Of a stretch of DNA of 64,000 nt, positions 1 to 64,000 are shown one piece after another. The position numbers and the translations under genes were made by a program. The stretch comes from an uncultured Acidobacteriota bacterium (GTDB taxonomy: Bacteria; Acidobacteriota; Terriglobia; Versatilivoradales; Versatilivoraceae). A model generated the notes under the pieces. That model was not told the DNA's origin and searched no databases. It saw nothing but the letters and a program-made list of their open reading frames with translations. Position 1 is the stretch's first letter. Every line of letters begins with the position of its first letter. The stretch covers positions 7,601-71,600 of the forward strand of contig CAWDMN010000105.1 of NCBI GenBank assembly GCA_963803155.1. Direction: 5' to 3'.

Positions 1-2619
1 ACCATCTGGACCGTCGCTGTGAACCTCGCCGGTATTGGGATGGAAAACATCCACTCCTTTTACCTTTACCTGTATTTGACCGTCATCCGCATGAAGGATG
101 ACAATATCTGGTTCGCCGAAAATAACAAACAGGTTGCCCTTACCGGTGTTTTTGAGGTCGTCGGACATGTGAAGGTCGGCATTCATTCGTGCCTTGAGAA
201 CCGGGATGCGGCCCAGTTTGTTGAACTCGGTGGCGTGAGCTTCATAGTTGAAGGCACACGCGATGAGCACGTCGAAATCGGCATCGCCTGCTTCGCGCGC
301 AGCTTGCACCAGATCGGGGCGTGTGACGGTGCCAAATTCTGGGCCAATAAAAATGGCGGCACGCTTCTCTTTACCTATTTGGGTGCCACGTTCAAAGTAA
401 CGCCCTTCAGCACCAACCAGATCGCCGGGCCAGGGCGTAAGCGAGGTGAAGGTGATTCTGCCTTCCTTGTGCGCCTGCTGAACGCCAGCCGCTTTTAGAT
501 TCTCCAAAATCATTTGCGCAAAGGATTGTTTATCTTCATAGGCTGAACTCTTTTCTTTGACGGTGTCGATTAGTTCATCGTTTTCATCTACACCCAGAAC
601 ACGGTGTGGCGAGAGGCTTTCAACGGTAAATGGACCAGCTACGCGGACTTTTCGATTGTCGATATAGGGTTTGTCGTAGAGGTACTCAAAATCAGCTTTA
701 GAGACGATGGAAGTATCGATCTCCTTTTGCCGGCTGATACGTGCATGCCACCAGTCAGCGTGCCACTTCTTAGCTGTCTCCGACCACCCCTTTTCCACCT
801 CTCGCGGGATTTCCCAATCTTGCCATTGCTTCTTCAGCGCTGCATTTAGTTTTCCGCGTATCGGCTCCAGCTTCGCCTGCCACTTCTCCCAGATGACATC
901 AATCTCCGTATTTTTGGTAATGGAACTAAGCATGATGTGCGGTACGCGCTCATAGATGAAGCCTTGACGGATGTTTTCATGCACGGGCTGTGAACTCGGC
1001 ACGGTACGGGTGACTTCAGCCTCTTTGAATTGGCCATCTCGGGAATCTGCCAACAAATAATAGGGATAGCGTGCACCCATGATACGGGCACGAGCCAGTG
1101 CCAGTGCTACCCGCGAGGTGTCAATAGTGATCCAACGGCGGCCCCATTGTTCGGCCACATAGGCAGTTGTACCAGATCCGCAGGTCGGATCAAGCACGAG
1201 ATCTCCAGGGTCCGTGGACATTAGGAGGCAGCGTTGAATCACAGTCTGCGAAGTTTGGACGACATAAATTTTGTCCGCCATGAAGCTCGCGCCGACATCG
1301 TCCCAACGATTGGAAATCTGAACGGCTGGGAAATCGTCAAGATAGCGAACATAGCCCAGCCGGCTTGTTGTAGCCTCCAGGCGACTTGCAGCTTTGAGAC
1401 GCTCCATCCCCTGCTCGTTTGTTTTCCATCGAACCGAAAGTGAAGGTTTGTAGATTCTGCCATCGATTTCGACACCGAACCAAGATGCAGCGCCCTCGCC
1501 TTTATCACGGCCAGCACTTTGCGAGGTCAGGTTGTCAAGTGAGTAGATACGCAAATCACCAGTAGCAATTCGCGGATCACTGAGTTTTGATTCTGTGAGG
1601 GCTTGGCTAATTCCGGATGCGTCACGGATGCGGTTATAGTTGGTGCCACCTTTTTCGCCCGGTTTCTTATGTTTCAGCGCCGGCCTGTATTTCACCCGAG
1701 ACTTATCTTTGCAATACCACAAGAGGTAGTCGGTCGTCTGACCAAGATGCTCTTCAGTTGAGCCCGATGTCTTTGCGAAACCGATAAGCGATACACAGTC
1801 ATCTTCCCCAAACACCTCATCCATCACCGCACGAACGCGGTGGACATTTTCATCACCGATCTGCATAAAGATGGAGCCCGAATCAGTGAGCAGATCACGG
1901 GCAACGGTGAGGCGGTCACGAAGGTAAGTGAGGTAGCTGTGGATGCCATCACGCCATGTATCTCGAAATGCCTTAACCTGTTCAGGCTCACGTGTAATAT
2001 GGTTGGTGTTACCATCCTTCACATCACGGCTAGTTGTGCTCCATTGGAAATTGCTATTAAATTTGATTCCGTAAGGTGGGTCGAAATAAATGCACTGAAC
2101 TTTGCCTCGCAAGCCTTCTCGCTCGGCCAAGGAGGCCATAACTTGTAAGCTGTCGCCAAGGATCATGCGGTTGGACCAGTTTTGGTCATGCTGATAAAAT
2201 TCTGTTTTGTCCACACCTTTGGGGATTCCGTTGAAATCGGCGAAAAGGTCGAGCTGGCGGGGAGTGGCTTGTGACCGGTGGCTAGTGGTTTGTGACTGGT
2301 GGCCTGTGCCTTGTACTTCACTAGCCGCTAGCCACTCGGAACTTGCCACTAAATCGTCTATCAGCACTTTGGGATGGACTTTTTCCTGAATATAAAGAGG
2401 CGGGGCTTGTACCACCAAATCGCTCCAGTCCTGCTCATCCTTGCCACGCCAGACAAGTTGCGGATCGAGGTCGCGATTGCGGCGTTCGTAGGCAATCTGA
2501 ATCGGCGACTTTTCTTCCTTTTTCAGCACGGACTGGTATTCCGCCGTCGGAATGTTTTTTCGCGTCGCATCTTCGTGCGTGAGGGTTTCGACCGTTTTAC
2601 CGTTTATTTTTTTCGCCAT
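1..2619 (-). CDS. mod: Type III-like RM system site-specific DNA adenine methyltransferase (Mod); 3' end runs off window
   Basis: Not in the ORF track. Manual translation from ATG 2619: MAKKINGKTVETLTHEDATRKNIPTAEY...NRMILGDSLQVMASLAEREGLRGKVQCIYFDPPYGIKFNSN (DPPY motif IV). The same frame reads ...FGEPDIVILHADDGQIQVKVKGVDVFHPNTGEV at base 1 and was open where spot-checked. Lies downstream of res. Confidence 0.9.
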   Translation of the reverse strand, partial: MAKKINGKTVETLTHEDATRKNIPTAEYQSVLKKEEKSPIQIAYERRNRDLDPQLVWRGKDEQDWSDLVVQAPPLYIQEKVHPKVLIDDLVASSEWLAASEVQGTGHQSQTTSHRSQATPRQLDLFADFNGIPKGVDKTEFYQHDQNWSNRMILGDSLQVMASLAEREGLRGKVQCIYFDPPYGIKFNSNFQWSTTSRDVKDGNTNHITREPEQVKAFRDTWRDGIHSYLTYLRDRLTVARDLLTDSGSIFMQIGDENVHRVRAVMDEVFGEDDCVSLIGFAKTSGSTEEHLGQTTDYLLWYCKDKSRVKYRPALKHKKPGEKGGTNYNRIRDASGISQALTESKLSDPRIATGDLRIYSLDNLTSQSAGRDKGEGAASWFGVEIDGRIYKPSLSVRWKTNEQGMERLKAASRLEATTSRLGYVRYLDDFPAVQISNRWDDVGASFMADKIYVVQTSQTVIQRCLLMSTDPGDLVLDPTCGSGTTAYVAEQWGRRWITIDTSRVALALARARIMGARYPYYLLADSRDGQFKEAEVTRTVPSSQPVHENIRQGFIYERVPHIMLSSITKNTEIDVIWEKWQAKLEPIRGKLNAALKKQWQDWEIPREVEKGWSETAKKWHADWWHARISRQKEIDTSIVSKADFEYLYDKPYIDNRKVRVAGPFTVESLSPHRVLGVDENDELIDTVKEKSSAYEDKQSFAQMILENLKAAGVQQAHKEGRITFTSLTPWPGDLVGAEGRYFERGTQIGKEKRAAIFIGPEFGTVTRPDLVQAAREAGDADFDVLIACAFNYEAHATEFNKLGRIPVLKARMNADLHMSDDLKNTGKGNLFVIFGEPDIVILHADDGQIQVKVKGVDVFHPNTGEVHSDGPDG
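2263..2351. repeat. In-frame heptamer inverted-repeat hairpin inside mod
   Basis: About 7 x nGTGGCT-like units followed by about 5 x TAGCCAC-like units. Encodes the low-complexity linker VASSEWLAASEVQGTGHQSQTTSHRSQAT. Confidence 0.8.
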
Positions 2620-2627
2620 GGTTTTTT

Positions 2628-2817
2628 GAAGGGTGAAGAGTGAAGAGTGAAATTTAGAAGGGTGAAGAGTGAAAGAAATGCCGCTTCTTCTTTTTCTTTG
2701 ACTTGCCTATTCACTCTTCTCCCTTCACTCTTCACTCTTCTTCATTCTGCCTTCTGATTTCACCCTTTGATCTTCTCCTTTTGCTCTTTTTACTTCACTC
2801 TTCACTCTTCTACCTTC
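2628..2817. repeat. Heptamer arrays downstream of four-helix-bundle gene 1
   Basis: 7 x GAAGRGT-like units at 2628-2677 and 16 in-register ACTCTTC-like units at 2706-2817; the two arrays are mutually inverted. Confidence 0.9.
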
Positions 2818-3176
2818 TTTTTTGTTCTGCACTTCTTTATAATCGAAATTAAAATGGCAACGAGTTGGTTGGCTTCGTCGATGAGGTCTTTCAATTTATT
2901 TGCTGGCACGACTTCAGTTGTAGCCAGCAGGCGCAGCCAATAATGAGTTTCGCGGGCTTCCTTGCAGGCAATGGAGTATTTGGAAATAAAATCGGCCCGG
3001 CTCTGGCTTCCCTGTCCCTCTTCGATATTGGCCCCAACCGAAGTGCCAGAACGCAGCAACTGATGAACTAGCGTTCGGCTGACTACTGGGGATTGGTCCA
3101 GTGTCTGGCAAAGTGCCACAATCCGCTTGGCAAACTCAAAGCTTCGCTCTGGCAAATCTCTCCTATGCTCTTCCAT
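2802..3176 (-). CDS. Four helix bundle protein (TIGR02436 / 23S rRNA IVP-like family)
   Basis: DLPERSFEFAKRIV...QLLRSGTSVGANIEEG...DFISKYSIACKEARETHYWLRLL signature. ATG at 3176 preferred over the GTG at 3188, which lies inside the repeats. Confidence 0.92.
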   Translation of the reverse strand: MEEHRRDLPERSFEFAKRIVALCQTLDQSPVVSRTLVHQLLRSGTSVGANIEEGQGSQSRADFISKYSIACKEARETHYWLRLLATTEVVPANKLKDLIDEANQLVAILISIIKKCRTKKKVEE

Positions 3177-3214
3177 TTCACCCTTCACTCTTCACCCTTC
3201 TACCTTCAACCCTG
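3173..3214. repeat. Heptamer array upstream of four-helix-bundle gene 1
   Basis: 5-6 x ACCCTTC/ACTCTTC-like units. Confidence 0.85.
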
Positions 3215-3236
3215 CCCTGCCATTCTTGGTGGCCTA

Positions 3237-3513
3237 TGATGCGTTTGAGGCCTTTATGAGGCTTTTGCTTTCCCGCCATGCAATTTCCTGTTTGTCCAGT
3301 CTATGTTCCGTTCACGATTGAGCGAATGAACCAATTCTAATGTCCCCAATGTCCCCATTTTGTCCCTGTTCCTCACATTCTCAACGTCAGGTTGTCCCAT
3401 CCAAGCAGGTTGCGATGAGTTTCGGATTGCCATTCCATCCGATTCAGTCGAAGGGCCATTTGAACTATTTATGAGCCGATTCTATGGCCCCTTTGGCCCC
3501 TTCTTGACCCCTT
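3237..3513. repeat. Array of five degenerate 29-bp tripartite (9-9-2-9) motifs
   Basis: Consensus TGnnCCnTT-TGnnCCnTT-TA-TGnnCCnTT at 3237-3265, 3284-3312, 3341-3369, 3452-3480 and 3485-3513. Confidence 0.65.
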
Positions 3514-4951
3514 TGGAGGAAACATAACGAGTCCCTTTCCCTGTTATGCCTTGTTTTTCGAGAACCCCTTTCTCAACCATATCCGTGAGATCTCGGTGAG
3601 CAGTTCGTTTTGATACCTTTATCTGAGCTTGATAGCCCGTATTGTTAATGAAGCCATATTTCCTTACGGAGTCTAATGCGAGCCGCTGCCGGTCGGACAA
3701 ACCCAATGAGGTCATTACCTCCTCGGTTAGCCAATCCCGCCAAAGCGTGATGACAAAAAAGCCCATTCGCTGCTCGAATTGGGGCTCGGCTAGTCCCGCT
3801 TCCCGGCATAAACCGATCATATTTTGGGTGCCGGAGCCTACTTTCTCGACGTACCGGGCCAAGTAGAGCGATTCGGCAATGAGCGGATTGTTGGGAACAG
3901 ACGGATGGTCATCACGAAGACTCTCCAATGTCAAAGTGCTGGGTAATCGGCCAGGATTCCAGACCTCCAGGCGGTCGGCAAAAAGACGCACCTCCACCGA
4001 TCCGTTGCTATTGTAGTCACGATGGGCGATGGCGTTGACAATGGCCTCTCCAATGGCATCAGGGGGGAGTTCGTAAGTGGCTGGCGCCGTGGGACCCGCT
4101 GAACGAATGCCAATGGCCCGGTTGATTTTGGCGAGTACGAAGTCGCGGGCCTGATTAACCTGCTCAAAAAGATCGCCAGTATAAATCTGCTGCGAACCAA
4201 AAGGGCGCCGGTATTCAGTGCCGTGACAGTGCACGCATTTGGTTTCAGCGGCGCGATGAAAACGCTGGGGAGCCGCTCCAAAAAGGAGAATCGCGGCATT
4301 GGTGGGCGATTTGCCGTCAAGCAGGTTTAGATGCGCCAGTAGAGCCTGCGTAGTTGTGTTGGCTTTGAGAGGGAAGCCCCGCTCGCGGCGGGCTGTTTCC
4401 AAAAACCACTCGATACGCTTTCGGGAAAGACTGGCTTGCGTGGCGCCTTCGCAGGCAGAAGTATCAAAAGGTGGAACACGTAAAGCATCCTTTTCATCCA
4501 GAAGGCGGACAAGACTTGAGTAGACCTCAGACGTAAGGGCATTGACATCTTCGATGCGGCGGCGAATGAGTTCGCTGCTGGCTTTGCGGATCAACTGTCC
4601 CATTTTGGGGTCGCGTTTCTTTTCATCCGATCCCCACACATAGACCAGTCTGGTTTTTTGTTTTTTAGTGGCATGCAGGTATTCGTGTTCCGTGGGAGAG
4701 ATGCCGTCTTGGCCCTCGCTTCCGTACTCATACCCGAAGATTCCCAAATAGATATCGCAACGCTCCACTTCTTCGAGGTAGAGCTGGTCCGCACGCCGGT
4801 CTGTGGCCGGAAGCTCCTCAAAAAGAAAAACCTCGGAAATAAAACGATGTAAGACCGCATCACCAAGGAGGAACGCCTTCAAGTCCAGACGGATTTGCGC
4901 AAACTCCTTTTGCACGCTGCCGATAAATATTTTCAAACGTGTTGCTGGCAT
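3482..4951 (-). CDS. DUF4062 domain + HATPase_c_4 (RecG C-terminal-like) + C-terminal winged HTH protein
   Basis: N-terminal KIFIGSVQKEF..R..L...CDIYLGIFGYEYG...SPTEHEY (DUF4062); EAIVNAIAHRDY...RLEVWNPG...NPLIA...VEKVGSG (HATPase_c_4); VSKRTAHRDLTDMVEKGVL (HTH). Confidence 0.85.
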   Translation of the reverse strand: MPATRLKIFIGSVQKEFAQIRLDLKAFLLGDAVLHRFISEVFLFEELPATDRRADQLYLEEVERCDIYLGIFGYEYGSEGQDGISPTEHEYLHATKKQKTRLVYVWGSDEKKRDPKMGQLIRKASSELIRRRIEDVNALTSEVYSSLVRLLDEKDALRVPPFDTSACEGATQASLSRKRIEWFLETARRERGFPLKANTTTQALLAHLNLLDGKSPTNAAILLFGAAPQRFHRAAETKCVHCHGTEYRRPFGSQQIYTGDLFEQVNQARDFVLAKINRAIGIRSAGPTAPATYELPPDAIGEAIVNAIAHRDYNSNGSVEVRLFADRLEVWNPGRLPSTLTLESLRDDHPSVPNNPLIAESLYLARYVEKVGSGTQNMIGLCREAGLAEPQFEQRMGFFVITLWRDWLTEEVMTSLGLSDRQRLALDSVRKYGFINNTGYQAQIKVSKRTAHRDLTDMVEKGVLEKQGITGKGTRYVSSKGVKKGPKGP

Positions 4952-4966
4952 TGCACAACCTCAATA

Positions 4967-5044
4967 AAAGTGTGAAGAGTGAAGTGTGAAGAGTGAAGTT
5001 TGAAGGGTGAAGTTTGAAATTTTAAAGTCAGAAATGAGAAGTTC
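4967..5044. repeat. Heptamer arm downstream of four-helix-bundle gene 2
   Basis: 11 x GAAGnnT-like units; inverted partner of 5414-5490. Confidence 0.9.
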
Positions 5045-5405
5045 ATGGCTGTCCTTTTTTTGACCGCAACTTGATGATGATGCTGGTAAGGATGGCAATG
5101 AGTTCATTGCATTCCTTGATGAGAGGATCAATTCTTGGGGCATCGAGCAGTTCTGTCGCCAGGATTAAACGGAGCCAGTAGTGGGTTTCGCGGGCTTCCT
5201 TGCAGGCGATACTGTATTTGCTAATGAAGTCCGCCTGGCTTTGGGAGCCCTGGCCTTCCTCAACATTAGCGCCAATCGAGGTTCCTGACCGCAAAAGCTG
5301 ATTGGACAAGGTTCTTGGCACTCCCGGTGTGCCATCGAGTTGCCGGCACAAACCGACAATTCCCTTGGCAAACTCAAATGTCCTTTCCGGCAAATCACTC
5401 TTCAT
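5043..5405 (-). CDS. Four helix bundle protein (TIGR02436 / 23S rRNA IVP-like family), paralog of 2802-3176
   Basis: DLPERTFEFAK...QLLRSGTSIGANVEEG...KEARETHYWLRL; roughly two-thirds identical to the other copy by eye. Confidence 0.92.
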   Translation of the reverse strand: MKSDLPERTFEFAKGIVGLCRQLDGTPGVPRTLSNQLLRSGTSIGANVEEGQGSQSQADFISKYSIACKEARETHYWLRLILATELLDAPRIDPLIKECNELIAILTSIIIKLRSKKGQP

Positions 5406-5413
5406 TCATCCAG

Positions 5414-5490
5414 CCCTTTCCCCCTTCAAACTTCACCCTTCACCTTTTACTCTTCAAACTTCACTCTTCACCCTTCACCCTTCACTCTTC
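5414..5490. repeat. Heptamer arm upstream of four-helix-bundle gene 2
   Basis: 11 in-register units ACYCTTC/AAACTTC; the outer edge supplies the res stop codon. Confidence 0.9.
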
Positions 5491-8400
5491 AAAAGCGCTC
5501 CAACATCTTATTAAATTCACTTTCGACCTTGGCATTAAAATCAGCTTCGATCTGGTAAACCTCAGTGAACTCAGCAAAATCCCAGCGTCCGTAACTACCG
5601 AGGTTATTGACGCCTGGCACCCAGTAGGTTTCCATGGTGTTTTTTTTGTCCTTCGCATCCTCTCGCCGATACCCTTTGATTTCGACGATTAGGTGCAGCA
5701 GGTCGTTTTCTCCGTGGCCATCCTCCACCAGCACAATAAAATCGGGGAGATACCTTCGCATTTCAGCGGCATAACGATAAGGCACTTCGAGGCCAAGGTT
5801 TTGGTTTTTTACATATGCCCGAACCTTTGAGTGTTTTTCGGCCACACGGCAAAACTCTGCTTCCCAATCGCTGTCGAGAATGACCCAATTGATGTGGCAG
5901 CGGCTGGCATCGGTTTGCCAGCGGTTCTTTTTCGAGGTGTTGAAATTTACATGAGCAGTGGAACCTGTAGGGTTATAAGGATCAAGGATTGCCTGGATGG
6001 GCCGTTTTCCAATCCATTTGCGGTTTATTCCTGCTATGATGCGCTCACATGCCACGTCTGCCAGCATTTTGTATGCAAGTTGTGCAGGGTAAGTTCCACC
6101 TTTGCAGACTAGGAAACCATCATCCAGCCATTGTTTCGCGATGCGTTTCAGTTGGCCGAAAAGGTGAAGCTTGGGGGCTTCTCCCGGATCCCGCCACTTA
6201 TAGAGCACCAGGTGGGAAGTCAACTCATACAATACCTGCGATGGACGGATGTTCCCGGTGTGGACCAAGTTCAGATCTATCTTTTCTCCGATGATGCCGG
6301 AGTTCTGGGTTTCTGTGGCGCCAACAAGGTCCGGCGTCAATTCCAAAACTGAGTCTTCATTGAATTGAGCGGTCAATCGTTCTTCAGGCAACTCGATGCG
6401 ATAGCCCTCGACCCGTGGAAAACGGATTTCCAAATGATCTCGCTCGGGCCGCATGGCTTTGACATGGATGGTTTCTCGAGGAGGCTGTGGGGGCGCAACA
6501 ACTGGTTTGGCCGTGAAATCGAAGGGGATCCCCAGCACATCGGCGTATTCCACATTGAATAGATTTTCTTCGTTCAGGTCGTAAGATTGGCGGCGCAAGG
6601 CGCGTCCGATGACTTGTTCGCAAAGGAGTTGGGTTCCGAAGGCTCTCACACCGAGCACATGCGTCACGGTGTTGGCATCCCACCCTTCGGTGAGCATGGA
6701 GACCGAGACGACACAGCGGATGGAACCACCCAAGCGCCCTGGTTTTCCGACCGTGTTCATCACTTCCCGTAAAAGTTCCTGATCGGAGAGGTTCTCCGCT
6801 TGACGGCGGTCACCACTGCGCTCGATTATTTCGCGTCGGAACCGTTCGATTTCATCGGAGGCCATGCCGCGAAAATTGTCATCCAGCCCTTCCCCCGATT
6901 CGAGTTGTTCACTGTCGATCAATATCGTGTTGGGCCGAGCTAGAGGATTGCCATTTTCATCAAAATTGCGAAACAGAGCAAGCCGGCCATTTTCTAGGTT
7001 TACCGATCCGTCCTCGTTTTGGCGTTGAAATCCAGAGATGTAGTCGTAGACGAGTTTGGAGGTGGAAGTGTTGTTGCAAACCACAATAAAACAAGGGGGG
7101 ACATTAATTCCCGATTCTGCCCAAAGACTGAAAGTCTTTTGGTAATGGCCATAAAGAGCTTCCAATGCCGTTTGGAGTTGGGGAGGCAGGCTCAGAGGAT
7201 CGAGGCTGTTGGATTTTCCTCTTCCTTTTTTGGGCATTTTCGATCGGATATGTTTCCACAAATCGCGGTACATGGGCATATCCACGCCTGGGATATTGTC
7301 TGCCACTGGAACGCGAGGCAATTTAACGATGCCGCACTCGATGGCGTCCATTAGTGAAAAGTCGCTCATGGTCCAAGGGAAGAGAGTGCCTTCCGCATAA
7401 CCGGAACCGCGCAGGAAGAATGGTGTGGCGGACAAATCAATGACTCGCGTGAGGCCGATTTTCCGATTTACCGCTTCAAGTCCCGAAATCCAGAGCCGGG
7501 CAGCCTCATTGTTTTTCTCGGCTTCCTTTCGTTCATCACCTTTTAAGTCCTCATCCGTTGACGCTTCTGGTTTTTCACGGTAGCAATGGTGAGCTTCGTC
7601 ATTAATGACAAGAATATTCTTTAGCCCCATCAAATCAGGCATGACCCTTTGGAGCATCTGACCTGCCGTCTCAAGCGTGTTAAGCGATTCGCCGCGTCCT
7701 TGCAAGAGCGAGCGGCCCCCTTTGGAAAGCTCAATTCGTTCACGACATTTAAAGGCATGGAAATTCGTGATGACGATTTTGGCGCGATTTACATCTTCCA
7801 AGAGATCTGTAGGCACTAACTCCCGGCTGGCATAGTAACTGTCAGGATCGTTGGGCTGCAGCACTCGCAGCCGATCACGGATCGTGAGCCCAGGTGAAAC
7901 AACCAGGAAGCCGCGAGAAAATTTACGGCTCTGCGGATGCCGGACCGCATTAATGGTTTGCCAGGCTATAATCATAGCCATAACCGTTGTTTTTCCTGCA
8001 CCCGTGGCTAATTTAAGGGCGAGGCGCATTAACTCCGGATTTGCATCGTTGTTGGCATTCACAAGATGGTCCAGAATTCCTTTCCCAGCTTTGCCTGCTT
8101 GTGGCGCGACTTCAGTTAACCAAATGAGAGTCTCGATTGCCTCCACCTGGCAGAAAAATGGACGAATGCCCCAAAATTTATGGTGCCGCCAATGTTGGAG
8201 CAATCGAGCAGTTTCAGGTGAGACTTGCCAATTATCAGATGGCAAGGTGCGCCATTGGTCTACATAATGGCGTAATTCATTAATAATCGGGGTGGGATCA
8301 TATTGTTGCTTGGCAGTCGAAAGCCCTAGCCCCTCATCGAATACAATCTCTGTCTGGCTTGCCGCAGTTCTCTGTTTCTTTGGTTTAGGGATTGGAGTGA

Positions 8401-8530
8401 TAAATTCTGCCAGGCGGCGGCGTTCGATAATTCGCTGAGTGGGCTGTCCTTGAGCATCAAGTTCCCAGTACCGGCCGGGGTATTCATAGGGCGAATTCAG
8501 GATGGGATGTTCGAAAAATTGATTTTCCAT
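5489..8530 (-). CDS. res: Type III restriction enzyme Res subunit (SF2 helicase + PD-(D/E)xK nuclease)
   Basis: KLATGAGKT (Walker A), INDEAHH, MLTEGWD, EQVIGRALR, YLPDFIV...VEIKG. Start placed at MENQFFEHPILNSPY (8530). Confidence 0.92.
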   Translation of the reverse strand: MENQFFEHPILNSPYEYPGRYWELDAQGQPTQRIIERRRLAEFITPIPKPKKQRTAASQTEIVFDEGLGLSTAKQQYDPTPIINELRHYVDQWRTLPSDNWQVSPETARLLQHWRHHKFWGIRPFFCQVEAIETLIWLTEVAPQAGKAGKGILDHLVNANNDANPELMRLALKLATGAGKTTVMAMIIAWQTINAVRHPQSRKFSRGFLVVSPGLTIRDRLRVLQPNDPDSYYASRELVPTDLLEDVNRAKIVITNFHAFKCRERIELSKGGRSLLQGRGESLNTLETAGQMLQRVMPDLMGLKNILVINDEAHHCYREKPEASTDEDLKGDERKEAEKNNEAARLWISGLEAVNRKIGLTRVIDLSATPFFLRGSGYAEGTLFPWTMSDFSLMDAIECGIVKLPRVPVADNIPGVDMPMYRDLWKHIRSKMPKKGRGKSNSLDPLSLPPQLQTALEALYGHYQKTFSLWAESGINVPPCFIVVCNNTSTSKLVYDYISGFQRQNEDGSVNLENGRLALFRNFDENGNPLARPNTILIDSEQLESGEGLDDNFRGMASDEIERFRREIIERSGDRRQAENLSDQELLREVMNTVGKPGRLGGSIRCVVSVSMLTEGWDANTVTHVLGVRAFGTQLLCEQVIGRALRRQSYDLNEENLFNVEYADVLGIPFDFTAKPVVAPPQPPRETIHVKAMRPERDHLEIRFPRVEGYRIELPEERLTAQFNEDSVLELTPDLVGATETQNSGIIGEKIDLNLVHTGNIRPSQVLYELTSHLVLYKWRDPGEAPKLHLFGQLKRIAKQWLDDGFLVCKGGTYPAQLAYKMLADVACERIIAGINRKWIGKRPIQAILDPYNPTGSTAHVNFNTSKKNRWQTDASRCHINWVILDSDWEAEFCRVAEKHSKVRAYVKNQNLGLEVPYRYAAEMRRYLPDFIVLVEDGHGENDLLHLIVEIKGYRREDAKDKKNTMETYWVPGVNNLGSYGRWDFAEFTEVYQIEADFNAKVESEFNKMLERF

Positions 8531-8964
8531 TTCACTTTCTGCTTTCCAGAAATCCGTAGGCATAATTTCAGAAGTTGCTTCACCACGGGCGGCACACAAG
8601 GCAGTATCAACGGATTGTGCTGAGCCTGAAGGAATCATTCCCTGTTCTGGGAATGTGAATCTCGCCTTGTTCAAGCAAGCATGGACAACAATATGCCTGC
8701 GCGAAGCACGCATTGCCGACAGATAAAATATGAATGAGACTTTCTGTGAGTGCTCTTTCCCAGCGTCGTGTACGTAAACGGAGAATCAGGTCTGAAAAAG
8801 AGTTGTCATGATGAAAGCATGGAACAATTTATCATCGTATCAAATGCAAATCAACAAATAGCATCAAACAATATGCCATTTTCAACACGGGCTATAGAGT
8901 TGTCTAAATCCATGCGATTTGAAAATGGCACTATTCATTTATGTTCCATTCATATTTAACATTC

Positions 8965-9263
8965 CCTATTTCCCTTGAATGACGGGGAAGACGGTAAATG
9001 GCTGGTCCAGGGGAATCTCCCAGTACGGAAGGTATTCGAAGAATTTCTCGGACCAAGCCTCGTCGTCTCTCAATCCCCAATATCCCTTTTCAATGGCAAT
9101 ACGATAATGCAGGGGGCGGCCGGGAACCGGCATCAGCCAGGACGCCGGGGCGCCAGCATCGTTGAGAATCCGGATGCCGCCCGGGAGGTTGAATTTCCCC
9201 TGGAGCGCCAGTAGAGCGGGCCCTCTCTCCAGCCAGTAGCGGTCATATCCCACAATCTGGTCA
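8965..9263 (-). pseudogene. Duplicated 3' end fragment of the GH127 gene
   Basis: About 93% identical and ungapped to 13661-13959 (about 20 mismatches, mostly synonymous); no 5' part. Confidence 0.9.
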
Positions 9264-9272
9264 AGGGAGCTG

Positions 9273-10362
9273 GGTGCCTGACTTGACTATTTGACTATTT
9301 CCACCTGCTTCCCATCTTGCATGAGCAGGCCCATGAGTCGATCTTCAAGTTGAGGATGGTTTTGGATTTTGGCGTCATATCGGCGATTCATCCTGGTCGC
9401 TGCACTGGGATGTACTCCCAAAAAACGGGCGACTTCTATGGCAGGATAAAACATGCTCCGTGTTGCCACATGTACAAAGCGTTCCCGAACTTCCGTTTGC
9501 TGCCGGGCGCCTTTGTGGCTTCGACGGAATTCCGCAAGCGTCATCCCCTCTGCCCCGGCCAACAGCTCCGCCAGTTCTGACAAGGACATCTTTTGCCTTG
9601 TGTATGCGCGTCGCCGCCTGCGTCTGGGTTCGCCTTCTTCGCTCACCCGGCTGATGAAATCCTTGTTTCCCAGCATCGGCAGCGAGGGCAACGGATAAAT
9701 TTGTTCCGGCCTCAGATCTGGCGCCTGCGCCAAAAACTCCTGCAGCCGATGGCGAGGTTGCCTTCCAAATATTTCCATTACATCTTTTTGAAATAGCCAT
9801 TCATTTTTGCTTTTCCCCAAATATGCCGCGAAGCTGCTCCATTCCCACTCCTGCGGCCATTGAACCAACCGAGCCCGCACGGGATTCAGATGGATATACC
9901 GAACCAGTTCCAGCAGATAGGATCGCTTGTCGCATAAGATTCCGCGAAACCGTCCTTGAAAGACATGCCCAACCTTGTGATATTTATTGTTGAAGTAGCG
10001 GGCATAGCTCGTCGCGAGGGACCGCATGGCCAGAGATACCGATAAATCCTGCTGCTCGATCAAGAGATGGAAATGGTTGGGCATAAGACAATAGCTATGA
10101 ATTCGCACCTTGTACCGGCTACTGATCTTCTCCAAACCTTCCAGCATTTGCCGGTAGTCCGAATCATCGCGGTATATCTGTTCCCGCCGATTCCCACGAT
10201 TGATGCAGTGATAGAAAGCCCCCGGAAAGCATATTCGGCGACATCTGCCCATCGGTCACCTGCCGTCCCGACCCTTTCTTGATTCCCCTTTGATCCTCGT
10301 GTCCTCAATTTTACAGCCAATTTTCAATAATTGGAAATAGTCAAATAGTCAAGTCAGGCACC
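9273..10362. mobile_element. HUH/Y1 transposase element bounded by perfect 31-bp inverted repeats
   Basis: GGTGCCTGACTTGACTATTTGACTATTTCCA at 9273-9303 and its exact reverse complement at 10332-10362; no target duplication seen. Confidence 0.85.
9287..10252 (-). CDS. REP-associated tyrosine transposase (RAYT / IS200-like Y1) with C-terminal HTH extension
   Basis: YHCINRGNRR, YCLMPNHFHLL (HUH), GHVFQGRF, YIHLNPVRA, WSS motifs. Confidence 0.9.
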   Translation of the reverse strand: MGRCRRICFPGAFYHCINRGNRREQIYRDDSDYRQMLEGLEKISSRYKVRIHSYCLMPNHFHLLIEQQDLSVSLAMRSLATSYARYFNNKYHKVGHVFQGRFRGILCDKRSYLLELVRYIHLNPVRARLVQWPQEWEWSSFAAYLGKSKNEWLFQKDVMEIFGRQPRHRLQEFLAQAPDLRPEQIYPLPSLPMLGNKDFISRVSEEGEPRRRRRRAYTRQKMSLSELAELLAGAEGMTLAEFRRSHKGARQQTEVRERFVHVATRSMFYPAIEVARFLGVHPSAATRMNRRYDAKIQNHPQLEDRLMGLLMQDGKQVEIVK

Positions 10363-10473
10363 TTTTTCTAGTTTCTAGGGGCATTTTGGGGGTGAAGCCA
10401 AATAAGTTGTTAATAAACGCCCGGACTGATCGTTTCAATGTAAGAAGAGACAATAATTTCATGGCAATGCAAG

Positions 10474-12516
10474 TTGCCATGGATTAGAGGATTGAAAACT
10501 TTGTCATTGATGAGGAGTCCAGTCGTGAGAAACTTGAATTGCCGCGCTATTTTGCTGCCGATTATTTTTTCCCTTTCATTGTCGGCGGCTCCTTCGGTCC
10601 TGGAAACCACTGCGAGTCCTGATGTAATGAAAAAGCTGGCTCGAGGCAAAGAACTGGAAAAATTTCCCAAAGCCAACCTAATTTTTGTGGAAAAGCGCCG
10701 TGAGATCCGTTACGAGATGGACGGCACTTATTCCGACCGGAATTATTTCCTGATCAAGATTCTTACCGAACCAGCCGTGAGTTTTTTTGCGGCTATGCCC
10801 GCATATGAATACTACAGCTATCGTAGCGAGGCTAATGTTCTGTTTGTCCGTGTCATCAAGCCTGAAGGTAAAGTCATTGAAATGCCGGCTGGGATGATCA
10901 CTGATTTGATCAATCCCATGTACAGCCAGATGAATGTCACTGACAGTAGCATGAGGCTAAAGCAAATTTCTTTTGAGAATCTCCAGGTGGGGGATGCGGT
11001 TGAATATGAAGTGGAAGAAAAGTGCACCCGGCCTGTTTCTTCTGATTTTGAATTAAAAGAAGGCAAATACCTGCAGGAAGATGAACCGGTCCTCTATACT
11101 AGAATTGAGATCAATGGGCCGGAAGAGAAGCCATTAAACTACTTGGTGAAGTACGCCGAAAAGCTTGGCATCCAATTCAACAAAATGAAAAAAGATGGTC
11201 GAATTACTTATCTTTGGGAGGCAAGGGATATTCCTCCATTCATATCTGAGCCGGGCTGGAATACACGCCTGCACTTCTCTGCCCGCCTGCTGGCCTCAAC
11301 TATCGGATCTTGGCAAGACATCAGCCGCACCTCTTACCAAATCAACCAGTCTTCCACGGACGAAAACGACAGCTTGCGTAATCTGGTAGCCGAACTCACG
11401 CGGGATTTGAAAAACGATGAAGAAAAAATTTTGAAAATTCTCTGCTACTTGCGAAAAAATATCAGCTATAAGGGAATGACTTCAGTGTCGGCGTATAAAG
11501 GCAAGCCAGCCACCCAGACCCTGGCTGACCGCTTTGGCGTTTGCCGCGACGTGGCGGTGCTGATGTGCGCCATGCTTAGAGCGGCGGGAATAGAAAGCTA
11601 TCCAGCAGCAACCGGCTACGGCAGAGTCTTCGATCAGGAAGTGCCGCACGACATTTTCCAGCATATGATTGTGGCTGTGCCTGATCAGAAAGGCGGCTAT
11701 CGTTTATACGATCCTACGATTGCCCTTTATAGAAATAATCTATTGCCAGGCTATGCAGGAGAAGCACCCCTGCTGGTGTGCAAACCCCAAGGAGAAGAGC
11801 TCCAAAAAATCCCACCCATCCCGGCTAAAGAAAATGCGGGCACGATCACGGCCCAAAGCCAGATTGATGAAAATGGCCGGCTGACAAGCACGGTGAATAT
11901 CACCAGTCTGGGATTTTACGACACGGACCTCCGCAATTGGCGCAAAAGGACTAAAAGTGAAGATTACAGCCAGCGCTGGAAGCAGATTCTAACTCAATGG
12001 AATTCGGCGGCGATTTTGACCCAATGGTCCACCTCGGACCCCGAAGATCTTGAAACCCCATTTAGCTTGAGCCTCCGTTATGAAGTGCCGGGATATGCCT
12101 CAATGGCAGGAAACAGCATGTCGGTTAAGGCGCCTCTTTCCGCAAATCATTTCGAGCGAGTGCTGGTTGATATCGTAGCCAAAGCCAAGCTGGCTGAGCG
12201 TAAATACCCCTTTATCTTGACCACGACCATTGGCGTCTATCTGCAAGAATCGCTCCTTTTGCCTGCTGGATATGTTGCAAAATCTCTGCCAGAAAATCTG
12301 TCGCTAAAAACAACGGAAGTAGATTTTGCTCTTCAGTATCTGACCTCCATTTCGACGGGAGGCAATAAGAATTCATCGATTGAGTTCAACAAAAGGTTTC
12401 TCATCGACTCCAGGCAATTTAGCCCCGAAAGCTATTTTGGTTTAAGAAAGAGTCTGGAAGCCAATTCCAATTCAGCCAAAGGGGAAATCGTGCTGGTCAA
12501 AGCTGCGGGAAGCTAA
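10474..12516 (+). CDS. DUF3857 + transglutaminase-like domain exported protein
   Basis: Signal-like segment, NLQVGDAVEY, GVCRDVAVLMCAMLRAAGI, FQHMIV, LYDPT (C-H-D triad); start uncertain. Confidence 0.85.
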   Translation: MPWIRGLKTLSLMRSPVVRNLNCRAILLPIIFSLSLSAAPSVLETTASPDVMKKLARGKELEKFPKANLIFVEKRREIRYEMDGTYSDRNYFLIKILTEPAVSFFAAMPAYEYYSYRSEANVLFVRVIKPEGKVIEMPAGMITDLINPMYSQMNVTDSSMRLKQISFENLQVGDAVEYEVEEKCTRPVSSDFELKEGKYLQEDEPVLYTRIEINGPEEKPLNYLVKYAEKLGIQFNKMKKDGRITYLWEARDIPPFISEPGWNTRLHFSARLLASTIGSWQDISRTSYQINQSSTDENDSLRNLVAELTRDLKNDEEKILKILCYLRKNISYKGMTSVSAYKGKPATQTLADRFGVCRDVAVLMCAMLRAAGIESYPAATGYGRVFDQEVPHDIFQHMIVAVPDQKGGYRLYDPTIALYRNNLLPGYAGEAPLLVCKPQGEELQKIPPIPAKENAGTITAQSQIDENGRLTSTVNITSLGFYDTDLRNWRKRTKSEDYSQRWKQILTQWNSAAILTQWSTSDPEDLETPFSLSLRYEVPGYASMAGNSMSVKAPLSANHFERVLVDIVAKAKLAERKYPFILTTTIGVYLQESLLLPAGYVAKSLPENLSLKTTEVDFALQYLTSISTGGNKNSSIEFNKRFLIDSRQFSPESYFGLRKSLEANSNSAKGEIVLVKAAGS

Positions 12517-12831
12517 AACGCTCAGCCGCAGGAGGAAATGGCAGCCTTGATTGGTGAAGCGGCTCCAGGGAAAATGTGCCTTCCCTTAATAATTGAGTAG
12601 TTTGCTTTCTCCCTGCGAGATGTCGAATTGCTGTGCTAGTGCGGCGTTCGTACCTTTGCGTTAAGGAGCCGACATGGGGCGAATTTTCAAGACGACCCTC
12701 TGTGCCAATATCATTGAGACATCTGTCCCAAGTTAAATTAGAGTAGAGGGCAGAAAGGTTAAATGATGAAGAGTCTCAGTTCTTCTAAAAGGGGAATGGG
12801 ACCAGACCTTAAATATTGCCAATCTCCTCTA

Positions 12832-13175
12832 ACTAATACAAACGCATTATTCTTTGATACATTGGATAATTTTTTTTTATTTAAGGTCCTCATGATGCAG
12901 CTACAGCTGCCCTGAAAGGGCAAGTTACCATAGCCCGGGGCGAAATGAAATGAAGCCCCGGGGAATGACGTAAACCCTCTGAATAATCCGGCGAGCCCTG
13001 AAAGGGCGATTTATTAAAAAGGAGGAAAGGAAGTAAATCGCCCCTGCAGGGCTAGCAGCTAAATTTGTAATGGTCTAATCCCGGGGCTTCACTTCGTTCA
13101 GCCCCGGGCTGAGATAATGCGGCCCTTCGGGCCTTAAGAGGTTTTTGTAACTATCAATAATGCGTTTGTATTAGT
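12832..13175. mobile_element. Non-autonomous palindromic element (IS200/REPIN-like core within 20-bp inverted repeats)
   Basis: ACTAATACAAACGCATTATT at 12832-12851 and its reverse complement at 13156-13175; internal mirrored GCCCTGAAAGGGC and AGCCCGGGGC..GCCCCGGG hairpins. Confidence 0.7.
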
Positions 13176-13661
13176 CATGATTATTTGCAGACAATTAAGT
13201 CAGCTGATTCGAAGAGGAGTGTCTGTCCAGGAAAAAATAAGGGTGTTTCATTCTTTCTCCGGTCATGGACCACAGCCCCCTAGGTTATGCACCGGTTTGT
13301 CCAGGCACTTGGCCCGGTTCGCTTTTCACGGAGCAGACCCTTCCTTCTGCAAGAAAGCTAAAAAAAAGCCATATCGCCATTCCCAGATCCCTGGCCTACT
13401 GTTTATTTACCTCTTTTCGACACCTAAAATGGCCATTTAAAGCCCAAAAACATGCCCTAAATTGGCTGTCTGCCCCAATCCGGGAAATAAAGGGTCACAT
13501 CTCGTTTTTCTGTATTGAAATAGGAATACCCCAGGTAGAACGATAAAGGAATAATAAATGGTTCGTCCCTTGCGGATTGTCCGTTGCGGGTGGTGGCATC
13601 ACGTCACCAGCCTCCATTCCAGCCAAGCCTTTATTTATATACCCTGCATATTTTAGAATTC

Positions 13662-15545
13662 CTATTTGCCTTGAATGACGGGGAAGACGGTAAACGGCTG
13701 GTCCAGGGGAATCTCCCAGTACGGAAGGTATTCGAAGAACTTCTCAGACCAGGCCTCGTCTTCTCTCAGCCCCCAGTATCCCTTCTCGATGGCGATGCGA
13801 TAATGCAGGGGGCGGTCGGGAACCGGCATCAGCCAGGACGCCGGGGAGCCGGCATCGTTGAGAATGCGGATGCCGCCCGGGAGGTTGAATTTCCCCTGGA
13901 GCGCCAGTAGAGCGGGCCCTCTCTCCAGCCAGTAGCGGTCATATCCTGGAATCTGGTCATACCCTTCATAGCGGTGAATTTTCAATTCCATGGAGATCTG
14001 GAACCGGACAGAGTCTCCGTCCCGCCAGCTTCGATCCAGGTGCAAGTAATGGCCGGGGATTCCGGCGCCCGCTGGCTTGCCATTGACGAAGATTTCGACC
14101 GGGTTTGCCGCATAGGAGGGAATCCGCAGGCTCATTCGAAAGGAAGCTGATTGCGAACAATGGAGATTCAATTCCACATTGCCATCGTAAGGAAACGCTG
14201 TCTTGTCGACTAGAGTAATTGTGGCTTCTTGGTGCTTCCAACTGATTTCCGAAGGGGCATAAAGATCCACGTAAATTCCCTCCGGTGAAAAGGAATAGAG
14301 GTATTCCGGCAGCGAGCCGAACAGGCGCACCCCTTGCCCTTCACAACAGGTCCCTTCCGGAGGTTCTATCGGCCTCTCTTTTTGCCCGTGCAGGATGGTG
14401 TGATAGCTGATGGCGTTCCCGCCAAGCTGGTTCCCAATCCCGGCGTTATAAATACTCTTCTCTATTTCGCCCACGTAGGCTTCGACATCCGGGAAAAGCA
14501 GGTGCAGCCTCTGATTCAGCTTGATCCAGAAGACCGCGCAACAGAGCTCACCACTGCGACTCTCACTCCCCATCAGATAAGACTTGGGTGGATATCGTTT
14601 CCGTTCGCACAAAGCCCAAGAGCCCCCAGGCATCTGCCACTTGTCGCGGAGCATTTCCCACGCGTTGAGAACCGCACGGAGGTATTTCATGTCTCCTGTG
14701 ATGCGATATAAATCCAGATAGGCCTCGAAGGCAGTGATCTCGTAACAGTGAGATTCAGGCCGATTGTAAATAGCGCGATCATCATTGGCAATCAGCTGCT
14801 CCAGCCACCAGTCTTCCTGGTAGTGATTCAAAATCAGGTCAAGATCGTCCCGCCTCCCTAAAGGCGAAAGGTACATTCGGGTAGAGGAGATCATTCCCTG
14901 GTAGGGTATCCAGTGATCCGGAATGTAGCCGCGCTCCCTGTCGACCACTTTGGAGAGGTATTCAGAATGATTGAAACAGTCCAGTTGACCTCGAATCAAT
15001 GTCAGGGCCTTGGGATTCCCCGCCAGTGCGGCATCGATCAATCCGTGCGTGATCCAGGAACGCACATAATTGGCATTTTCCCGGACGGGAGTATCTTGTT
15101 CCCGGTAGCCCATAAGGAAACCGTTGGGCTGCCGGCAGTCTTCGAGGCCATCAATGGCCTTATTCATCCGTTCTTTCAAAACAGGGTGTTCTTCCCAGCG
15201 CAGGGCATTTCCAGCACCCATCAGGAAAATACCCATGACCGACCCAGTCACCTGCGGGCCGCCTTTATCCCAGGAGAAAGGGCGGCCTGGTGGATTGGCC
15301 ATTCCAGCCCGTTCCCGGAACACATAAAGCAGGTCGTCCAGCGGAAACTTGTCCGTCAGGAATTTAAGATTATTGTCAAAAACGGTTTTCAGAGTACCGT
15401 TGGTCATCTTCACATTGCGCTGAGGCGTTTCGAGCCGGTTCTTTATGGCAATTGGATTGGAAGGTCCGGCATCTTGACCTAGGAGAGCGGTGGTTACACA
15501 AAGGAGAAGCCAAAAAAAGGGGAGAAGGATAGTCATTTTTTTCAT
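13662..15545 (-). CDS. Glycoside hydrolase family 127/146 (beta-L-arabinofuranosidase-like), exported
   Basis: Signal peptide MKKMTILL...; GELCCAVFW, EKSIYN, TCCEGQG, C-terminal beta-sandwich LRIPSYA...LDRSWRDGD. Confidence 0.85.
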   Translation of the reverse strand: MKKMTILLPFFWLLLCVTTALLGQDAGPSNPIAIKNRLETPQRNVKMTNGTLKTVFDNNLKFLTDKFPLDDLLYVFRERAGMANPPGRPFSWDKGGPQVTGSVMGIFLMGAGNALRWEEHPVLKERMNKAIDGLEDCRQPNGFLMGYREQDTPVRENANYVRSWITHGLIDAALAGNPKALTLIRGQLDCFNHSEYLSKVVDRERGYIPDHWIPYQGMISSTRMYLSPLGRRDDLDLILNHYQEDWWLEQLIANDDRAIYNRPESHCYEITAFEAYLDLYRITGDMKYLRAVLNAWEMLRDKWQMPGGSWALCERKRYPPKSYLMGSESRSGELCCAVFWIKLNQRLHLLFPDVEAYVGEIEKSIYNAGIGNQLGGNAISYHTILHGQKERPIEPPEGTCCEGQGVRLFGSLPEYLYSFSPEGIYVDLYAPSEISWKHQEATITLVDKTAFPYDGNVELNLHCSQSASFRMSLRIPSYAANPVEIFVNGKPAGAGIPGHYLHLDRSWRDGDSVRFQISMELKIHRYEGYDQIPGYDRYWLERGPALLALQGKFNLPGGIRILNDAGSPASWLMPVPDRPLHYRIAIEKGYWGLREDEAWSEKFFEYLPYWEIPLDQPFTVFPVIQGK

Positions 15546-16100
15546 GGGAATCCTTGCTGACGGCAGGACCGTCCAGTTGAATGAGGATAATAATTCAAAA
15601 GTAAAAGTGATAAAAAGCTGCAAGATTCAGACATCGGCTTCGCCCTTTATACCTCCTAACCTGGCCCTGGCTGAAGCACAACATGTCTGCACAAACAAGG
15701 TGCCGATATGATCCCGCCTTGCTAGGCCGAGCGAGTTTTCATTATTGATTTTGCCTAGCGTTCGCCATGTCATTTTATCTCGCTGCTGTCCAAGATTGTC
15801 GGAAAATACGACGCCTTTTACTAAAGTTTATTCCATCAGTTCCAAATTTCCAACTCGAGCCTCAAAGCGGCCAGCGAGCAGATCAGTGCGATCTATGGGT
15901 TGATTTTTGCTCAGGGGCCGTCTCCATGGAATCATTGAAGGCAAAATGTCGATGGAAGAGGCTCACTTCCTATCGTTTCTCGCTCACCGGCCAGTGCGCC
16001 TTATGCACTGGTCCTGTGAAGTGGGCTTGTTGGAAAACAAAATTCTTTTGCGGTTGTCTCTGGAAATGTTTCCAGGACCAATTCCCGTGTCGATTTTTTA

Positions 16101-16185
16101 GCCACGGATTGACGCGGATTTGCGCGGATGAAATAGGGATCGACTATATTCATTTGTCCGCGTTTCATCCGCGTTCATCCGTGGC
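16101..16185. repeat. Hairpin built from 9-bp repeats (CGCGGAT / ATCCGCG units)
   Basis: GCCACGGATTGACGCGGATTTGCGCGGAT ... TCCGCGTTTCATCCGCGTTCATCCGTGGC. Confidence 0.7.
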
Positions 16186-16411
16186 CATTGTATTTTCCAA
16201 CAAACGATAGGGTCAGAAAGCCCGCAATTAAAAGTGAGAGAAAAGTCAGATTACGGATTGCAAAAAGTAGGAGGCGGACTCTGTCCGGCAGCCCTTTTGT
16301 GTCTCCGCGCGGAGCACGCCTTCCAAGTTTTCGAGATCTTTCCTCTGCCCAAGTGTCAGAGGCTTATTCATTTTTCGCTCACTTTAATTGCACTCATAAA
16401 AACAGGCGGGG

Positions 16412-16440
16412 TTGACATCCTCTGATGCTTCCAGTACTCT
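16412..16440 (+). promoter_or_regulatory. sigma70-type promoter
   Basis: TTGACA-17 bp-TACTCT upstream of ATG 16473. Confidence 0.55.
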
Positions 16441-16472
16441 CCGGCTTAGTCAAATGGGAATATGGTGCCTTC

Positions 16473-17636
16473 ATGAAGTTTCTTCCCCTGATTTTCAAGA
16501 ACCTGTTGCGCAACCGGCGGCGTTCCCTGCTGACTCTGATCAGCATCGCGGTATCCCTTTTTCTTGTGTCCATTCTTCAGGCAGTGTTGACTGAACTGCA
16601 GGACCCCGCCCAGGCGCCGGATTCCGCGCTGCGCCTGATTACCCGGCACAAAGTGTCGCTATATAGCCTCCTTCCCCTGGCTCACCGGCAGAAAATTCTG
16701 AAAGTCGATGGAGTGGAAGCCGCCATTGGTTGGATGTGGTTTGGCGGACTTTATAAGGATTACTCCAACTTTTTTCCCAACATTGCCGTTGACACGGATC
16801 AATTTTTCCAGGTCCATTCGGATATGGTTTTGCCTGAAGAACAAAGGGCGGGATTTTTGAAAGACCAGGCGGGCGCGCTAGTGGGGATCAGCCTCGTGAA
16901 ACGATTTGGCTGGAAAATTGGGGACCAGGTTCATTTGAAGGGGACCTTGTTCAAAATCGATCCGGATTTTACAATTCGCGCCATTTACTCGAGCGGCGTG
17001 GATGATGGAGGCGGCTTCTTTTTCCATTTCTCCTATTTTAATGAAAGTTTAAAAAAACTTGGTTTCGGGGCCATCGCCGACCATACAAGCACATTTACCG
17101 TCCGGGCTCGCTCCATCGACGAAGTACCCAAAGTGGCGGAGAAGATTGACCGCCTTTTCAAAGAGACGAGTTTTCCGACAAGCACGGAAACTGAAAAAAC
17201 GTTTCTATTGACCTTTCTCTCCACTTTTGGGAATGTAAAATTTCTTGTCAATAGCATTTGCGGAGTGGTGATCTTTGCGATTATTCTCGTAGCAGCCAAC
17301 TCCATGGCCCTCTCCATTCGAGAACGCTGGCGGGAGATTGGAGTGATGAAAACTCTTGGATTTAGGGAGCGCCAGGTTTTGGCATTGCTCATCACGGAGT
17401 CGATGCTGCTCGCGGGTGGAGGGTCCGCTTCCGGCGCCCTATTGGGAATGTTGCTCATGGCGAACCTGAACATGTCACGATTGACAGCGGGATTTATCCA
17501 AAGGCTTCCCGTAACCATGGGGAATGGGGTTGGTTGTCTCGTGACCGGGCTTACCGTGGGTCTGCTGGCCGCTGGGATTCCTTCTTGGCGGGCTTCCCGA
17601 AGGTCAGCGGTGGAGGCTATTCGCCGGGTTGCCTGA
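16473..17636 (+). CDS. ABC transporter permease, MacB/FtsX family
   Basis: KNLLRNRRRSLLT, SIRERWREIGVMKTLGF, C-terminal PSWRASRRSAVEAIR. Confidence 0.9.
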   Translation: MKFLPLIFKNLLRNRRRSLLTLISIAVSLFLVSILQAVLTELQDPAQAPDSALRLITRHKVSLYSLLPLAHRQKILKVDGVEAAIGWMWFGGLYKDYSNFFPNIAVDTDQFFQVHSDMVLPEEQRAGFLKDQAGALVGISLVKRFGWKIGDQVHLKGTLFKIDPDFTIRAIYSSGVDDGGGFFFHFSYFNESLKKLGFGAIADHTSTFTVRARSIDEVPKVAEKIDRLFKETSFPTSTETEKTFLLTFLSTFGNVKFLVNSICGVVIFAIILVAANSMALSIRERWREIGVMKTLGFRERQVLALLITESMLLAGGGSASGALLGMLLMANLNMSRLTAGFIQRLPVTMGNGVGCLVTGLTVGLLAAGIPSWRASRRSAVEAIRRVA

Positions 17637-17772
17637 AGTCGGAGCCTTGGGATGTGCTCTCATTTTGGCGCTGAAGGTCTGTATATGCTCATTAGGGTCC
17701 GAAAACAAATTACCAGTACAACTAGGCCCCTCTCCCTAGAAAATCCCGGCTTGGTAACAATGAAATCTAAGT

Positions 17773-17923
17773 CCGCTCACCCTGAGCTTGTCGAAGGGTG
17801 TGCGGACGGGCAAAACAAGGTTTCCCCAATGAGGGTAAGCTAACTAATCCCTTGGTTGGCTCGGCTTGCCACGAAAGAACCGTCCATCCTTCGATCCGTC
17901 AGCTGACGGATCAGGACGAACGG
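17773..17923. repeat. Palindromic intergenic element
   Basis: CCGCTCACCCTGAGCTTGTCGAAGGG ... CCTTCGATCCGTCAGCTGACGGATCAGGACGAACGG. Confidence 0.55.
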
Positions 17924-17946
17924 TTCTTTATCAGAGTCAGCACCAC

Positions 17947-18254
17947 ATTTTCATTGTCTTGTTGTGACGGTCGCGCCGTCATGGGTGGCTCCTTAGAAAA
18001 TCAAAATTGGGCAAAGGTGGAGCGGGCACTCTGTGCACGCTGGCTCGGCAGGCAGGGCTGGCCTGGCGACGCGCGAAGGATCGCGCGTCCCACCTTGTTT
18101 TCATCATCTTGTTGAGCCAGCCGTGCTGGCATGAGTAGCTCCCTAGAAAATCTCGGGACAAAAAACCTCACAGGTCTCCGAGACCTGTGAGGTCTGGAGA
18201 TTTTCATTATATTGTTGTGTCAGCCATGCTGGCATGTGCGGCTCCTTGGATAAG
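17947..18254. repeat. Three 55-bp direct repeats separated by hairpin spacers
   Basis: Ungapped copies at 17947-18001, 18097-18151 and 18200-18254; ends ATTTTC..GAAAAT; covarying inner stem. Confidence 0.8.
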
Positions 18255-18525
18255 GGGAAAGACGAGGTCGTTAGGCCGCGTCAGGGGTGGCCTGAAGTTT
18301 TTTACTGGCGGGAAGCGACAGCCTTCGCACCGTTCCGGCTTCGACTTCGTCTTGGCCACCCCTTCCGCTAGGGCGGATTTAACAACCTCGTTCGAGAGAA
18401 TTTTGAACCGGTATTTTATTTACGATGACTTAAAACATTTTGATTGCCGATATATATTTTAATACGCCCATAAGGCGCGTTGATTTTTTTGATTCCCTTC
18501 TCATTCGTTTTCTACAAACCCTGAA

Positions 18526-20979
18526 ATGGAAAAATCAGATCGCCGTACCCCGAAATCAAAATTCAAGATTCTGTCTTTTCCCCTCGCGGATTCCACCTGG
18601 AAGCGGCTGGCGCATTGGGTGTATGGAGGAATTCTTGTCGCGGGATTATCAATCCTGCTGACTCTGTTATTTTCGGGGTATCCCCGCATTCTTATTCCCG
18701 TGTATCGTCCTGGGGATATTGCCCGAGCGGATGTGATATCCCCAGTCGATTTGACCGTGGAGGACGCCGCCAGCCGGGAAGTCCTGAAAGAAGCCGCCCG
18801 GCTAGGCGTGCCTCCAATCTACCGCTATGACCCGGACTTGGTGGACCAGCTCTCCCTTCGTCTGAACCGCCTCTTTTCCATCTGCCAGTCCATTCGAGCT
18901 CCCGATTATGCCGCAAATTTGAAGTCTTCATCATCTCGCCGGGTTGGCGGCGCCAAGATGAGTGGCCATTTCAAATCAACTGAGCCGGGCGGGATCAACC
19001 TTCCCAAGAAAGGGAAAGCAAGCCAGGGAACGGTTGGGGCCGGAAAAGCTCCGGTCGATTCTGCTCTGCGCGCCCTGATGGCGGAATTGAATTTGCTTCA
19101 TCCCAGCCTCGCGACAGCGAAGATGCTCAACCTGCTGGCGGGGAAAAACTTCAATGCCGAATTTGCCCGCAAGGTAATTGAGACTCTCCGCCAATATCAG
19201 GGGCTTTACGTCCGCGACAGCCGGATACTGGTTCATCGCGGGAATACAGTTCAAATCATCAATCAGCGGTCTCGGCGCGAAAGTAGCGCGCCATGGAATC
19301 AAGTTTACTCCGTGGAGATGCTTCGCGATAAGGCCGCTCAAGCCCTTTCGGAAAAAGTCGAAACTGAGAATAAAGACGATCAGGAGGCCCCGCGACAATT
19401 TTCGGTCCTTCTGCAACCCAACCTGACTCCGGATCCGACCCTAACCGAAGCCCGTCAAGCTCAGGCGGCTGGGACGGTCGGACCGGTTTTACTTCAACTC
19501 AAGAAGGGAAAGGTAATAGTCCGGCAGGGGGATGAGGTTCGTGACGAGCAAATGAGCCAGCTTGAGGCAGTGCGAAATCTCTCCATCTCCGCCGGATCTC
19601 CACTCGATCGGATTGCCAAGGTCGCGCTGATTGCAGTTCTATTGGGGCTCTTCGGTTACTTTCAGGGGCGCTTGAAAGAACAGGACAAAAGTCTGTCCAT
19701 CAGATATGGTCTGCCGGCTTTTATCTTGGTGGCACATATTTTGCTGCTCAAGGGTTTCTCATCTCTGCTCAACTCTCTTGGATTTCAGTGGGCTTTTTCC
19801 TCGGCCGAGGGAGGATTTTGGGCTCTCCCCTTTGCCTTCGGCGGAATGCTGATCACGCTCCTCAAAGGTGAACTGACAGGTGTGCTATTCATCATTTTTA
19901 GTGGCATCTTATCCCTTCTGGGGTGGACACCGCCCGCCATGAACAGTGTTTATGTGTTTGCGGTGGGATTCCTCGGAGTGTTGGCGATCCGCAATACTCA
20001 ACAACGGATCGGAATTCTCAGCGCCGGGCTTAAGACCGTGTTCATGAATGCTACCTTGTTGCTCTTGCTCTGGGTGAGTTTTGGGAGAGGAATCGAGCAA
20101 CCCGGATTGACATCCTCTTTGCTGGCCGCCGCCGTGAGCGGACTTATCTGCGGGGCTCTTATTGTCATCGTGCTTCCGGTTTGTGAGAGGCTATTTAATG
20201 TCACTACGGATATCCGCTTGCTGGAACTGAGTAATATGAATTTGCCGGCACTGCGCGACTTGGTGGTGAAAGCTCCGGGGACCTATAACCACAGCATCAC
20301 GGTGGGACTGCTCGCCGAAGGAGCGGCCAAAACCGTCGGACTGAATCCATTATTCTTGCGGGTGGCCGCGCTCTATCACGATTTGGGAAAGATTGAACAT
20401 CCGGAAGCTTTCATCGAAAATCAACATGGCCGCGACATTCATGATGACTTGAGCCCTGAGGACAGTGTTGCCTTGCTGCGCGAACATGTTTTGGCGGGCG
20501 GCCGGATTGCGGCGGCAGCCCGGCTTCCCGCGCGACTGAGCGACATTATCGTTCAACATCATGGCAGCCGCCTGATCCAGAGTTTCTTTTCCAAGGCGCA
20601 GAAACGGGCGGGAGACGAAGCGGAGGAACTTCAAGATGAGGATTTCCGCTATCCGGGACCGAAACCCCAAACCAAAGAAGCTGCCATCATCATGATGGCC
20701 GATACCGTGGAAGCCGCGGCGCGTGCTTCTCAGAATCGTTCCGAGGAACATTTATGGGCTTTGATTCAGAAGCTGGTCTCCGTGATGGCCGCCGACGGGC
20801 AGTTTTCCCAATGCAATATTACTTTGGGGGAATTAGATCGGATTGGCTTTAGCTTCCTTGAGACTCTTTCGGGGATTTATCACCATCGTGTGGATTACCC
20901 CGGCATAAGCCTGGAGAAGAGAAAACCGGCAAGAGAAGAGAGGCTATCTAAATCCAGGAGCCGGGGGAAGGACGCATAA
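18526..20979 (+). CDS. 7TM-HD phosphohydrolase (PgpH-like cyclic-di-AMP phosphodiesterase family)
   Basis: Extracytoplasmic 7TMR-HDED region, multiple TM helices, APGTYNHS, YHDLGK, QHHGS, FRYPGPKPQTKEAAIIMMAD. Confidence 0.9.
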   Translation: MEKSDRRTPKSKFKILSFPLADSTWKRLAHWVYGGILVAGLSILLTLLFSGYPRILIPVYRPGDIARADVISPVDLTVEDAASREVLKEAARLGVPPIYRYDPDLVDQLSLRLNRLFSICQSIRAPDYAANLKSSSSRRVGGAKMSGHFKSTEPGGINLPKKGKASQGTVGAGKAPVDSALRALMAELNLLHPSLATAKMLNLLAGKNFNAEFARKVIETLRQYQGLYVRDSRILVHRGNTVQIINQRSRRESSAPWNQVYSVEMLRDKAAQALSEKVETENKDDQEAPRQFSVLLQPNLTPDPTLTEARQAQAAGTVGPVLLQLKKGKVIVRQGDEVRDEQMSQLEAVRNLSISAGSPLDRIAKVALIAVLLGLFGYFQGRLKEQDKSLSIRYGLPAFILVAHILLLKGFSSLLNSLGFQWAFSSAEGGFWALPFAFGGMLITLLKGELTGVLFIIFSGILSLLGWTPPAMNSVYVFAVGFLGVLAIRNTQQRIGILSAGLKTVFMNATLLLLLWVSFGRGIEQPGLTSSLLAAAVSGLICGALIVIVLPVCERLFNVTTDIRLLELSNMNLPALRDLVVKAPGTYNHSITVGLLAEGAAKTVGLNPLFLRVAALYHDLGKIEHPEAFIENQHGRDIHDDLSPEDSVALLREHVLAGGRIAAAARLPARLSDIIVQHHGSRLIQSFFSKAQKRAGDEAEELQDEDFRYPGPKPQTKEAAIIMMADTVEAAARASQNRSEEHLWALIQKLVSVMAADGQFSQCNITLGELDRIGFSFLETLSGIYHHRVDYPGISLEKRKPAREERLSKSRSRGKDA

Positions 20980-21098
20980 TCTGGAATCGTTTTAGCGGCT
21001 TCTCCTCGGGTGGTCATGAGCCCTGCAACGGATTCTCAGCTAATCTTTGGCTCTGTCATGAATTGCCGGGTGAAAAAAAGAAGGAATCGGCGGGGCAC

Positions 21099-21204
21099 AA
21101 GGTGGAACGTGCTTGGGTGACGAAGTCGCCCTTCGCACATCCGCTCTGCCAACCCGTCTTACAATGCAAGGCGGAGAGTCGCGCGAAGGATCCCGCGATC
21201 CACC
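21099..21204. repeat. REP-like hairpin, same family as 18014-18096
   Basis: AAGGTGGA...CGCGCGAAGGATC.CGCG..CCACC shared between the two sites. Confidence 0.6.
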
Positions 21205-21444
21205 CGCTGGCTCAGACTAAATCGGCAAAGCAATGCGGGGATCCTGGTAATGTAATTGCCATGCCTTGGGCCTCTCCTCGCTTTAGGGTGATAGTTTCTC
21301 TTCTGCCTTTTATTCGATCCGTGCATAATAGTCAAAATCATTGAAGCGTGGCACCAGTAAGCCTCTCTTCCGACCGGATACATTCTTCCGGGTAATCTGG
21401 CGGTACGTCAGCAGAGTCCGCCTGATGATCTTCGAATAGATTCC

Positions 21445-22434
21445 ATGCCAGCACTCTTGCGAACTCAACTGCTCCAATTCAATCACTATGTAGAGAACCG
21501 GATGTTTCTGGTGGTGTTTTCCGGCATGCTAATGGGATGGTTCTTCCCGGAATTCTCCGGCTGGAAAGGAGCAGTCCCTTTCCTTTTTGGATATATGACG
21601 TTGGTGACCGCTCTCAATATCAGTTGGAGGGAAATCCGTGCCGTGGCATATTTCCCCATCCCCGTCCTGGCAACTTGGGCCGTGGTCCATCTTGTCATGC
21701 CGCTGGTGTCCCTGATCGCTTCCCATTTATTTCTACCCTCCGGTTCTCCCTTTCTTGTGGGGGCGTCACTGGTGATGATGATCCCGATCGGAGTTGTCTC
21801 CATCATCTGGACCAATGTTTCCCAAGGGGAACCTCCGTTTGCTTTGACTGCCGTGGCCATGGATTCATTGCTCAGTCCCGTAGTTCTCTCCGCCTCGGTA
21901 TGGCTCTTCCTCGGTAGGGCAGTGGCATTTGACGCCCGGAGCTTGATGGTGGGTCTCTTTTGGATGATTGTCCTTCCCACGATCGTTGGAATTAGCTTGC
22001 ACGATTTAAGCCGTGGCCAATTGGGGCCCCGGTACGCCCATTTGAACGGACCGATTTCCAAACTTTTTCTGATGATGGTAGTGACCATTAATATCGCGGC
22101 GGCCCGGGGAATTTTGATTGGATTTAAAAGTTCGGTGGCCGGCCTGGTATTACTCCTGGTCTTGCAGAGCAGTTTGGGTTTTGTCGCCGGATATGGAGCC
22201 GGACGCTTATTGGGATATCCCGCCCCGCGTATTAGGACTATGACTTTTTGTTGCGGAATGAGAAACATCAGCGCTGGCATTGTGATCGCTCTGCGCTATT
22301 TTTCTCCCGCGGTGGCAATCCCGGTCATTCTCACTATCATGCTTCAGCAGCCGATGGCGGCATTGGCGCAAAGACTCATGCTGGGGAAACGGATCAATGG
22401 CGGTCTTGAAAACTCATCGAGTGAACTTACCTGA
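21445..22434 (+). CDS. Bile acid:sodium symporter family transporter
   Basis: About 9-10 TM helices, P.GV.S..WT, GMRNISAG motif. Confidence 0.85.
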   Translation: MPALLRTQLLQFNHYVENRMFLVVFSGMLMGWFFPEFSGWKGAVPFLFGYMTLVTALNISWREIRAVAYFPIPVLATWAVVHLVMPLVSLIASHLFLPSGSPFLVGASLVMMIPIGVVSIIWTNVSQGEPPFALTAVAMDSLLSPVVLSASVWLFLGRAVAFDARSLMVGLFWMIVLPTIVGISLHDLSRGQLGPRYAHLNGPISKLFLMMVVTINIAAARGILIGFKSSVAGLVLLLVLQSSLGFVAGYGAGRLLGYPAPRIRTMTFCCGMRNISAGIVIALRYFSPAVAIPVILTIMLQQPMAALAQRLMLGKRINGGLENSSSELT

Positions 22435-22585
22435 TTTCCGGCTGGTATGAAATACGGCTAAGCGATAAAATAGTGTTGCTTGCCTGTAATAAAGACAATG
22501 GATTTCGATCCCGGATTTAAATGCCATGGGGCTCTATCCCTCCCCAAACAATTAATAATGGTCAATTTTTCTCTTTAGAAGAGCT

Positions 22586-23602
22586 ATGAAACGGCGTCTC
22601 TTTTTGCAATCATTGATGACGGTGATGGCTAGTTCAATCCATTCCCGTCTTTATGCGACTCAGGGAATGATAATTCAAACCGTTCGGGGCCCATTGTCGG
22701 CGGATCAGTTGGGGATGACGCTAATCCATGAGCATGTCCTGGTTGACTTCGGTGGCGCGGCTATCGAAGGGGAAAAGAGGTACGATCCGGAAGAGGTCTT
22801 TCAAGTGGCATTGCCTCATTTAATCCGGATTCGGAAATTAGGTTGCCGCACTTTGGTGGAATGTACGCCTGTTTATTTGGGGAGAAATCCACTTTTGCTG
22901 AAGCGGCTGGCCAAAGTTAGCGGCCTGAATATCCTGACCAACACCGGATATTACGGAGCTGCCGGGGACAAAGGAATTCCTCCCCACGCGTATACGGAAT
23001 CCGCCGAACAGTTGTCCCAACGGTGGATCCAGGAATTTCGGGAAGGAATTGGAAAGACGGGCATCAAGCCAGCTTTTATCAAGACGGGAGTCGATGGGGC
23101 ACCTCTCTCTGAAATTGATGCAAAGCTGGTTCTGGCGGCGGCTCTGACTCATCTGGCTACAGGCCTCATCATTGCCGCACATACCACCAGTGGAGCGGCA
23201 GCCCTCCAGGAAGTTGAGATTCTGCGCAAGGCTGGGGTCAGTCCTCCTGCCTGGATTTGGGTGCATGCCCAGGCAGAATCTGATGTTGCTATTATTCTGG
23301 AGGTGGCCCGGCAGGGGGCCTGGATCTCTCTCGACGGGATAGGGGAGAAATCCGTGGATCAGCATATAAGCCTAGTCAAAACCTTGAAGCGAGAGAAGCT
23401 GCTAAGTCAGCTGCTTCTTTCTCAAGATGCCGGCTGGTACCATGTAGGAGAACCGGAAGGAGGAGAATTCAAGCCGTTTGATTTTCTTTTCGCGCGATTC
23501 GTCCCTGCGCTGCGTAAAGAAGGATTCGCCAAAGAGGAGATCCGACAGCTATTGGTCGATAATCCCCGCCGCGCATTGACTCCCGCGATTCGTCGGGTAT
23601 GA
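22586..23602 (+). CDS. Phosphotriesterase-related amidohydrolase
   Basis: TLIHEHV, GRNP..L, IKTG, AHT, WVHA, LSQDAG, DNPRR. Confidence 0.9.
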   Translation: MKRRLFLQSLMTVMASSIHSRLYATQGMIIQTVRGPLSADQLGMTLIHEHVLVDFGGAAIEGEKRYDPEEVFQVALPHLIRIRKLGCRTLVECTPVYLGRNPLLLKRLAKVSGLNILTNTGYYGAAGDKGIPPHAYTESAEQLSQRWIQEFREGIGKTGIKPAFIKTGVDGAPLSEIDAKLVLAAALTHLATGLIIAAHTTSGAAALQEVEILRKAGVSPPAWIWVHAQAESDVAIILEVARQGAWISLDGIGEKSVDQHISLVKTLKREKLLSQLLLSQDAGWYHVGEPEGGEFKPFDFLFARFVPALRKEGFAKEEIRQLLVDNPRRALTPAIRRV

Positions 23603-23848
23603 AATTGGATTGTATCAAAAATTAGATTCCGCACTTTGCTTTGGTTGAGATCATCACTCCAGTGTTACACCGCTGCTTCAAAAACACGCGACGCAGGGGG
23701 ACATTACCGCGAACTGCATGATTTGCCCGGTGGCGGATGTTGACTCTTCAGCTGAATGTTTTGTTCTTTTTTCACATAAATCAATACCATCTGAAGAAGC
23801 CATTTTCTTCTACAATTTCCGATTTGAAAACGCTGATTTGGAGGTTTT

Positions 23849-24937
23849 ATGAAAACATGGCAGACTGCTTTTTTCTTGCTGGTGGCGTGCGGTTGCTTGC
23901 TATTTCCAACCCAAGAAGTTTTGGGCGCCGCACCTCTTCCCATCCGAGGAATTCATTTGAGCGCCCCCGCGCCAGGGGATCTGAACCTTTTTGTCAAATT
24001 CATTGAAGAAGCGCTCCCTCGCGAAGGCGTCAACCTGCTAGTGGTGGAATTTAATTATCATTATAAATTCACAAAACGGCCTGAGGTGGCAGACTCGGAC
24101 GCTCTTTCCCGTGAAGAGTTGCAGAGCATTTTGGCGGCGTGCAAGAAAGCTGGCGTCCAATTGGTTCCCATGATCAATTGCCTCGGGCATCAATCCTGGG
24201 CCAAAACGACTTTTGGATTGCTCAGGTCACATCCGGAACTGGATGAAACACCGGGCCAATATCCTCAAAATGAAAAAATCTACTGCCGGAGTTATTGCCC
24301 TCTCCACCCAGAATTGCACCCTATCCTTTTTGACTTGATCGATGAATTGGCCGACGTTTGTGAAGCCAAGGCATTTCATGTGGGGATGGATGAAGTATTT
24401 CTTCTTGGCGAAGCCGAGTGCCCGCGTTGTCGAGGCAAGAATAAAGCGGAATTGTTTGCCGGAGAGGTGAAAGCCTTACATGATCACCTGGCAAATTCAG
24501 GCCGGAACCTCTGGCTTTGGGGAGACCGATTTTTGGATGGATCTTTCAGTGGGTTGGGGGAATGGGAAGCCAGTCAGAATGGGACCGCACCCGCACTGGA
24601 TTTAGTGCCCAGGGACATCGTCATTTGCGATTGGCATTACGAACGGGCTGAACCCACCGGCGCATTTTTTGCGGTCAAAGGATTCCCCTTCGTCGCATCG
24701 CCGTGGCGAAAGGCCGAAGTGGCGTTGGCCGGGCTTCAGGCCGTCCGGATGATCCGAGAGCAGTCCAATGAAAAACTAGCCAGCATGGCAATGGGAATAC
24801 TTCACACGACTTGGTGTAATCCCGCTGCATTCATTAAGGCTTATCGCGGCGAGACCAATCTGCCACTGGATGCCATTGAGTCGGCGCATACCTTCAAAGC
24901 TCTATTTGCACAGATCCGCAATGCCGGTTTGAATTAA
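23849..24937 (+). CDS. Family 20 glycoside hydrolase-like protein
   Basis: Signal peptide, NCLGHQ, FHVGMDEV catalytic motif, ICDWHY. Confidence 0.8.
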   Translation: MKTWQTAFFLLVACGCLLFPTQEVLGAAPLPIRGIHLSAPAPGDLNLFVKFIEEALPREGVNLLVVEFNYHYKFTKRPEVADSDALSREELQSILAACKKAGVQLVPMINCLGHQSWAKTTFGLLRSHPELDETPGQYPQNEKIYCRSYCPLHPELHPILFDLIDELADVCEAKAFHVGMDEVFLLGEAECPRCRGKNKAELFAGEVKALHDHLANSGRNLWLWGDRFLDGSFSGLGEWEASQNGTAPALDLVPRDIVICDWHYERAEPTGAFFAVKGFPFVASPWRKAEVALAGLQAVRMIREQSNEKLASMAMGILHTTWCNPAAFIKAYRGETNLPLDAIESAHTFKALFAQIRNAGLN

Positions 24938-24970
24938 ATATTTTGTGATTACTCTATACCTCCCTGTGTC

Positions 24971-25064
24971 GTAGCCACGCTCGGGCGCATTTTGCGAGGC
25001 GTGGAGGTTGGCATCACAGCTCAACGCCCACGGCTTCCGCCTTAAGCGAACTCACCGTGGCTAC
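24971..25064. repeat. GTAG-type REP doublet (REPIN-like)
   Basis: GTAGCCACG...CGTGGCTAC; homologous to 48514-48594. Confidence 0.65.
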
Positions 25065-25124
25065 CCGTTATCCTGGGCCTGAGCAGTTACAATATTTCAA
25101 TATTTAATTTAAATCCAACGGTTA

Positions 25125-26396
25125 TTATTGGAGGTCTTTTTTGTGTGGTCGGAGCCGATTAAATTCCGCTCCGGAAATGATGTAGTACCAGTCGGCAAAA
25201 CGGTTCCGCAATTCATCCGCGATCCTCTTGCCGCGATCGGATGGGGTAGAGCCTTCCTCCGCGTATTTGGCTGCTCTTTCGGCAGTGTAATTGACGGTGA
25301 TAAACAGATAACGCCTCTCTTCGGGAGGTGAGCTCTTTTCTTTGCCGGCCTCGGCCGCAGGCTTGCCCGCGGTTGCATATTCCGCCGCCGCGGCAGAGCT
25401 GCCGGCCGCGATTTCTCCAAAACGCAGAGTATACTGTAATCCTGAGACAGTCTCGGCCATGATCTCTCCCTCGTTGGAGAGCAACTGCCCCATCGGGGTG
25501 ACAAAGAAACCTTTCTGCCGCAGGGAAAGAATGGATTCCGGAGAGAGCCGGATTCCTTCGGGCGTCTTTAAGTCCTGACTCAATCCCATGGGTTTGGGCT
25601 GGACATCCACAATTTTCAAATTGGCGAGAGCGGTCAACAGTTGATCGACTCTTGCTTGCCTGGGGGTACCACTGGCCCCAAGGGTCCACTGCCCCTTGCT
25701 TTTGATCAGGCTGATGCTTTCGACATTTTGAAGCGTTCCCATGTTCTCATTGATGGAGTAACTGTTCACCACGATTTTGCGAATGTCGCCAGCGGAGACT
25801 TTGAGCAGATCGGTTTCAATCCAGTCCTGAAAACGGGCCGAAGGTTCCGCATCGGTTTTGACCATATAGGTGCGTGGCTGGCTTGGAATGCGCATGTAAC
25901 GGAATCCCGCCTTTCCCTCCACATTCTTCCCAATGATGAAATCCGCCAGGACCGCGTTTTGTTCATTGCGCAGGGTCACTCGTTTGCCTCGCCCCGCCAG
26001 GCTGGGATTGTTCGGGTCCAGCGGATCGATGACCCCGTATCGGGCATGATCGTCAGTGCGATCGGAAACGATGGCATCTTTCTTGAGTTCAACCAGAGTG
26101 GCGGCCGTCTTTGCCAGCCGCTCTTGAGCGTCGGCCGGATATCCATAATGCGAGGGAATGCTCCAGCGGCGATTCTTATACTCCACTTTCAGGGGGCGAG
26201 CCGTGGCGGTGGACTCGTCGTAGTCCACAACCTCGATGACTTTTGGCGTTTGAGGATCCGTGAATTGCGGATAAAAAATTTGCCCCTGGTCGTCATGCCG
26301 GCGGGATGGATTTAACGTGGGCTGATAGTTCAGAACCACGATGAGCAGCAGGACTGCCACTCCACAAAAGACGAAAGTTTTGATGAATTCTTTCAT
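25125..26396 (-). CDS. DUF4340 domain protein
   Basis: N-terminal TM, YPAD motif, follows Gld-type ABC genes. Confidence 0.75.
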   Translation of the reverse strand: MKEFIKTFVFCGVAVLLLIVVLNYQPTLNPSRRHDDQGQIFYPQFTDPQTPKVIEVVDYDESTATARPLKVEYKNRRWSIPSHYGYPADAQERLAKTAATLVELKKDAIVSDRTDDHARYGVIDPLDPNNPSLAGRGKRVTLRNEQNAVLADFIIGKNVEGKAGFRYMRIPSQPRTYMVKTDAEPSARFQDWIETDLLKVSAGDIRKIVVNSYSINENMGTLQNVESISLIKSKGQWTLGASGTPRQARVDQLLTALANLKIVDVQPKPMGLSQDLKTPEGIRLSPESILSLRQKGFFVTPMGQLLSNEGEIMAETVSGLQYTLRFGEIAAGSSAAAAEYATAGKPAAEAGKEKSSPPEERRYLFITVNYTAERAAKYAEEGSTPSDRGKRIADELRNRFADWYYIISGAEFNRLRPHKKDLQ

Positions 26397-26489
26397 AATC
26401 AATTCAGATGCCGTTGTTTTCGAGTTATTTTTGCTTTTTGGAGTTTTGCGAATTCTCAGTGTTTCGTGAGTGATCAAACTTTCGCGATC

Positions 26490-29123
26490 TTACCGTTGCC
26501 GCAAAACCAACCGATCCGTGGAGACTCCCAATTTCTCCCTCCTCAGACGGCGCAGGGAGACTGCGATAAACAACAGGAAAGCGGGAATGGGCGGCAAGGC
26601 TACGGCCAAGAGCTTAATGGTGTTTTGAATCCGACGAATCGAGAGTTCCATGTCGGCCCGGCTCTGCTCGATTTGGCGTTGGCGTTCATCTTCAATGCTG
26701 GTCCGCGCCACGGATAACCTTCGGCTTTCAATCTTCTGCTGATTGGCGATCATGATCTGCTTTGTCCGTTCGTCCAGGTCCGGCCGGTTTCCCAGCTGCT
26801 GGACCGCTCGGTCCAGACGGGCTTGTGCCTCACTCAACTTCTGTTGGGCATCTCGCTCGGCTTCCTGGGTCTCCTTCAAACGTTGTTCTTCATATATCCG
26901 GGTCCGGGCTTCCACGGCCTCCAGAGTGCGGTGACGCGGGCGGCGCTTGCGCAAGGCAATAAAGGACTCGTCGCCAGCCAATTGGTCTACGGCATTTAAC
27001 AGAAAGGTGACATTGTCGAAGTTGAGGTTTTCGACTCCCTCTTTTCTGAGCTGGAAAAATTGTTCCCCCATCATATCCACATCGGCGATGACTATTGCAT
27101 TGACGGCCGACTCCGCCTGTCTTCCCTTGATGCGCGCCGCCACTACGTATGACTCCTTGGTGGTTTCATGAGGAAGTCCGGAAACCATTTGCGGGCCGAA
27201 AAGAGAAGGTTGAACCAGTCGGGACCAACGGATCAAACCTGATTCCTTTCCGGTTTCAAGCAAAGGGGAAAAGGCTCCGCCATTTCCGCGTGGCTTCAGT
27301 CGTCCCGCATAAATTAAAGCCATTTCCTGCAGTCCGGAGGAGACAGCCTCACGCGAATTGAAGGAGGAAGCCTCACGATTGGCTGCCGACAAAAAAACCA
27401 CTTCGGGGGGGAGGGAGCGCAGTTGGGGATGCGGATTGTATTTGCTCCAAACAATTTGATCCTCGGGCCAATCGACACCCAAAACATCCATCAAAGGCCG
27501 CACGCTGGTATTCTTTTTCTCAGGTGCAGGCGACATGGAGAATGGGCTGGCGGGAAGCTGCCCGGGAGAAAGATCGATGTTGAAGGCGGTCAGCGGATCC
27601 ACCAGCAGGAGCAGAGGTTTTCCCGTTTTGACGTAATCGGTAAGGCGCATTAATTCCGTGGCCTGAAGAGTGTGAGGCAACGCAACGATCAGCACATCCA
27701 GGCCGGGCGGGTAATCTTGCCCCGGAGGGACTTGAGTGACTTCATATTGCTTGCGCAGTTCCTCTATAATCGACCAGTCCGTGGTTTGACGCCGCGTCTG
27801 AAAATCAAAGCCGCCGATAAGTTGAGCTCCGGTTTGCAGGATTCCCACCTTCCTCCGGGTTGCTCCGGAAACCACCCGGACCGAACGCATCAGCTCGTAT
27901 TCCACGGGAAGCCCGGGATCGAAAAAGGGAATTGCAAATTCCTGCGAACCACATTGCAAGCCAATCCCCAGGAAGATTTCATTCGGACTTCCCGGAGTGA
28001 GCTGTGACGGGGGAATTCGCTGTGCCCGGATGTTGAAACGTTCCTGAGCCTCGCGGGCGGCAGGGGTGAATTTTTCCGCATCGATGATTTTTACTTGAAT
28101 CCGCCCCCTTCCTCGGGCTGCAAATTCCTGCAAAGTGGAGACGATGTTATTGCGGGGGATCAAATAATTGCGCGGGACTTGTGGGCTCAGGTAAGCCTGG
28201 ATATAAACGGGCCGTGCCGGATCAAGGCTGGAAATCAACCGGATAGTATCGGTGGAGAGGGAGTGGATTTTCTCTTCGGTGACATCCAGACGGTATCCCC
28301 ATCGCTGTGTGAGCAAGGTCAGGCAGGCCACAATCACCAATAGAGCGACACATCTCAGCAGATAATGGCGGCCCATTTTTACGCTCTTCTTCCCGGTGGG
28401 CCAGAGCCTCCGCCCGAGCAATCCCACATTGAGGTATAACATGGCGGCCGCAAAAGTTATAAAATAAATCACGGAAGAAAGCGTGACGATTCCGCTCGCC
28501 ATGTCTTTGAATTGTTGCCGGAAGCTGAAACCCTCCACCAGTTGCAGCCAGCGGCCGCTGAGGAGAACTCCGGCATGATCAAAAAAGACAGGGACTGCAC
28601 AAAAAAGGGCGCCAAGAATAAAGGCAATCGTGAGATTGGCAGTCAAAAGAGAGGCAACCATCCCCAGGCTTAACAAGGCAGCGCCCATCAGCCAGTAACC
28701 CAGGTACGTGGAAAACATCAGCCCGGGATCCGGGTTGCCAAGCCAACTTAGAACGATGACATGACTAAGAGAAAAAACCAAAGCAATGGTGTAAATGGCC
28801 AGCATGGAGGCGTATTTGCCAAGAGTGATTCCAAAATCAGAAACGGGGAGGGTCAACAGGAGCTCATCGGTCCCATTCTTTTTCTCTTCGGCCCAGCACC
28901 CCATGGTGATGGCGGGGATAAAGAAGACCAGCAGGTAGGGGAAGAGCGCGTTCAGAGGATCGAGATTCGCCAAATTGTTGGCAAAAAAACTCTCTTGCCA
29001 AAAGGCGGCAATGGCGCTCAAAAAGACAAAAAGCGTGATGAATACATAACCATTCGGACTGCTGAAGTAACCGGCCAACTCACGTTTAAAAACAGCCAAT
29101 GGAAGCTTCCAACGCCGGATCAT
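26490..29123 (-). CDS. GldF/GldG-like fused ABC permease and auxiliary component
   Basis: FKRELAGYFSSP, WAEEKKNGTDELLLTLP, LDVTEEKIHSLS, FLLNAVDQL. Confidence 0.88.
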   Translation of the reverse strand: MIRRWKLPLAVFKRELAGYFSSPNGYVFITLFVFLSAIAAFWQESFFANNLANLDPLNALFPYLLVFFIPAITMGCWAEEKKNGTDELLLTLPVSDFGITLGKYASMLAIYTIALVFSLSHVIVLSWLGNPDPGLMFSTYLGYWLMGAALLSLGMVASLLTANLTIAFILGALFCAVPVFFDHAGVLLSGRWLQLVEGFSFRQQFKDMASGIVTLSSVIYFITFAAAMLYLNVGLLGRRLWPTGKKSVKMGRHYLLRCVALLVIVACLTLLTQRWGYRLDVTEEKIHSLSTDTIRLISSLDPARPVYIQAYLSPQVPRNYLIPRNNIVSTLQEFAARGRGRIQVKIIDAEKFTPAAREAQERFNIRAQRIPPSQLTPGSPNEIFLGIGLQCGSQEFAIPFFDPGLPVEYELMRSVRVVSGATRRKVGILQTGAQLIGGFDFQTRRQTTDWSIIEELRKQYEVTQVPPGQDYPPGLDVLIVALPHTLQATELMRLTDYVKTGKPLLLLVDPLTAFNIDLSPGQLPASPFSMSPAPEKKNTSVRPLMDVLGVDWPEDQIVWSKYNPHPQLRSLPPEVVFLSAANREASSFNSREAVSSGLQEMALIYAGRLKPRGNGGAFSPLLETGKESGLIRWSRLVQPSLFGPQMVSGLPHETTKESYVVAARIKGRQAESAVNAIVIADVDMMGEQFFQLRKEGVENLNFDNVTFLLNAVDQLAGDESFIALRKRRPRHRTLEAVEARTRIYEEQRLKETQEAERDAQQKLSEAQARLDRAVQQLGNRPDLDERTKQIMIANQQKIESRRLSVARTSIEDERQRQIEQSRADMELSIRRIQNTIKLLAVALPPIPAFLLFIAVSLRRLRREKLGVSTDRLVLRQR

Positions 29124-29980
29124 AAGCGTCCCTCCTCAGCTTGATCATTGGCCCCTTCCGAATCCATGGGCGGAGGTTCACCGGGAACAGAATCATCAGT
29201 CTTCCCGGCAATTCCTTCCAACGAGGTCGAGGCCGCCGGATCACCCGAGGCATCTTGCTTTCCAGTCAATCGGTAAAATGCCTCTTCCAGCGAAGCTCCC
29301 TTTGCCATCTGTGCGGGGGTTCCATCAAAGACGATGCGTCCTTCATCGATTAGGAGGACTCGGCGGGCCACGGCTTCTACCTCCTGCAAAATATGAGTAG
29401 AGAGCAGGATGGTTTTATCGCGGCCTAATTGGTGGATGAGTTGGCGCACATCATAAATCTGGTTGGGATCTAGCCCGCTGGTAGGTTCATCCATGATCAA
29501 AATATCCGGTTCGTGCAACAACACTTGCGCCATGCCCACCCGCTGACGATAACCCTTGGAAAGTTTGTGAATGCTTTTTTCGAGCACGCCCTGGAGATTG
29601 CATTGGACAATGACCGTCTCCAGACGTTCTTTCAGTCTGGACTTCGATAATCCCCGGGCAGCTCCAAAAAAACGCAATAGTTGCAGGGGCGTCATCTCCG
29701 GGTAGAGCGGCCCATTTTCGGGGAGATAGCCAATTCTACGCGCCGCTTCCTGCCGATGAGTGGCCAGATCCAAACCCGCAATAAAGGCGGCTCCTTCCGT
29801 GGGATAGGCATAACCGGTCAGGATCTTCAGAGTGGTTGATTTGCCGGCGCCATTGGGGCCTAGGAAAGCGGTCACTTGTCCCCGGGGGATGGCAAAGGAA
29901 ACATCGCGGATAGCGGCAAAATCGCCGTAAAACTTGCTGAGGTGCCGCGCTTCAATCATTATTTCAAAATCGTTTTCCAT
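29120..29980 (-). CDS. ABC transporter ATP-binding protein (GldA-like)
   Basis: GPNGAGKST, LSKGYRQR, MDEPTSGLDP, STH. Confidence 0.93.
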   Translation of the reverse strand: MENDFEIMIEARHLSKFYGDFAAIRDVSFAIPRGQVTAFLGPNGAGKSTTLKILTGYAYPTEGAAFIAGLDLATHRQEAARRIGYLPENGPLYPEMTPLQLLRFFGAARGLSKSRLKERLETVIVQCNLQGVLEKSIHKLSKGYRQRVGMAQVLLHEPDILIMDEPTSGLDPNQIYDVRQLIHQLGRDKTILLSTHILQEVEAVARRVLLIDEGRIVFDGTPAQMAKGASLEEAFYRLTGKQDASGDPAASTSLEGIAGKTDDSVPGEPPPMDSEGANDQAEEGRL

Positions 29981-30148
29981 AGAATATCCGGGAACCGGGA
30001 AGTAGTGGCGTTACCAAAAACATCCATTTTAATGAAAACCCTAGCCGGACATCAAGTAGAGGATATTGAATTGAGCTACCTGCGGATAGAAAATCCTATG
30101 CGGAGAAAATTTTTCGCCGAAGAGAACAGGATTTGAGCAGATTTTAAT

Positions 30149-30184
30149 TCCTTACGGCAAGTCTATTCGCGCTTGCCGTAAGGA
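30149..30184. terminator. Stem-loop downstream of the oxidoreductase gene
   Basis: TCCTTACGGCAAG-loop-CTTGCCGTAAGGA; no clear U-tract on the minus strand. Confidence 0.45.
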
Positions 30185-30197
30185 TAGAGAGGACTCC

Positions 30198-31532
30198 TCA
30201 GAGCACCAGGGTCGTACCAGGCATGGCAATAGGATAACGATTGCTGGAATCGGGCATCGCCGGGGGATTTGAATCCATGGTGAATTGGTCCAGACCTGGA
30301 GCTAGTACCAGGCTGGAATTTAGAGCTTCCTCCCAAGTGATCTGTTTCCCCGATTCGCAGGCCATGCGGCCCATGATGGCGGCCATGCAGGATTTGGCGG
30401 AGCGCTCGACTTCATTATAGGGCTTGTCATTTCGAATGGCATCGAAGAGCAGATCATGTTCGATTTGATAGGCATTGGTGGCAGGCCCTTTGTATTCCCA
30501 GAGAATGTCGGTTTTATCCTGCCGATGCCCTTTGTACAGGCGGGGTATTGAAATTCCTTCCCCCAGAACACCGCAACCGGAGGCGCCTTGAATGACATCG
30601 CCGAAAAATCCCCAGCAGTTATTGATGTGGCGTCCCTGGGCCAGCAGGCGAGTGCCATCAGGGAAAGTATATTCAGCGGAATAGTGGTCAAAAAGCTGAT
30701 CGGGATCCTGCCGCACCTGACGGCCACCCATCCCCTGCACGGAAACCGGCCAGGCATTTTTCACCCAGCAACAAACATCAATGTTGTGAATCAACCAATC
30801 GACGATGAAACTGCCGTTCAACCAGGTATAACAGCTGTAGTTGGCAATCTGGTGGGCCATTTCCGTCATGTTGGCCCCCTTGGCGTTGAAGCCAACCGGT
30901 CCATGCTCGCGGTAGGCCCAGCAGGTGATGACGCCCCCAATGGCGCCTTCATGAATTCGGCGGATTGCCTCTTCCAACGGCGGGCTGTGGCGGCTCATCA
31001 ATCCGGTGGCGACTTTTAGATCTTTGCGCGAAGCTTCCTGGCCGGTCTTCAGTACTCGCCGGATTCCGGCCGCATCCACGGCAAATGATTTTTCGATGAA
31101 AACATGCATCCCTTTTCCCACGGCATATTCAAAATGCACGGGACGAAAGGCCGGCGGAGTAGCCATTAGCACGACATCGCCCTTGTCCAGCGAGTCAATC
31201 GCCTTTTTGAAAGCATCCATCCCGAGAAATTGCCGCTCGGCGGGGACATCCATCTGCGGAGAAAATTTATCGGCCAGTGTCAGATAACTGGTCTTGATGC
31301 GCTGCTCGAATACATCCGCCATCGCCCAGAGCTTGGTGGGACCCTTGGTGGAAAGGGCGTTGAGCGCGGCCCCTGTACCCCGTCCACCACAGCCAATTAG
31401 CGCAATCTTGATGGTGTTGTTTTCAGCCGCGTAGCCAGGTTTGGCCAAGCTGTTCACCAGAGCCGCACCCGCCAAGGTCTGACTCGAAGTTTTAAGGAAA
31501 TCGCGGCGAGTAGATTTGCGTGGTCTTTCCAT
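30198..31532 (-). CDS. Gfo/Idh/MocA oxidoreductase with Tat signal
   Basis: STRRDFLK, IGCGGRG, EKS, IHNIDV. Confidence 0.9.
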   Translation of the reverse strand: MERPRKSTRRDFLKTSSQTLAGAALVNSLAKPGYAAENNTIKIALIGCGGRGTGAALNALSTKGPTKLWAMADVFEQRIKTSYLTLADKFSPQMDVPAERQFLGMDAFKKAIDSLDKGDVVLMATPPAFRPVHFEYAVGKGMHVFIEKSFAVDAAGIRRVLKTGQEASRKDLKVATGLMSRHSPPLEEAIRRIHEGAIGGVITCWAYREHGPVGFNAKGANMTEMAHQIANYSCYTWLNGSFIVDWLIHNIDVCCWVKNAWPVSVQGMGGRQVRQDPDQLFDHYSAEYTFPDGTRLLAQGRHINNCWGFFGDVIQGASGCGVLGEGISIPRLYKGHRQDKTDILWEYKGPATNAYQIEHDLLFDAIRNDKPYNEVERSAKSCMAAIMGRMACESGKQITWEEALNSSLVLAPGLDQFTMDSNPPAMPDSSNRYPIAMPGTTLVL

Positions 31533-31734
31533 GAGAGCATCCTTTCTTCTTTGAATTTCGTTTGAAACTCTACCACTGCCTGAAGGAGCGGTAAAGCCCG
31601 AATTTGAAGGCCCTTTTGGATTGCAAACGGCCGGAGGAGAGAGATAGAATCCATTCGCGCAGTTATTCGATGGTTAACTAAATAGAAATATCGACTTAAA
31701 CTTATTAATTGTGCATTCAAAAGGATGATGCATC

Positions 31735-32085
31735 ATGAACCCGCTGAATTTGACCGATGAAGTGTTGGAAATGCTGGCACAGAGATTTCGCTGTATGGGG
31801 GAAGCGATGCGCTTGAAGATCTTGCGGTCGCTGGAATCGGGCGAGAAAAGTGTGGGGGAACTGACGGAAGGGTTGAATACTACCCAGGCCAACGTGAGCA
31901 AGCACTTGAAGATGATGGTAGAAGCGAGATTGCTATCGAGAAGGCCGCAGGGAACCTCCGCTTATTATTCGATTGCCGATCCGGTGGTAATGACCCTTTG
32001 CAAGACGGTTTGTGAAGGGCTGGAAAAGAAGGTTAGGTCTCAAGCAGAGGGTTTGGGCCTGATCGTAACCAAGAAAAGAAAATAA
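31735..32085 (+). CDS. ArsR/SmtB transcriptional regulator
   Basis: RLKIL..L..GEKSVGEL...QANVSKHL. Confidence 0.9.
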   Translation: MNPLNLTDEVLEMLAQRFRCMGEAMRLKILRSLESGEKSVGELTEGLNTTQANVSKHLKMMVEARLLSRRPQGTSAYYSIADPVVMTLCKTVCEGLEKKVRSQAEGLGLIVTKKRK

Positions 32086-32234
32086 GTCCCAGGGAGCAAT
32101 CCATAGGTCGGATTAAAAGAGAGGATTGATAATTGTATTTTGGGGCAGGTTGACCCCCCATGCAGTGCGCGCATCCTGAGCAGATGCGAGGAGGTTTTCT
32201 TCCTTAATGGGGGTGTGTGTTTTGCTGCTCCCAG

Positions 32235-32291
32235 AAAAAAGCCTTCAGCCAGGATTGAAGATGTCATTCGCCATCCGGCTGAAGGCTTTTT
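32235..32291. terminator. Bidirectional intrinsic terminator
   Basis: AAAAAAGCCTTCAGCC...GGCTGAAGGCTTTTT between convergent genes. Confidence 0.7.
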
Positions 32292-32302
32292 GAGGATTGA
32301 AG

Positions 32303-33286
32303 CTACTTCTTGATTTCCTTATGAATCATAATTTGCTGTTTTCCTTCTTCGATTTTATAGTCCGTGGGCACATCAAACAGCGAATGGGCGGGTTCATTGC
32401 GATTGATGTTCGTCAATCGAAAAGTATTTTCTCCCATCCGAGGGTCCATGTTTTTATTTAACACGACGGTCTGCAGTTCGGGAGAATACCAGGTTTCGCC
32501 GACAATGGTAATGGGAAGCTCATTTCCGATCTCTCCCGCCGGAATCACGGTGGTTATGCGGGTTCCCTCAGCTTTGACCCCTTCAATGACTTGAGCCCCC
32601 AGGGATTCCTTGGTGGATTTATCGAAGCTGGAGCCTTCACCCTGCCGGATTATCTTCTTCTCGATGCGGATCTGGCCGGGTCCTGGTGAGACGGTTTCCA
32701 TATCCATTACCATTCCCGCGGCAGGCTTTCCCGCAACCGCCATTGCGCTAGCGCTGATTTTCCCCACCATGATCTTGCTAGCGGTTTTATTGGGATGCAG
32801 GACGTAATTAATCCCCGCCACGGGATCGTTGATGAAAATGATTTGAGTAGGCTCATTCTCCGTTGACAGCCCGCCGAGGCTGGGAAGGTTCTGCTCGCGG
32901 CGGGTTCGGCCTTCACTGTCCCGGTAGATGGAACTGGTAGATTTGTGGGTGATGCGATTGCCGTCGCTGAGCGTCTGCACCGATTCGGAAATTATCTCTG
33001 CCGAATACGGGGCTCCCTTGACAGGTTTTCCGATAGGTTCGAATTCAGAGGCAATATATTGCATGTTGAAATCTGTATGAATAAAGGGAACCACCATGGG
33101 CCCTCCCACCATCATGCCGGGTGCAGGAGTTGCTGATTCGAAGGTGCTAATGAAAACATCTTCCTCTTTTTTGGCAGGGGGGGAAGACACTCCCTTTGAT
33201 TGATCTTGAGCCTGAGTCTTCAAACCAGACAAGCCTGCCACCAAAGCAAAAACTCCAAAGAACAATGTTGCGCTTCTTCCCTTCAT
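32303..33286 (-). CDS. Exported hypothetical protein
   Basis: Signal peptide, strong SD (AAGGAGG), motifs KGAPYSA..YRDSEGRTRRE..ETWYSPEL..LFDVP. Confidence 0.75.
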   Translation of the reverse strand: MKGRSATLFFGVFALVAGLSGLKTQAQDQSKGVSSPPAKKEEDVFISTFESATPAPGMMVGGPMVVPFIHTDFNMQYIASEFEPIGKPVKGAPYSAEIISESVQTLSDGNRITHKSTSSIYRDSEGRTRREQNLPSLGGLSTENEPTQIIFINDPVAGINYVLHPNKTASKIMVGKISASAMAVAGKPAAGMVMDMETVSPGPGQIRIEKKIIRQGEGSSFDKSTKESLGAQVIEGVKAEGTRITTVIPAGEIGNELPITIVGETWYSPELQTVVLNKNMDPRMGENTFRLTNINRNEPAHSLFDVPTDYKIEEGKQQIMIHKEIKK

Positions 33287-33450
33287 GGCAATAAAACCTC
33301 CTTGGCTTTATTTATGTGATTGACGATGACAATCCAGCATTCCCGTTACAAGCGAGAATGGTTTTTTAAAGTTGGAACCAAAATCCAAAATCTAATCCTC
33401 AATCTGGGCAAATCAACAGAAGATCATTTTCACTGGAAATTTCAGCTTCT

Positions 33451-34278
33451 TCATTTCACTAATCGAACGGCTTTGATCCACCCTTCTTGGCTTAATAGAA
33501 GGTCCGCTTGGACTGGCTCATTAATTCGCTCCACATTTACGGGGAAGCCAAAGCGGGTCAAACTGGCCCTTGGAAGCCGAACCCGGACTACTTGCTGGAA
33601 TTCGCGCGGATATATGTCATCCGGCGGAGAAACCTCGATGAAATCGGTTAAGGGGCCCGTTGTATGTTCCGGATTTGGCTCATCGGTGCTCTTGCGGGCC
33701 AGAACCCTGCTGGTATTGCCGATTTCCCTCCTTAACGGAGTGGGAATCTTCGTTTTTTCGGAAGAACGCAGGATAGGCCGGACTCGTTTGGAGACTATCG
33801 AAGAGCGTGCCGGCATGGCCAATTGAGCGGAGGGGTTCGAGGCTTGCTCTAAAGCTAGTGATTTCCCGGTGGAGATTGGCCGTTCTATTTTAGCGTGCCG
33901 AAAATAAGGGCCAACCCTCAAGCCTAACAGGAACACAATCAGAATAAATAGGGCAGCAGTGGCCCAGAGCCAGCGCTGGCGATGCCAAAATGAGGACGAG
34001 AAAACCTTGACGGGACTGTCTACCGCAATTGGCGGGGTTGCCTTGTTCTGACGGAAAAGCTCCAGCATCCTGGACTCCAGAATTGAGGCGTCAGCGGAGA
34101 ATGCTGATTGCCGCTGCAAGGACGCGAGAGCCGAGTGGAGGCTTCGCTCGGCTGTCAACAGCCGCCGGCAGGAGGAACAGTGCTCCGCATGAGCCAGAGC
34201 TTCCGTCTTCAGCCCAGCTTCCAGCGGGAGATCCCGCGCTATCTCGATGCGATATTCTCGGAATTGGTGGCAATTCAT
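33451..34278 (-). CDS. Putative zinc-finger anti-sigma factor
   Basis: HAEHCSSC motif, single TM, overlaps the ECF sigma stop codon. Confidence 0.75.
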   Translation of the reverse strand: MNCHQFREYRIEIARDLPLEAGLKTEALAHAEHCSSCRRLLTAERSLHSALASLQRQSAFSADASILESRMLELFRQNKATPPIAVDSPVKVFSSSFWHRQRWLWATAALFILIVFLLGLRVGPYFRHAKIERPISTGKSLALEQASNPSAQLAMPARSSIVSKRVRPILRSSEKTKIPTPLRREIGNTSRVLARKSTDEPNPEHTTGPLTDFIEVSPPDDIYPREFQQVVRVRLPRASLTRFGFPVNVERINEPVQADLLLSQEGWIKAVRLVK

Positions 34279-34973
34279 GGTCCTACTCCTCTTGCTTCGT
34301 TCACTTTCGCAATATTCCCTCTATTGCCCGCCAGCATTTTTTCCATCAAGAGCAGATGGGCGCGCGAGAGTCTCGAACGAATTGTTCCAATCGGGCAATT
34401 CAGGATACCGGCGGCATCGGCATAACTTTTCTCTTCCAGATCGCACAGAATAACAGTCTCGCGGTAGTGAAGCGGGAGAGACGAGATCGCTTCATGAAGT
34501 TGCATAAAGTCTTGGTCCCGGCTGAGCTTTTCCAAAATGTCGTCTCCGATTTCAAGACTCTCCAGCCGTTCGAGTTGTTCCTCCGGAGATTCCAGGAGGA
34601 TCTGGTCCCTTTGTTTATTCCGATGGCGTAGCACCTGTTTGTGAGCAATGCCGAATAAATAGTTGCTAAGGTTTCCCTTGGCCGGATCAAACTGTTCAGG
34701 TTTGGAAATCAATGCCAGAAAAACTTCCTGTAGGACGTCTTCGGCAATGCTGGGGGATCCAGTCAAACGGATGGCAAACCGATAAATCCCACCGCTGTTT
34801 TGACGGTAGAGAGCCAGAAAGGCAGCTTCATCGCCATCCCGCATTCTTTGCAAAAGCTGCGACTCGAGTTGACTCGATTCCGATTTTTCTGGAGTATCGC
34901 TGGACAAAGATGCCCTTTCAATTGAATTTAGCAATAAATCGGAACTCGCCACACTCATATCCCTGCGATGCAA
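34275..34973 (-). CDS. ECF RNA polymerase sigma factor
   Basis: AEDVLQEVF, SYADAAGILNCPIGTIRSRLSRA. Confidence 0.92.
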   Translation of the reverse strand: MHRRDMSVASSDLLLNSIERASLSSDTPEKSESSQLESQLLQRMRDGDEAAFLALYRQNSGGIYRFAIRLTGSPSIAEDVLQEVFLALISKPEQFDPAKGNLSNYLFGIAHKQVLRHRNKQRDQILLESPEEQLERLESLEIGDDILEKLSRDQDFMQLHEAISSLPLHYRETVILCDLEEKSYADAAGILNCPIGTIRSRLSRAHLLLMEKMLAGNRGNIAKVNEARGVGP

Positions 34974-35339
34974 AATTGGATGAATCCGAAATGATGGGGG
35001 TATTGGCTCTCCAGCCGATCCTTTTTGATTCCAGCAGCGGTAACTTCTGATTCTTATCTTATACTGATGGTGTTGCTCATTCTGAAGAGGAACTTCGTTT
35101 CTGCGCTCTTCTTCTTAAGATTCAACTTGAAGGAGAATTAGTTCCATTTTCTTTGTAAATTATGTTCAAGAGTCCGGGAGGAACTGAGAACGATTCCACT
35201 ATTTTGATGCGCATTTGGCGGAGACCGGTCGCAGGAGGAGGTTTTTCCGGGCGGAACGCGGCTTATTAAATAGCGCCATAGTTGTTCGGCGCAACCTTCA
35301 AAAAAAAATACAGCGGTTGTTCTCGCATCATCTGATTAG

Positions 35340-36242
35340 CTATGGCAATTGACTCGATGACGATTGTTCGGATTGCGAACGTTGCGCCTTTAATGGATTG
35401 AAGTTCTTCATGTTTAATTTAGATATTGATGCCATCATGATTGTACGGATTGTCATGGCGCCGAGGACGATCAAGCCTCCCAGGATCTCCAAGTGTCCCG
35501 GCACTTCCCCAATGAAAATGGAGACCCAAATGGGATTTAGGATCGGCTCGATTATGGGAATTAATGTGGCCTCGATGGCGGTGACGTGCCGAATGGCGAT
35601 AGCATAAAGGATATAGGAAAGCCCAATCTGAAATACTCCGAGGAGTAAAAGTCCTGCCCAACTGGCGAGAGAGACAGGAAGCGGAAAGTAGAAGGGAATG
35701 GCCACCAACGCGGCCAGCAGGTTCCCCAATATCACGGACGCAATCGGGTTCGCATCTTTCTGCTTGCGCAGCAGGAGGGCCAGCCAGGCAAAGGATAGCC
35801 CACTCAAAATTGCGCTCAGATTTCCCCACATTCCTTGAAGCGTCAAAGTGTGAATAAAGAATAGACTCATCCCCGCGATCGTGGTTCCGATTGTCAACCA
35901 ATCAATCCAGTGACTGTGTTCTCCCAAAAACCAGCGGCTCAGAAGGGCTACATAAATTGGAGCCGTATATTGGAGCAAGATGGCATTGGCCGCTGTGGTC
36001 CATTTGGTGGCAACTACAAAGGAAATCACTGTCAACATGTAGGCTACGGCCCCGCCCCAAAGCGGCAGGGAGGACTTGAATTTAGGCCGGCCCAGGCCGA
36101 TGAGCATGACAAGAGCGGCAATGCCACTGCGCGCTCCGGCAATGGCGAGCGGATTCCACTGGATCCATTTGATCAATAATCCGCCAAAGCTCCATAGGAT
36201 GGCGGTGAGGATCAACAAAAGAATGGCCCGCGATTTTTTCAA
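35340..36242 (-). CDS. DMT/EamA family transporter
   Basis: About 10 TM helices, two EamA repeats, LQYTAP, IEPILNP. Confidence 0.88.
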   Translation of the reverse strand: MKKSRAILLLILTAILWSFGGLLIKWIQWNPLAIAGARSGIAALVMLIGLGRPKFKSSLPLWGGAVAYMLTVISFVVATKWTTAANAILLQYTAPIYVALLSRWFLGEHSHWIDWLTIGTTIAGMSLFFIHTLTLQGMWGNLSAILSGLSFAWLALLLRKQKDANPIASVILGNLLAALVAIPFYFPLPVSLASWAGLLLLGVFQIGLSYILYAIAIRHVTAIEATLIPIIEPILNPIWVSIFIGEVPGHLEILGGLIVLGAMTIRTIMMASISKLNMKNFNPLKAQRSQSEQSSSSQLP

Positions 36243-36360
36243 GAGGAAATTCCTTCCTTTGGGTCAGGTCAAAACATTCCCATTCTGCCGCAAAGGAGCG
36301 CGAGTGCCAAGTCGGAGTTTTATGAAATGGGATTGGGAGGATCGAAGGGAGGAAGGAATA

Positions 36361-36384
36361 GGGGGCCTTTGGGTGAGGCCCCCC
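36361..36384 (-). terminator. GC-rich stem-loop after ferredoxin
   Basis: GGGGGCCT-loop-AGGCCCCC. Confidence 0.5.
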
Positions 36385-36389
36385 GAAAT

Positions 36390-36662
<273 letters not shown>

Positions 36663-36902
36663 TCAAGATTATTTCATTTCTCCGAAGTGTTAATACGGGA
36701 ATAACCCCTTTGCAGTAAAGGGCACAGATTACTTTCCCCGCCATTCATTGCGGGAAGGCGGCCTTTGGCATGGGGTGGCGAAGATTTCGCCGCCTCCAGA
36801 AGCCATGCCGCGGGGTCCAAAAAGCAAATGCTCGACTTTAGGCGCTAGCACAGCCAGTCTGCCGGTGTCAGAATCAACGAGAGAGTGAACCTTTCTATCC
36901 AA

Positions 36903-39701
36903 TCATCTCGAATTCATTTCGCTTTTTGTTGCCAGAAGACTGCTCGTGGTTTGGTTCGGGGGATTCAGCTCCTCTTCTGTGGTTTTCCGCGAAGCGGTTT
37001 GGTTCATCTGGAAACGGTAGGTTTTATTCCGAAATTCAATTTTCAACCGTTCCCCTGTCCTGGTCTGTTTGATTTCGGACATTTTCAAATGAAATCCATC
37101 TTTCGAATCCCCGCGAGGGAGGTAAGAAATGACGTAGCCGTTGAATTGAAGCTTCCCGCTGCAACTACCCAAAGCATGATCGTGCGTGACCGGCCAATCA
37201 TGAAATTCCAGGCGCGCCAATTCTGTTTTGATTTCCTCGGCCGGAACGGGGATTCCTTCCTCAAAAGGAGAGAATGCCTGGAGCGCAGTGAAGACGTCAT
37301 GGGCATCCTCAAATTTCTCGCTGGCAACCAGATTTCTCGCTTGGGTGACAGCTTTGGTAAAAGCCTCTTGTTTGATAGCCACCGCTTTAGCTTTAGCTCC
37401 GCCCTGCGCCAATAAACGGTTGCAGTAAAGAATAACGTTGTCGTGGGAGGGGAAGACAAAATGACCCGCGGCCATAGCCGTGTCGATTTTTTGAAGCCAG
37501 TCATTCAACAGGTTTTTCTGTTTTGACTCTTCAGCACGGAGGAGAGCATTTAAGGAAGAGATGTCCGGCGAACCCGAAAAAAAGATTTGGAGCTGGGCAA
37601 TCACAATTCGGGCCTTTTCGAAATCATGTTGGCTGATTCGTTGTTGAGCTTGAGTGGAAAGGCTTTGGCGAATTGTACTCAAAGCCTCGAAAGCAGCGGT
37701 GTTTGCAGAATCCAGCGAGTGCAGCTGTTGAGCTTGAGTGAGGGCATTGCCTGGCCGGGGCGGGAAATAATTCCCCGCTTTGAGGGCCTGCATCAATGAT
37801 TCCTCCAGCTCCTGAATCCTGGCCTTCCGTGCGGTTTCGGCGGAAGAGACAGCTTGCTGCTCCTGGATTTTCCCTTTTACAAGTTTTAGCCGGGTGGTGG
37901 CAGCCCTCTCCTGAGGGAAAAGGCGGGATAGAGTTTCATAGGATTTGCGGGCTTCTTCCCATTTATTGGCCTTCAGGGCTTGATCGCCAATTTGGAGATA
38001 ATGCGACCTCACTTGGTCCTGGATCTGCCTTCCTTTTTCATTTCCAGGATTTTCTCTCAAGATTAAGGCGGACTTTTGGAATGCATCAATATACCGATGC
38101 TGCTCCAAGAGGGATTTAGCCGCGGCTTGGGGATCTTCCTGTGCTCCGGATAGAGAAGGGATGGCTGTCAATTGGATGGAAACGTGATTGGCCAGCCCAG
38201 GTTGGACGTTAAAAATCTCCGTCTCGGCATTATATCCGGCCTTTTCCAGTCTGAGGGAATGCTTACCCGCAGAGACCTGGGAGAGCGTGAGGCCGCTGTT
38301 ACCCATCAATTTCCCATCAAGGAAAACCGCTGCTCCTGGCGGAAGGGTGGTGATTACCAGAGGAGTGTTGGATCCTGAGGCTGAGAAGTCCTTCCGATTT
38401 TTTGCCCAATGCCACGTCAACCAGGCAGGAAAGAGCAAAATGAGGATCGTCGCGGCGATGGCCAGAAAGAATAGATCCTTATTCTTTTTTTCATCAGCCG
38501 AGATTTGTTCTTCCGGCTGATTCTCGTTTTCCTCCGGCGGCATTATTTTTCCCTCTAGCCCCAGATTCTCTGAAGGCTCTGGAGCATACGGCATGGGTGA
38601 AACCGCCTCTGAACTGGCGGGTGATTTTCCACTGGATTTCTCCATCCTCAAGTCAAATGTGCTGTTTTCAGTTTTAATATCGGCTAGCGTTGGAGAAAAT
38701 GCCGCCGCTGAACAATTTCCACTGATGTGGGAATACTGCGGGATTGGATGTAGGGCCAATTCACTTTGATGCGAAGACCCAATCGCGTCATTCTCCTCTG
38801 CCATGGTTGGGAGTCCGGAGGATTCTTTGAGAGGAAGGATGACATCCGCGGGACAGGAAGAGGATTTATCCTCCGCGATATTCAAATTAGATGGGAAATG
38901 GGGGGGATCAAGATTCCCATCCAATGACTCGCCTCCACCGCTTAAATCAGATTCTTTTGCGGCAGGAAAGCTGGGAAAGCGATTCAATTCCCCCCTGCTC
39001 AGGTTCAAGTAATCTTGATAGAGAACATTATCGGGATCAACCTCGCAGAGGAACTCGAATTTGCCAAGGCAATCCTGATATTTTTCTTGATCGAAAAGAT
39101 TCATTGCTTCTCTTTTGACATTATCCACATGAATGGCCATTTCTTCAGCCATTCTTTGATCCTCCCAACGTCTTTCAGCGTCGCGCAGCAATTTTAAAGT
39201 CTCCGGGTCATCTGGCAAAACCAGCAATAGGGAATGCAGCAGCTGGCTGCACTGCTCGTATTGTCCTTCCGCAAAGTATCTTTGAGCGAGGTCCAATAAT
39301 TGTCTCAATGAAGATTGGGAGGGCTTTTCTGAATTTCCCCCGGTTGTATCTTCCGTGTCTATCCTGAACCTCTCATGAAGTTGGTCCAGTTCCATCTGCT
39401 TCTGATATTCCAGATCGATTTGGTTGAAGGTCTGCAGGGCTCGATCACAGGTTTCCCGAATCTGATGGTGAATTTCCTGGATCGAATCAGCTGGTGGAAC
39501 CGAGTCTATTTTTAGTTTGAGTTTGTCCAATGAATTAGACAGTGACAACACACATTTGCCCAGTTCTTCCTGCCCCAGCGCTTGCATGGATGCATTCTCC
39601 TCCAGCCACATTTCTGCTTTTTGCAGACGCTCTTCGAGTTCCAAAAGGCTGCCTTTTGATTCCTGGATAAGATTCTTCAAGTCTGCATGATGATCATCCA
39701 T
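36903..39701 (-). CDS. Membrane-anchored TPR/PEGA domain protein
   Basis: Coiled-coil and TPR-like N-terminus, low-complexity linker, TM, PEGA (TLPPGAAVFLDG...GKHSLRLEKAGY), further helical repeats. Confidence 0.75.
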   Translation of the reverse strand: MDDHHADLKNLIQESKGSLLELEERLQKAEMWLEENASMQALGQEELGKCVLSLSNSLDKLKLKIDSVPPADSIQEIHHQIRETCDRALQTFNQIDLEYQKQMELDQLHERFRIDTEDTTGGNSEKPSQSSLRQLLDLAQRYFAEGQYEQCSQLLHSLLLVLPDDPETLKLLRDAERRWEDQRMAEEMAIHVDNVKREAMNLFDQEKYQDCLGKFEFLCEVDPDNVLYQDYLNLSRGELNRFPSFPAAKESDLSGGGESLDGNLDPPHFPSNLNIAEDKSSSCPADVILPLKESSGLPTMAEENDAIGSSHQSELALHPIPQYSHISGNCSAAAFSPTLADIKTENSTFDLRMEKSSGKSPASSEAVSPMPYAPEPSENLGLEGKIMPPEENENQPEEQISADEKKNKDLFFLAIAATILILLFPAWLTWHWAKNRKDFSASGSNTPLVITTLPPGAAVFLDGKLMGNSGLTLSQVSAGKHSLRLEKAGYNAETEIFNVQPGLANHVSIQLTAIPSLSGAQEDPQAAAKSLLEQHRYIDAFQKSALILRENPGNEKGRQIQDQVRSHYLQIGDQALKANKWEEARKSYETLSRLFPQERAATTRLKLVKGKIQEQQAVSSAETARKARIQELEESLMQALKAGNYFPPRPGNALTQAQQLHSLDSANTAAFEALSTIRQSLSTQAQQRISQHDFEKARIVIAQLQIFFSGSPDISSLNALLRAEESKQKNLLNDWLQKIDTAMAAGHFVFPSHDNVILYCNRLLAQGGAKAKAVAIKQEAFTKAVTQARNLVASEKFEDAHDVFTALQAFSPFEEGIPVPAEEIKTELARLEFHDWPVTHDHALGSCSGKLQFNGYVISYLPRGDSKDGFHLKMSEIKQTRTGERLKIEFRNKTYRFQMNQTASRKTTEEELNPPNQTTSSLLATKSEMNSR

Positions 39702-40230
39702 AGCTCAATCCTCGGTTCGGATAGATAGTTCTTCTTTATAGGTAATGAATTTGAACAGAGGGCCCCTCTTTTTTTTGAAAGGCCCCGGCGACTTCTGCCG
39801 CTTGGCCCCATGTAAGATTGCAATTTTTCAACCAATAGGGAGGGCGGATGGCAATCTTGGGGCAAAATTATGTTGGTTATATTCAACTTAATTATGAACA
39901 TATCCGCCCAAAAGGGTTTGCACCGAATTTATACTTTTGAGAGGATCCTGCTTTTAAAGACACAGACTTAGGGAAGGTCAATGGGAGAAAAATGCAAAGT
40001 GCTTGCTCCGCTTATGTTTTCCGGCTATTTCGGCAGGAAACGGCCCGCGGCATAATAGAATATCTGCGGGAGGGCAGTTCAGCTTGGTCTGAGGACAAAT
40101 TCGGCATAATTATTCGGCATAATTATAATGTGCTGGCTCGGCAAGGGGAAAAGCCAGAATCGTTTCCCATTAATGATTTATGAGAATAAGCCCCCCAGGA
40201 TCAACTGGCATTTCAATTTTGTCACTGGCA

Positions 40231-41067
40231 TTACAAGCGTGATGGGAGAGTGGCGGGATCAACAATCCATCCTTCCAGGGAGTCTGCGATTGAGGGAATC
40301 CCCAGACGCGGCTCCTTTTGCCTCCAACTCCAGCCAGCTTGGATCGCACAAATCAATGCATCCAGGCAGTCGCCTTGGGGGTCATCAAGGAATATATTTG
40401 CCGTTATGGCGGTTTTTAGCCTGAGATCGTAATTGGTTTTTAACCAGGGAGAATGGATGGCCCGCCAGATTTGCAGACGTTTTTCTTTTGCATCGGGACT
40501 ATTGCCTCCAAGTTTTCCACTTTTTTTATAGGACGATCCAAGCCCCAGCCCGCGCACCAGCAGAGAAGGGTAGACCTCAATGGCGGTGCGAGAATCCAAA
40601 GAAGGCCGGCAGGGAATAATGGAAATATTCGTCTCGGCCAGCCGCGAGGATCCTTCATAAAACATTCGGGCTACAGGCACTCCAAACCTCATCATGGGGC
40701 TGCAAGCTCCAGCGATTTTATCAGCGACTCGAAATAAATGCTTATGCCCGGCAGGTTGTCCGCTACAAAAATTTTCCAAGGTGGCCAACCATTCTGCCTT
40801 GGACTTTGAGGTGATCAGATTCACCAATGCGGGCCAAGTCGTTGGCCAATCTTTTTTTTCAATCAGAGGTCGGGGCTGACTGAGCGGAAAATCAAAGCCG
40901 GAAATCCAGGGACCTTCGGTGTGAAGCCATGATTCAAACTTGCTCCAGGAATCCTGCCGATGAAGTCCGGCAATCGTCAAACGGTCGTCCTGAAGTATTC
41001 CCTCTGCTACACATATGGGCTTGCGACAGGAGGGAGTGCTTGTGAAGTCAACACCAAAGATTCTCAT
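40231..41067 (-). CDS. DUF429 family protein (predicted RNase H-fold nuclease)
   Basis: MRIFGVDFTS, GFDFPLS, IEVYP, DCLDALIC, EGWI. Confidence 0.8.
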   Translation of the reverse strand: MRIFGVDFTSTPSCRKPICVAEGILQDDRLTIAGLHRQDSWSKFESWLHTEGPWISGFDFPLSQPRPLIEKKDWPTTWPALVNLITSKSKAEWLATLENFCSGQPAGHKHLFRVADKIAGACSPMMRFGVPVARMFYEGSSRLAETNISIIPCRPSLDSRTAIEVYPSLLVRGLGLGSSYKKSGKLGGNSPDAKEKRLQIWRAIHSPWLKTNYDLRLKTAITANIFLDDPQGDCLDALICAIQAGWSWRQKEPRLGIPSIADSLEGWIVDPATLPSRL

Positions 41068-41376
41068 ATTCTTATGGACGTGCGACGAGAATTGATACCC
41101 CGGAATATCCATCACGCCTCGGGAAGTGGCTAGGAGGGATTCTACATGATTAAGTAACCCCGGAGGTTTGATTTTCATTCCGCTGAGAACCGCTTCATTT
41201 CGAATCAATCAAAGGTCCAATCCCGCATGATTCTCTATCCAATTTGGACGAGTCTCAACTTTAATATCCACTCATGGATTTTAAAATCATTTAATTTGCG
41301 CAAAATGTGGACCCGACGGAGTGGGGGTCTGGTTGCATTTTTTTGACAAAAAGAGAGGTTTCGTTTTCAAAATCTG

Positions 41377-41405
41377 TTGACCCTGAATGGCTTGTCTGCT
41401 AAATT
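41377..41405 (+). promoter_or_regulatory. sigma70-type promoter of thrS
   Basis: TTGACC-17 bp-TAAATT with extended TG. Confidence 0.55.
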
Positions 41406-41465
41406 TAAGCGTTTATTCTGTCTCCTCAGCTTCTCAGGTGGGGAAGAGCGGTAATAATTGAACTT

Positions 41466-43391
41466 ATGAGTCCTATGACGATCACTCTCCCGGATGGGAG
41501 CCAAAAAATGGTGGAAGCCGGAACGACGGTATTCGATTTGGCGAAATCGATCGGTAAGCGGCTGGGGGAAGCTGCGTTGGCAGGCAAAATCAACGGTCAG
41601 CTCGTGGATCTTTCCTACATTTTGAATCAAGATGCCCAAGTCACAATCCTGACCGATAAAGATCCAGAATCGCTGGAAATTTACCGGCACAGTTCTGCTC
41701 ATCTTCTCGCTTTGGCGGTCATCGAGCTTTTCCCGGGTACACAACTGGGAATTGGACCGGCCGTGGAAAATGGTTTCTATTACGATTTTTATCGGAAGGA
41801 ACCTTTTACGCCGGAAGATCTCGAAAAAATTGAACGGAAGATGAAGGACCTGATTTCTCTTGATTTGCCTTACTTGCGTGTCGTGGTTCCCAAAACTGAA
41901 GGTTTGAATCAGTTCCGCGCGATGGGAGAGGAATTGAAGTGTGAGCTGATTCTGGAAAAGGCAGGGGAGGAGTTTTCCTGCTACAAAGTTGGAAAACTGA
42001 CCGATTTTTGTTTGGGTCCGCACATCCCCTCCACGGGCTGGATCAAGGCGATTAAACTCCTGTCAGTGGCAGGCGCCTACTGGCGGGGGAACGAAGAAAA
42101 CCTGCAGATGCAGCGCATCTACGGCACTTCATTCTTTAGTCAGAAAGAGCTGGATGCGTACCTGAAGCAGCTTGAAGAAGCCAAAAAGCGCGATCATCGG
42201 CGCCTTGGGAAAGAACTGGATTTGTTCAGCCTTCAAGAAGAGTCAGGACCGGGATTGGTGTTCTGGCATCCCAAGGGGGCATTGATTCGCACGGAAATTG
42301 AAAACTTTTGGCGCGAGCAGCATCTTAAGGCCGGATATGAATTTGTATTTTCTCCGCACATCGCCAAGCTGGATCTCTGGCGGACCAGCGGTCATATCGA
42401 TTTCTACCGGGAAAATATGTATTCCGCGATGGAAATCGATAAAGTGGACTATCAATTGAAACCGATGAACTGCCCATTCCACATTTTGATCTACAAGAAT
42501 GATATGCGCAGTTATCGCGATCTGCCGCTGCGATGGGCTGAGCTGGGAACTGTCTATCGTTATGAACGTTCTGGAGTCTTGCAGGGATTGTTCCGAGTGC
42601 GAGGCTTTACCCAGGATGATGCTCACATTTTTTGCCAGCCGGAAAAGATCGAAGCGGAAATCATCGGGGTGCTTGATTTCACTCTCTACATGTTGAAGAG
42701 TTTCGGATTTGATCAATATGAAGTTTTCCTCTCCACGCGTCCAGACCATTACGTGGGGGCACCGGAGGACTGGGACCGGGCCACTGAAGCGTTACGCCGG
42801 GCCGTTGAAACCAAGGGATTGGCCTATAGTGTGGACGAAGGTGGGGGCGCATTTTACGGTCCGAAAATTGACATCAAAATCAAAGACGCGATCGGGCGTT
42901 CCTGGCAATGTACTACAATTCAATTCGACTTTAACCTGCCCGAACGATTTGACATTTCTTATATTGGCGAAGATGGAAAGGAACACCGCCCTTACATGGT
43001 TCACCGGGCTCTGCTCGGTTCCTTGGAAAGATTTTTCGGAATTCTCATCGAACATTATGTAGGGGCTTTCCCCTTCTGGTTGGCTCCAGTGCAAGTGGCG
43101 GTGATGCCCATCAGCGAGCGGCACAACTCTGCCGCGGTTAAGATGGCGGAAACATTGATTGGGGCAGGATTCCGCGCGCGGGTTGATCTGCGCAACGAAA
43201 AAATCAATGTCAAAATCCGCAAAGCCCAGTTGGAAAAAATCCCTTACATGCTCGTGCTTGGCGACAAAGAAGTGGAAAATGGAACCGTCGCCGTACGTAA
43301 CCGCTTTGAAGGGGACTTGGGAGCTTTTTCATTTGAAAAATTCCTGGAATTAATAGAGGATTTGAAGAAAAATAAGGCGGTTCGACCTTAG
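41466..43391 (+). CDS. thrS: Threonine--tRNA ligase
   Basis: TGS domain, [41 protein letters not shown]. Confidence 0.98.
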
Positions 43392-43479
43392 ATTGCCGCC
43401 AAAAAGGTGTTCGAGGTTGGATTGCGCAATTTCACCGGGCAGGAATAAATGCCTGCCCTATTGAATAGGAGGTGTTTTT

Positions 43480-43992
43480 ATTAATAACCGGAACATCAGA
43501 ATCAACGACCGGATCCGCGTTAGAGAGGTCCGTGTGATTGATGAGGAGGGACAGCAATTAGGCATCATGGCTCCCACGGAGGCGATGCGGATTGCTCGTG
43601 AGCGGGACCTCGACCTGGTGGAAATTTCTCCCACGGCTCAGCCGCCGGTTTGCCGGATCATGAATTACGGCAAGTACCTCTACGAGCTCAACAAGAAATC
43701 TCATGAGACTCGGAAGAAACAAAAAGTGATCCAGGTAAAGGAAATCAAATTCCGCCCTTCGACGGATGAGCATGATTACGCCTTCAAGAAGAACAACATC
43801 ATCCGGTTTTTACAGGAAGGTGACAAGGCAAAAGCCGCCGTCATGTTCCGGGGCCGGGAAATGGCTCACAAAGAAATCGGCCGGCAGCTTTTGGCCCGTC
43901 TCACCGTGGAATTGGCCGAACATGCCGTTGTCGAATCACAACCCCGAATGGAAGGAAACCATCTGTTTGTGATCCTCGCGCCTAAGAAATAG
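43480..43992 (+). CDS. infC: Translation initiation factor IF-3 (ATT start)
   Basis: SD GGAGGTG then in-frame ATT at 43480: [24 protein letters not shown]...KEIKFRP. Confidence 0.95.
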
Positions 43993-44258
43993 TGGCGGGG
44001 ACAGGTTTGGGCTTCCAAAAAATCAGAGGGAGTAGTTTGTACTTTGAGATTGGGGAATTGAACTGGCATGTCGACGCCGGAAAAAGACTGTTCGTTCCCG
44101 GTATCATCCAAAGCCAATTGGAGCAGGGATTGCGCGAGAGGACGCGATTGCCGAACTCGCTGTTTGTCATGATGATTTTTAAAGGTGGGGCGGTTCGGCG
44201 AACCACTCAGGCCGTAAGTTCTGCAATTGGCTCATAATTTTATTTTTGGTGAAGGAGA

Positions 44259-44462
44259 TTGGATGTGTTGAAACAGAAGACTCATAAAGGAGCTGCCAAA
44301 CGTTTTAAAGTTACAGCTACTGGAAAAATCAAGCGGGGCCATTCCCATGCCCGGCATATTTTAACCAAGAAAACCACCAAGAGAAAACGGAAGCTCGATC
44401 AAAATGGTCTGGTTAGCGCGGCTGATTCGGACAATGTCCATCGAATGCTTCCTTATGCTTAA
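44259..44462 (+). CDS. rpmI: 50S ribosomal protein L35
   Basis: [19 protein letters not shown]; true start may be GTG 44265. Confidence 0.96.
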
Positions 44463-44551
44463 ACTATGCGTCGCAGGTTGCGGAAATCTAAGAGTGCCCC
44501 GGAAGTATTGATTCGGGGAAAAGTTTTTTTTCAAGATAAGGAGAGTTCGCA

Positions 44552-44908
44552 GTGCCCAGAGTAAAACGTGGAACCAGCCGGAGAGACCACCGGCATAAGA
44601 TTTTAAAGTTAGCTAAAGGATATCGGGCTACCAAAAGCAAACTTTATCGGTCGGCCGAGGAATCGATACACAAGGGGTTGAAGTACGCCTATCGTGATCG
44701 TCGCGCCCGAAAACGTGATTTTCGCCGACTTTGGATTGTCCGGATCGGCGCTGCCGCCAAATTAAACGGCCTTTCATATAGCCGCTTTATCAATGGATTG
44801 AAAAAAGCCGGCATTGAACTGGATCGCAAGATTCTGGCCGACATGGCGGCGAACGACGCACAAGGATTTACTCAATTGGCGGATAAGGTCAAATTAGCTG
44901 TTGCTTAA
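44552..44908 (+). CDS. rplT: 50S ribosomal protein L20
   Basis: MPRVKRG...[19 protein letters not shown]. Confidence 0.98.
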
Positions 44909-45024
44909 GAAAAAAAACTTGGCATTGTGCTGACAAAAGATAAGGCGTCAACGGTCTTTATTTCCTATGCGAATTAGCTGAAGACGGCTCTGTTTCGCTC
45001 ATACGATAATTTACCGTGGGAAAC

Positions 45025-45051
45025 AAAAATGGGGCGTAAAGCCCCATTTTT
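45025..45051 (+). terminator. Intrinsic terminator after rplT
   Basis: AAAAATGGGGC-GTAAA-GCCCCATTTTT. Confidence 0.7.
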
Positions 45052-45080
45052 CTTATGCCTTGCCGGATGGGAAAAAATCC

Positions 45081-46109
45081 ATGCTGGAACTGATTGAAAA
45101 AATCGAGGCTGATTATGCGGAAGAATTGGGGAAAGTTGATTCAATAGGCCAGCTCGCCGCCGTGCGCGACAAATATCTGAGCCGGAAAAATGGCGCCCTG
45201 TCTCAATTGATGAAGAAGCTGCAAACTGTTCCGGCTGAATCTCGTCGCGAATTTGGACAGCGGCTCAATCTGTTGAAGGGCACCATTGAAACGGCATTGT
45301 CCGACAAAGAAACCTGGCTCTCCGCCCAGACTCTTCATGCCCGCTTGAAAGCAGAAAAGATTGATATCACTCTGCCGGGAGTTGGCCATACGGCAGGGTA
45401 CATTCATCCATTGCGTCTAGTCCGGCAGGAAATTGAAGATATCTTCTATTCGATGGGATACAGCATTGAGGATGGGCCGGAAATTGAAGCCCCTTATTAT
45501 AATTTTGAGGCTTTGAATATCCCTGACCACCATCCAGCCCGGGATCCGCAGGACACTTTTTACATCAATGATTCATTATTGCTTCGTACGCACACTTCTC
45601 CCGTTCAAGTCCGAACCATGGAAAAGCAGCGTCCCCCCTTGCGCATCATTTGCCCCGGCAAAGTCTATCGCCACGACAATCCCGATGCAACACATTCCCC
45701 CGTCTTCCAACAGATTGAAGGATTGGCCGTGGATGAAGGGATTAGTTTCCGGGAGTTCAAGGGAACATTGGAACATTTCCTGAAAGCTTTTTTTGGCGAA
45801 AAGATCCGGGTGAGGTTTCGTCCCAGTTACTTTGCCTTTACGGAACCCAGCGCTGAAGTAGACATTTCCTGCATTTTTTGTGGAGGCAGCGGGTGCCGCA
45901 TCTGCAAGATGAGTGGCTGGATCGAGGTGTTGGGGGCCGGAATGGTTGATCCGGCTGTCTTCCAATACGTGGGATATGATCCTGAAAAATACACGGGCTT
46001 TGCCTTCGGATTGGGTGTCGAACGGTTTGCCATGGTGAAATACTCAATCACTGATATTCAACATTTCTATCAGGGAGATTTGAGATTCCTCGAGCAGTTT
46101 TCGGGGTGA
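45081..46109 (+). CDS. pheS: Phenylalanine--tRNA ligase alpha subunit
   Basis: HPARDPQDTF, LLRTHTSPVQ, FRPSYFAFTEPS, GFAFGLGVER. Confidence 0.98.
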   Translation: MLELIEKIEADYAEELGKVDSIGQLAAVRDKYLSRKNGALSQLMKKLQTVPAESRREFGQRLNLLKGTIETALSDKETWLSAQTLHARLKAEKIDITLPGVGHTAGYIHPLRLVRQEIEDIFYSMGYSIEDGPEIEAPYYNFEALNIPDHHPARDPQDTFYINDSLLLRTHTSPVQVRTMEKQRPPLRIICPGKVYRHDNPDATHSPVFQQIEGLAVDEGISFREFKGTLEHFLKAFFGEKIRVRFRPSYFAFTEPSAEVDISCIFCGGSGCRICKMSGWIEVLGAGMVDPAVFQYVGYDPEKYTGFAFGLGVERFAMVKYSITDIQHFYQGDLRFLEQFSG

Positions 46110-46115
46110 AAAGAC

Positions 46116-46305
46116 AGTGAATAGTGGATAGTGGTTCGTGAATAGTGGGCTGTGTTAAACAAAGAGTAAAGGGGTTGTGGTATTTCAGTTGGTCTCATTC
46201 CTCGCGCTCGTTTCCTGCAACCATTGAACCCGCGGACGGGTATCAATAGATTATCAATTGCTTTTTTGCTGACTGCTGATTGCTGACTACCATTCACTAT
46301 CCACT
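46116..46305. repeat. Gene-less heptamer inverted-repeat hairpin between pheS and pheT
   Basis: AGTGAAT AGTGGAT AGTGGTT CGTGAAT AGTGGGC ... TGCTGAC TGCTGAT TGCTGAC ... ATTCACT ATCCACT. Confidence 0.75.
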
Positions 46306-46328
46306 AAAATAATTGCGGTCTCATAAAA

Positions 46329-48401
46329 ATGAAAGTCTCTTACCAGTGGTTAAAAGAATTTGTCTGTTTTGATGCCTCTCCACGTCAATTGGCCGATGCC
46401 TTGACCAATTCCGGCACGGTCGTTGAGACACTGCAAACTTCCGCGGATGATACTATTTTGGATTTGGACTTGACTTCCAACCGCCCCGACTGCTTGAGCC
46501 ATCAGGGAGTAGCGCGGGAAGTCTCGGTTATCTATCAGAAACCGCTCCAGAAGATCCTTCCCGTGGTGGAGGAAAAATCTGAGCCTGCTTCGAGCCGTGT
46601 TTCCGTGGAAATTGAAGCTCCTCATCTTTGTTCGCGGTATTGTGCCCGGGTGATTCGAGGATTGAAAGTTGGCCCATCCCCCCAATGGCTGGTCCGTCGC
46701 TTGGAGGGGCTGGGACAGCGCTCCATCAACAATGTTGCCGATCTTACCAATTATGTTCTGCTGGAAATGGGACATCCCCTCCATGCCTTTGACTTAGCCA
46801 AAATTCGCGGGGGGAAAATCATTGTTCGTGAAGCTCGCTCTGGGGAAAAGATGTTTACTTTGGACGGCGAAGAACGGGTGCTGCCGAAGAGTATGTTGGT
46901 TATTGCGGATGCGGAGAAGCCGGTGGCTTTGGCCGGGATCATGGGCGGCCTGGAAAGTGAAATCAGTTTTTCCACGACGGATGTGTTGTTGGAAAGCGCT
47001 TGGTTTGATCCCATTTCCATTCGGAAGAGTTCGAAACAGCTGGGCCTGCATACAGAGGCGTCTCATCGTTTTGAACGGGGTGCCGACATTGAAGCCACCA
47101 TCCCGGCCATCGACCGGGTTGCCCAGCTCATCCTGAAGGAGGCGGGCGGCGAGCTGTTGCGGGGGATCGTCGACTGTCATCCCCGGCCTCTTCGCCGTGA
47201 GCCGGTTTTGTTGCGAAAATCCCGGGTCGAATCGGTCATGGGAGTGACTTTCGCGGAGACTCTCATTGAAAGAATCTTGAGCGCGCTGGAATTTCCAATC
47301 CTCGAAAAAAGAGCGGATGGATGGATTGTGGGACTTCCCAGTTTCCGCCTGGATGTGGAAAGGGAAATTGACTTGGTAGAAGAGATTGCCAGGCACTACG
47401 GGTACGATCAATTTCCTTCAGCCTTGCCCAAATGGAGCGGCTGGGGAAAGCGTCGCCCTGAATCTGCCCGTCAATCCGCGATCCAGGCTCGCTTGCGGGG
47501 ACTTGGTTATCATGAAACCTTGAGCTACTCCTTTGTCGATGCTTCGGAAAATCTGCGTTTCAGCCAATTGGACACGGTGCGAATTTCCAATCCCCTCTCT
47601 TCGGAAATGGAGGTAATGCGCACTTCGCTGGTGCCCGGGCTTTTCCAGTCTCTGCTGCGAAATTACAACCGCGGCATCAAGAATGCCCGGCTCTACGAAT
47701 TGGGACGGATTTATTGGTGGAAGGCGGAAGGGGTATCTGAGGAAGAACCGCATTTGGGATTGATTGCCACAGGCCGCGAGGTAGAAAAACAGCTTCATCA
47801 GGCGGGACGCGACTTCAGTTTTTACGATTTAAAAGGAGATGTGGCAAGTCTTCTCGCCGCGCTCCAACTTCCCGCGGTGGAATTGGAATTTCGCCGTCCT
47901 CGACCCCTGTCCATAGCCTCTTTGAAGACCGAAATATTTCACCCCGGGGTGAGCGCCGAGATTTGGCGCCGAAAGCAGTGTTTGGGGATTCTTGGACAGC
48001 TCCATCCCACTCTGGTGGACTCGTACAAAGTGAAGCAGGATGTGTTTGTAGCTCTTTTATCGTTGGGGACGATTTTTGAAACGGAGAGCAAGGAAATTCA
48101 ATTCCGGGAAATTCCACGATTTCCAGTCGTGCAAAGGGATTTGGCTTTGGTCATTCCTCATGAGGTAGAATATAAACAGATAGAACAAAGCTTGAGTGCG
48201 GAAGAGATCCCCGAATTGCGGGAATTTGCCCCTTTCGATCTATATGTGGGAGAAAAACTTCCGGCGGGGAAAAAGGGGCTGGCGATCAGCCTGTTCTATC
48301 AGGCCCCGGACCGGACTTTGCAGGAAGAAGAGGTCAACCGGCTTCAGGAGCGGGTGCTAACCATCCTGCATTCCCATTTTGGAGCGGAATTGAGACGTTA
48401 G
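46329..48401 (+). CDS. pheT: Phenylalanine--tRNA ligase beta subunit (short form lacking the B2 OB domain)
   Basis: [11 protein letters not shown]3/4, [18 protein letters not shown] (RDLAL...DRTL). Confidence 0.97.
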
Positions 48402-48513
48402 TTGCTTGAGAAAAAATGGGAGAGATGCCCTGCAGGTGTGGCACCTAAGGCAATCTCTCCTGGAATTCATGAAATATTCAATTTATGTTGCTGCTCGGAT
48501 CCTCTTGCATAGG

Positions 48514-48594
48514 GTAGCCACGTTGAGCGTATTCCAGCGAGCCTTGGGTTGGGCCAGGCTCCACGCTTCGTAAAATGCACTCAGCGTAACCACC
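48514..48594. repeat. GTAG-type REP doublet (degenerate)
   Basis: GTAGCCACG start; the reverse complement of CTCCACGCTTCGTAAAATGCAC matches GCGCATTTTGCGAGGCGTGGAG of the 24971 element. Confidence 0.6.
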
Positions 48595-48658
48595 ACAGGC
48601 ATGGGTGCTGAGTAATTGTCATTAATAAAAATATTATTATTTTGACAAGGTTCCCCTC

Positions 48659-48937
48659 GTGAACGAAGGATTCGAAAAATTTGTCCAATTGGAAAACCGG
48701 ATCTACCGGATTATTGAAGTACATAAGGCCACCCGAGTTCAAAAAGAGGCCCTGGAAAAAGAGTGTCAAAAATTGAAGCTTCAACTCGATCAGGCTCTGC
48801 AAGAGAATCAGCGCCTAAGAGACGAAATGCGGGAAGCTGGAGAAGACCGGCAGTTGGTGCGCGACAAAGTTGAAACGCTTTTGGCCCACCTCGACCAACT
48901 CGGAATGACTGATCTTCCGGACGGCCCCGTCTCTTAG
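48659..48937 (+). CDS. ZapB-like coiled-coil cell division protein
   Basis: Short coiled coil directly upstream of zapA. Confidence 0.65.
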   Translation: MNEGFEKFVQLENRIYRIIEVHKATRVQKEALEKECQKLKLQLDQALQENQRLRDEMREAGEDRQLVRDKVETLLAHLDQLGMTDLPDGPVS

Positions 48938-49049
48938 GTGTTTTGGTTGAGATCTAATGCGGGTTGCTCCCTTTGGGGGAGGACCGTTGAAATAGTCCAG
49001 AATAAGAAACGGAAATCCCGGAGATTGAAGAGGGGCAAAAGGAGGTGCC

Positions 49050-49343
49050 ATGGACGCTCCGGATCAACTGACTCAAGTTGAAATTTTTGGAAGGACTTAC
49101 CCGATTCGCGCTGGGGTTGAATCTGAATACCTTCGCCGCCTGGCGGCCTTTGTCGACAAGAAAATGAACGACATGTCCCGGGGGATGAAGACTGTTGATC
49201 CCCTGAAAATTGCCGTCATGACCGCGCTGGAAATTGCTGATGAGTTGCACCAGGAGCAGGAAAGGGTCCGCCGCCTCGATTCCATGGTTTACGATAAGAG
49301 CTTGGAATGTTCCCGTCAGCTCGATCAAGTTTTGAGAAAGTAG
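49050..49343 (+). CDS. zapA: Cell division protein ZapA
   Basis: VEIFGRTYPI...LAAFVDKKM...IAVMTALEIADEL. Confidence 0.92.
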   Translation: MDAPDQLTQVEIFGRTYPIRAGVESEYLRRLAAFVDKKMNDMSRGMKTVDPLKIAVMTALEIADELHQEQERVRRLDSMVYDKSLECSRQLDQVLRK

Positions 49344-49394
49344 TCCTCTGGACCTCTGGAATCAAATCCGATTTTTCTTTTATCGCAATTCTTC

Positions 49395-49423
49395 TTGACC
49401 CCGCCCAAAGGCCGTGGTAGAAA
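49395..49423 (+). promoter_or_regulatory. sigma70 promoter of 6S RNA
   Basis: TTGACC-17 bp-TAGAAA with extended TG. Confidence 0.6.
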
Positions 49424-49427
49424 AGAA

Positions 49428-49600
49428 TTACCCTGCGATGTGCGTCAGGGTGCGATGTGTTTGAACCAACACCAAACACAAGGGAGCCCGTCCCTCGATA
49501 CGGTGTGCAAGCTTCCCAGCTGAAGCTTCCTAAAGTATGATATGGGCGCCCACCTGGTTACCAGGTTTGAACGTAGCACCCAACGGCAAAGCGGGGTTCT
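49428..49600 (+). ncRNA. ssrS: 6S RNA
   Basis: Canonical zapA-6S-rny position; ends ACCCTGC/GCGGGGT pair; GGGTGC/GCACCC stem; TTGAACC and GGGAGCCC/GGGCGCCCACCTG segments; about 175 nt. Confidence 0.85.
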
Positions 49601-49821
49601 TCCTTTTTTTGGCATTTTCTCTCTTTCCCTCCTTTTAATTCCTAACTCACTGTTCTATAATCAATTTGCCTGAACTTGGGCAAAACCAAGTATTTCATAT
49701 ATCTCGGGTGAGAGTATGTTCTGGTTAACGTTGATTTTTTTTATTTTTGTTTTTGGCGCCTCTCACCCTGCAAAGGCCCGGAGGTTTAATCTCGCGGGTT
49801 TACAAACATATAGGAGCGACT

Positions 49822-51384
49822 ATGCAACCCCTGGTTTATATCGCCTTAGCAGTGGCAGTGGTCTTCCTTTCCCTTCTTGCCTTCCTGTTGGTGAGGGCGC
49901 GGCATACCTTAAATGCGATCAAAGCGGCCGAACGGACTGCTCAAAAAATTATCGCTGAATCCAAGAAAGAAGCTGAAAACATCAAGAAGGAAGCGGCTCT
50001 TGAAGCCAAAGATAAAATCCTGGGATTGAGAGCGGAGGTTGACAAACAGACCAAAGAAAGAAAGCAGGAATTGCAGGGGCTGGAAAAAAGGCTCACGCAA
50101 AAAGAAGAGCAATTGGAACGAAAAGACAATGTCATGACCCAGAAGGAAAGGGAAATGACCCATAAAGAGCGGCGTCTCCTTGATAAGGAACGCCTGCTGG
50201 CCCAGGATGAGAAGCGGGTCAAGGACCTTTATCAGGAACAAAAACATCAGCTCGAAATTATTTCCGGCATGACGGCGGATGAAGCCAAAAAGGTGCTCAT
50301 CAAACAAATTGAAGGAGACGCCCGTAAGGATGCCGCTTTTATTGTGAAGCGGATCGAAGAGGAAGCCCGGGAGAAAGCTCAACAAGAAGGCAAAGAAATC
50401 ATTACCACCGCCATCCAGCGCTGTGCCGGCGAACATGTCGTGGAGACCTCCGTATCCGTCGTGGACCTCCCCAGCGACGAAATGAAGGGCCGTATCATCG
50501 GAAGGGAAGGGCGCAATATCCGGGCTTTGGAAGTGGCGACGGGAGTGGATTTGATTATCGACGATACCCCGGAAGCCATCATTGTTTCCGGATTTGATCC
50601 GATTCGGCGCGAAACCGCCAGATTGGCCATCGAGAAATTGATAGTGGATGGCCGGATCCATCCTGCCCGGATTGAAGAAGTGGTGGAAAAAGTCAAGAAG
50701 GAACTGGAAGTAAAAATCCAACAGGAGGGGGAAGCCGCCGCCTTCGAATTGGGTATTCATGATCTCCATCCGGAATTGATCAAGATGCTGGGACGGCTGA
50801 AATACCGCACCAGCTATGGACAGAATGTGCTGACCCACTGTAAGGAAGTTGCCCTGCTGGCTGGGGTCATGGCGGCGGAAATAGGGGCAAATGTTGCGGT
50901 GGCCAAACGGGCTGGGTTGATTCATGATATTGGCAAAGCCATCGATCGCGAAGTGGAAGGGACTCATATCCAGTTGGGAGTCCAGTTGGCCCGCAAACAT
51001 GGCGAGGCGGAAGAAGTCATCCATGCCATAGAGGCTCACCACTTCGACGTCGAATTCCGCACCTTGGAAGCTCAGCTCGTCCAAGCGGCAGACTCCCTTT
51101 CCGCCGCCCGCCCCGGAGCACGGCGGGAAATCCTGGAGACTTACATTAAACGGCTGGAGAAGCTCGAAAATCTTGCCGATTCATTCGAAGGGGTATCCAA
51201 GTGTTATGCTCTTCAAGCGGGGCGGGAGATTCGGGTGATGGTGGAGAGCGATAAGATAAGCGACGAGCAAGCTTTCTGGCTGACCAAGGATATTGCCCGG
51301 AAGATTGAAAATGAATTGCAGTACCCCGGCCAGATCAAGGTGACCGTAATCCGCGAAATGCGGGTTGTAGAATACGCCAAATAG
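49822..51384 (+). CDS. rny: Ribonuclease Y
   Basis: N-terminal TM, coiled coil, KH ([13 protein letters not shown]), HD (IHDIGK); SD AGGAG before ATG 49822. Confidence 0.97.
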
Positions 51385-51417
51385 TGCACGGCGGAAACAG
51401 GATGCCCAGATCCAGCG

Positions 51418-51448
51418 GACCTCGCAGGTCCTCAAGACCTGCGAGGTC
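51418..51448. repeat. 13-bp perfect hairpin, same family as 18165-18193
   Basis: GACCTCGCAGGTC-CTCAA-GACCTGCGAGGTC versus ACCTCACAGGTCT-CCG-AGACCTGTGAGGT. Confidence 0.7.
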
Positions 51449-51667
51449 TATCTAGAGCATGAAGATGGACCGATGGAAGCGACTTGACCTTAGGCCGTCG
51501 CGGCATGTTTGGCAACGCCAAACGAGGTGGTGCGCCCCGTTTCCATCGACGCTATTTACTTAAGATTGAATCAAGGCGGCTTTTTGGATCAATCGTCGAC
51601 AAATTCGAGGCTGCACAGCCAAAACTCGCGTTAATCCCCTGCCAGTCCGCCGGGTAACTCCATAAAC

Positions 51668-52453
51668 ATGAAAATTTTCTTCATTAGCGATATTGTGGGC
51701 CGCCCCGGAAGACGGGTGCTGAAAGATCATTTGACTTCGATCCTCGAAAGCCGCGGGATCGATCTTTGCGTGGCCAACGGTGAAAATGCCGCCGCTGGAA
51801 GTGGAATCACTCCGGCATTGACTGAGGAGTTATTAGGCCTTCATATTGATGTGCTCACCTCGGGCAACCACATTTGGGATAAAAAAGAAATTTTGGAATA
51901 CATTCCGCACCAGCCGCGATTAGTGCGGCCCGCCAACTTTCCGCCTGGAGCTCCAGGGCACGGTGTTTTTGTCGGGACAACCCGGGGTGGGATCCCGTAT
52001 GCGGTAATCAATCTCCAAGGCCGAGTCTTCATGCCCCCTTCGGATTGCCCTTTCCGCACGGTGGATCAACTCCTCACGGACTTGCCCGCGGAAGTCCGCG
52101 TGGTTCTAGTGGATTTTCACGCGGAGGCGACTGCTGAAAAACAGGCGCTGGGCTGGTACTTGGATGGCCGGGTTACCGCTGTAATGGGAACCCATACTCA
52201 CATTCCGACGGCGGATGAAGCAGTTTTGCCAGGTGGCACGGCATATTTAACCGATGCGGGAATGACGGGGCCTCACGACTCTGTCATCGGAGTGGACAAG
52301 GGAATTATCATCTCCAAGTTCTTGAATCAGATCCCGGCCAAATTTGAGCCGGCCAGTAGTGATGTGCGGCTAAATGCCGTCGAAATTGAGGCTGACCCAG
52401 AGACGGGAAGAGCTGTTTCCGTCCAGCGTTTTTGTTTGAAAATTCGGGAATAG
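51668..52453 (+). CDS. ymdB: YmdB-like (TIGR00282) metallophosphoesterase
   Basis: DIVGRPG, NGENAA, TSGNH, DFHAEAT, GTHTH, TDAGMTG; follows rny. Confidence 0.93.
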   Translation: MKIFFISDIVGRPGRRVLKDHLTSILESRGIDLCVANGENAAAGSGITPALTEELLGLHIDVLTSGNHIWDKKEILEYIPHQPRLVRPANFPPGAPGHGVFVGTTRGGIPYAVINLQGRVFMPPSDCPFRTVDQLLTDLPAEVRVVLVDFHAEATAEKQALGWYLDGRVTAVMGTHTHIPTADEAVLPGGTAYLTDAGMTGPHDSVIGVDKGIIISKFLNQIPAKFEPASSDVRLNAVEIEADPETGRAVSVQRFCLKIRE

Positions 52454-52717
52454 GAATTGGGTGTCTGCTTCAGGGAACACGCGGATCTTCAGCCCCCACG
52501 GAGTCTGGTGCTTGTTATGAAATCGGACTTCGTTTTTGCCTCCTCAATAATTCACAGGCTGGCCCGGAATTCGGCGAATTCTTCTTCAGATTGATTCCGC
52601 TGCATGATTGGAAAATCCAAAGACCAGAAAACAGTACGGCTGGAATATGATATTGGGGAATAAGGAATATCTGCAGGCGGATCCCTTTTACTCTGACGAC
52701 CAAGGATAATATCGAGA

Positions 52718-54052
52718 ATGTTCGACCAACTTTCACAAAAATTGCAGAAAGTATTCAAGAATTTGCGGGGCGAAGGAAAGCTTTCCCCCCAGCATATTGA
52801 TGAGGCAATGAAGGAAATCCGTCTAGCCCTTCTGGAGGCGGACGTAAATTTCAAGGTCGTCAAGCAATTCATTGATGGAATCAAAGTAAAAGCATTGGGT
52901 CAGGAAGTGCTGGATAGCCTGACTCCGGCACAGCAAGTGGTCAAGATTGTTCGCGATGAGATGGTGTCCATGCTGGGGGGAATCGCCGCGCAGTTGAATT
53001 TTGGATCACAACGTCCCAGTGTTTTTATGATTGTCGGATTACAGGGTTCCGGCAAGACCACGTCCACGGGAAAGCTGGCCCGATGGTTGAACCGGAACGG
53101 ACATCGGGCGCTGGTGGTTTCCATCGACGTCTATCGGCCCGCGGCGCGGGATCAATTGGCGGTCATCGCGAAAGAGGTTGGTGTCTCCATTTATCCGGGC
53201 CTCGGGATTAATGATCCGCTCCAACTTTGCCGCGAGGCTGTACATGAGGCGGGAAATTCCGGATGTGATGTGGTGCTCATCGACACTGCCGGGCGATTGC
53301 ACATTGATGAACAGTTGATGCAGGAATTGCAGCGGGTCAAAGAACTGGTGAATCCGGCGGAAATCCTCTTTGTGGCTGACGCGATGACCGGCCAGGATGC
53401 AGTCAAAAGCGCTCAGGAATTCCACAAACAGCTGGCTTTGAGCGGTGTGGTTCTCACCAAATTAGATGGTGATGCGAGAGGTGGAGCCGCGCTTTCCATC
53501 AAGGCGGTTACCGGGCAACCGCTCAAGTTTGTCGGCGTTGGAGAAAAATATGATGCATTGGAACTCTTCCATCCGGACCGCCTGGTTTCCCGCATCCTTG
53601 GCATGGGTGATGTCCTTTCGCTGATTGAAAAGGCGGAGGAGTCCATCGATCAGGAAAAAGCCTTGGAACTCGGACAAAAAATGATGTCCGACTCCTTTTC
53701 ACTCGAGGATTTCCGCGATCAGCTACGCCAGATGCGAAAACTGGGGCCGCTGGAAAAAATTATGGAAATGTTGCCGCAGGTTGGTCCCTTCAAAGATTTG
53801 GGAAAAGTCAAAGTGGATGAGAAGGAACTCATTCACATTGAAGCCATCATCAATTCCATGACTCCGCGGGAGCGCAAGAATCATCAGATAATCAACGGCA
53901 GCCGACGCCGCCGGATTGCCCGTGGCAGCGGAACCAGCGTCCAACAGGTCAATCAACTCCTAAAACAATATGCTCAGGCCCGCAAAATGATGAAACAAAT
54001 GAGCAGCGGTTTTTTGGGCCGCCGCTTCGGCAAAATGCGCATGCCGATTTAA
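52718..54052 (+). CDS. ffh: Signal recognition particle protein
   Basis: GLQGSGKTT, DTAGR, TKLDGDARGG, RILGMGD, M-domain RIARGSG. Confidence 0.98.
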   Translation: MFDQLSQKLQKVFKNLRGEGKLSPQHIDEAMKEIRLALLEADVNFKVVKQFIDGIKVKALGQEVLDSLTPAQQVVKIVRDEMVSMLGGIAAQLNFGSQRPSVFMIVGLQGSGKTTSTGKLARWLNRNGHRALVVSIDVYRPAARDQLAVIAKEVGVSIYPGLGINDPLQLCREAVHEAGNSGCDVVLIDTAGRLHIDEQLMQELQRVKELVNPAEILFVADAMTGQDAVKSAQEFHKQLALSGVVLTKLDGDARGGAALSIKAVTGQPLKFVGVGEKYDALELFHPDRLVSRILGMGDVLSLIEKAEESIDQEKALELGQKMMSDSFSLEDFRDQLRQMRKLGPLEKIMEMLPQVGPFKDLGKVKVDEKELIHIEAIINSMTPRERKNHQIINGSRRRRIARGSGTSVQQVNQLLKQYAQARKMMKQMSSGFLGRRFGKMRMPI

Positions 54053-54070
54053 CCTCTGGAGCGGGGATCA

Positions 54071-54817
54071 CTATTGCCATCCCCTTTTAGGGGGTGGGGT
54101 GAGCTTAAGAATGCCAAACGCTCCGGCCACGTGGAAGTCCGGCTGAGGTGTGCGAGCGTCTACCCAGGTGATCCAATCTGGTGTTTCGGGCCGGTCGGGA
54201 GAGAAATCGGCGCGGAAGAGACCTGCCTTCCAACGCTCGTTGGGATGAAGAAAAAAGCCCAATTGCTCCAAAGCTTCCCGCGATAATGCCGCTTCTACTT
54301 GATATCCTCCGGGCCTAAATTTCACTGCGTGTTGCCACCGTGTGGGAGACCAGGAGTCGTCGAACTTTCGATAGAAACGGGCGGAGTAGTCATGCACGGC
54401 ATCCCGCGCGGAAATCTCGATACAATAGTAGGGATCTGCCTCACGGCCTGACCAGAGGAACAGTTCAACCCGGTCCTGAGGATCTACATCGCGTTCGCTG
54501 ACGGAAGGTGGTGACGACACGATGTGGTCATCGTCACATTCGAATGCAAATATGAACTGTTCATGATTCCAAAAAAGCCATGCTTGAGTCCGCGCCGGTT
54601 TGCGTTTAGGTTCACCCGCAATAACGAATTCAGAAACCAGTGCGGGTTGCCGATAGCAGGCTTCATCAAGTTCTCCATCCACTTTGATGGGCGAGGTGAG
54701 AAAGGGAACAGAGATTAGAACATGGCTGGGTGGAACCATCTGTTGAGGCTGGCATCGGCTAAGCGCCAAGAAGGTCATTATTATGACAAGGAGGAAACCG
54801 CAGAGGGTAGAATTCAT
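54071..54817 (-). CDS. Carbohydrate-binding family 9-like protein
   Basis: Signal peptide, IKVDGELDE, DRVELF, PDFH...FG. Confidence 0.7.
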   Translation of the reverse strand: MNSTLCGFLLVIIMTFLALSRCQPQQMVPPSHVLISVPFLTSPIKVDGELDEACYRQPALVSEFVIAGEPKRKPARTQAWLFWNHEQFIFAFECDDDHIVSSPPSVSERDVDPQDRVELFLWSGREADPYYCIEISARDAVHDYSARFYRKFDDSWSPTRWQHAVKFRPGGYQVEAALSREALEQLGFFLHPNERWKAGLFRADFSPDRPETPDWITWVDARTPQPDFHVAGAFGILKLTPPPKRGWQ

Positions 54818-54919
54818 GGGCTCATTAGGTCATACCGCTCAAGCGGTGTCGTATGAGAATGTACGATCCGGATTCTGAAGACGCCATTTTGACTGGACTT
54901 TGTTGTTATAAGAGGGGGG

Positions 54920-56374
54920 CTATTCCATCTGAATCGTCAGATAAGAAAATTTCCCTTCCCTCTCAATCTGAAGCACCGCAGGTTTAGGAGGCTTGATAGC
55001 ATCCAGCGCATCATCCAGATCCTTCAGGCTGCTGATGGCCAAACCGTTCACGGCGTGAATGACATCCCCAGCCATCAAGTCGTTCTCCCACTCATCGGAG
55101 CTGACCATCCGGCCCACCACCATGACTCCCGAAGCTAAGCGAAGATCAGAAACTAGCTCCAACACTTTGGCATCGACCTCCAGGACTATGACCCCCAATT
55201 TTTTGATCAGATTATCTTCGGGATCCGCCATGTCTTGGAGGCGGTCGACTTCCCGCTTTTGTTCAATTACCGGCACCTCGAAGGACAATTTCCCCGTTCC
55301 CCGCAACACTTCCAGGTTAATCTTTTCTCCGGGATTGATCATAAAAAGATTGATGCCAAAGATGGGAAGGCTGTCGATATGTTTCCCATTCATGCTTAAA
55401 ATAATGTCTTGAATCTTCAAGCCCACCTGCTCTCCAGGAGAGTTAGGGAGCACGTCCGCTATGATTACTCCCCAGTCTCGGGAGAGACTCAGCCCGGCGG
55501 ACATGGCTGGAGTAATGGCCTGCACTTTTATTCCCATGATTCCCCGGTGCAAATGCCCATATTGACGCAATTGAGGATAGGCAAACTGGAGAATGGCGCT
55601 GGGAATGGCAAATCCCAATCCCTCATTTCCACCAGACTGAGTCAGAATGAAAGTGTTGATTCCGATCAATTCACCATTGACGTTGACCAGCGGACCGCCG
55701 CTGTTCCCCGGATTAATGGGAGCATCGGTCTGGATGAAAACCAATGGACTATCGGGATCGAGTTGCCGGGCGACCGCGCTCACCACCCCCATCGTGACGG
55801 TATTGCGCAGTCCGCTGGGGCTGCCGAAAGCGAAGACCAATTCCCCCTGTTGAACCTTTCCGTAATCGCCAATAGTCAGGGCCGACAATCCCTGGGCATT
55901 CACTTTGAGCAGCGCCAAGTCGAGTTCAGGGGATATCCCCGCCACCTTGGCGTCCAAAGTCCGACCGCTAGATGCCAGCTGTTGCAATTCCGTATTGGTG
56001 GTTATTGCTGAATTGGACAATATCACTTGTACCTTGCGGGAACCGATGACAACATGAGCATTGGTCAAAATGAAGCCATCCGAGCTGATGATGGCTCCGG
56101 AACCAAGCCCTCTTTGCTTTCCCATGACTACTCCGGTTTGGCCCCGGCTGGATTCTTCAAGGGGACGAAATCCGCTCACTGCGATTTGTACTACGCTGGG
56201 GGACACACGCTTTACCAGGCTTTCAATGGAATTGTTGAGCTGCACCAGAGATGTCATGGACTGCTTGTCGGCGGCTGTCGATGAAGAAGAAGGAGTATCC
56301 AGGGGAAAAAAGGTGTAACAAGGGAGTAATAAGAAAATGGGAAGTGCCTTTGTCATGACGGCGATTATTTTCAT
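54920..56374 (-). CDS. HtrA/DegP-type serine protease with two PDZ domains
   Basis: GSGAII, TNAHVV, DLALLK, QTDAPINPGNSGG. Confidence 0.93.
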   Translation of the reverse strand: MKIIAVMTKALPIFLLLPCYTFFPLDTPSSSSTAADKQSMTSLVQLNNSIESLVKRVSPSVVQIAVSGFRPLEESSRGQTGVVMGKQRGLGSGAIISSDGFILTNAHVVIGSRKVQVILSNSAITTNTELQQLASSGRTLDAKVAGISPELDLALLKVNAQGLSALTIGDYGKVQQGELVFAFGSPSGLRNTVTMGVVSAVARQLDPDSPLVFIQTDAPINPGNSGGPLVNVNGELIGINTFILTQSGGNEGLGFAIPSAILQFAYPQLRQYGHLHRGIMGIKVQAITPAMSAGLSLSRDWGVIIADVLPNSPGEQVGLKIQDIILSMNGKHIDSLPIFGINLFMINPGEKINLEVLRGTGKLSFEVPVIEQKREVDRLQDMADPEDNLIKKLGVIVLEVDAKVLELVSDLRLASGVMVVGRMVSSDEWENDLMAGDVIHAVNGLAISSLKDLDDALDAIKPPKPAVLQIEREGKFSYLTIQME

Positions 56375-56871
56375 TGTTGCCTCCCAAGGTGATTTTCCCG
56401 GATCATGTGGATGGTGAATCGCTCCAGCTCATGGTATCGTTTTGCCATGAGAAGGTCAATTCGAGTTGAATTTTGCAGAATCCGGGGGGATAAAATTTCC
56501 CCCTGAAGCCGCAAAGGGCTTATACGTTGGATGCAATCCTGTAGTCGTCGCGAGGTGCATCCATCCAGGGATCCAGCATTCCGTTTGCGTCACAATACTC
56601 GAACCGGCTAGGTGCGCGGCAGAGGCATCCTTCAATTCTTGCTTTATTTCTTCTGCTGATTCACCCGCATCGAAAAACCGGTAGAATCATGGAGGAACTT
56701 AGGCAACCGGCTTTGCGTTTAAAACATCTATGGAGTTTTGTCCCAAACCATGGGGTTATATTGGCGGGGCCAAAAAAATGCGATAGATCAAAAGCGCCGT
56801 CTGGTCCAATATGCGGCAGACCCAATGGTTCTCAAGAATTCCATTTATTATCTCTGGTTAAGGAGTTTTTC

Positions 56872-58074
56872 ATGAAGCGATTTTATTTTTTGTTGGGAGT
56901 GGGTTGGATTTTTATTTTCACCCTCATGGTTCAAGTTGCGATCTCTGAAACTCGCAGTGAATATGCGGGCTTTTTGGCGGATCCACAACATAGTGGAGTC
57001 TTCCCTTCGTCAGGCCCCAAAGGCGTCAAGGTGGATTTCTCCCCGAGCCCTGTATTAAAAGTAAAATGGAGTTTCAAGACTCGAGGCAAGATTCGCTCCT
57101 CCGCCGCGGTAACGGGAGATGCCGTTTTTATCGGCAGCGAAGATGGGAACTTTTATTCGCTGGACAAGGCCACGGGGGCTTTGCGCTGGAAATTCTCCAC
57201 GGATGGGGATATTTCTTCTTCGCCGGGATTATGGGACGGGACGGTGTTTTTCGTCGGAGAAGATGGCACTCTTTACGCGCTGGAGGCCAAGTCTGGACGG
57301 AAAAAATGGGACTTCAAAACAGGGAAGACCCTTCCTTACGCCATATCCGAATCCTATCCCGCAACTTGGGATTATTATGTTTCTTCCCCCACTATTGTCG
57401 CCAGTAGACTCTTCTTTGGCGCTGGGGATGGCTTCTTGTATGCCATCGATGCAGCTAAGGGGACACTGCTGTGGAAATTCAAAACGGAAGGGCGAGTGCG
57501 AACTACTCCAGCTGTTATCGATAACACCGTCTATTTTGGCAGTTATGATTGTCACCTTTATGCCGTCAATGCCGAAACTGGCGAATTGCGCTGGAAGTTC
57601 AAGACTAGTGGGAATCAATATTTCAAGGGAGAAATCCAATTCTCTCCAAGCGTGGGAGGCGGGCTGGTTTGTTTTGGGGCGCGAGACGGCTTTGTGTATG
57701 CACTCGACGCTCAAACAGGGGAAAAGAAATGGACCGCCGATCATAAGGGATCCTGGGCAACTTCCTGTGTGATTAACCAAGGTGTTGTTTATGCCTGCAG
57801 TTCCGATGGCCAGTTCATTCAAGCATTAGATGCCGCGAATGGCCAGGAAAAATGGAGGTTTGCGCCGGGTGGCCGGGTATTTTCAGCCCCAGCCATAGCG
57901 GGCAACTTGGTGTTCTTTGGCGTACAAAATTCTTTTGTGATGGGAGTGGACCTTAAAGAGGGAAAACCACAACTCGGCTCTGGAGGAAATGGAGAGATGA
58001 ACTCCTCTCCGGTCATTGCTGACGGAGTCCTTTATATTGGCTGCGACGATAGTGTCTTCTATGCTTTTGAGTAG
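56872..58074 (+). CDS. PQQ-binding-like beta-propeller repeat protein
   Basis: Repeated GS.DG.LYALDA.TG...WKF.T units; SD AAGGAG before ATG 56872. Confidence 0.88.
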   Translation: MKRFYFLLGVGWIFIFTLMVQVAISETRSEYAGFLADPQHSGVFPSSGPKGVKVDFSPSPVLKVKWSFKTRGKIRSSAAVTGDAVFIGSEDGNFYSLDKATGALRWKFSTDGDISSSPGLWDGTVFFVGEDGTLYALEAKSGRKKWDFKTGKTLPYAISESYPATWDYYVSSPTIVASRLFFGAGDGFLYAIDAAKGTLLWKFKTEGRVRTTPAVIDNTVYFGSYDCHLYAVNAETGELRWKFKTSGNQYFKGEIQFSPSVGGGLVCFGARDGFVYALDAQTGEKKWTADHKGSWATSCVINQGVVYACSSDGQFIQALDAANGQEKWRFAPGGRVFSAPAIAGNLVFFGVQNSFVMGVDLKEGKPQLGSGGNGEMNSSPVIADGVLYIGCDDSVFYAFE

Positions 58075-58484
58075 TAGAGGACGCTTGGCTGAGCCAGAAC
58101 CAGGAAGAATTCATTACGAAAGGCCTGAAAAAAACGAAGACAAATAATTTTCTGGAATGAAAAAGCTCGTCCCCGGTGTTATTCGCGGCAAAGTAAAAAG
58201 TTGACGATGGTCATCGTCAGCCTGAAACCCTCCAGGGATAATGCGCCCCAATGAGTCATCATAATCCTCCTTGCTTATGGCCACGGGGAAAATAAAACCC
58301 AGGGAACCGAATCGATAGTCATTAGGCGGCAGGATTTCTCGTTCTTTCGCTTATTCTTTGGTTTTATTGTAACCATTCAGAGGGAGAAACTGAACCCTTC
58401 GGGTTCTCCCCCTGGACAATTGCGTTTTATTTGTGACCCGCCACTGGGGCGCCGTCGTCTTGGCATGGACTCTGGCAAACCTCT

Positions 58485-59438
58485 TTACCACACCGCTTTC
58501 TGCGCTGTTTCCGTCACCAATTGAAGAGCCGAACCAGAAATGTCATCCGGGACGGAGCATCCAGGGGAGAGAATGAGCCGTTGCGCTGGCATTCTCTGAC
58601 AAGCGCTGCTGACTTCTTTCTTTATGGCTGACAGATTGGCTTTGGCAACACCGATCTCGTCGATTCCTCCCATCAAAATCCCTTTGAATCTAGCCGCAAT
58701 TTTTTCCATGCCAATGCCAGTCTCACGGATCGAATAATTCACAATCGGAACGGGATAATTTAACAACTCATCCCAGTGCGGATGGCTGCCGTGAATATGC
58801 AAAACATTAAATTTTGCACGCCCGGCGGTCGACTTGAGTACCCGCAAATCAGATTCTCTCACGATTTTTCGGTATTCTTCCACGCTCGTCACTTCTTCAT
58901 CCGCTGCGGTGACCGCCAGGAAAACCCCAGCGGCGCCGGCTTTTAGTGCTAGTTTGGCGTGGTTGGACAAAGAATCGGCAATTTTGAGCAATGCTTCTTC
59001 GAGCGCCAAGTGGTTTTCCTTGAGGAGCCGGAGAACAAACTCCTTGCTTGAAATTTTCTCGGCTACTCTCCAAGGTTGAAAAATGGTTTCAATAAAATAA
59101 GCTTCATGATTCAACTCCCGATTGATGATTTGTAGAGCTTTGATCTGCTCCGGATATGGGTTTTCCAAAATCTTCAGTTCGGACCATTCTTTTAGGGACT
59201 CTATTTTTTGGCCCGGCCTGGGCGTCGGGTACGGGTAATCGCTCATGACTTTAAGCAGATCGAGGTCATTTTTCCGGTAAAAATCCAGCGTAGCTTGAGC
59301 ATGTTTTTCGGCGGGAGATTTTTCCAGCCTGAAATGGCGCCAAAAGGTGAATGGAGGACGATCTGGTTTAGCTTTGGCGAGTAGAGCCTCCATTCGTTGC
59401 CTTTTTGGGGATAAAGTTTCTTTCAGTTTTGATTTCAT
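58485..59438 (-). CDS. Uroporphyrinogen decarboxylase (URO-D) family protein
   Basis: PDRPPFTFWRHF, TIFQPW, VLHIHG, LMGGIDE, ILSPGCSVP. Confidence 0.82.
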   Translation of the reverse strand: MKSKLKETLSPKRQRMEALLAKAKPDRPPFTFWRHFRLEKSPAEKHAQATLDFYRKNDLDLLKVMSDYPYPTPRPGQKIESLKEWSELKILENPYPEQIKALQIINRELNHEAYFIETIFQPWRVAEKISSKEFVLRLLKENHLALEEALLKIADSLSNHAKLALKAGAAGVFLAVTAADEEVTSVEEYRKIVRESDLRVLKSTAGRAKFNVLHIHGSHPHWDELLNYPVPIVNYSIRETGIGMEKIAARFKGILMGGIDEIGVAKANLSAIKKEVSSACQRMPAQRLILSPGCSVPDDISGSALQLVTETAQKAVW

Positions 59439-60193
59439 TTGCGACTCCGCGGTAAAGAATAATTTCGTTTTGTCCAATTCGCTTTGGACAAATTATATAA
59501 TTTCACAACTTGGTTCTTTATGCCAGGGAGAGCATGGATTGGCCGATATATCAAAAGATTTCAAACCTGATTTAATAAGAGAAGAAAATCAGAAGGATAA
59601 AGAAATGATGAAAATCTTGGCAGGAGCCCAAATGAGGGGTTCTTAAAAGTTGATTCTGCGGGAATCAAATTCCCAATTTTCTATGCTTGTTTGTCTATCC
59701 TCAGATTCAATCCCTAATCCCAAATCCAATTCTGAGGAATTGCAGTCTGCGATTTCATCGGAGGAAATGGTTGTCAAAATATAATCCAAATAACTATTGG
59801 CATCGCAGGCCCCCTCGCTCGCGGCTGTCATTATTTTAATAATGCCGCTTTCTCTTTCCAGATTTAGGGATGGCCCTTTATGATCCGGATTGCATTTTCG
59901 TGATGCTCCCATTTTGCCCCCTGGAAGTTCCAGGATAATTCACTTGGGGAAGATGATCATTTTTATCGCCAGTCCGGAAATAAAATAACAACTCCTTTAA
60001 TCTAAGTGACTTTTGGTAAGGACTGGCTTTTGTGGAGCACGAGCTGGTGGCGTCGAATTGTCCAAAATCCGGACAGTTTTTCATATGAAAGGATCGCTCA
60101 AGGAATTTGAATATTTTGAAGTTAATCCGGGAATCTTCGATGATAGAATGGGGCTGGCGCAACAATTTACTTTAGGGACTAGTGGGGGATACT

Positions 60194-61177
60194 ATGCCCA
60201 ACTTAGCAATCATCGGTTTCGAACATGTCCATGCCGCTCATTATCTCGCCTCACTCAAGCAGATCCCGGAAGTAAAGCTTTATGTGGCTGAAAAAGAGGC
60301 TCACCGCCTGGCTCCTTTCCAATCTCAGTTGGAGGGTATCCCGGTTTTTGCGGATTTCCGGAAGCTTCTCGACGAAATCCGCCTGGATGGCGCGATTATC
60401 TGCACACACAATGCTGGCCATCGGGACGTAGTGGTGCAATGCGTTCGTTCCCGTGTTCATGTTTTATGCGAGAAGCCCATTGCCACTTCGCTTGAAGATG
60501 CCCGTCAAATGCTGGCGCTTAGCGAGGCACACCGAGTGATTTTGGGAATATGTTTTCCCGTGCGGCAAAGTCCTGTCTTAGCGCAAGCGCGGGAAGTGAT
60601 CCAGCAGGGGGGACTTGGAAAAATCCGGGCGGTAAAAGCCACCAACCATGGCACCATGCCAGGTGATTGGTTTGCGGATCCAGTCCGGTCTGGAGGAGGC
60701 GCCATCATTGACCATACAGTTCATGCGGTTGACGCATTGCGGTGGCTTTTCGAAGCTGAATTTACGCGCGTATTCGCCTCCTCGGCAACCCGGATGCATG
60801 ACATCCCAGTAGAGGATTGTGGCTTGCTGTCATTGGAAATGAACAATGGCGTCTTCGCCACTCTTGACACCAGCTGGTCTAGGCCCAGCAAATCCTTCCC
60901 GCTCTGGGGAGATGTCACCTTGCGGATTGTCGGCGAAAAAGGGATCTTGGATTTGGACATGTTTCCTTGGACGCTGAATTATTACTCTGAAGAAGCTGGA
61001 AAGCATCTGGCTCAAGCTTGCGATGGCAACTTGAATGGAAAGATGCTTCTCAATTTCCTAAGCGCAATCCAAGGGGAAATGGAAGTATCCGCCACGGGGC
61101 GGGATGGCTTAAGAGCCTTGGAAGTGGTGGTGGCTGCCTACCGTTCAGTTTCGAGCGGTCGACCCGAGTATATTTAA
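60194..61177 (+). CDS. Gfo/Idh/MocA oxidoreductase
   Basis: HVLCEKPIA, GGGAIIDHTVH. Confidence 0.9.
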   Translation: MPNLAIIGFEHVHAAHYLASLKQIPEVKLYVAEKEAHRLAPFQSQLEGIPVFADFRKLLDEIRLDGAIICTHNAGHRDVVVQCVRSRVHVLCEKPIATSLEDARQMLALSEAHRVILGICFPVRQSPVLAQAREVIQQGGLGKIRAVKATNHGTMPGDWFADPVRSGGGAIIDHTVHAVDALRWLFEAEFTRVFASSATRMHDIPVEDCGLLSLEMNNGVFATLDTSWSRPSKSFPLWGDVTLRIVGEKGILDLDMFPWTLNYYSEEAGKHLAQACDGNLNGKMLLNFLSAIQGEMEVSATGRDGLRALEVVVAAYRSVSSGRPEYI

Positions 61178-61201
61178 ATCAGGCTCCTCTTGCTTGCCTG
61201 T

Positions 61202-61279
61202 GCCGAAAAAGTCGACGACTTTGAATCAAGTTTTGGAACGGGATTCTGTAAGTCTCCAGAGTCCGAGACGAAGTCTCGC
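61202..61279 (+). repeat. 78-bp inverted repeat, left copy
   Basis: 66/78 identical, ungapped, to the reverse complement of 63419-63496. Confidence 0.85.
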
Positions 61280-61326
61280 AAGTATTGCCTTTCTCGAATT
61301 TCACCCAATATCCGCCAGGAGGAAAA

Positions 61327-62334
61327 ATGTCGAAAATGGGCGTAGCCATTATGGGCGCCGGGAATATGGGCCGATGTCTCGGCAAGGCGCTGTGTAAGAT
61401 TCCCGAGGTGGAAATCCGTTATGTTTGCGACTCCCGGATTGAGGCCGCGGAATCCTTGGCGCCTTTGTTCAACAGCCGACCGGTGGGCTCTCCTGATGAA
61501 TTGTATCGACAGCTGGATTTTGACGCAGTGGTCATTTGCCTTCCGACTTTTACTAGGCTTGATTCGTTGCGTCAAGCAGTGGCCGCCGGTAAGCATATTT
61601 TTTGTGAAAAACCTCTGGCTTTGAACTCTGCGATGGCTGCCGCAATCCAAGACCTCCTGAGAGGATATACCAAGACAGTCATGGTGGGGCAGGTTCTGCG
61701 TTTTTTCTGGGAATATAGCAACCTTCGGAAAATGGTGTTGGAAGGGCGGATCGGCCAGTCTGGTACCATACGCCTATCGCGATGTGTGGGATATCCGGGC
61801 CATGGATCTTGGTACGCGGAAGAGGCCCGGAGCGGTGGACTGATCCTCGATTTGTTGATTCATGATCTGGATTTCCTCTTGTGGACTTTTGGCGAGGTCA
61901 GACAAGTGTTTGCGCAGACCGTGAAGAGTCAAGGAGAGGCGAATATCGATTACGCGCTGTTGCATCTCCAAATGAAGTCAGGGGCTTTGGCACATTTGGA
62001 GGGGAGCTGGGCCCATCCAGTGGGAAGTTTCAGACAAACCGTGGAATTGGCGGGAAGCGGTGGAATCTTGAGTTACGACAGTGCGACGGCCAAGAGCTTT
62101 GATCTGCAATCGACCCTTGAGAAGGATGAAGTGGCCGAGTCTCGCATATCTCTCCCCGAAAGTGACCCGGAACACGATCCTTATTTTTTGGAATTAAAAC
62201 ATTTTACTGCATGCTTGCGCGGGGAGGTGCCGGTTCAAATTCCCTGGCAGGAAGCTTTGAAGGCCTGTGAGGTGGCCTTCTGCGCCATGGAGTCCGCTAA
62301 AAAAGGAATTCCCATCCAGATGAATATGGGATGA
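61327..62334 (+). CDS. Gfo/Idh/MocA oxidoreductase
   Basis: GAGNMG, HIFCEKPLA, GGLILDLLIHDLD; SD AGGAGG. Confidence 0.9.
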   Translation: MSKMGVAIMGAGNMGRCLGKALCKIPEVEIRYVCDSRIEAAESLAPLFNSRPVGSPDELYRQLDFDAVVICLPTFTRLDSLRQAVAAGKHIFCEKPLALNSAMAAAIQDLLRGYTKTVMVGQVLRFFWEYSNLRKMVLEGRIGQSGTIRLSRCVGYPGHGSWYAEEARSGGLILDLLIHDLDFLLWTFGEVRQVFAQTVKSQGEANIDYALLHLQMKSGALAHLEGSWAHPVGSFRQTVELAGSGGILSYDSATAKSFDLQSTLEKDEVAESRISLPESDPEHDPYFLELKHFTACLRGEVPVQIPWQEALKACEVAFCAMESAKKGIPIQMNMG

Positions 62335-62347
62335 TGAAAGGAGATTT

Positions 62348-63235
62348 ATGCATAATCCCTCCCGCCGCGATTTGATAAAAGCCGGCATTGCCCTCGCGAG
62401 TGGCGTGACCGCTAGTGTTTTAGAAAGTCCTCTCTGCGCTGGACCTCTCTCCAACCCCGCACTTGGCGGTCAAAATTTTAAGCTCGGCTTGGTTACGTAC
62501 AATTTGGCCAAAGATTGGGATATTGCGGCCATCCTCAAGAATTGCGAAGAGACTGGTTTTGAAGCGGTGGAGCTGCGCACTACGCACAAACATGGCGTGG
62601 AGCCCGGACTCTCCAAGGAACAGAGACGGGAGGTCAAAAAACAGTTTGAAGGCCGCAAGGTGCGTTTACTGAGCTTGGGAACCACCTGTGAATACCATTC
62701 CCCGGATCTTACCGCCGTGCGGAAAAATATCGAGGAGACTAAGCGGTTTGTAGAATTAGCCAGGGATGTGGGCGCCTTGGGGGTCAAAGTCAGGCCCAAT
62801 GGCATTCCCAAAGAAGTTCGGGAAGAAAAAACCGAAGATCAAATCGGCAAGGCGCTTCAGGAATGCGGGCAGGCTGCCGGGAATTTTGGGGTGGAGATCT
62901 GGCTGGAGGTGCATGGCCAGGATTCAAATCTACCTCGCCGGATCCATAAAATGGTGGAAGCTGCCGATTCCCCCCACGTGGGAATTTGTTGGAATTGCAA
63001 TCCGGAGGATCTGGAGAACGGGTCGATAGGAAAAAATTTCGAGTTGTTGAAACCCTGGTTGCGCAGCTCTCATATTAATGAATTATGGAATGAAAAATAT
63101 CCGTGGCGTGACCTTTTCGCACTCATGAAAACCGCCGGCTACCACCGTTATACATTGGCTGAAATCCCCGAGACGTCCGATCCGATCAGGTTGATGCATT
63201 ATTACCGAGCACTTTGGCGATCTTTGCAGATCTGA
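62348..63235 (+). CDS. Sugar phosphate isomerase/epimerase (xylose isomerase-like TIM barrel), Tat signal
   Basis: SRRDLIK, AVELR, WLEVHG. Confidence 0.82.
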   Translation: MHNPSRRDLIKAGIALASGVTASVLESPLCAGPLSNPALGGQNFKLGLVTYNLAKDWDIAAILKNCEETGFEAVELRTTHKHGVEPGLSKEQRREVKKQFEGRKVRLLSLGTTCEYHSPDLTAVRKNIEETKRFVELARDVGALGVKVRPNGIPKEVREEKTEDQIGKALQECGQAAGNFGVEIWLEVHGQDSNLPRRIHKMVEAADSPHVGICWNCNPEDLENGSIGKNFELLKPWLRSSHINELWNEKYPWRDLFALMKTAGYHRYTLAEIPETSDPIRLMHYYRALWRSLQI

Positions 63236-63253
63236 AGCGCAGCCTCGCGGCGG

Positions 63254-63354
63254 TTAGTGGCAGCGGTCAGTAGTCAGTAGACAAACTTTAGCCACTGGGA
63301 GGAAGTTACTTCTCCTTTTCAGACCCCTGAATCCTAATCCCTAGCCACTGACAC
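63254..63354. repeat. Degenerate gene-less heptamer hairpin
   Basis: TTAGTGG CAGCGGT CAGTAGT CAGTAGA ... CTGAATC CTAATCC CTAGCCA CTGACAC. Confidence 0.6.
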
Positions 63355-63418
63355 AAAGAAACCGCGGATCACAATAACTGGACTCCTTTACACACGAGCT
63401 AGATCTTCAAGATGGCTG

Positions 63419-63496
63419 GCGAGACTTCGTTTCAGTCTATAGATACTTACCGATTCCCATTCCAAAACTTGACTCAGAGTCGTCGACTTTTGCGGC
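63419..63496 (-). repeat. 78-bp inverted repeat, right copy
   Basis: Reverse complement matches 61202-61279. Confidence 0.85.
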
Positions 63497-63690
63497 TCAA
63501 ACAAACTAACAGGTTTGGAAAGATGAGACGAACTCCTCATCTTGAATGAAGAATGTCGGCCATAATCCTTACACCTTATTCGATTGACACTCTTGTGAGG
63601 ATCGGGTATTTTCATGCTTTACAATTCCCGGAAGGGGATGATTTTAAATCACATCTAGGCCTCTGAGGTCTGGAGAACCATTGCTTCTGC

Positions 63691-64000
63691 TTGGACACCG
63701 CGAAAGTTTCCTCGTCAAAAATAGCCGAAGCCGACGCGATCGCCGGGTGCTTAGCCGGGGACGCTCGGGCTTTTGAAGCGCTCTACAACCTGCACAAGCG
63801 GCGGGTTTATTCTCTATGTCTGCGCATGACGGGAAATGTTTCTGAAGCCGAAGATCTGGCGCAGGAAGCCTTTATGCAGCTATATCGAAAAATCGGGACT
63901 TTCCGCGGCGAATCGGCTTTTTCCACATGGCTGCATCGTCTTACGGTGAATGTCGTGCTGATGCACATTCGGAAGAAAGGAATAGAGGAGGTGCCGCTCG
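63691..64000 (+). CDS. ECF sigma factor (RpoE-like), partial, runs off window
   Basis: Manual translation from TTG 63691: [61 protein letters not shown]...[14 protein letters not shown]. Confidence 0.9.

Follow-up and report, generated by a model that had tools for sequence, protein, structure and literature searches.

The locus described here raises the question of why a small gene of the common "four helix bundle protein" type should sit, wrapped between two arrays of short repeats that are complementary to each other, among the genes of a restriction-modification operon. To our knowledge, the function and origin of such genes, and of the open reading frame (ORF)-bearing rRNA intervening sequences (IVS), have been unsettled since the 1990s. 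The window, i.e. the whole stretch of 64,000 nucleotides analyzed, comes from an uncultured Acidobacteriota bacterium, and all features given below lie on its (-) strand. The res gene (5489..8713) encodes a restriction subunit of the BPTD_3080 family with ResIII and RE_endonuc domains (NF046055 at 1387.8 bits, cut-off 800) and is separated by the cassette from the next gene of the operon, which encodes a DUF4062 + HATPase_c_4 protein (3482..4951, domain matches). The upstream arm of the cassette (5415..5491) consists, as the initial annotation had proposed, of 11 in-register heptamers of the form TGAAGNN with a period of 7; read on the coding strand from 5491 to 5415, nine of them have the TGAAG core unaltered, the other two being degenerate, and Tandem Repeats Finder returned 10.6 copies with 76% matches. 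The first unit (5491-5485) includes the TGA stop codon of res (5491-5489), so that the array does supply the end of this gene as had been claimed, and the last units lead into the start codon of the four-helix-bundle (4HB) gene (5043..5405; 120 aa plus stop). For the downstream arm (4968..5044), the initial count of 11 heptamers was upheld in part: a complementary array of NCTTCAN units is present, but 11 in-register units (5044 to 4968) are obtained only when four degenerate ones toward the ORF are included with the seven good ones, and Tandem Repeats Finder recognized 7.3 good copies at 4968-5018. The DUF4062 gene starts 17 nt past this arm, with GAGG in between.

The two arms are complementary over 51 nt at 88% and over 58 nt at 78%. 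In the predicted fold of the 551-nt transcript they form the outer stem, with a minimum free energy (MFE) of -201 kcal/mol compared with a mean of -164.5 for shuffled sequences (z -5.85, 0/100 shuffles as stable), which agrees with the earlier proposal that the whole ORF occupies the loop of a stem. The 4HB gene is the only Pfam-supported ORF in the cassette and there is no transposase gene, consistent with a self-contained unit of hairpin plus protein; its neighbors are co-oriented and no promoter-like or terminator-like sites were found within either this cassette or the second one described below, in keeping with the view that it lies between operon genes. The motif AAAAG is found at both 4966-4970 and 5491-5495, and both these edges and the product of deleting the insert together with one copy had been read correctly. 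The suggestion that AAAAG is a target-site duplication had to be abandoned, flanking repeats of at least 4 nt being found in 30 of 77 relatives compared with 164 of 301 shifted controls and thus not enriched.

A second cassette (2627-3218) was identified 2 kb from the first in the same operon. Its upstream arm (3177..3218) is built of GTGAAGR-type units, the last of which includes the ATG at 3176, and its 4HB gene (2802..3176; 124 aa from the ATG) matched PF05635 at 2.2e-23 and TIGR02436 at 3.1e-29. Extra sense-oriented heptamer runs located 3' of the ORF (2710..2818) share the pairing partner of the upstream arm and compete with it. The downstream complementary arm (2627..2673), of which 26 nt are 96% complementary to 3175-3200, stops 8 nt short of the ATG (2619) of mod (1..2619), an N6_N4_Mtase gene by domain match that runs off the window. 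The fold of this cassette gave a z value of -4.5; its centroid structure pairs the outer arms, whereas in the MFE structure the downstream arm pairs with the nearby sense repeats and not with the distant upstream arm. The two 4HB proteins of the operon share 68% identity, and a set of near-identical copies of the cassette was not found, there being just these two with this type of unit. A scan of the 7.5-Mb genome for runs of at least three TGAAG[AGT][GT] units gave four places, all of them within the two cassettes, and lag-7 identity was 0.83 and 0.80 here compared with a mean of 0.39 (95th percentile 0.49) in random 220-nt windows of the genome.

The assignment of the gene to the TIGR02436 family was confirmed, with the window protein giving 96.3 bits (1.2e-27, cut-off 24) for TIGR02436 and 78.1 bits (6.8e-22, cut-off 33.8) for PF05635, and the second protein 101.4 and 82.9 bits, respectively, both above cut-off. 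In a control panel, Bacteroides thetaiotaomicron gave a PF05635 match as well. By sequence comparison alone, the window protein also matched PDB 2RLD, an entry with five chains, at 9e-21 over residues 6-111, and PMC4990558 describes the Xanthomonas homologue as a homopentameric ring. The 4HB proteins of the window gave no match in PADLOC.

The analysis was then extended to the flanks of 4HB genes in other bacteria, where arrays turned out to be the rule, the enrichment of inverted arrays around family members foreseen in the initial annotation being strong. Of 77 relatives, 74 reached a lag-7 identity of at least 0.6 in one or more flanks and 49 did so on both sides, compared with 9/77 and 7/77, respectively, for the best of four other lags. 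At the same threshold, 125 of 155 adjacent flanks were positive against 5 of 144 windows taken about 1 kb off at the same loci. The array-flanked relatives come from more than 12 phyla; in five other genomes, all 16 4HB copies above cut-off were array-flanked, five of these copies repeating earlier loci. The repeat unit differs between gene copies while the two arms of one copy match: for 9 of the 10 copies in this genome, the upstream arm paired best with its own downstream arm, own pairs scoring 20.8 on average and permuted pairs 8.8 (local alignment scores were used here instead of RNAduplex energies on 220-nt flanks, for which controls were equally low). TGAAG-type arms led at 16 of 29 loci with at least 65% protein identity and at 1 of 24 with 57% or less, and AAAGG-type arms showed the reverse, leading at 0 of 29 and 7 of 24, respectively. 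The closest relative, at 81% identity, belongs to a different phylum. Arms and gene thus move together between phyla, and the unit follows protein similarity. Both neighbors were co-oriented with the 4HB gene at 39 of the 72 loci for which both were called, and restriction-modification genes were frequent among neighbors (100 of 152 neighbor ORFs covered). In the freely accessible main texts searched, no family-wide description of heptamers around this gene was found, and the only heptamer report concerned one species, in PMC4990558.

The layout of the window gene is the same as that of gene-carrying 23S rRNA inserts, and it marks the family in many phyla. One of the relatives (L144) is a true 23S rRNA insert, its 4HB gene lying within a large-subunit rRNA match of 2187.7 bits; about seven heptamers lead into its ATG, and its 35-nt arm, 83% complementary, carries GACAGAT, which is the unit given for the Coxiella IVS in PMC4990558. 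That paper also describes tandem heptamers in the 5' arm of the Coxiella IVS up to the start codon and maps the 5' cut of RNase III to the first repeat. The IVS-like architecture initially proposed for the cassette is borne out both by L144 and by the Coxiella case as reported there. In ORF-bearing 23S rRNA IVS of the Leptospira, Coxiella, Xanthomonas and Brucella types, the loop encodes the family found here, heptamers precede the 4HB ORF (seen in L144 and reported for Coxiella), the complementary ends form a long stem (predicted for the present cassettes) and the distribution is sporadic and horizontal, as it is here. The differences are that the window copy sits between protein-coding genes (res and the DUF4062 gene), the 14 loci of this genome all being free of Rfam matches, whereas rRNA IVS sit in an rRNA helix; that its arms have about 11 units compared with 3-7 in rRNA IVS; and that RNase III excision is demonstrated for the latter and would apply to the window cassette by analogy. 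On balance, the reading we favor, with a probability of about 0.55, is that the region is one of two copies, both in this operon, of a widespread "IVS-type foldback cassette", the protein-operon counterpart of the ORF-bearing 23S rRNA IVS. The gene is nearly always wrapped in inverted arrays of short units, in operons as in rRNA, which turns a vaguely defined family into a defined genetic element whose stem, unit and ring protein are testable parts.

Under this IVS-type reading, the arms of the polycistronic RNA would pair as an imperfect duplex of 50-75 bp that would mask the ribosome-binding region of the 4HB gene. By analogy with rRNA IVS, the duplex may be a substrate of RNase III, for which this genome has one gene. 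Cutting would separate the message of res from those of the middle gene and mod and free the 4HB RNA, so that the operon would tolerate the insertion or be regulated through it. On this reading, the cassette decays into gene-less arrays and internal-deletion forms. The upstream arm contains a TGA once per 7 nt, so that the upstream gene is ended and all three frames are stopped within three units. The role of the protein is left unexplained by the IVS-type reading, since the ORF of the IVS studied in PMC4990558 is, in the view of its authors, probably untranslated in vivo.

Empty alleles, which the initial annotation had proposed to look for at homologous res loci, were found elsewhere. At the orthologous gap-MFS site (10 loci read at sequence level), 18 of 28 relatives have at most 102 nt between the flanks and are empty, one is filled and one is an internal-deletion form of the full cassette (such forms include L203). 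Filled and empty alleles differ by the replacement of about 33 nt and not by a clean insertion. For the res locus itself, no relative is close enough for such a comparison: in the five res orthologues (75-77% aa identity), different cargo lies between res and mod, and their divergence is too great for a junction to be defined at the DNA level. A search of metagenomes for the two cassette flanks joined by 0-30 nt gave 0 matches. In three loci of the gap-MFS site (L018, L019 and L043), the MFS start codon precedes the downstream arm, which encodes the N-terminus of the MFS protein. This speaks against excision being obligatory everywhere, because cleavage within the stem would break the MFS message there. 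An insert of this kind can sit between operon genes or overlap them and leave them unbroken, as the upstream gene is stopped by the repeats whatever its frame and the downstream arm can itself be coding.

A tentative alternative, which we consider unlikely, is a two-component selfish system whose target is DNA (or RNA serving as a template), in which the 4HB protein, a ring-forming relative of Avd, recognizes its own unit and spreads or maintains the arrays; the gene between its cognate arrays would be the "master" and the gene-less arrays would depend on it, in the manner of REP sequences and their RAYT gene. Of the gene-less arrays in this genome, 70 of 124 matched the genome's own 4HB arms at a score of at least 20, compared with 13.6 on average and 31 at most for sets of ten foreign arms, with two 4HB genes accounting for 31 and 22 gene-less arrays; the private unit of each gene copy, its tracking of protein similarity, and the five chains of 2RLD together with the Xanthomonas ring reported in PMC4990558 also fit such a system. 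However, the 4HB family has no known catalytic activity, the heptamer cassettes have no flanking duplication, and shared units may be what remains of full cassettes that have a common ancestor and have decayed, as in internal-deletion forms such as L203. A fixed protein-spacing rule is also ill-suited to unit lengths that vary between 7, 8 and 9. No 4HB gene remnants were detected in the loops of gene-less hairpins at E<=0.05 beyond the known gene copies. Avd of the diversity-generating retroelements belongs, according to PMC10053308, to a related four-helix-bundle family; this is where the likeness ends, as neither a template repeat nor a variable repeat, nor a neighboring reverse transcriptase, accompanies the present cassettes. 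No reverse transcriptase gene lies beside any 4HB gene of this genome, which also speaks against the selfish system, and the five RVT_1 genes above cut-off are over 70 kb away from the nearest 4HB match where they do not lie on a separate contig. That the 4HB protein and its cognate 7-9-nt arrays form such a two-part system widely in bacteria, with the unit read as RNA or single-stranded DNA, is a similarly doubtful proposition; if true, rRNA IVS, cyanobacterial heptamers and gene-less hairpins would be products of one mechanism. The cassettes are, in any event, a possible origin of intergenic heptamer arrays that have lacked an explanation, or at least of some of them.

It is also possible, although rather improbable, that the arms serve translation and not RNase III, stopping the upstream gene in any frame and hiding the 4HB start, with ribosomes that restart at the end of the ORF and translate the downstream arm as far as the next gene or into it, which would melt the stem and couple expression on the two sides of the insert. 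The stop codon of the window copy (TGA, 5045-5043) overlaps an ATG (5046-5044) to give ATGA at 5046-5043, from which a frame of 37 codons runs to 15 nt within the next gene. ATGA was found in 27 of 48 TGA-terminated 4HB ORFs, which points to coupled translation by way of the downstream arm and not to release; the TGA in each upstream unit and the arm-encoded MFS N-termini are in line with this. On the other hand, 32 of the 80 tallied 4HB ORFs end in TAA (21+1) or TAG (8+1) without the ATGA overlap, two of these having another stop-start overlap, and true rRNA IVS of like layout are not translated through.

Less probable still is an origin of the arrays as a generic class of intergenic repeats that arose by slippage independently of the gene, with 4HB genes landing or surviving there. 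Only 9 of the 101 heptamer-array regions of this genome contain a 4HB gene and 92 do not, 128 of 140 arrays are intergenic, and an unrelated gene of 250 aa lies between one pair of arrays. This origin is contradicted by the presence of arrays around the gene in more than 12 phyla, their units following protein relatedness and not host, by the restriction of the window unit to the two cassettes of this operon, by the L144 insert, which has arms although a 23S rRNA helix offers no pre-existing array site, and by the absence of arrays from five short gap-MFS junctions (L203, L204, L207, L211 and L212) among the 10 read. Chance or a low-complexity artefact, for which nothing more than the degeneracy of some units can be cited, is practically dismissed by the tandem-repeat, complementarity, lag, shuffled-fold, genome-scan and flank-control results.

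Several known repeat systems share single traits with the cassettes. Correia elements of Neisseria are small inverted-repeat elements that are co-transcribed and whose RNA hairpins are cut by RNase III; the likeness lies in an intergenic insert within operons whose inverted ends would, once transcribed, form a stem of the RNase III type, but Correia elements have no gene, inverted ends of unique sequence and a target duplication, whereas the cassettes have arms made of tandem arrays, a gene in the loop and no duplication found. Foldback transposons of Drosophila have long inverted ends of tandem short repeats, with a coding loop being optional, and resemble the cassettes in these ends; they belong to eukaryotes and have no sequence relationship to the cassettes, and a shared transposition route is without support. 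In REP/RAYT systems, a Y1 transposase gene lies between inverted copies of its own repeat and many gene-less intergenic copies occur, so that the likeness consists of a gene inside its own inverted repeat together with dispersed gene-less copies; the gene is a Y1 transposase there (family model NF047646, matched in this analysis) and encodes a 4HB protein here. A Y1/RAYT transposase was rejected as the mobilizer of the arrays, with 1 of the 24 Y1 genes of the genome lying within 600 nt of an array. A 14-mer subfamily of the arrays is a transposon-like element with 8-bp duplications; 34 of its 42 elements had a duplication that matched at 7 or more of the 8 positions, compared with 0 of 42 controls. 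IS66 was considered as a candidate mobilizer of this subfamily: the IS66 copies of this genome also give 8-bp duplications, the same size as in the 14-mer subfamily, and the IS66 ends (GTAAGCG...) agree with the ends of the 14-mer element in the first four bases only.

HIP1 occurred in the window at chance level, and a cyanobacterial origin of the window was rejected on this ground. The STRR heptamers of cyanobacteria are tandem 7-nt units in intergenic DNA, and a link between STRR arrays and the 4HB gene family was not found in the literature searched. Such 7-nt arrays are used as arms by 18 of the 30 cyanobacterial 4HB genes examined; among the remaining loci, the period was 8 in ten and 9 in one, with none in one, and units of 8 or 9 bases in place of 7 were found in eleven small cyanobacterial genomes.

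The minus strand carries every gene in this part of the window, in the order res (5489-8713; ResIII and RE_endonuc domains, NCBIfam BPTD_3080 family, 1387.8 bits), a 120-aa ORF (5043-5405; PF05635 6.8e-22, TIGR02436 1.2e-27), a DUF4062/HATPase_c_4 gene (3482-4951), a 124-aa ORF (2802-3176; PF05635 2.2e-23, TIGR02436 3.1e-29) and mod (1-2619; N6_N4_Mtase). The two small ORFs are four-helix-bundle (4HB) genes whose proteins are 68% identical; the nearest solved chain is 2RLD (9e-21), an entry with five chains. Reading of the coding strand upheld the initial annotation in that 11 in-register TGAAGNN units precede the first 4HB gene (5491 to 5415; exact core in nine), the first of them containing the res stop codon. 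The 11 complementary heptamers proposed to follow the gene (5044 to 4968) were found in part, seven being good and the four nearest the ORF degenerate, and Tandem Repeats Finder gave 10.6 period-7 copies upstream and 7.3 downstream. The two arrays (arms) show 88% complementarity across 51 nt and form the predicted outer stem of the 551-nt RNA (MFE -201 kcal/mol, z -5.85; 0/100 shuffles fold as well), in agreement with the suggestion that they could close around the ORF in the transcript. The DUF4062/HATPase_c_4 protein was matched in part by PADLOC models of Argonaute-associated proteins (best 2.2e-16), and a 21-nt tandem repeat (2263-2314; 2.5 copies, 80% matches) lies within the mod reading frame.

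A second cassette with units as in the first (2627-3218) lies just upstream of mod, so that the DUF4062/HATPase_c_4 gene is bracketed by the two. Its upstream arm (3177-3218) is made of units of the first-cassette kind with the 4HB ATG in the last one, extra sense-oriented runs follow the ORF (2710-2818), and the complementary arm (2627-2673) stops 8 nt short of the mod start. The fold gave a z of -4.5, with the downstream arm paired with the nearby sense runs in the MFE structure and with the far upstream arm in the centroid structure, which leaves the pairing ambiguous. The 7.5-Mb genome has four runs of at least three TGAAG[AGT][GT] units, each of them within these two cassettes, and no promoter-like or terminator-like sites were found within either.

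Enrichment of period-7 inverted arrays around family members, which the initial annotation had named as a test, was evident among relatives. Of 586 confirmed, the 80 best were examined; they span more than 12 phyla, and the closest (81% identity) belongs to another phylum. Periodicity was scored as lag-7 identity, for which random stretches of the window's genome gave a mean of 0.39 and a 95th percentile of 0.49. Among these best 80, a value of at least 0.6 was reached in at least one flank by 74 of the 77 relatives with enough flank and in both flanks by 49, and the best of lags 5, 6, 8 and 9 reached it in nine upstream and seven downstream flanks. In the same loci, the threshold was passed by 125/155 adjacent flanks versus 5/144 windows ~1 kb away. 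All 16 above-cut-off copies in five other genomes (five of them loci already in the first set of relatives) had such arrays, again with different units. In cyanobacteria, where 100/201 genomes searched had a family match, the best 30 loci comprised 18 with lag-7 arms, ten with 8-nt units (mostly in small low-GC genomes), one with period 9 and one without a clear array, so the rule is one of tandem short-unit inverted arms, seven being the commonest unit length. The 8-nt and 9-nt units were noted among L177-L200, cyanobacterial loci of low-GC genomes of ~2 Mb. No prior description of family-wide short-unit inverted arms was found in full-text searches of openly accessible articles, nor of such arms around non-rRNA copies across phyla or of the period-8 and period-9 variants.

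The window's genome holds 14 PF05635 matches, none inside rRNA genes; nine reached a lag-7 identity of at least 0.6 on one or both sides, and four of the remaining five form a subfamily with a 14-nt unit. The repeat unit differs for each copy (e.g. CAGCTRT, GGTCAGT, GTCTGCC, GCAGATT, GGATGAG), and the best partner of the upstream arm was its own downstream arm in 9/10 copies compared (mean arm-match score 20.8 for own pairs versus 8.8 for permuted pairs). The arms match within each copy and differ from copy to copy, which is covariation at the paralogue level, and they are co-transferred with the 4HB gene.

A family match was present in 41/201 genomes of a spirochaete-containing phylum. One of 20 loci checked against Rfam, L144, is enclosed by an LSU rRNA match scoring 2187.7 bits; its ORF comes after about seven heptamers (GAGGACA GATGACA GAAGACT ...), the last of which includes the ATG, a complementary arm follows (35 nt at 83%), and the unit GACAGAT is present in the arm. 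According to one published study, the ORF of the Coxiella 23S rRNA intervening sequence (IVS) is preceded by two or three tandem GACAGAT copies, their number differing among strains, the 5' cut is made by RNase III at the first repeat, the IVS ends pair as a 28-bp stem, and the Xanthomonas homologue is a homopentameric ring (PMC4990558). The window cassette thus has the layout of a classical ORF-bearing IVS, although the latter sits in rRNA and the former in an mRNA. The protein family, ORF-bearing rRNA IVSs, their processing by RNase III and heptamers in one species are already in print. The best-supported reading of the window cassette is that of an IVS-type foldback cassette borne in an operon transcript. 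Its architecture is replicated in the same operon and across the family, and the upstream arm stops all three frames. The arms would pair in the RNA, this pairing may hide the 4HB start, and RNase III could cut the stem by analogy with rRNA.

Among the 80 loci examined, 72 had both neighbours called (from ORFs only), and in 39 of these both run in the same direction as the 4HB gene. A Pfam scan of 100 of the 152 neighbour ORFs revealed a type III mod downstream in seven loci and type I HsdM/N6_Mtase, HsdS or HsdR in seven, along with usual riders of restriction-modification operons (RhuM, DUF1016/YhcG, Fic, AlbA_2/HATPase_c_4, Zeta) and housekeeping pairs (gap-MFS three times, EngA-CbiQ twice). 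The window res has orthologues in five related genomes (75-77% aa), whose C-termini diverge right where the window array starts; none of the five loci has a 4HB cassette between res and mod, where other genes or almost nothing are found. The content of this spacer varies among them: PIN/VapBC-like pairs, a HigBA-like pair, a DUF1016/YhcG-like gene or hardly any sequence.

No empty allele of the window's own locus, which is without a close relative, turned up in a pattern scan of metagenomes, and the gap-MFS site of the relative L018 was therefore used. Among 61 genomes of its family, 28 junctions besides the query had both flanks on one contig: 18 had at most 102 nt between flank matches, one was filled by a homologous cassette, one by an internal-deletion form, and eight held 180-1402 nt of other or unknown sequence, starting in one case with array remnants. 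The cassette is present or absent at this orthologous site, and the empty alleles sought for a possibly mobile element were found here but not at res. In the filled allele, the gap frame enters the array and ends at an array TGA, like the window res, and the 4HB stop overlaps an ATG from which MFS is read through the downstream arm. This site speaks most against cutting as a universal role and points to translation through the downstream arm, as does an excess of ATGA stop-start overlaps, which end 27 of 48 TGA-terminated 4HB ORFs in the 80 relatives, roughly double what base composition would predict. In L018, L019 and L043 the downstream arm encodes the N-terminus of the MFS transporter, the MFS start being overlapped by the 4HB stop (ATGA) in the first two. 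At the same site in L203 (genome G495, C31), the arms are kept and ~12 first codons of the 4HB gene are fused to ~15 last ones.

A bolder and less probable reading, in which the ring protein would act on its own repeat unit, draws on the match between gene-less arrays and the arms of resident 4HB genes. Tandem repeats in the window's genome numbered 780 (Tandem Repeats Finder), of which 140 were of strict period 7 after merging; 128 of these were intergenic (89 between co-oriented, 28 between convergent and eight between divergent genes). Only 9/101 array regions held a 4HB gene, and 33 inverted array pairs had loops of 36-760 nt. Of 124 gene-less arrays, 70 matched arms of 4HB genes resident in the genome at a score of at least 20, whereas control sets of ten foreign arms averaged 13.6 and reached 31 at most; no prior description of gene-less array families sharing units with resident 4HB genes was found in the full-text literature searched. 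Among individual arrays, inverted GGATGAG-type arrays surround a 250-aa nucleotidyl transferase-like, non-4HB gene (contig C52, 47856-48771), a very long array comprises 500 nt of a 14-nt unit (C26, 43066-43565), and a 283-nt array of a 7-nt unit falls within an open frame of 156 aa that is perhaps not a gene (C87, 61602-61884). The genome has 24 Y1 transposase matches, which are not associated with heptamer arrays; only one lies near an array. The window itself encodes a 321-aa Y1_Tnp protein (9287-10252, minus strand; 74.8 bits against a cut-off of 80 for the REP-associated tyrosine transposase model).

Filled and empty alleles of the gap-MFS site (10 junctions read) differ in that ~33 nt spanning the gap stop and MFS start are replaced, rather than by a clean insertion with duplication. 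The AAAAG pentamer does occur on both sides of the first window cassette (4966-4970 and 5491-5495), but its reading as a target duplication did not hold: around the outermost paired bases of 77 heptamer loci, direct repeats of at least 4 nt were found in 30, versus 164/301 shifted controls, and the best explanation of the pentamer is that it forms the margin of a degenerate unit. The 14-nt-unit subfamily is transposon-like, with defined inverted ends (GTAACTACTCAGG...) and flanking 8 bp that match at seven or more of eight positions in 34/42 elements (16 exact), versus 0/42 in a shifted control; no prior description of it was found in the full-text literature searched. Two of the elements have the complete length of 431 bp (C84, 45866-46296 and C54, 22303-22733), one with an intact and one with a broken gene, and ~40 further sites are present in the genome (e.g. 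C74, 61624-61806 and C76, 4901-5083); 28 are internal-deletion forms of 182-183 bp with the first and last codons kept. An 8-bp duplication is also made by the genome's IS66 copies, whose ends match only in the first four bases. Other small-element families of 140-150 bp (e.g. C65, 104593-104734; C82, 44757-44901; C56, 98929-99071) share the end motif (GTAACTRCTCAG) and 8-bp duplications with the 14-nt-unit subfamily and have unrelated interiors.
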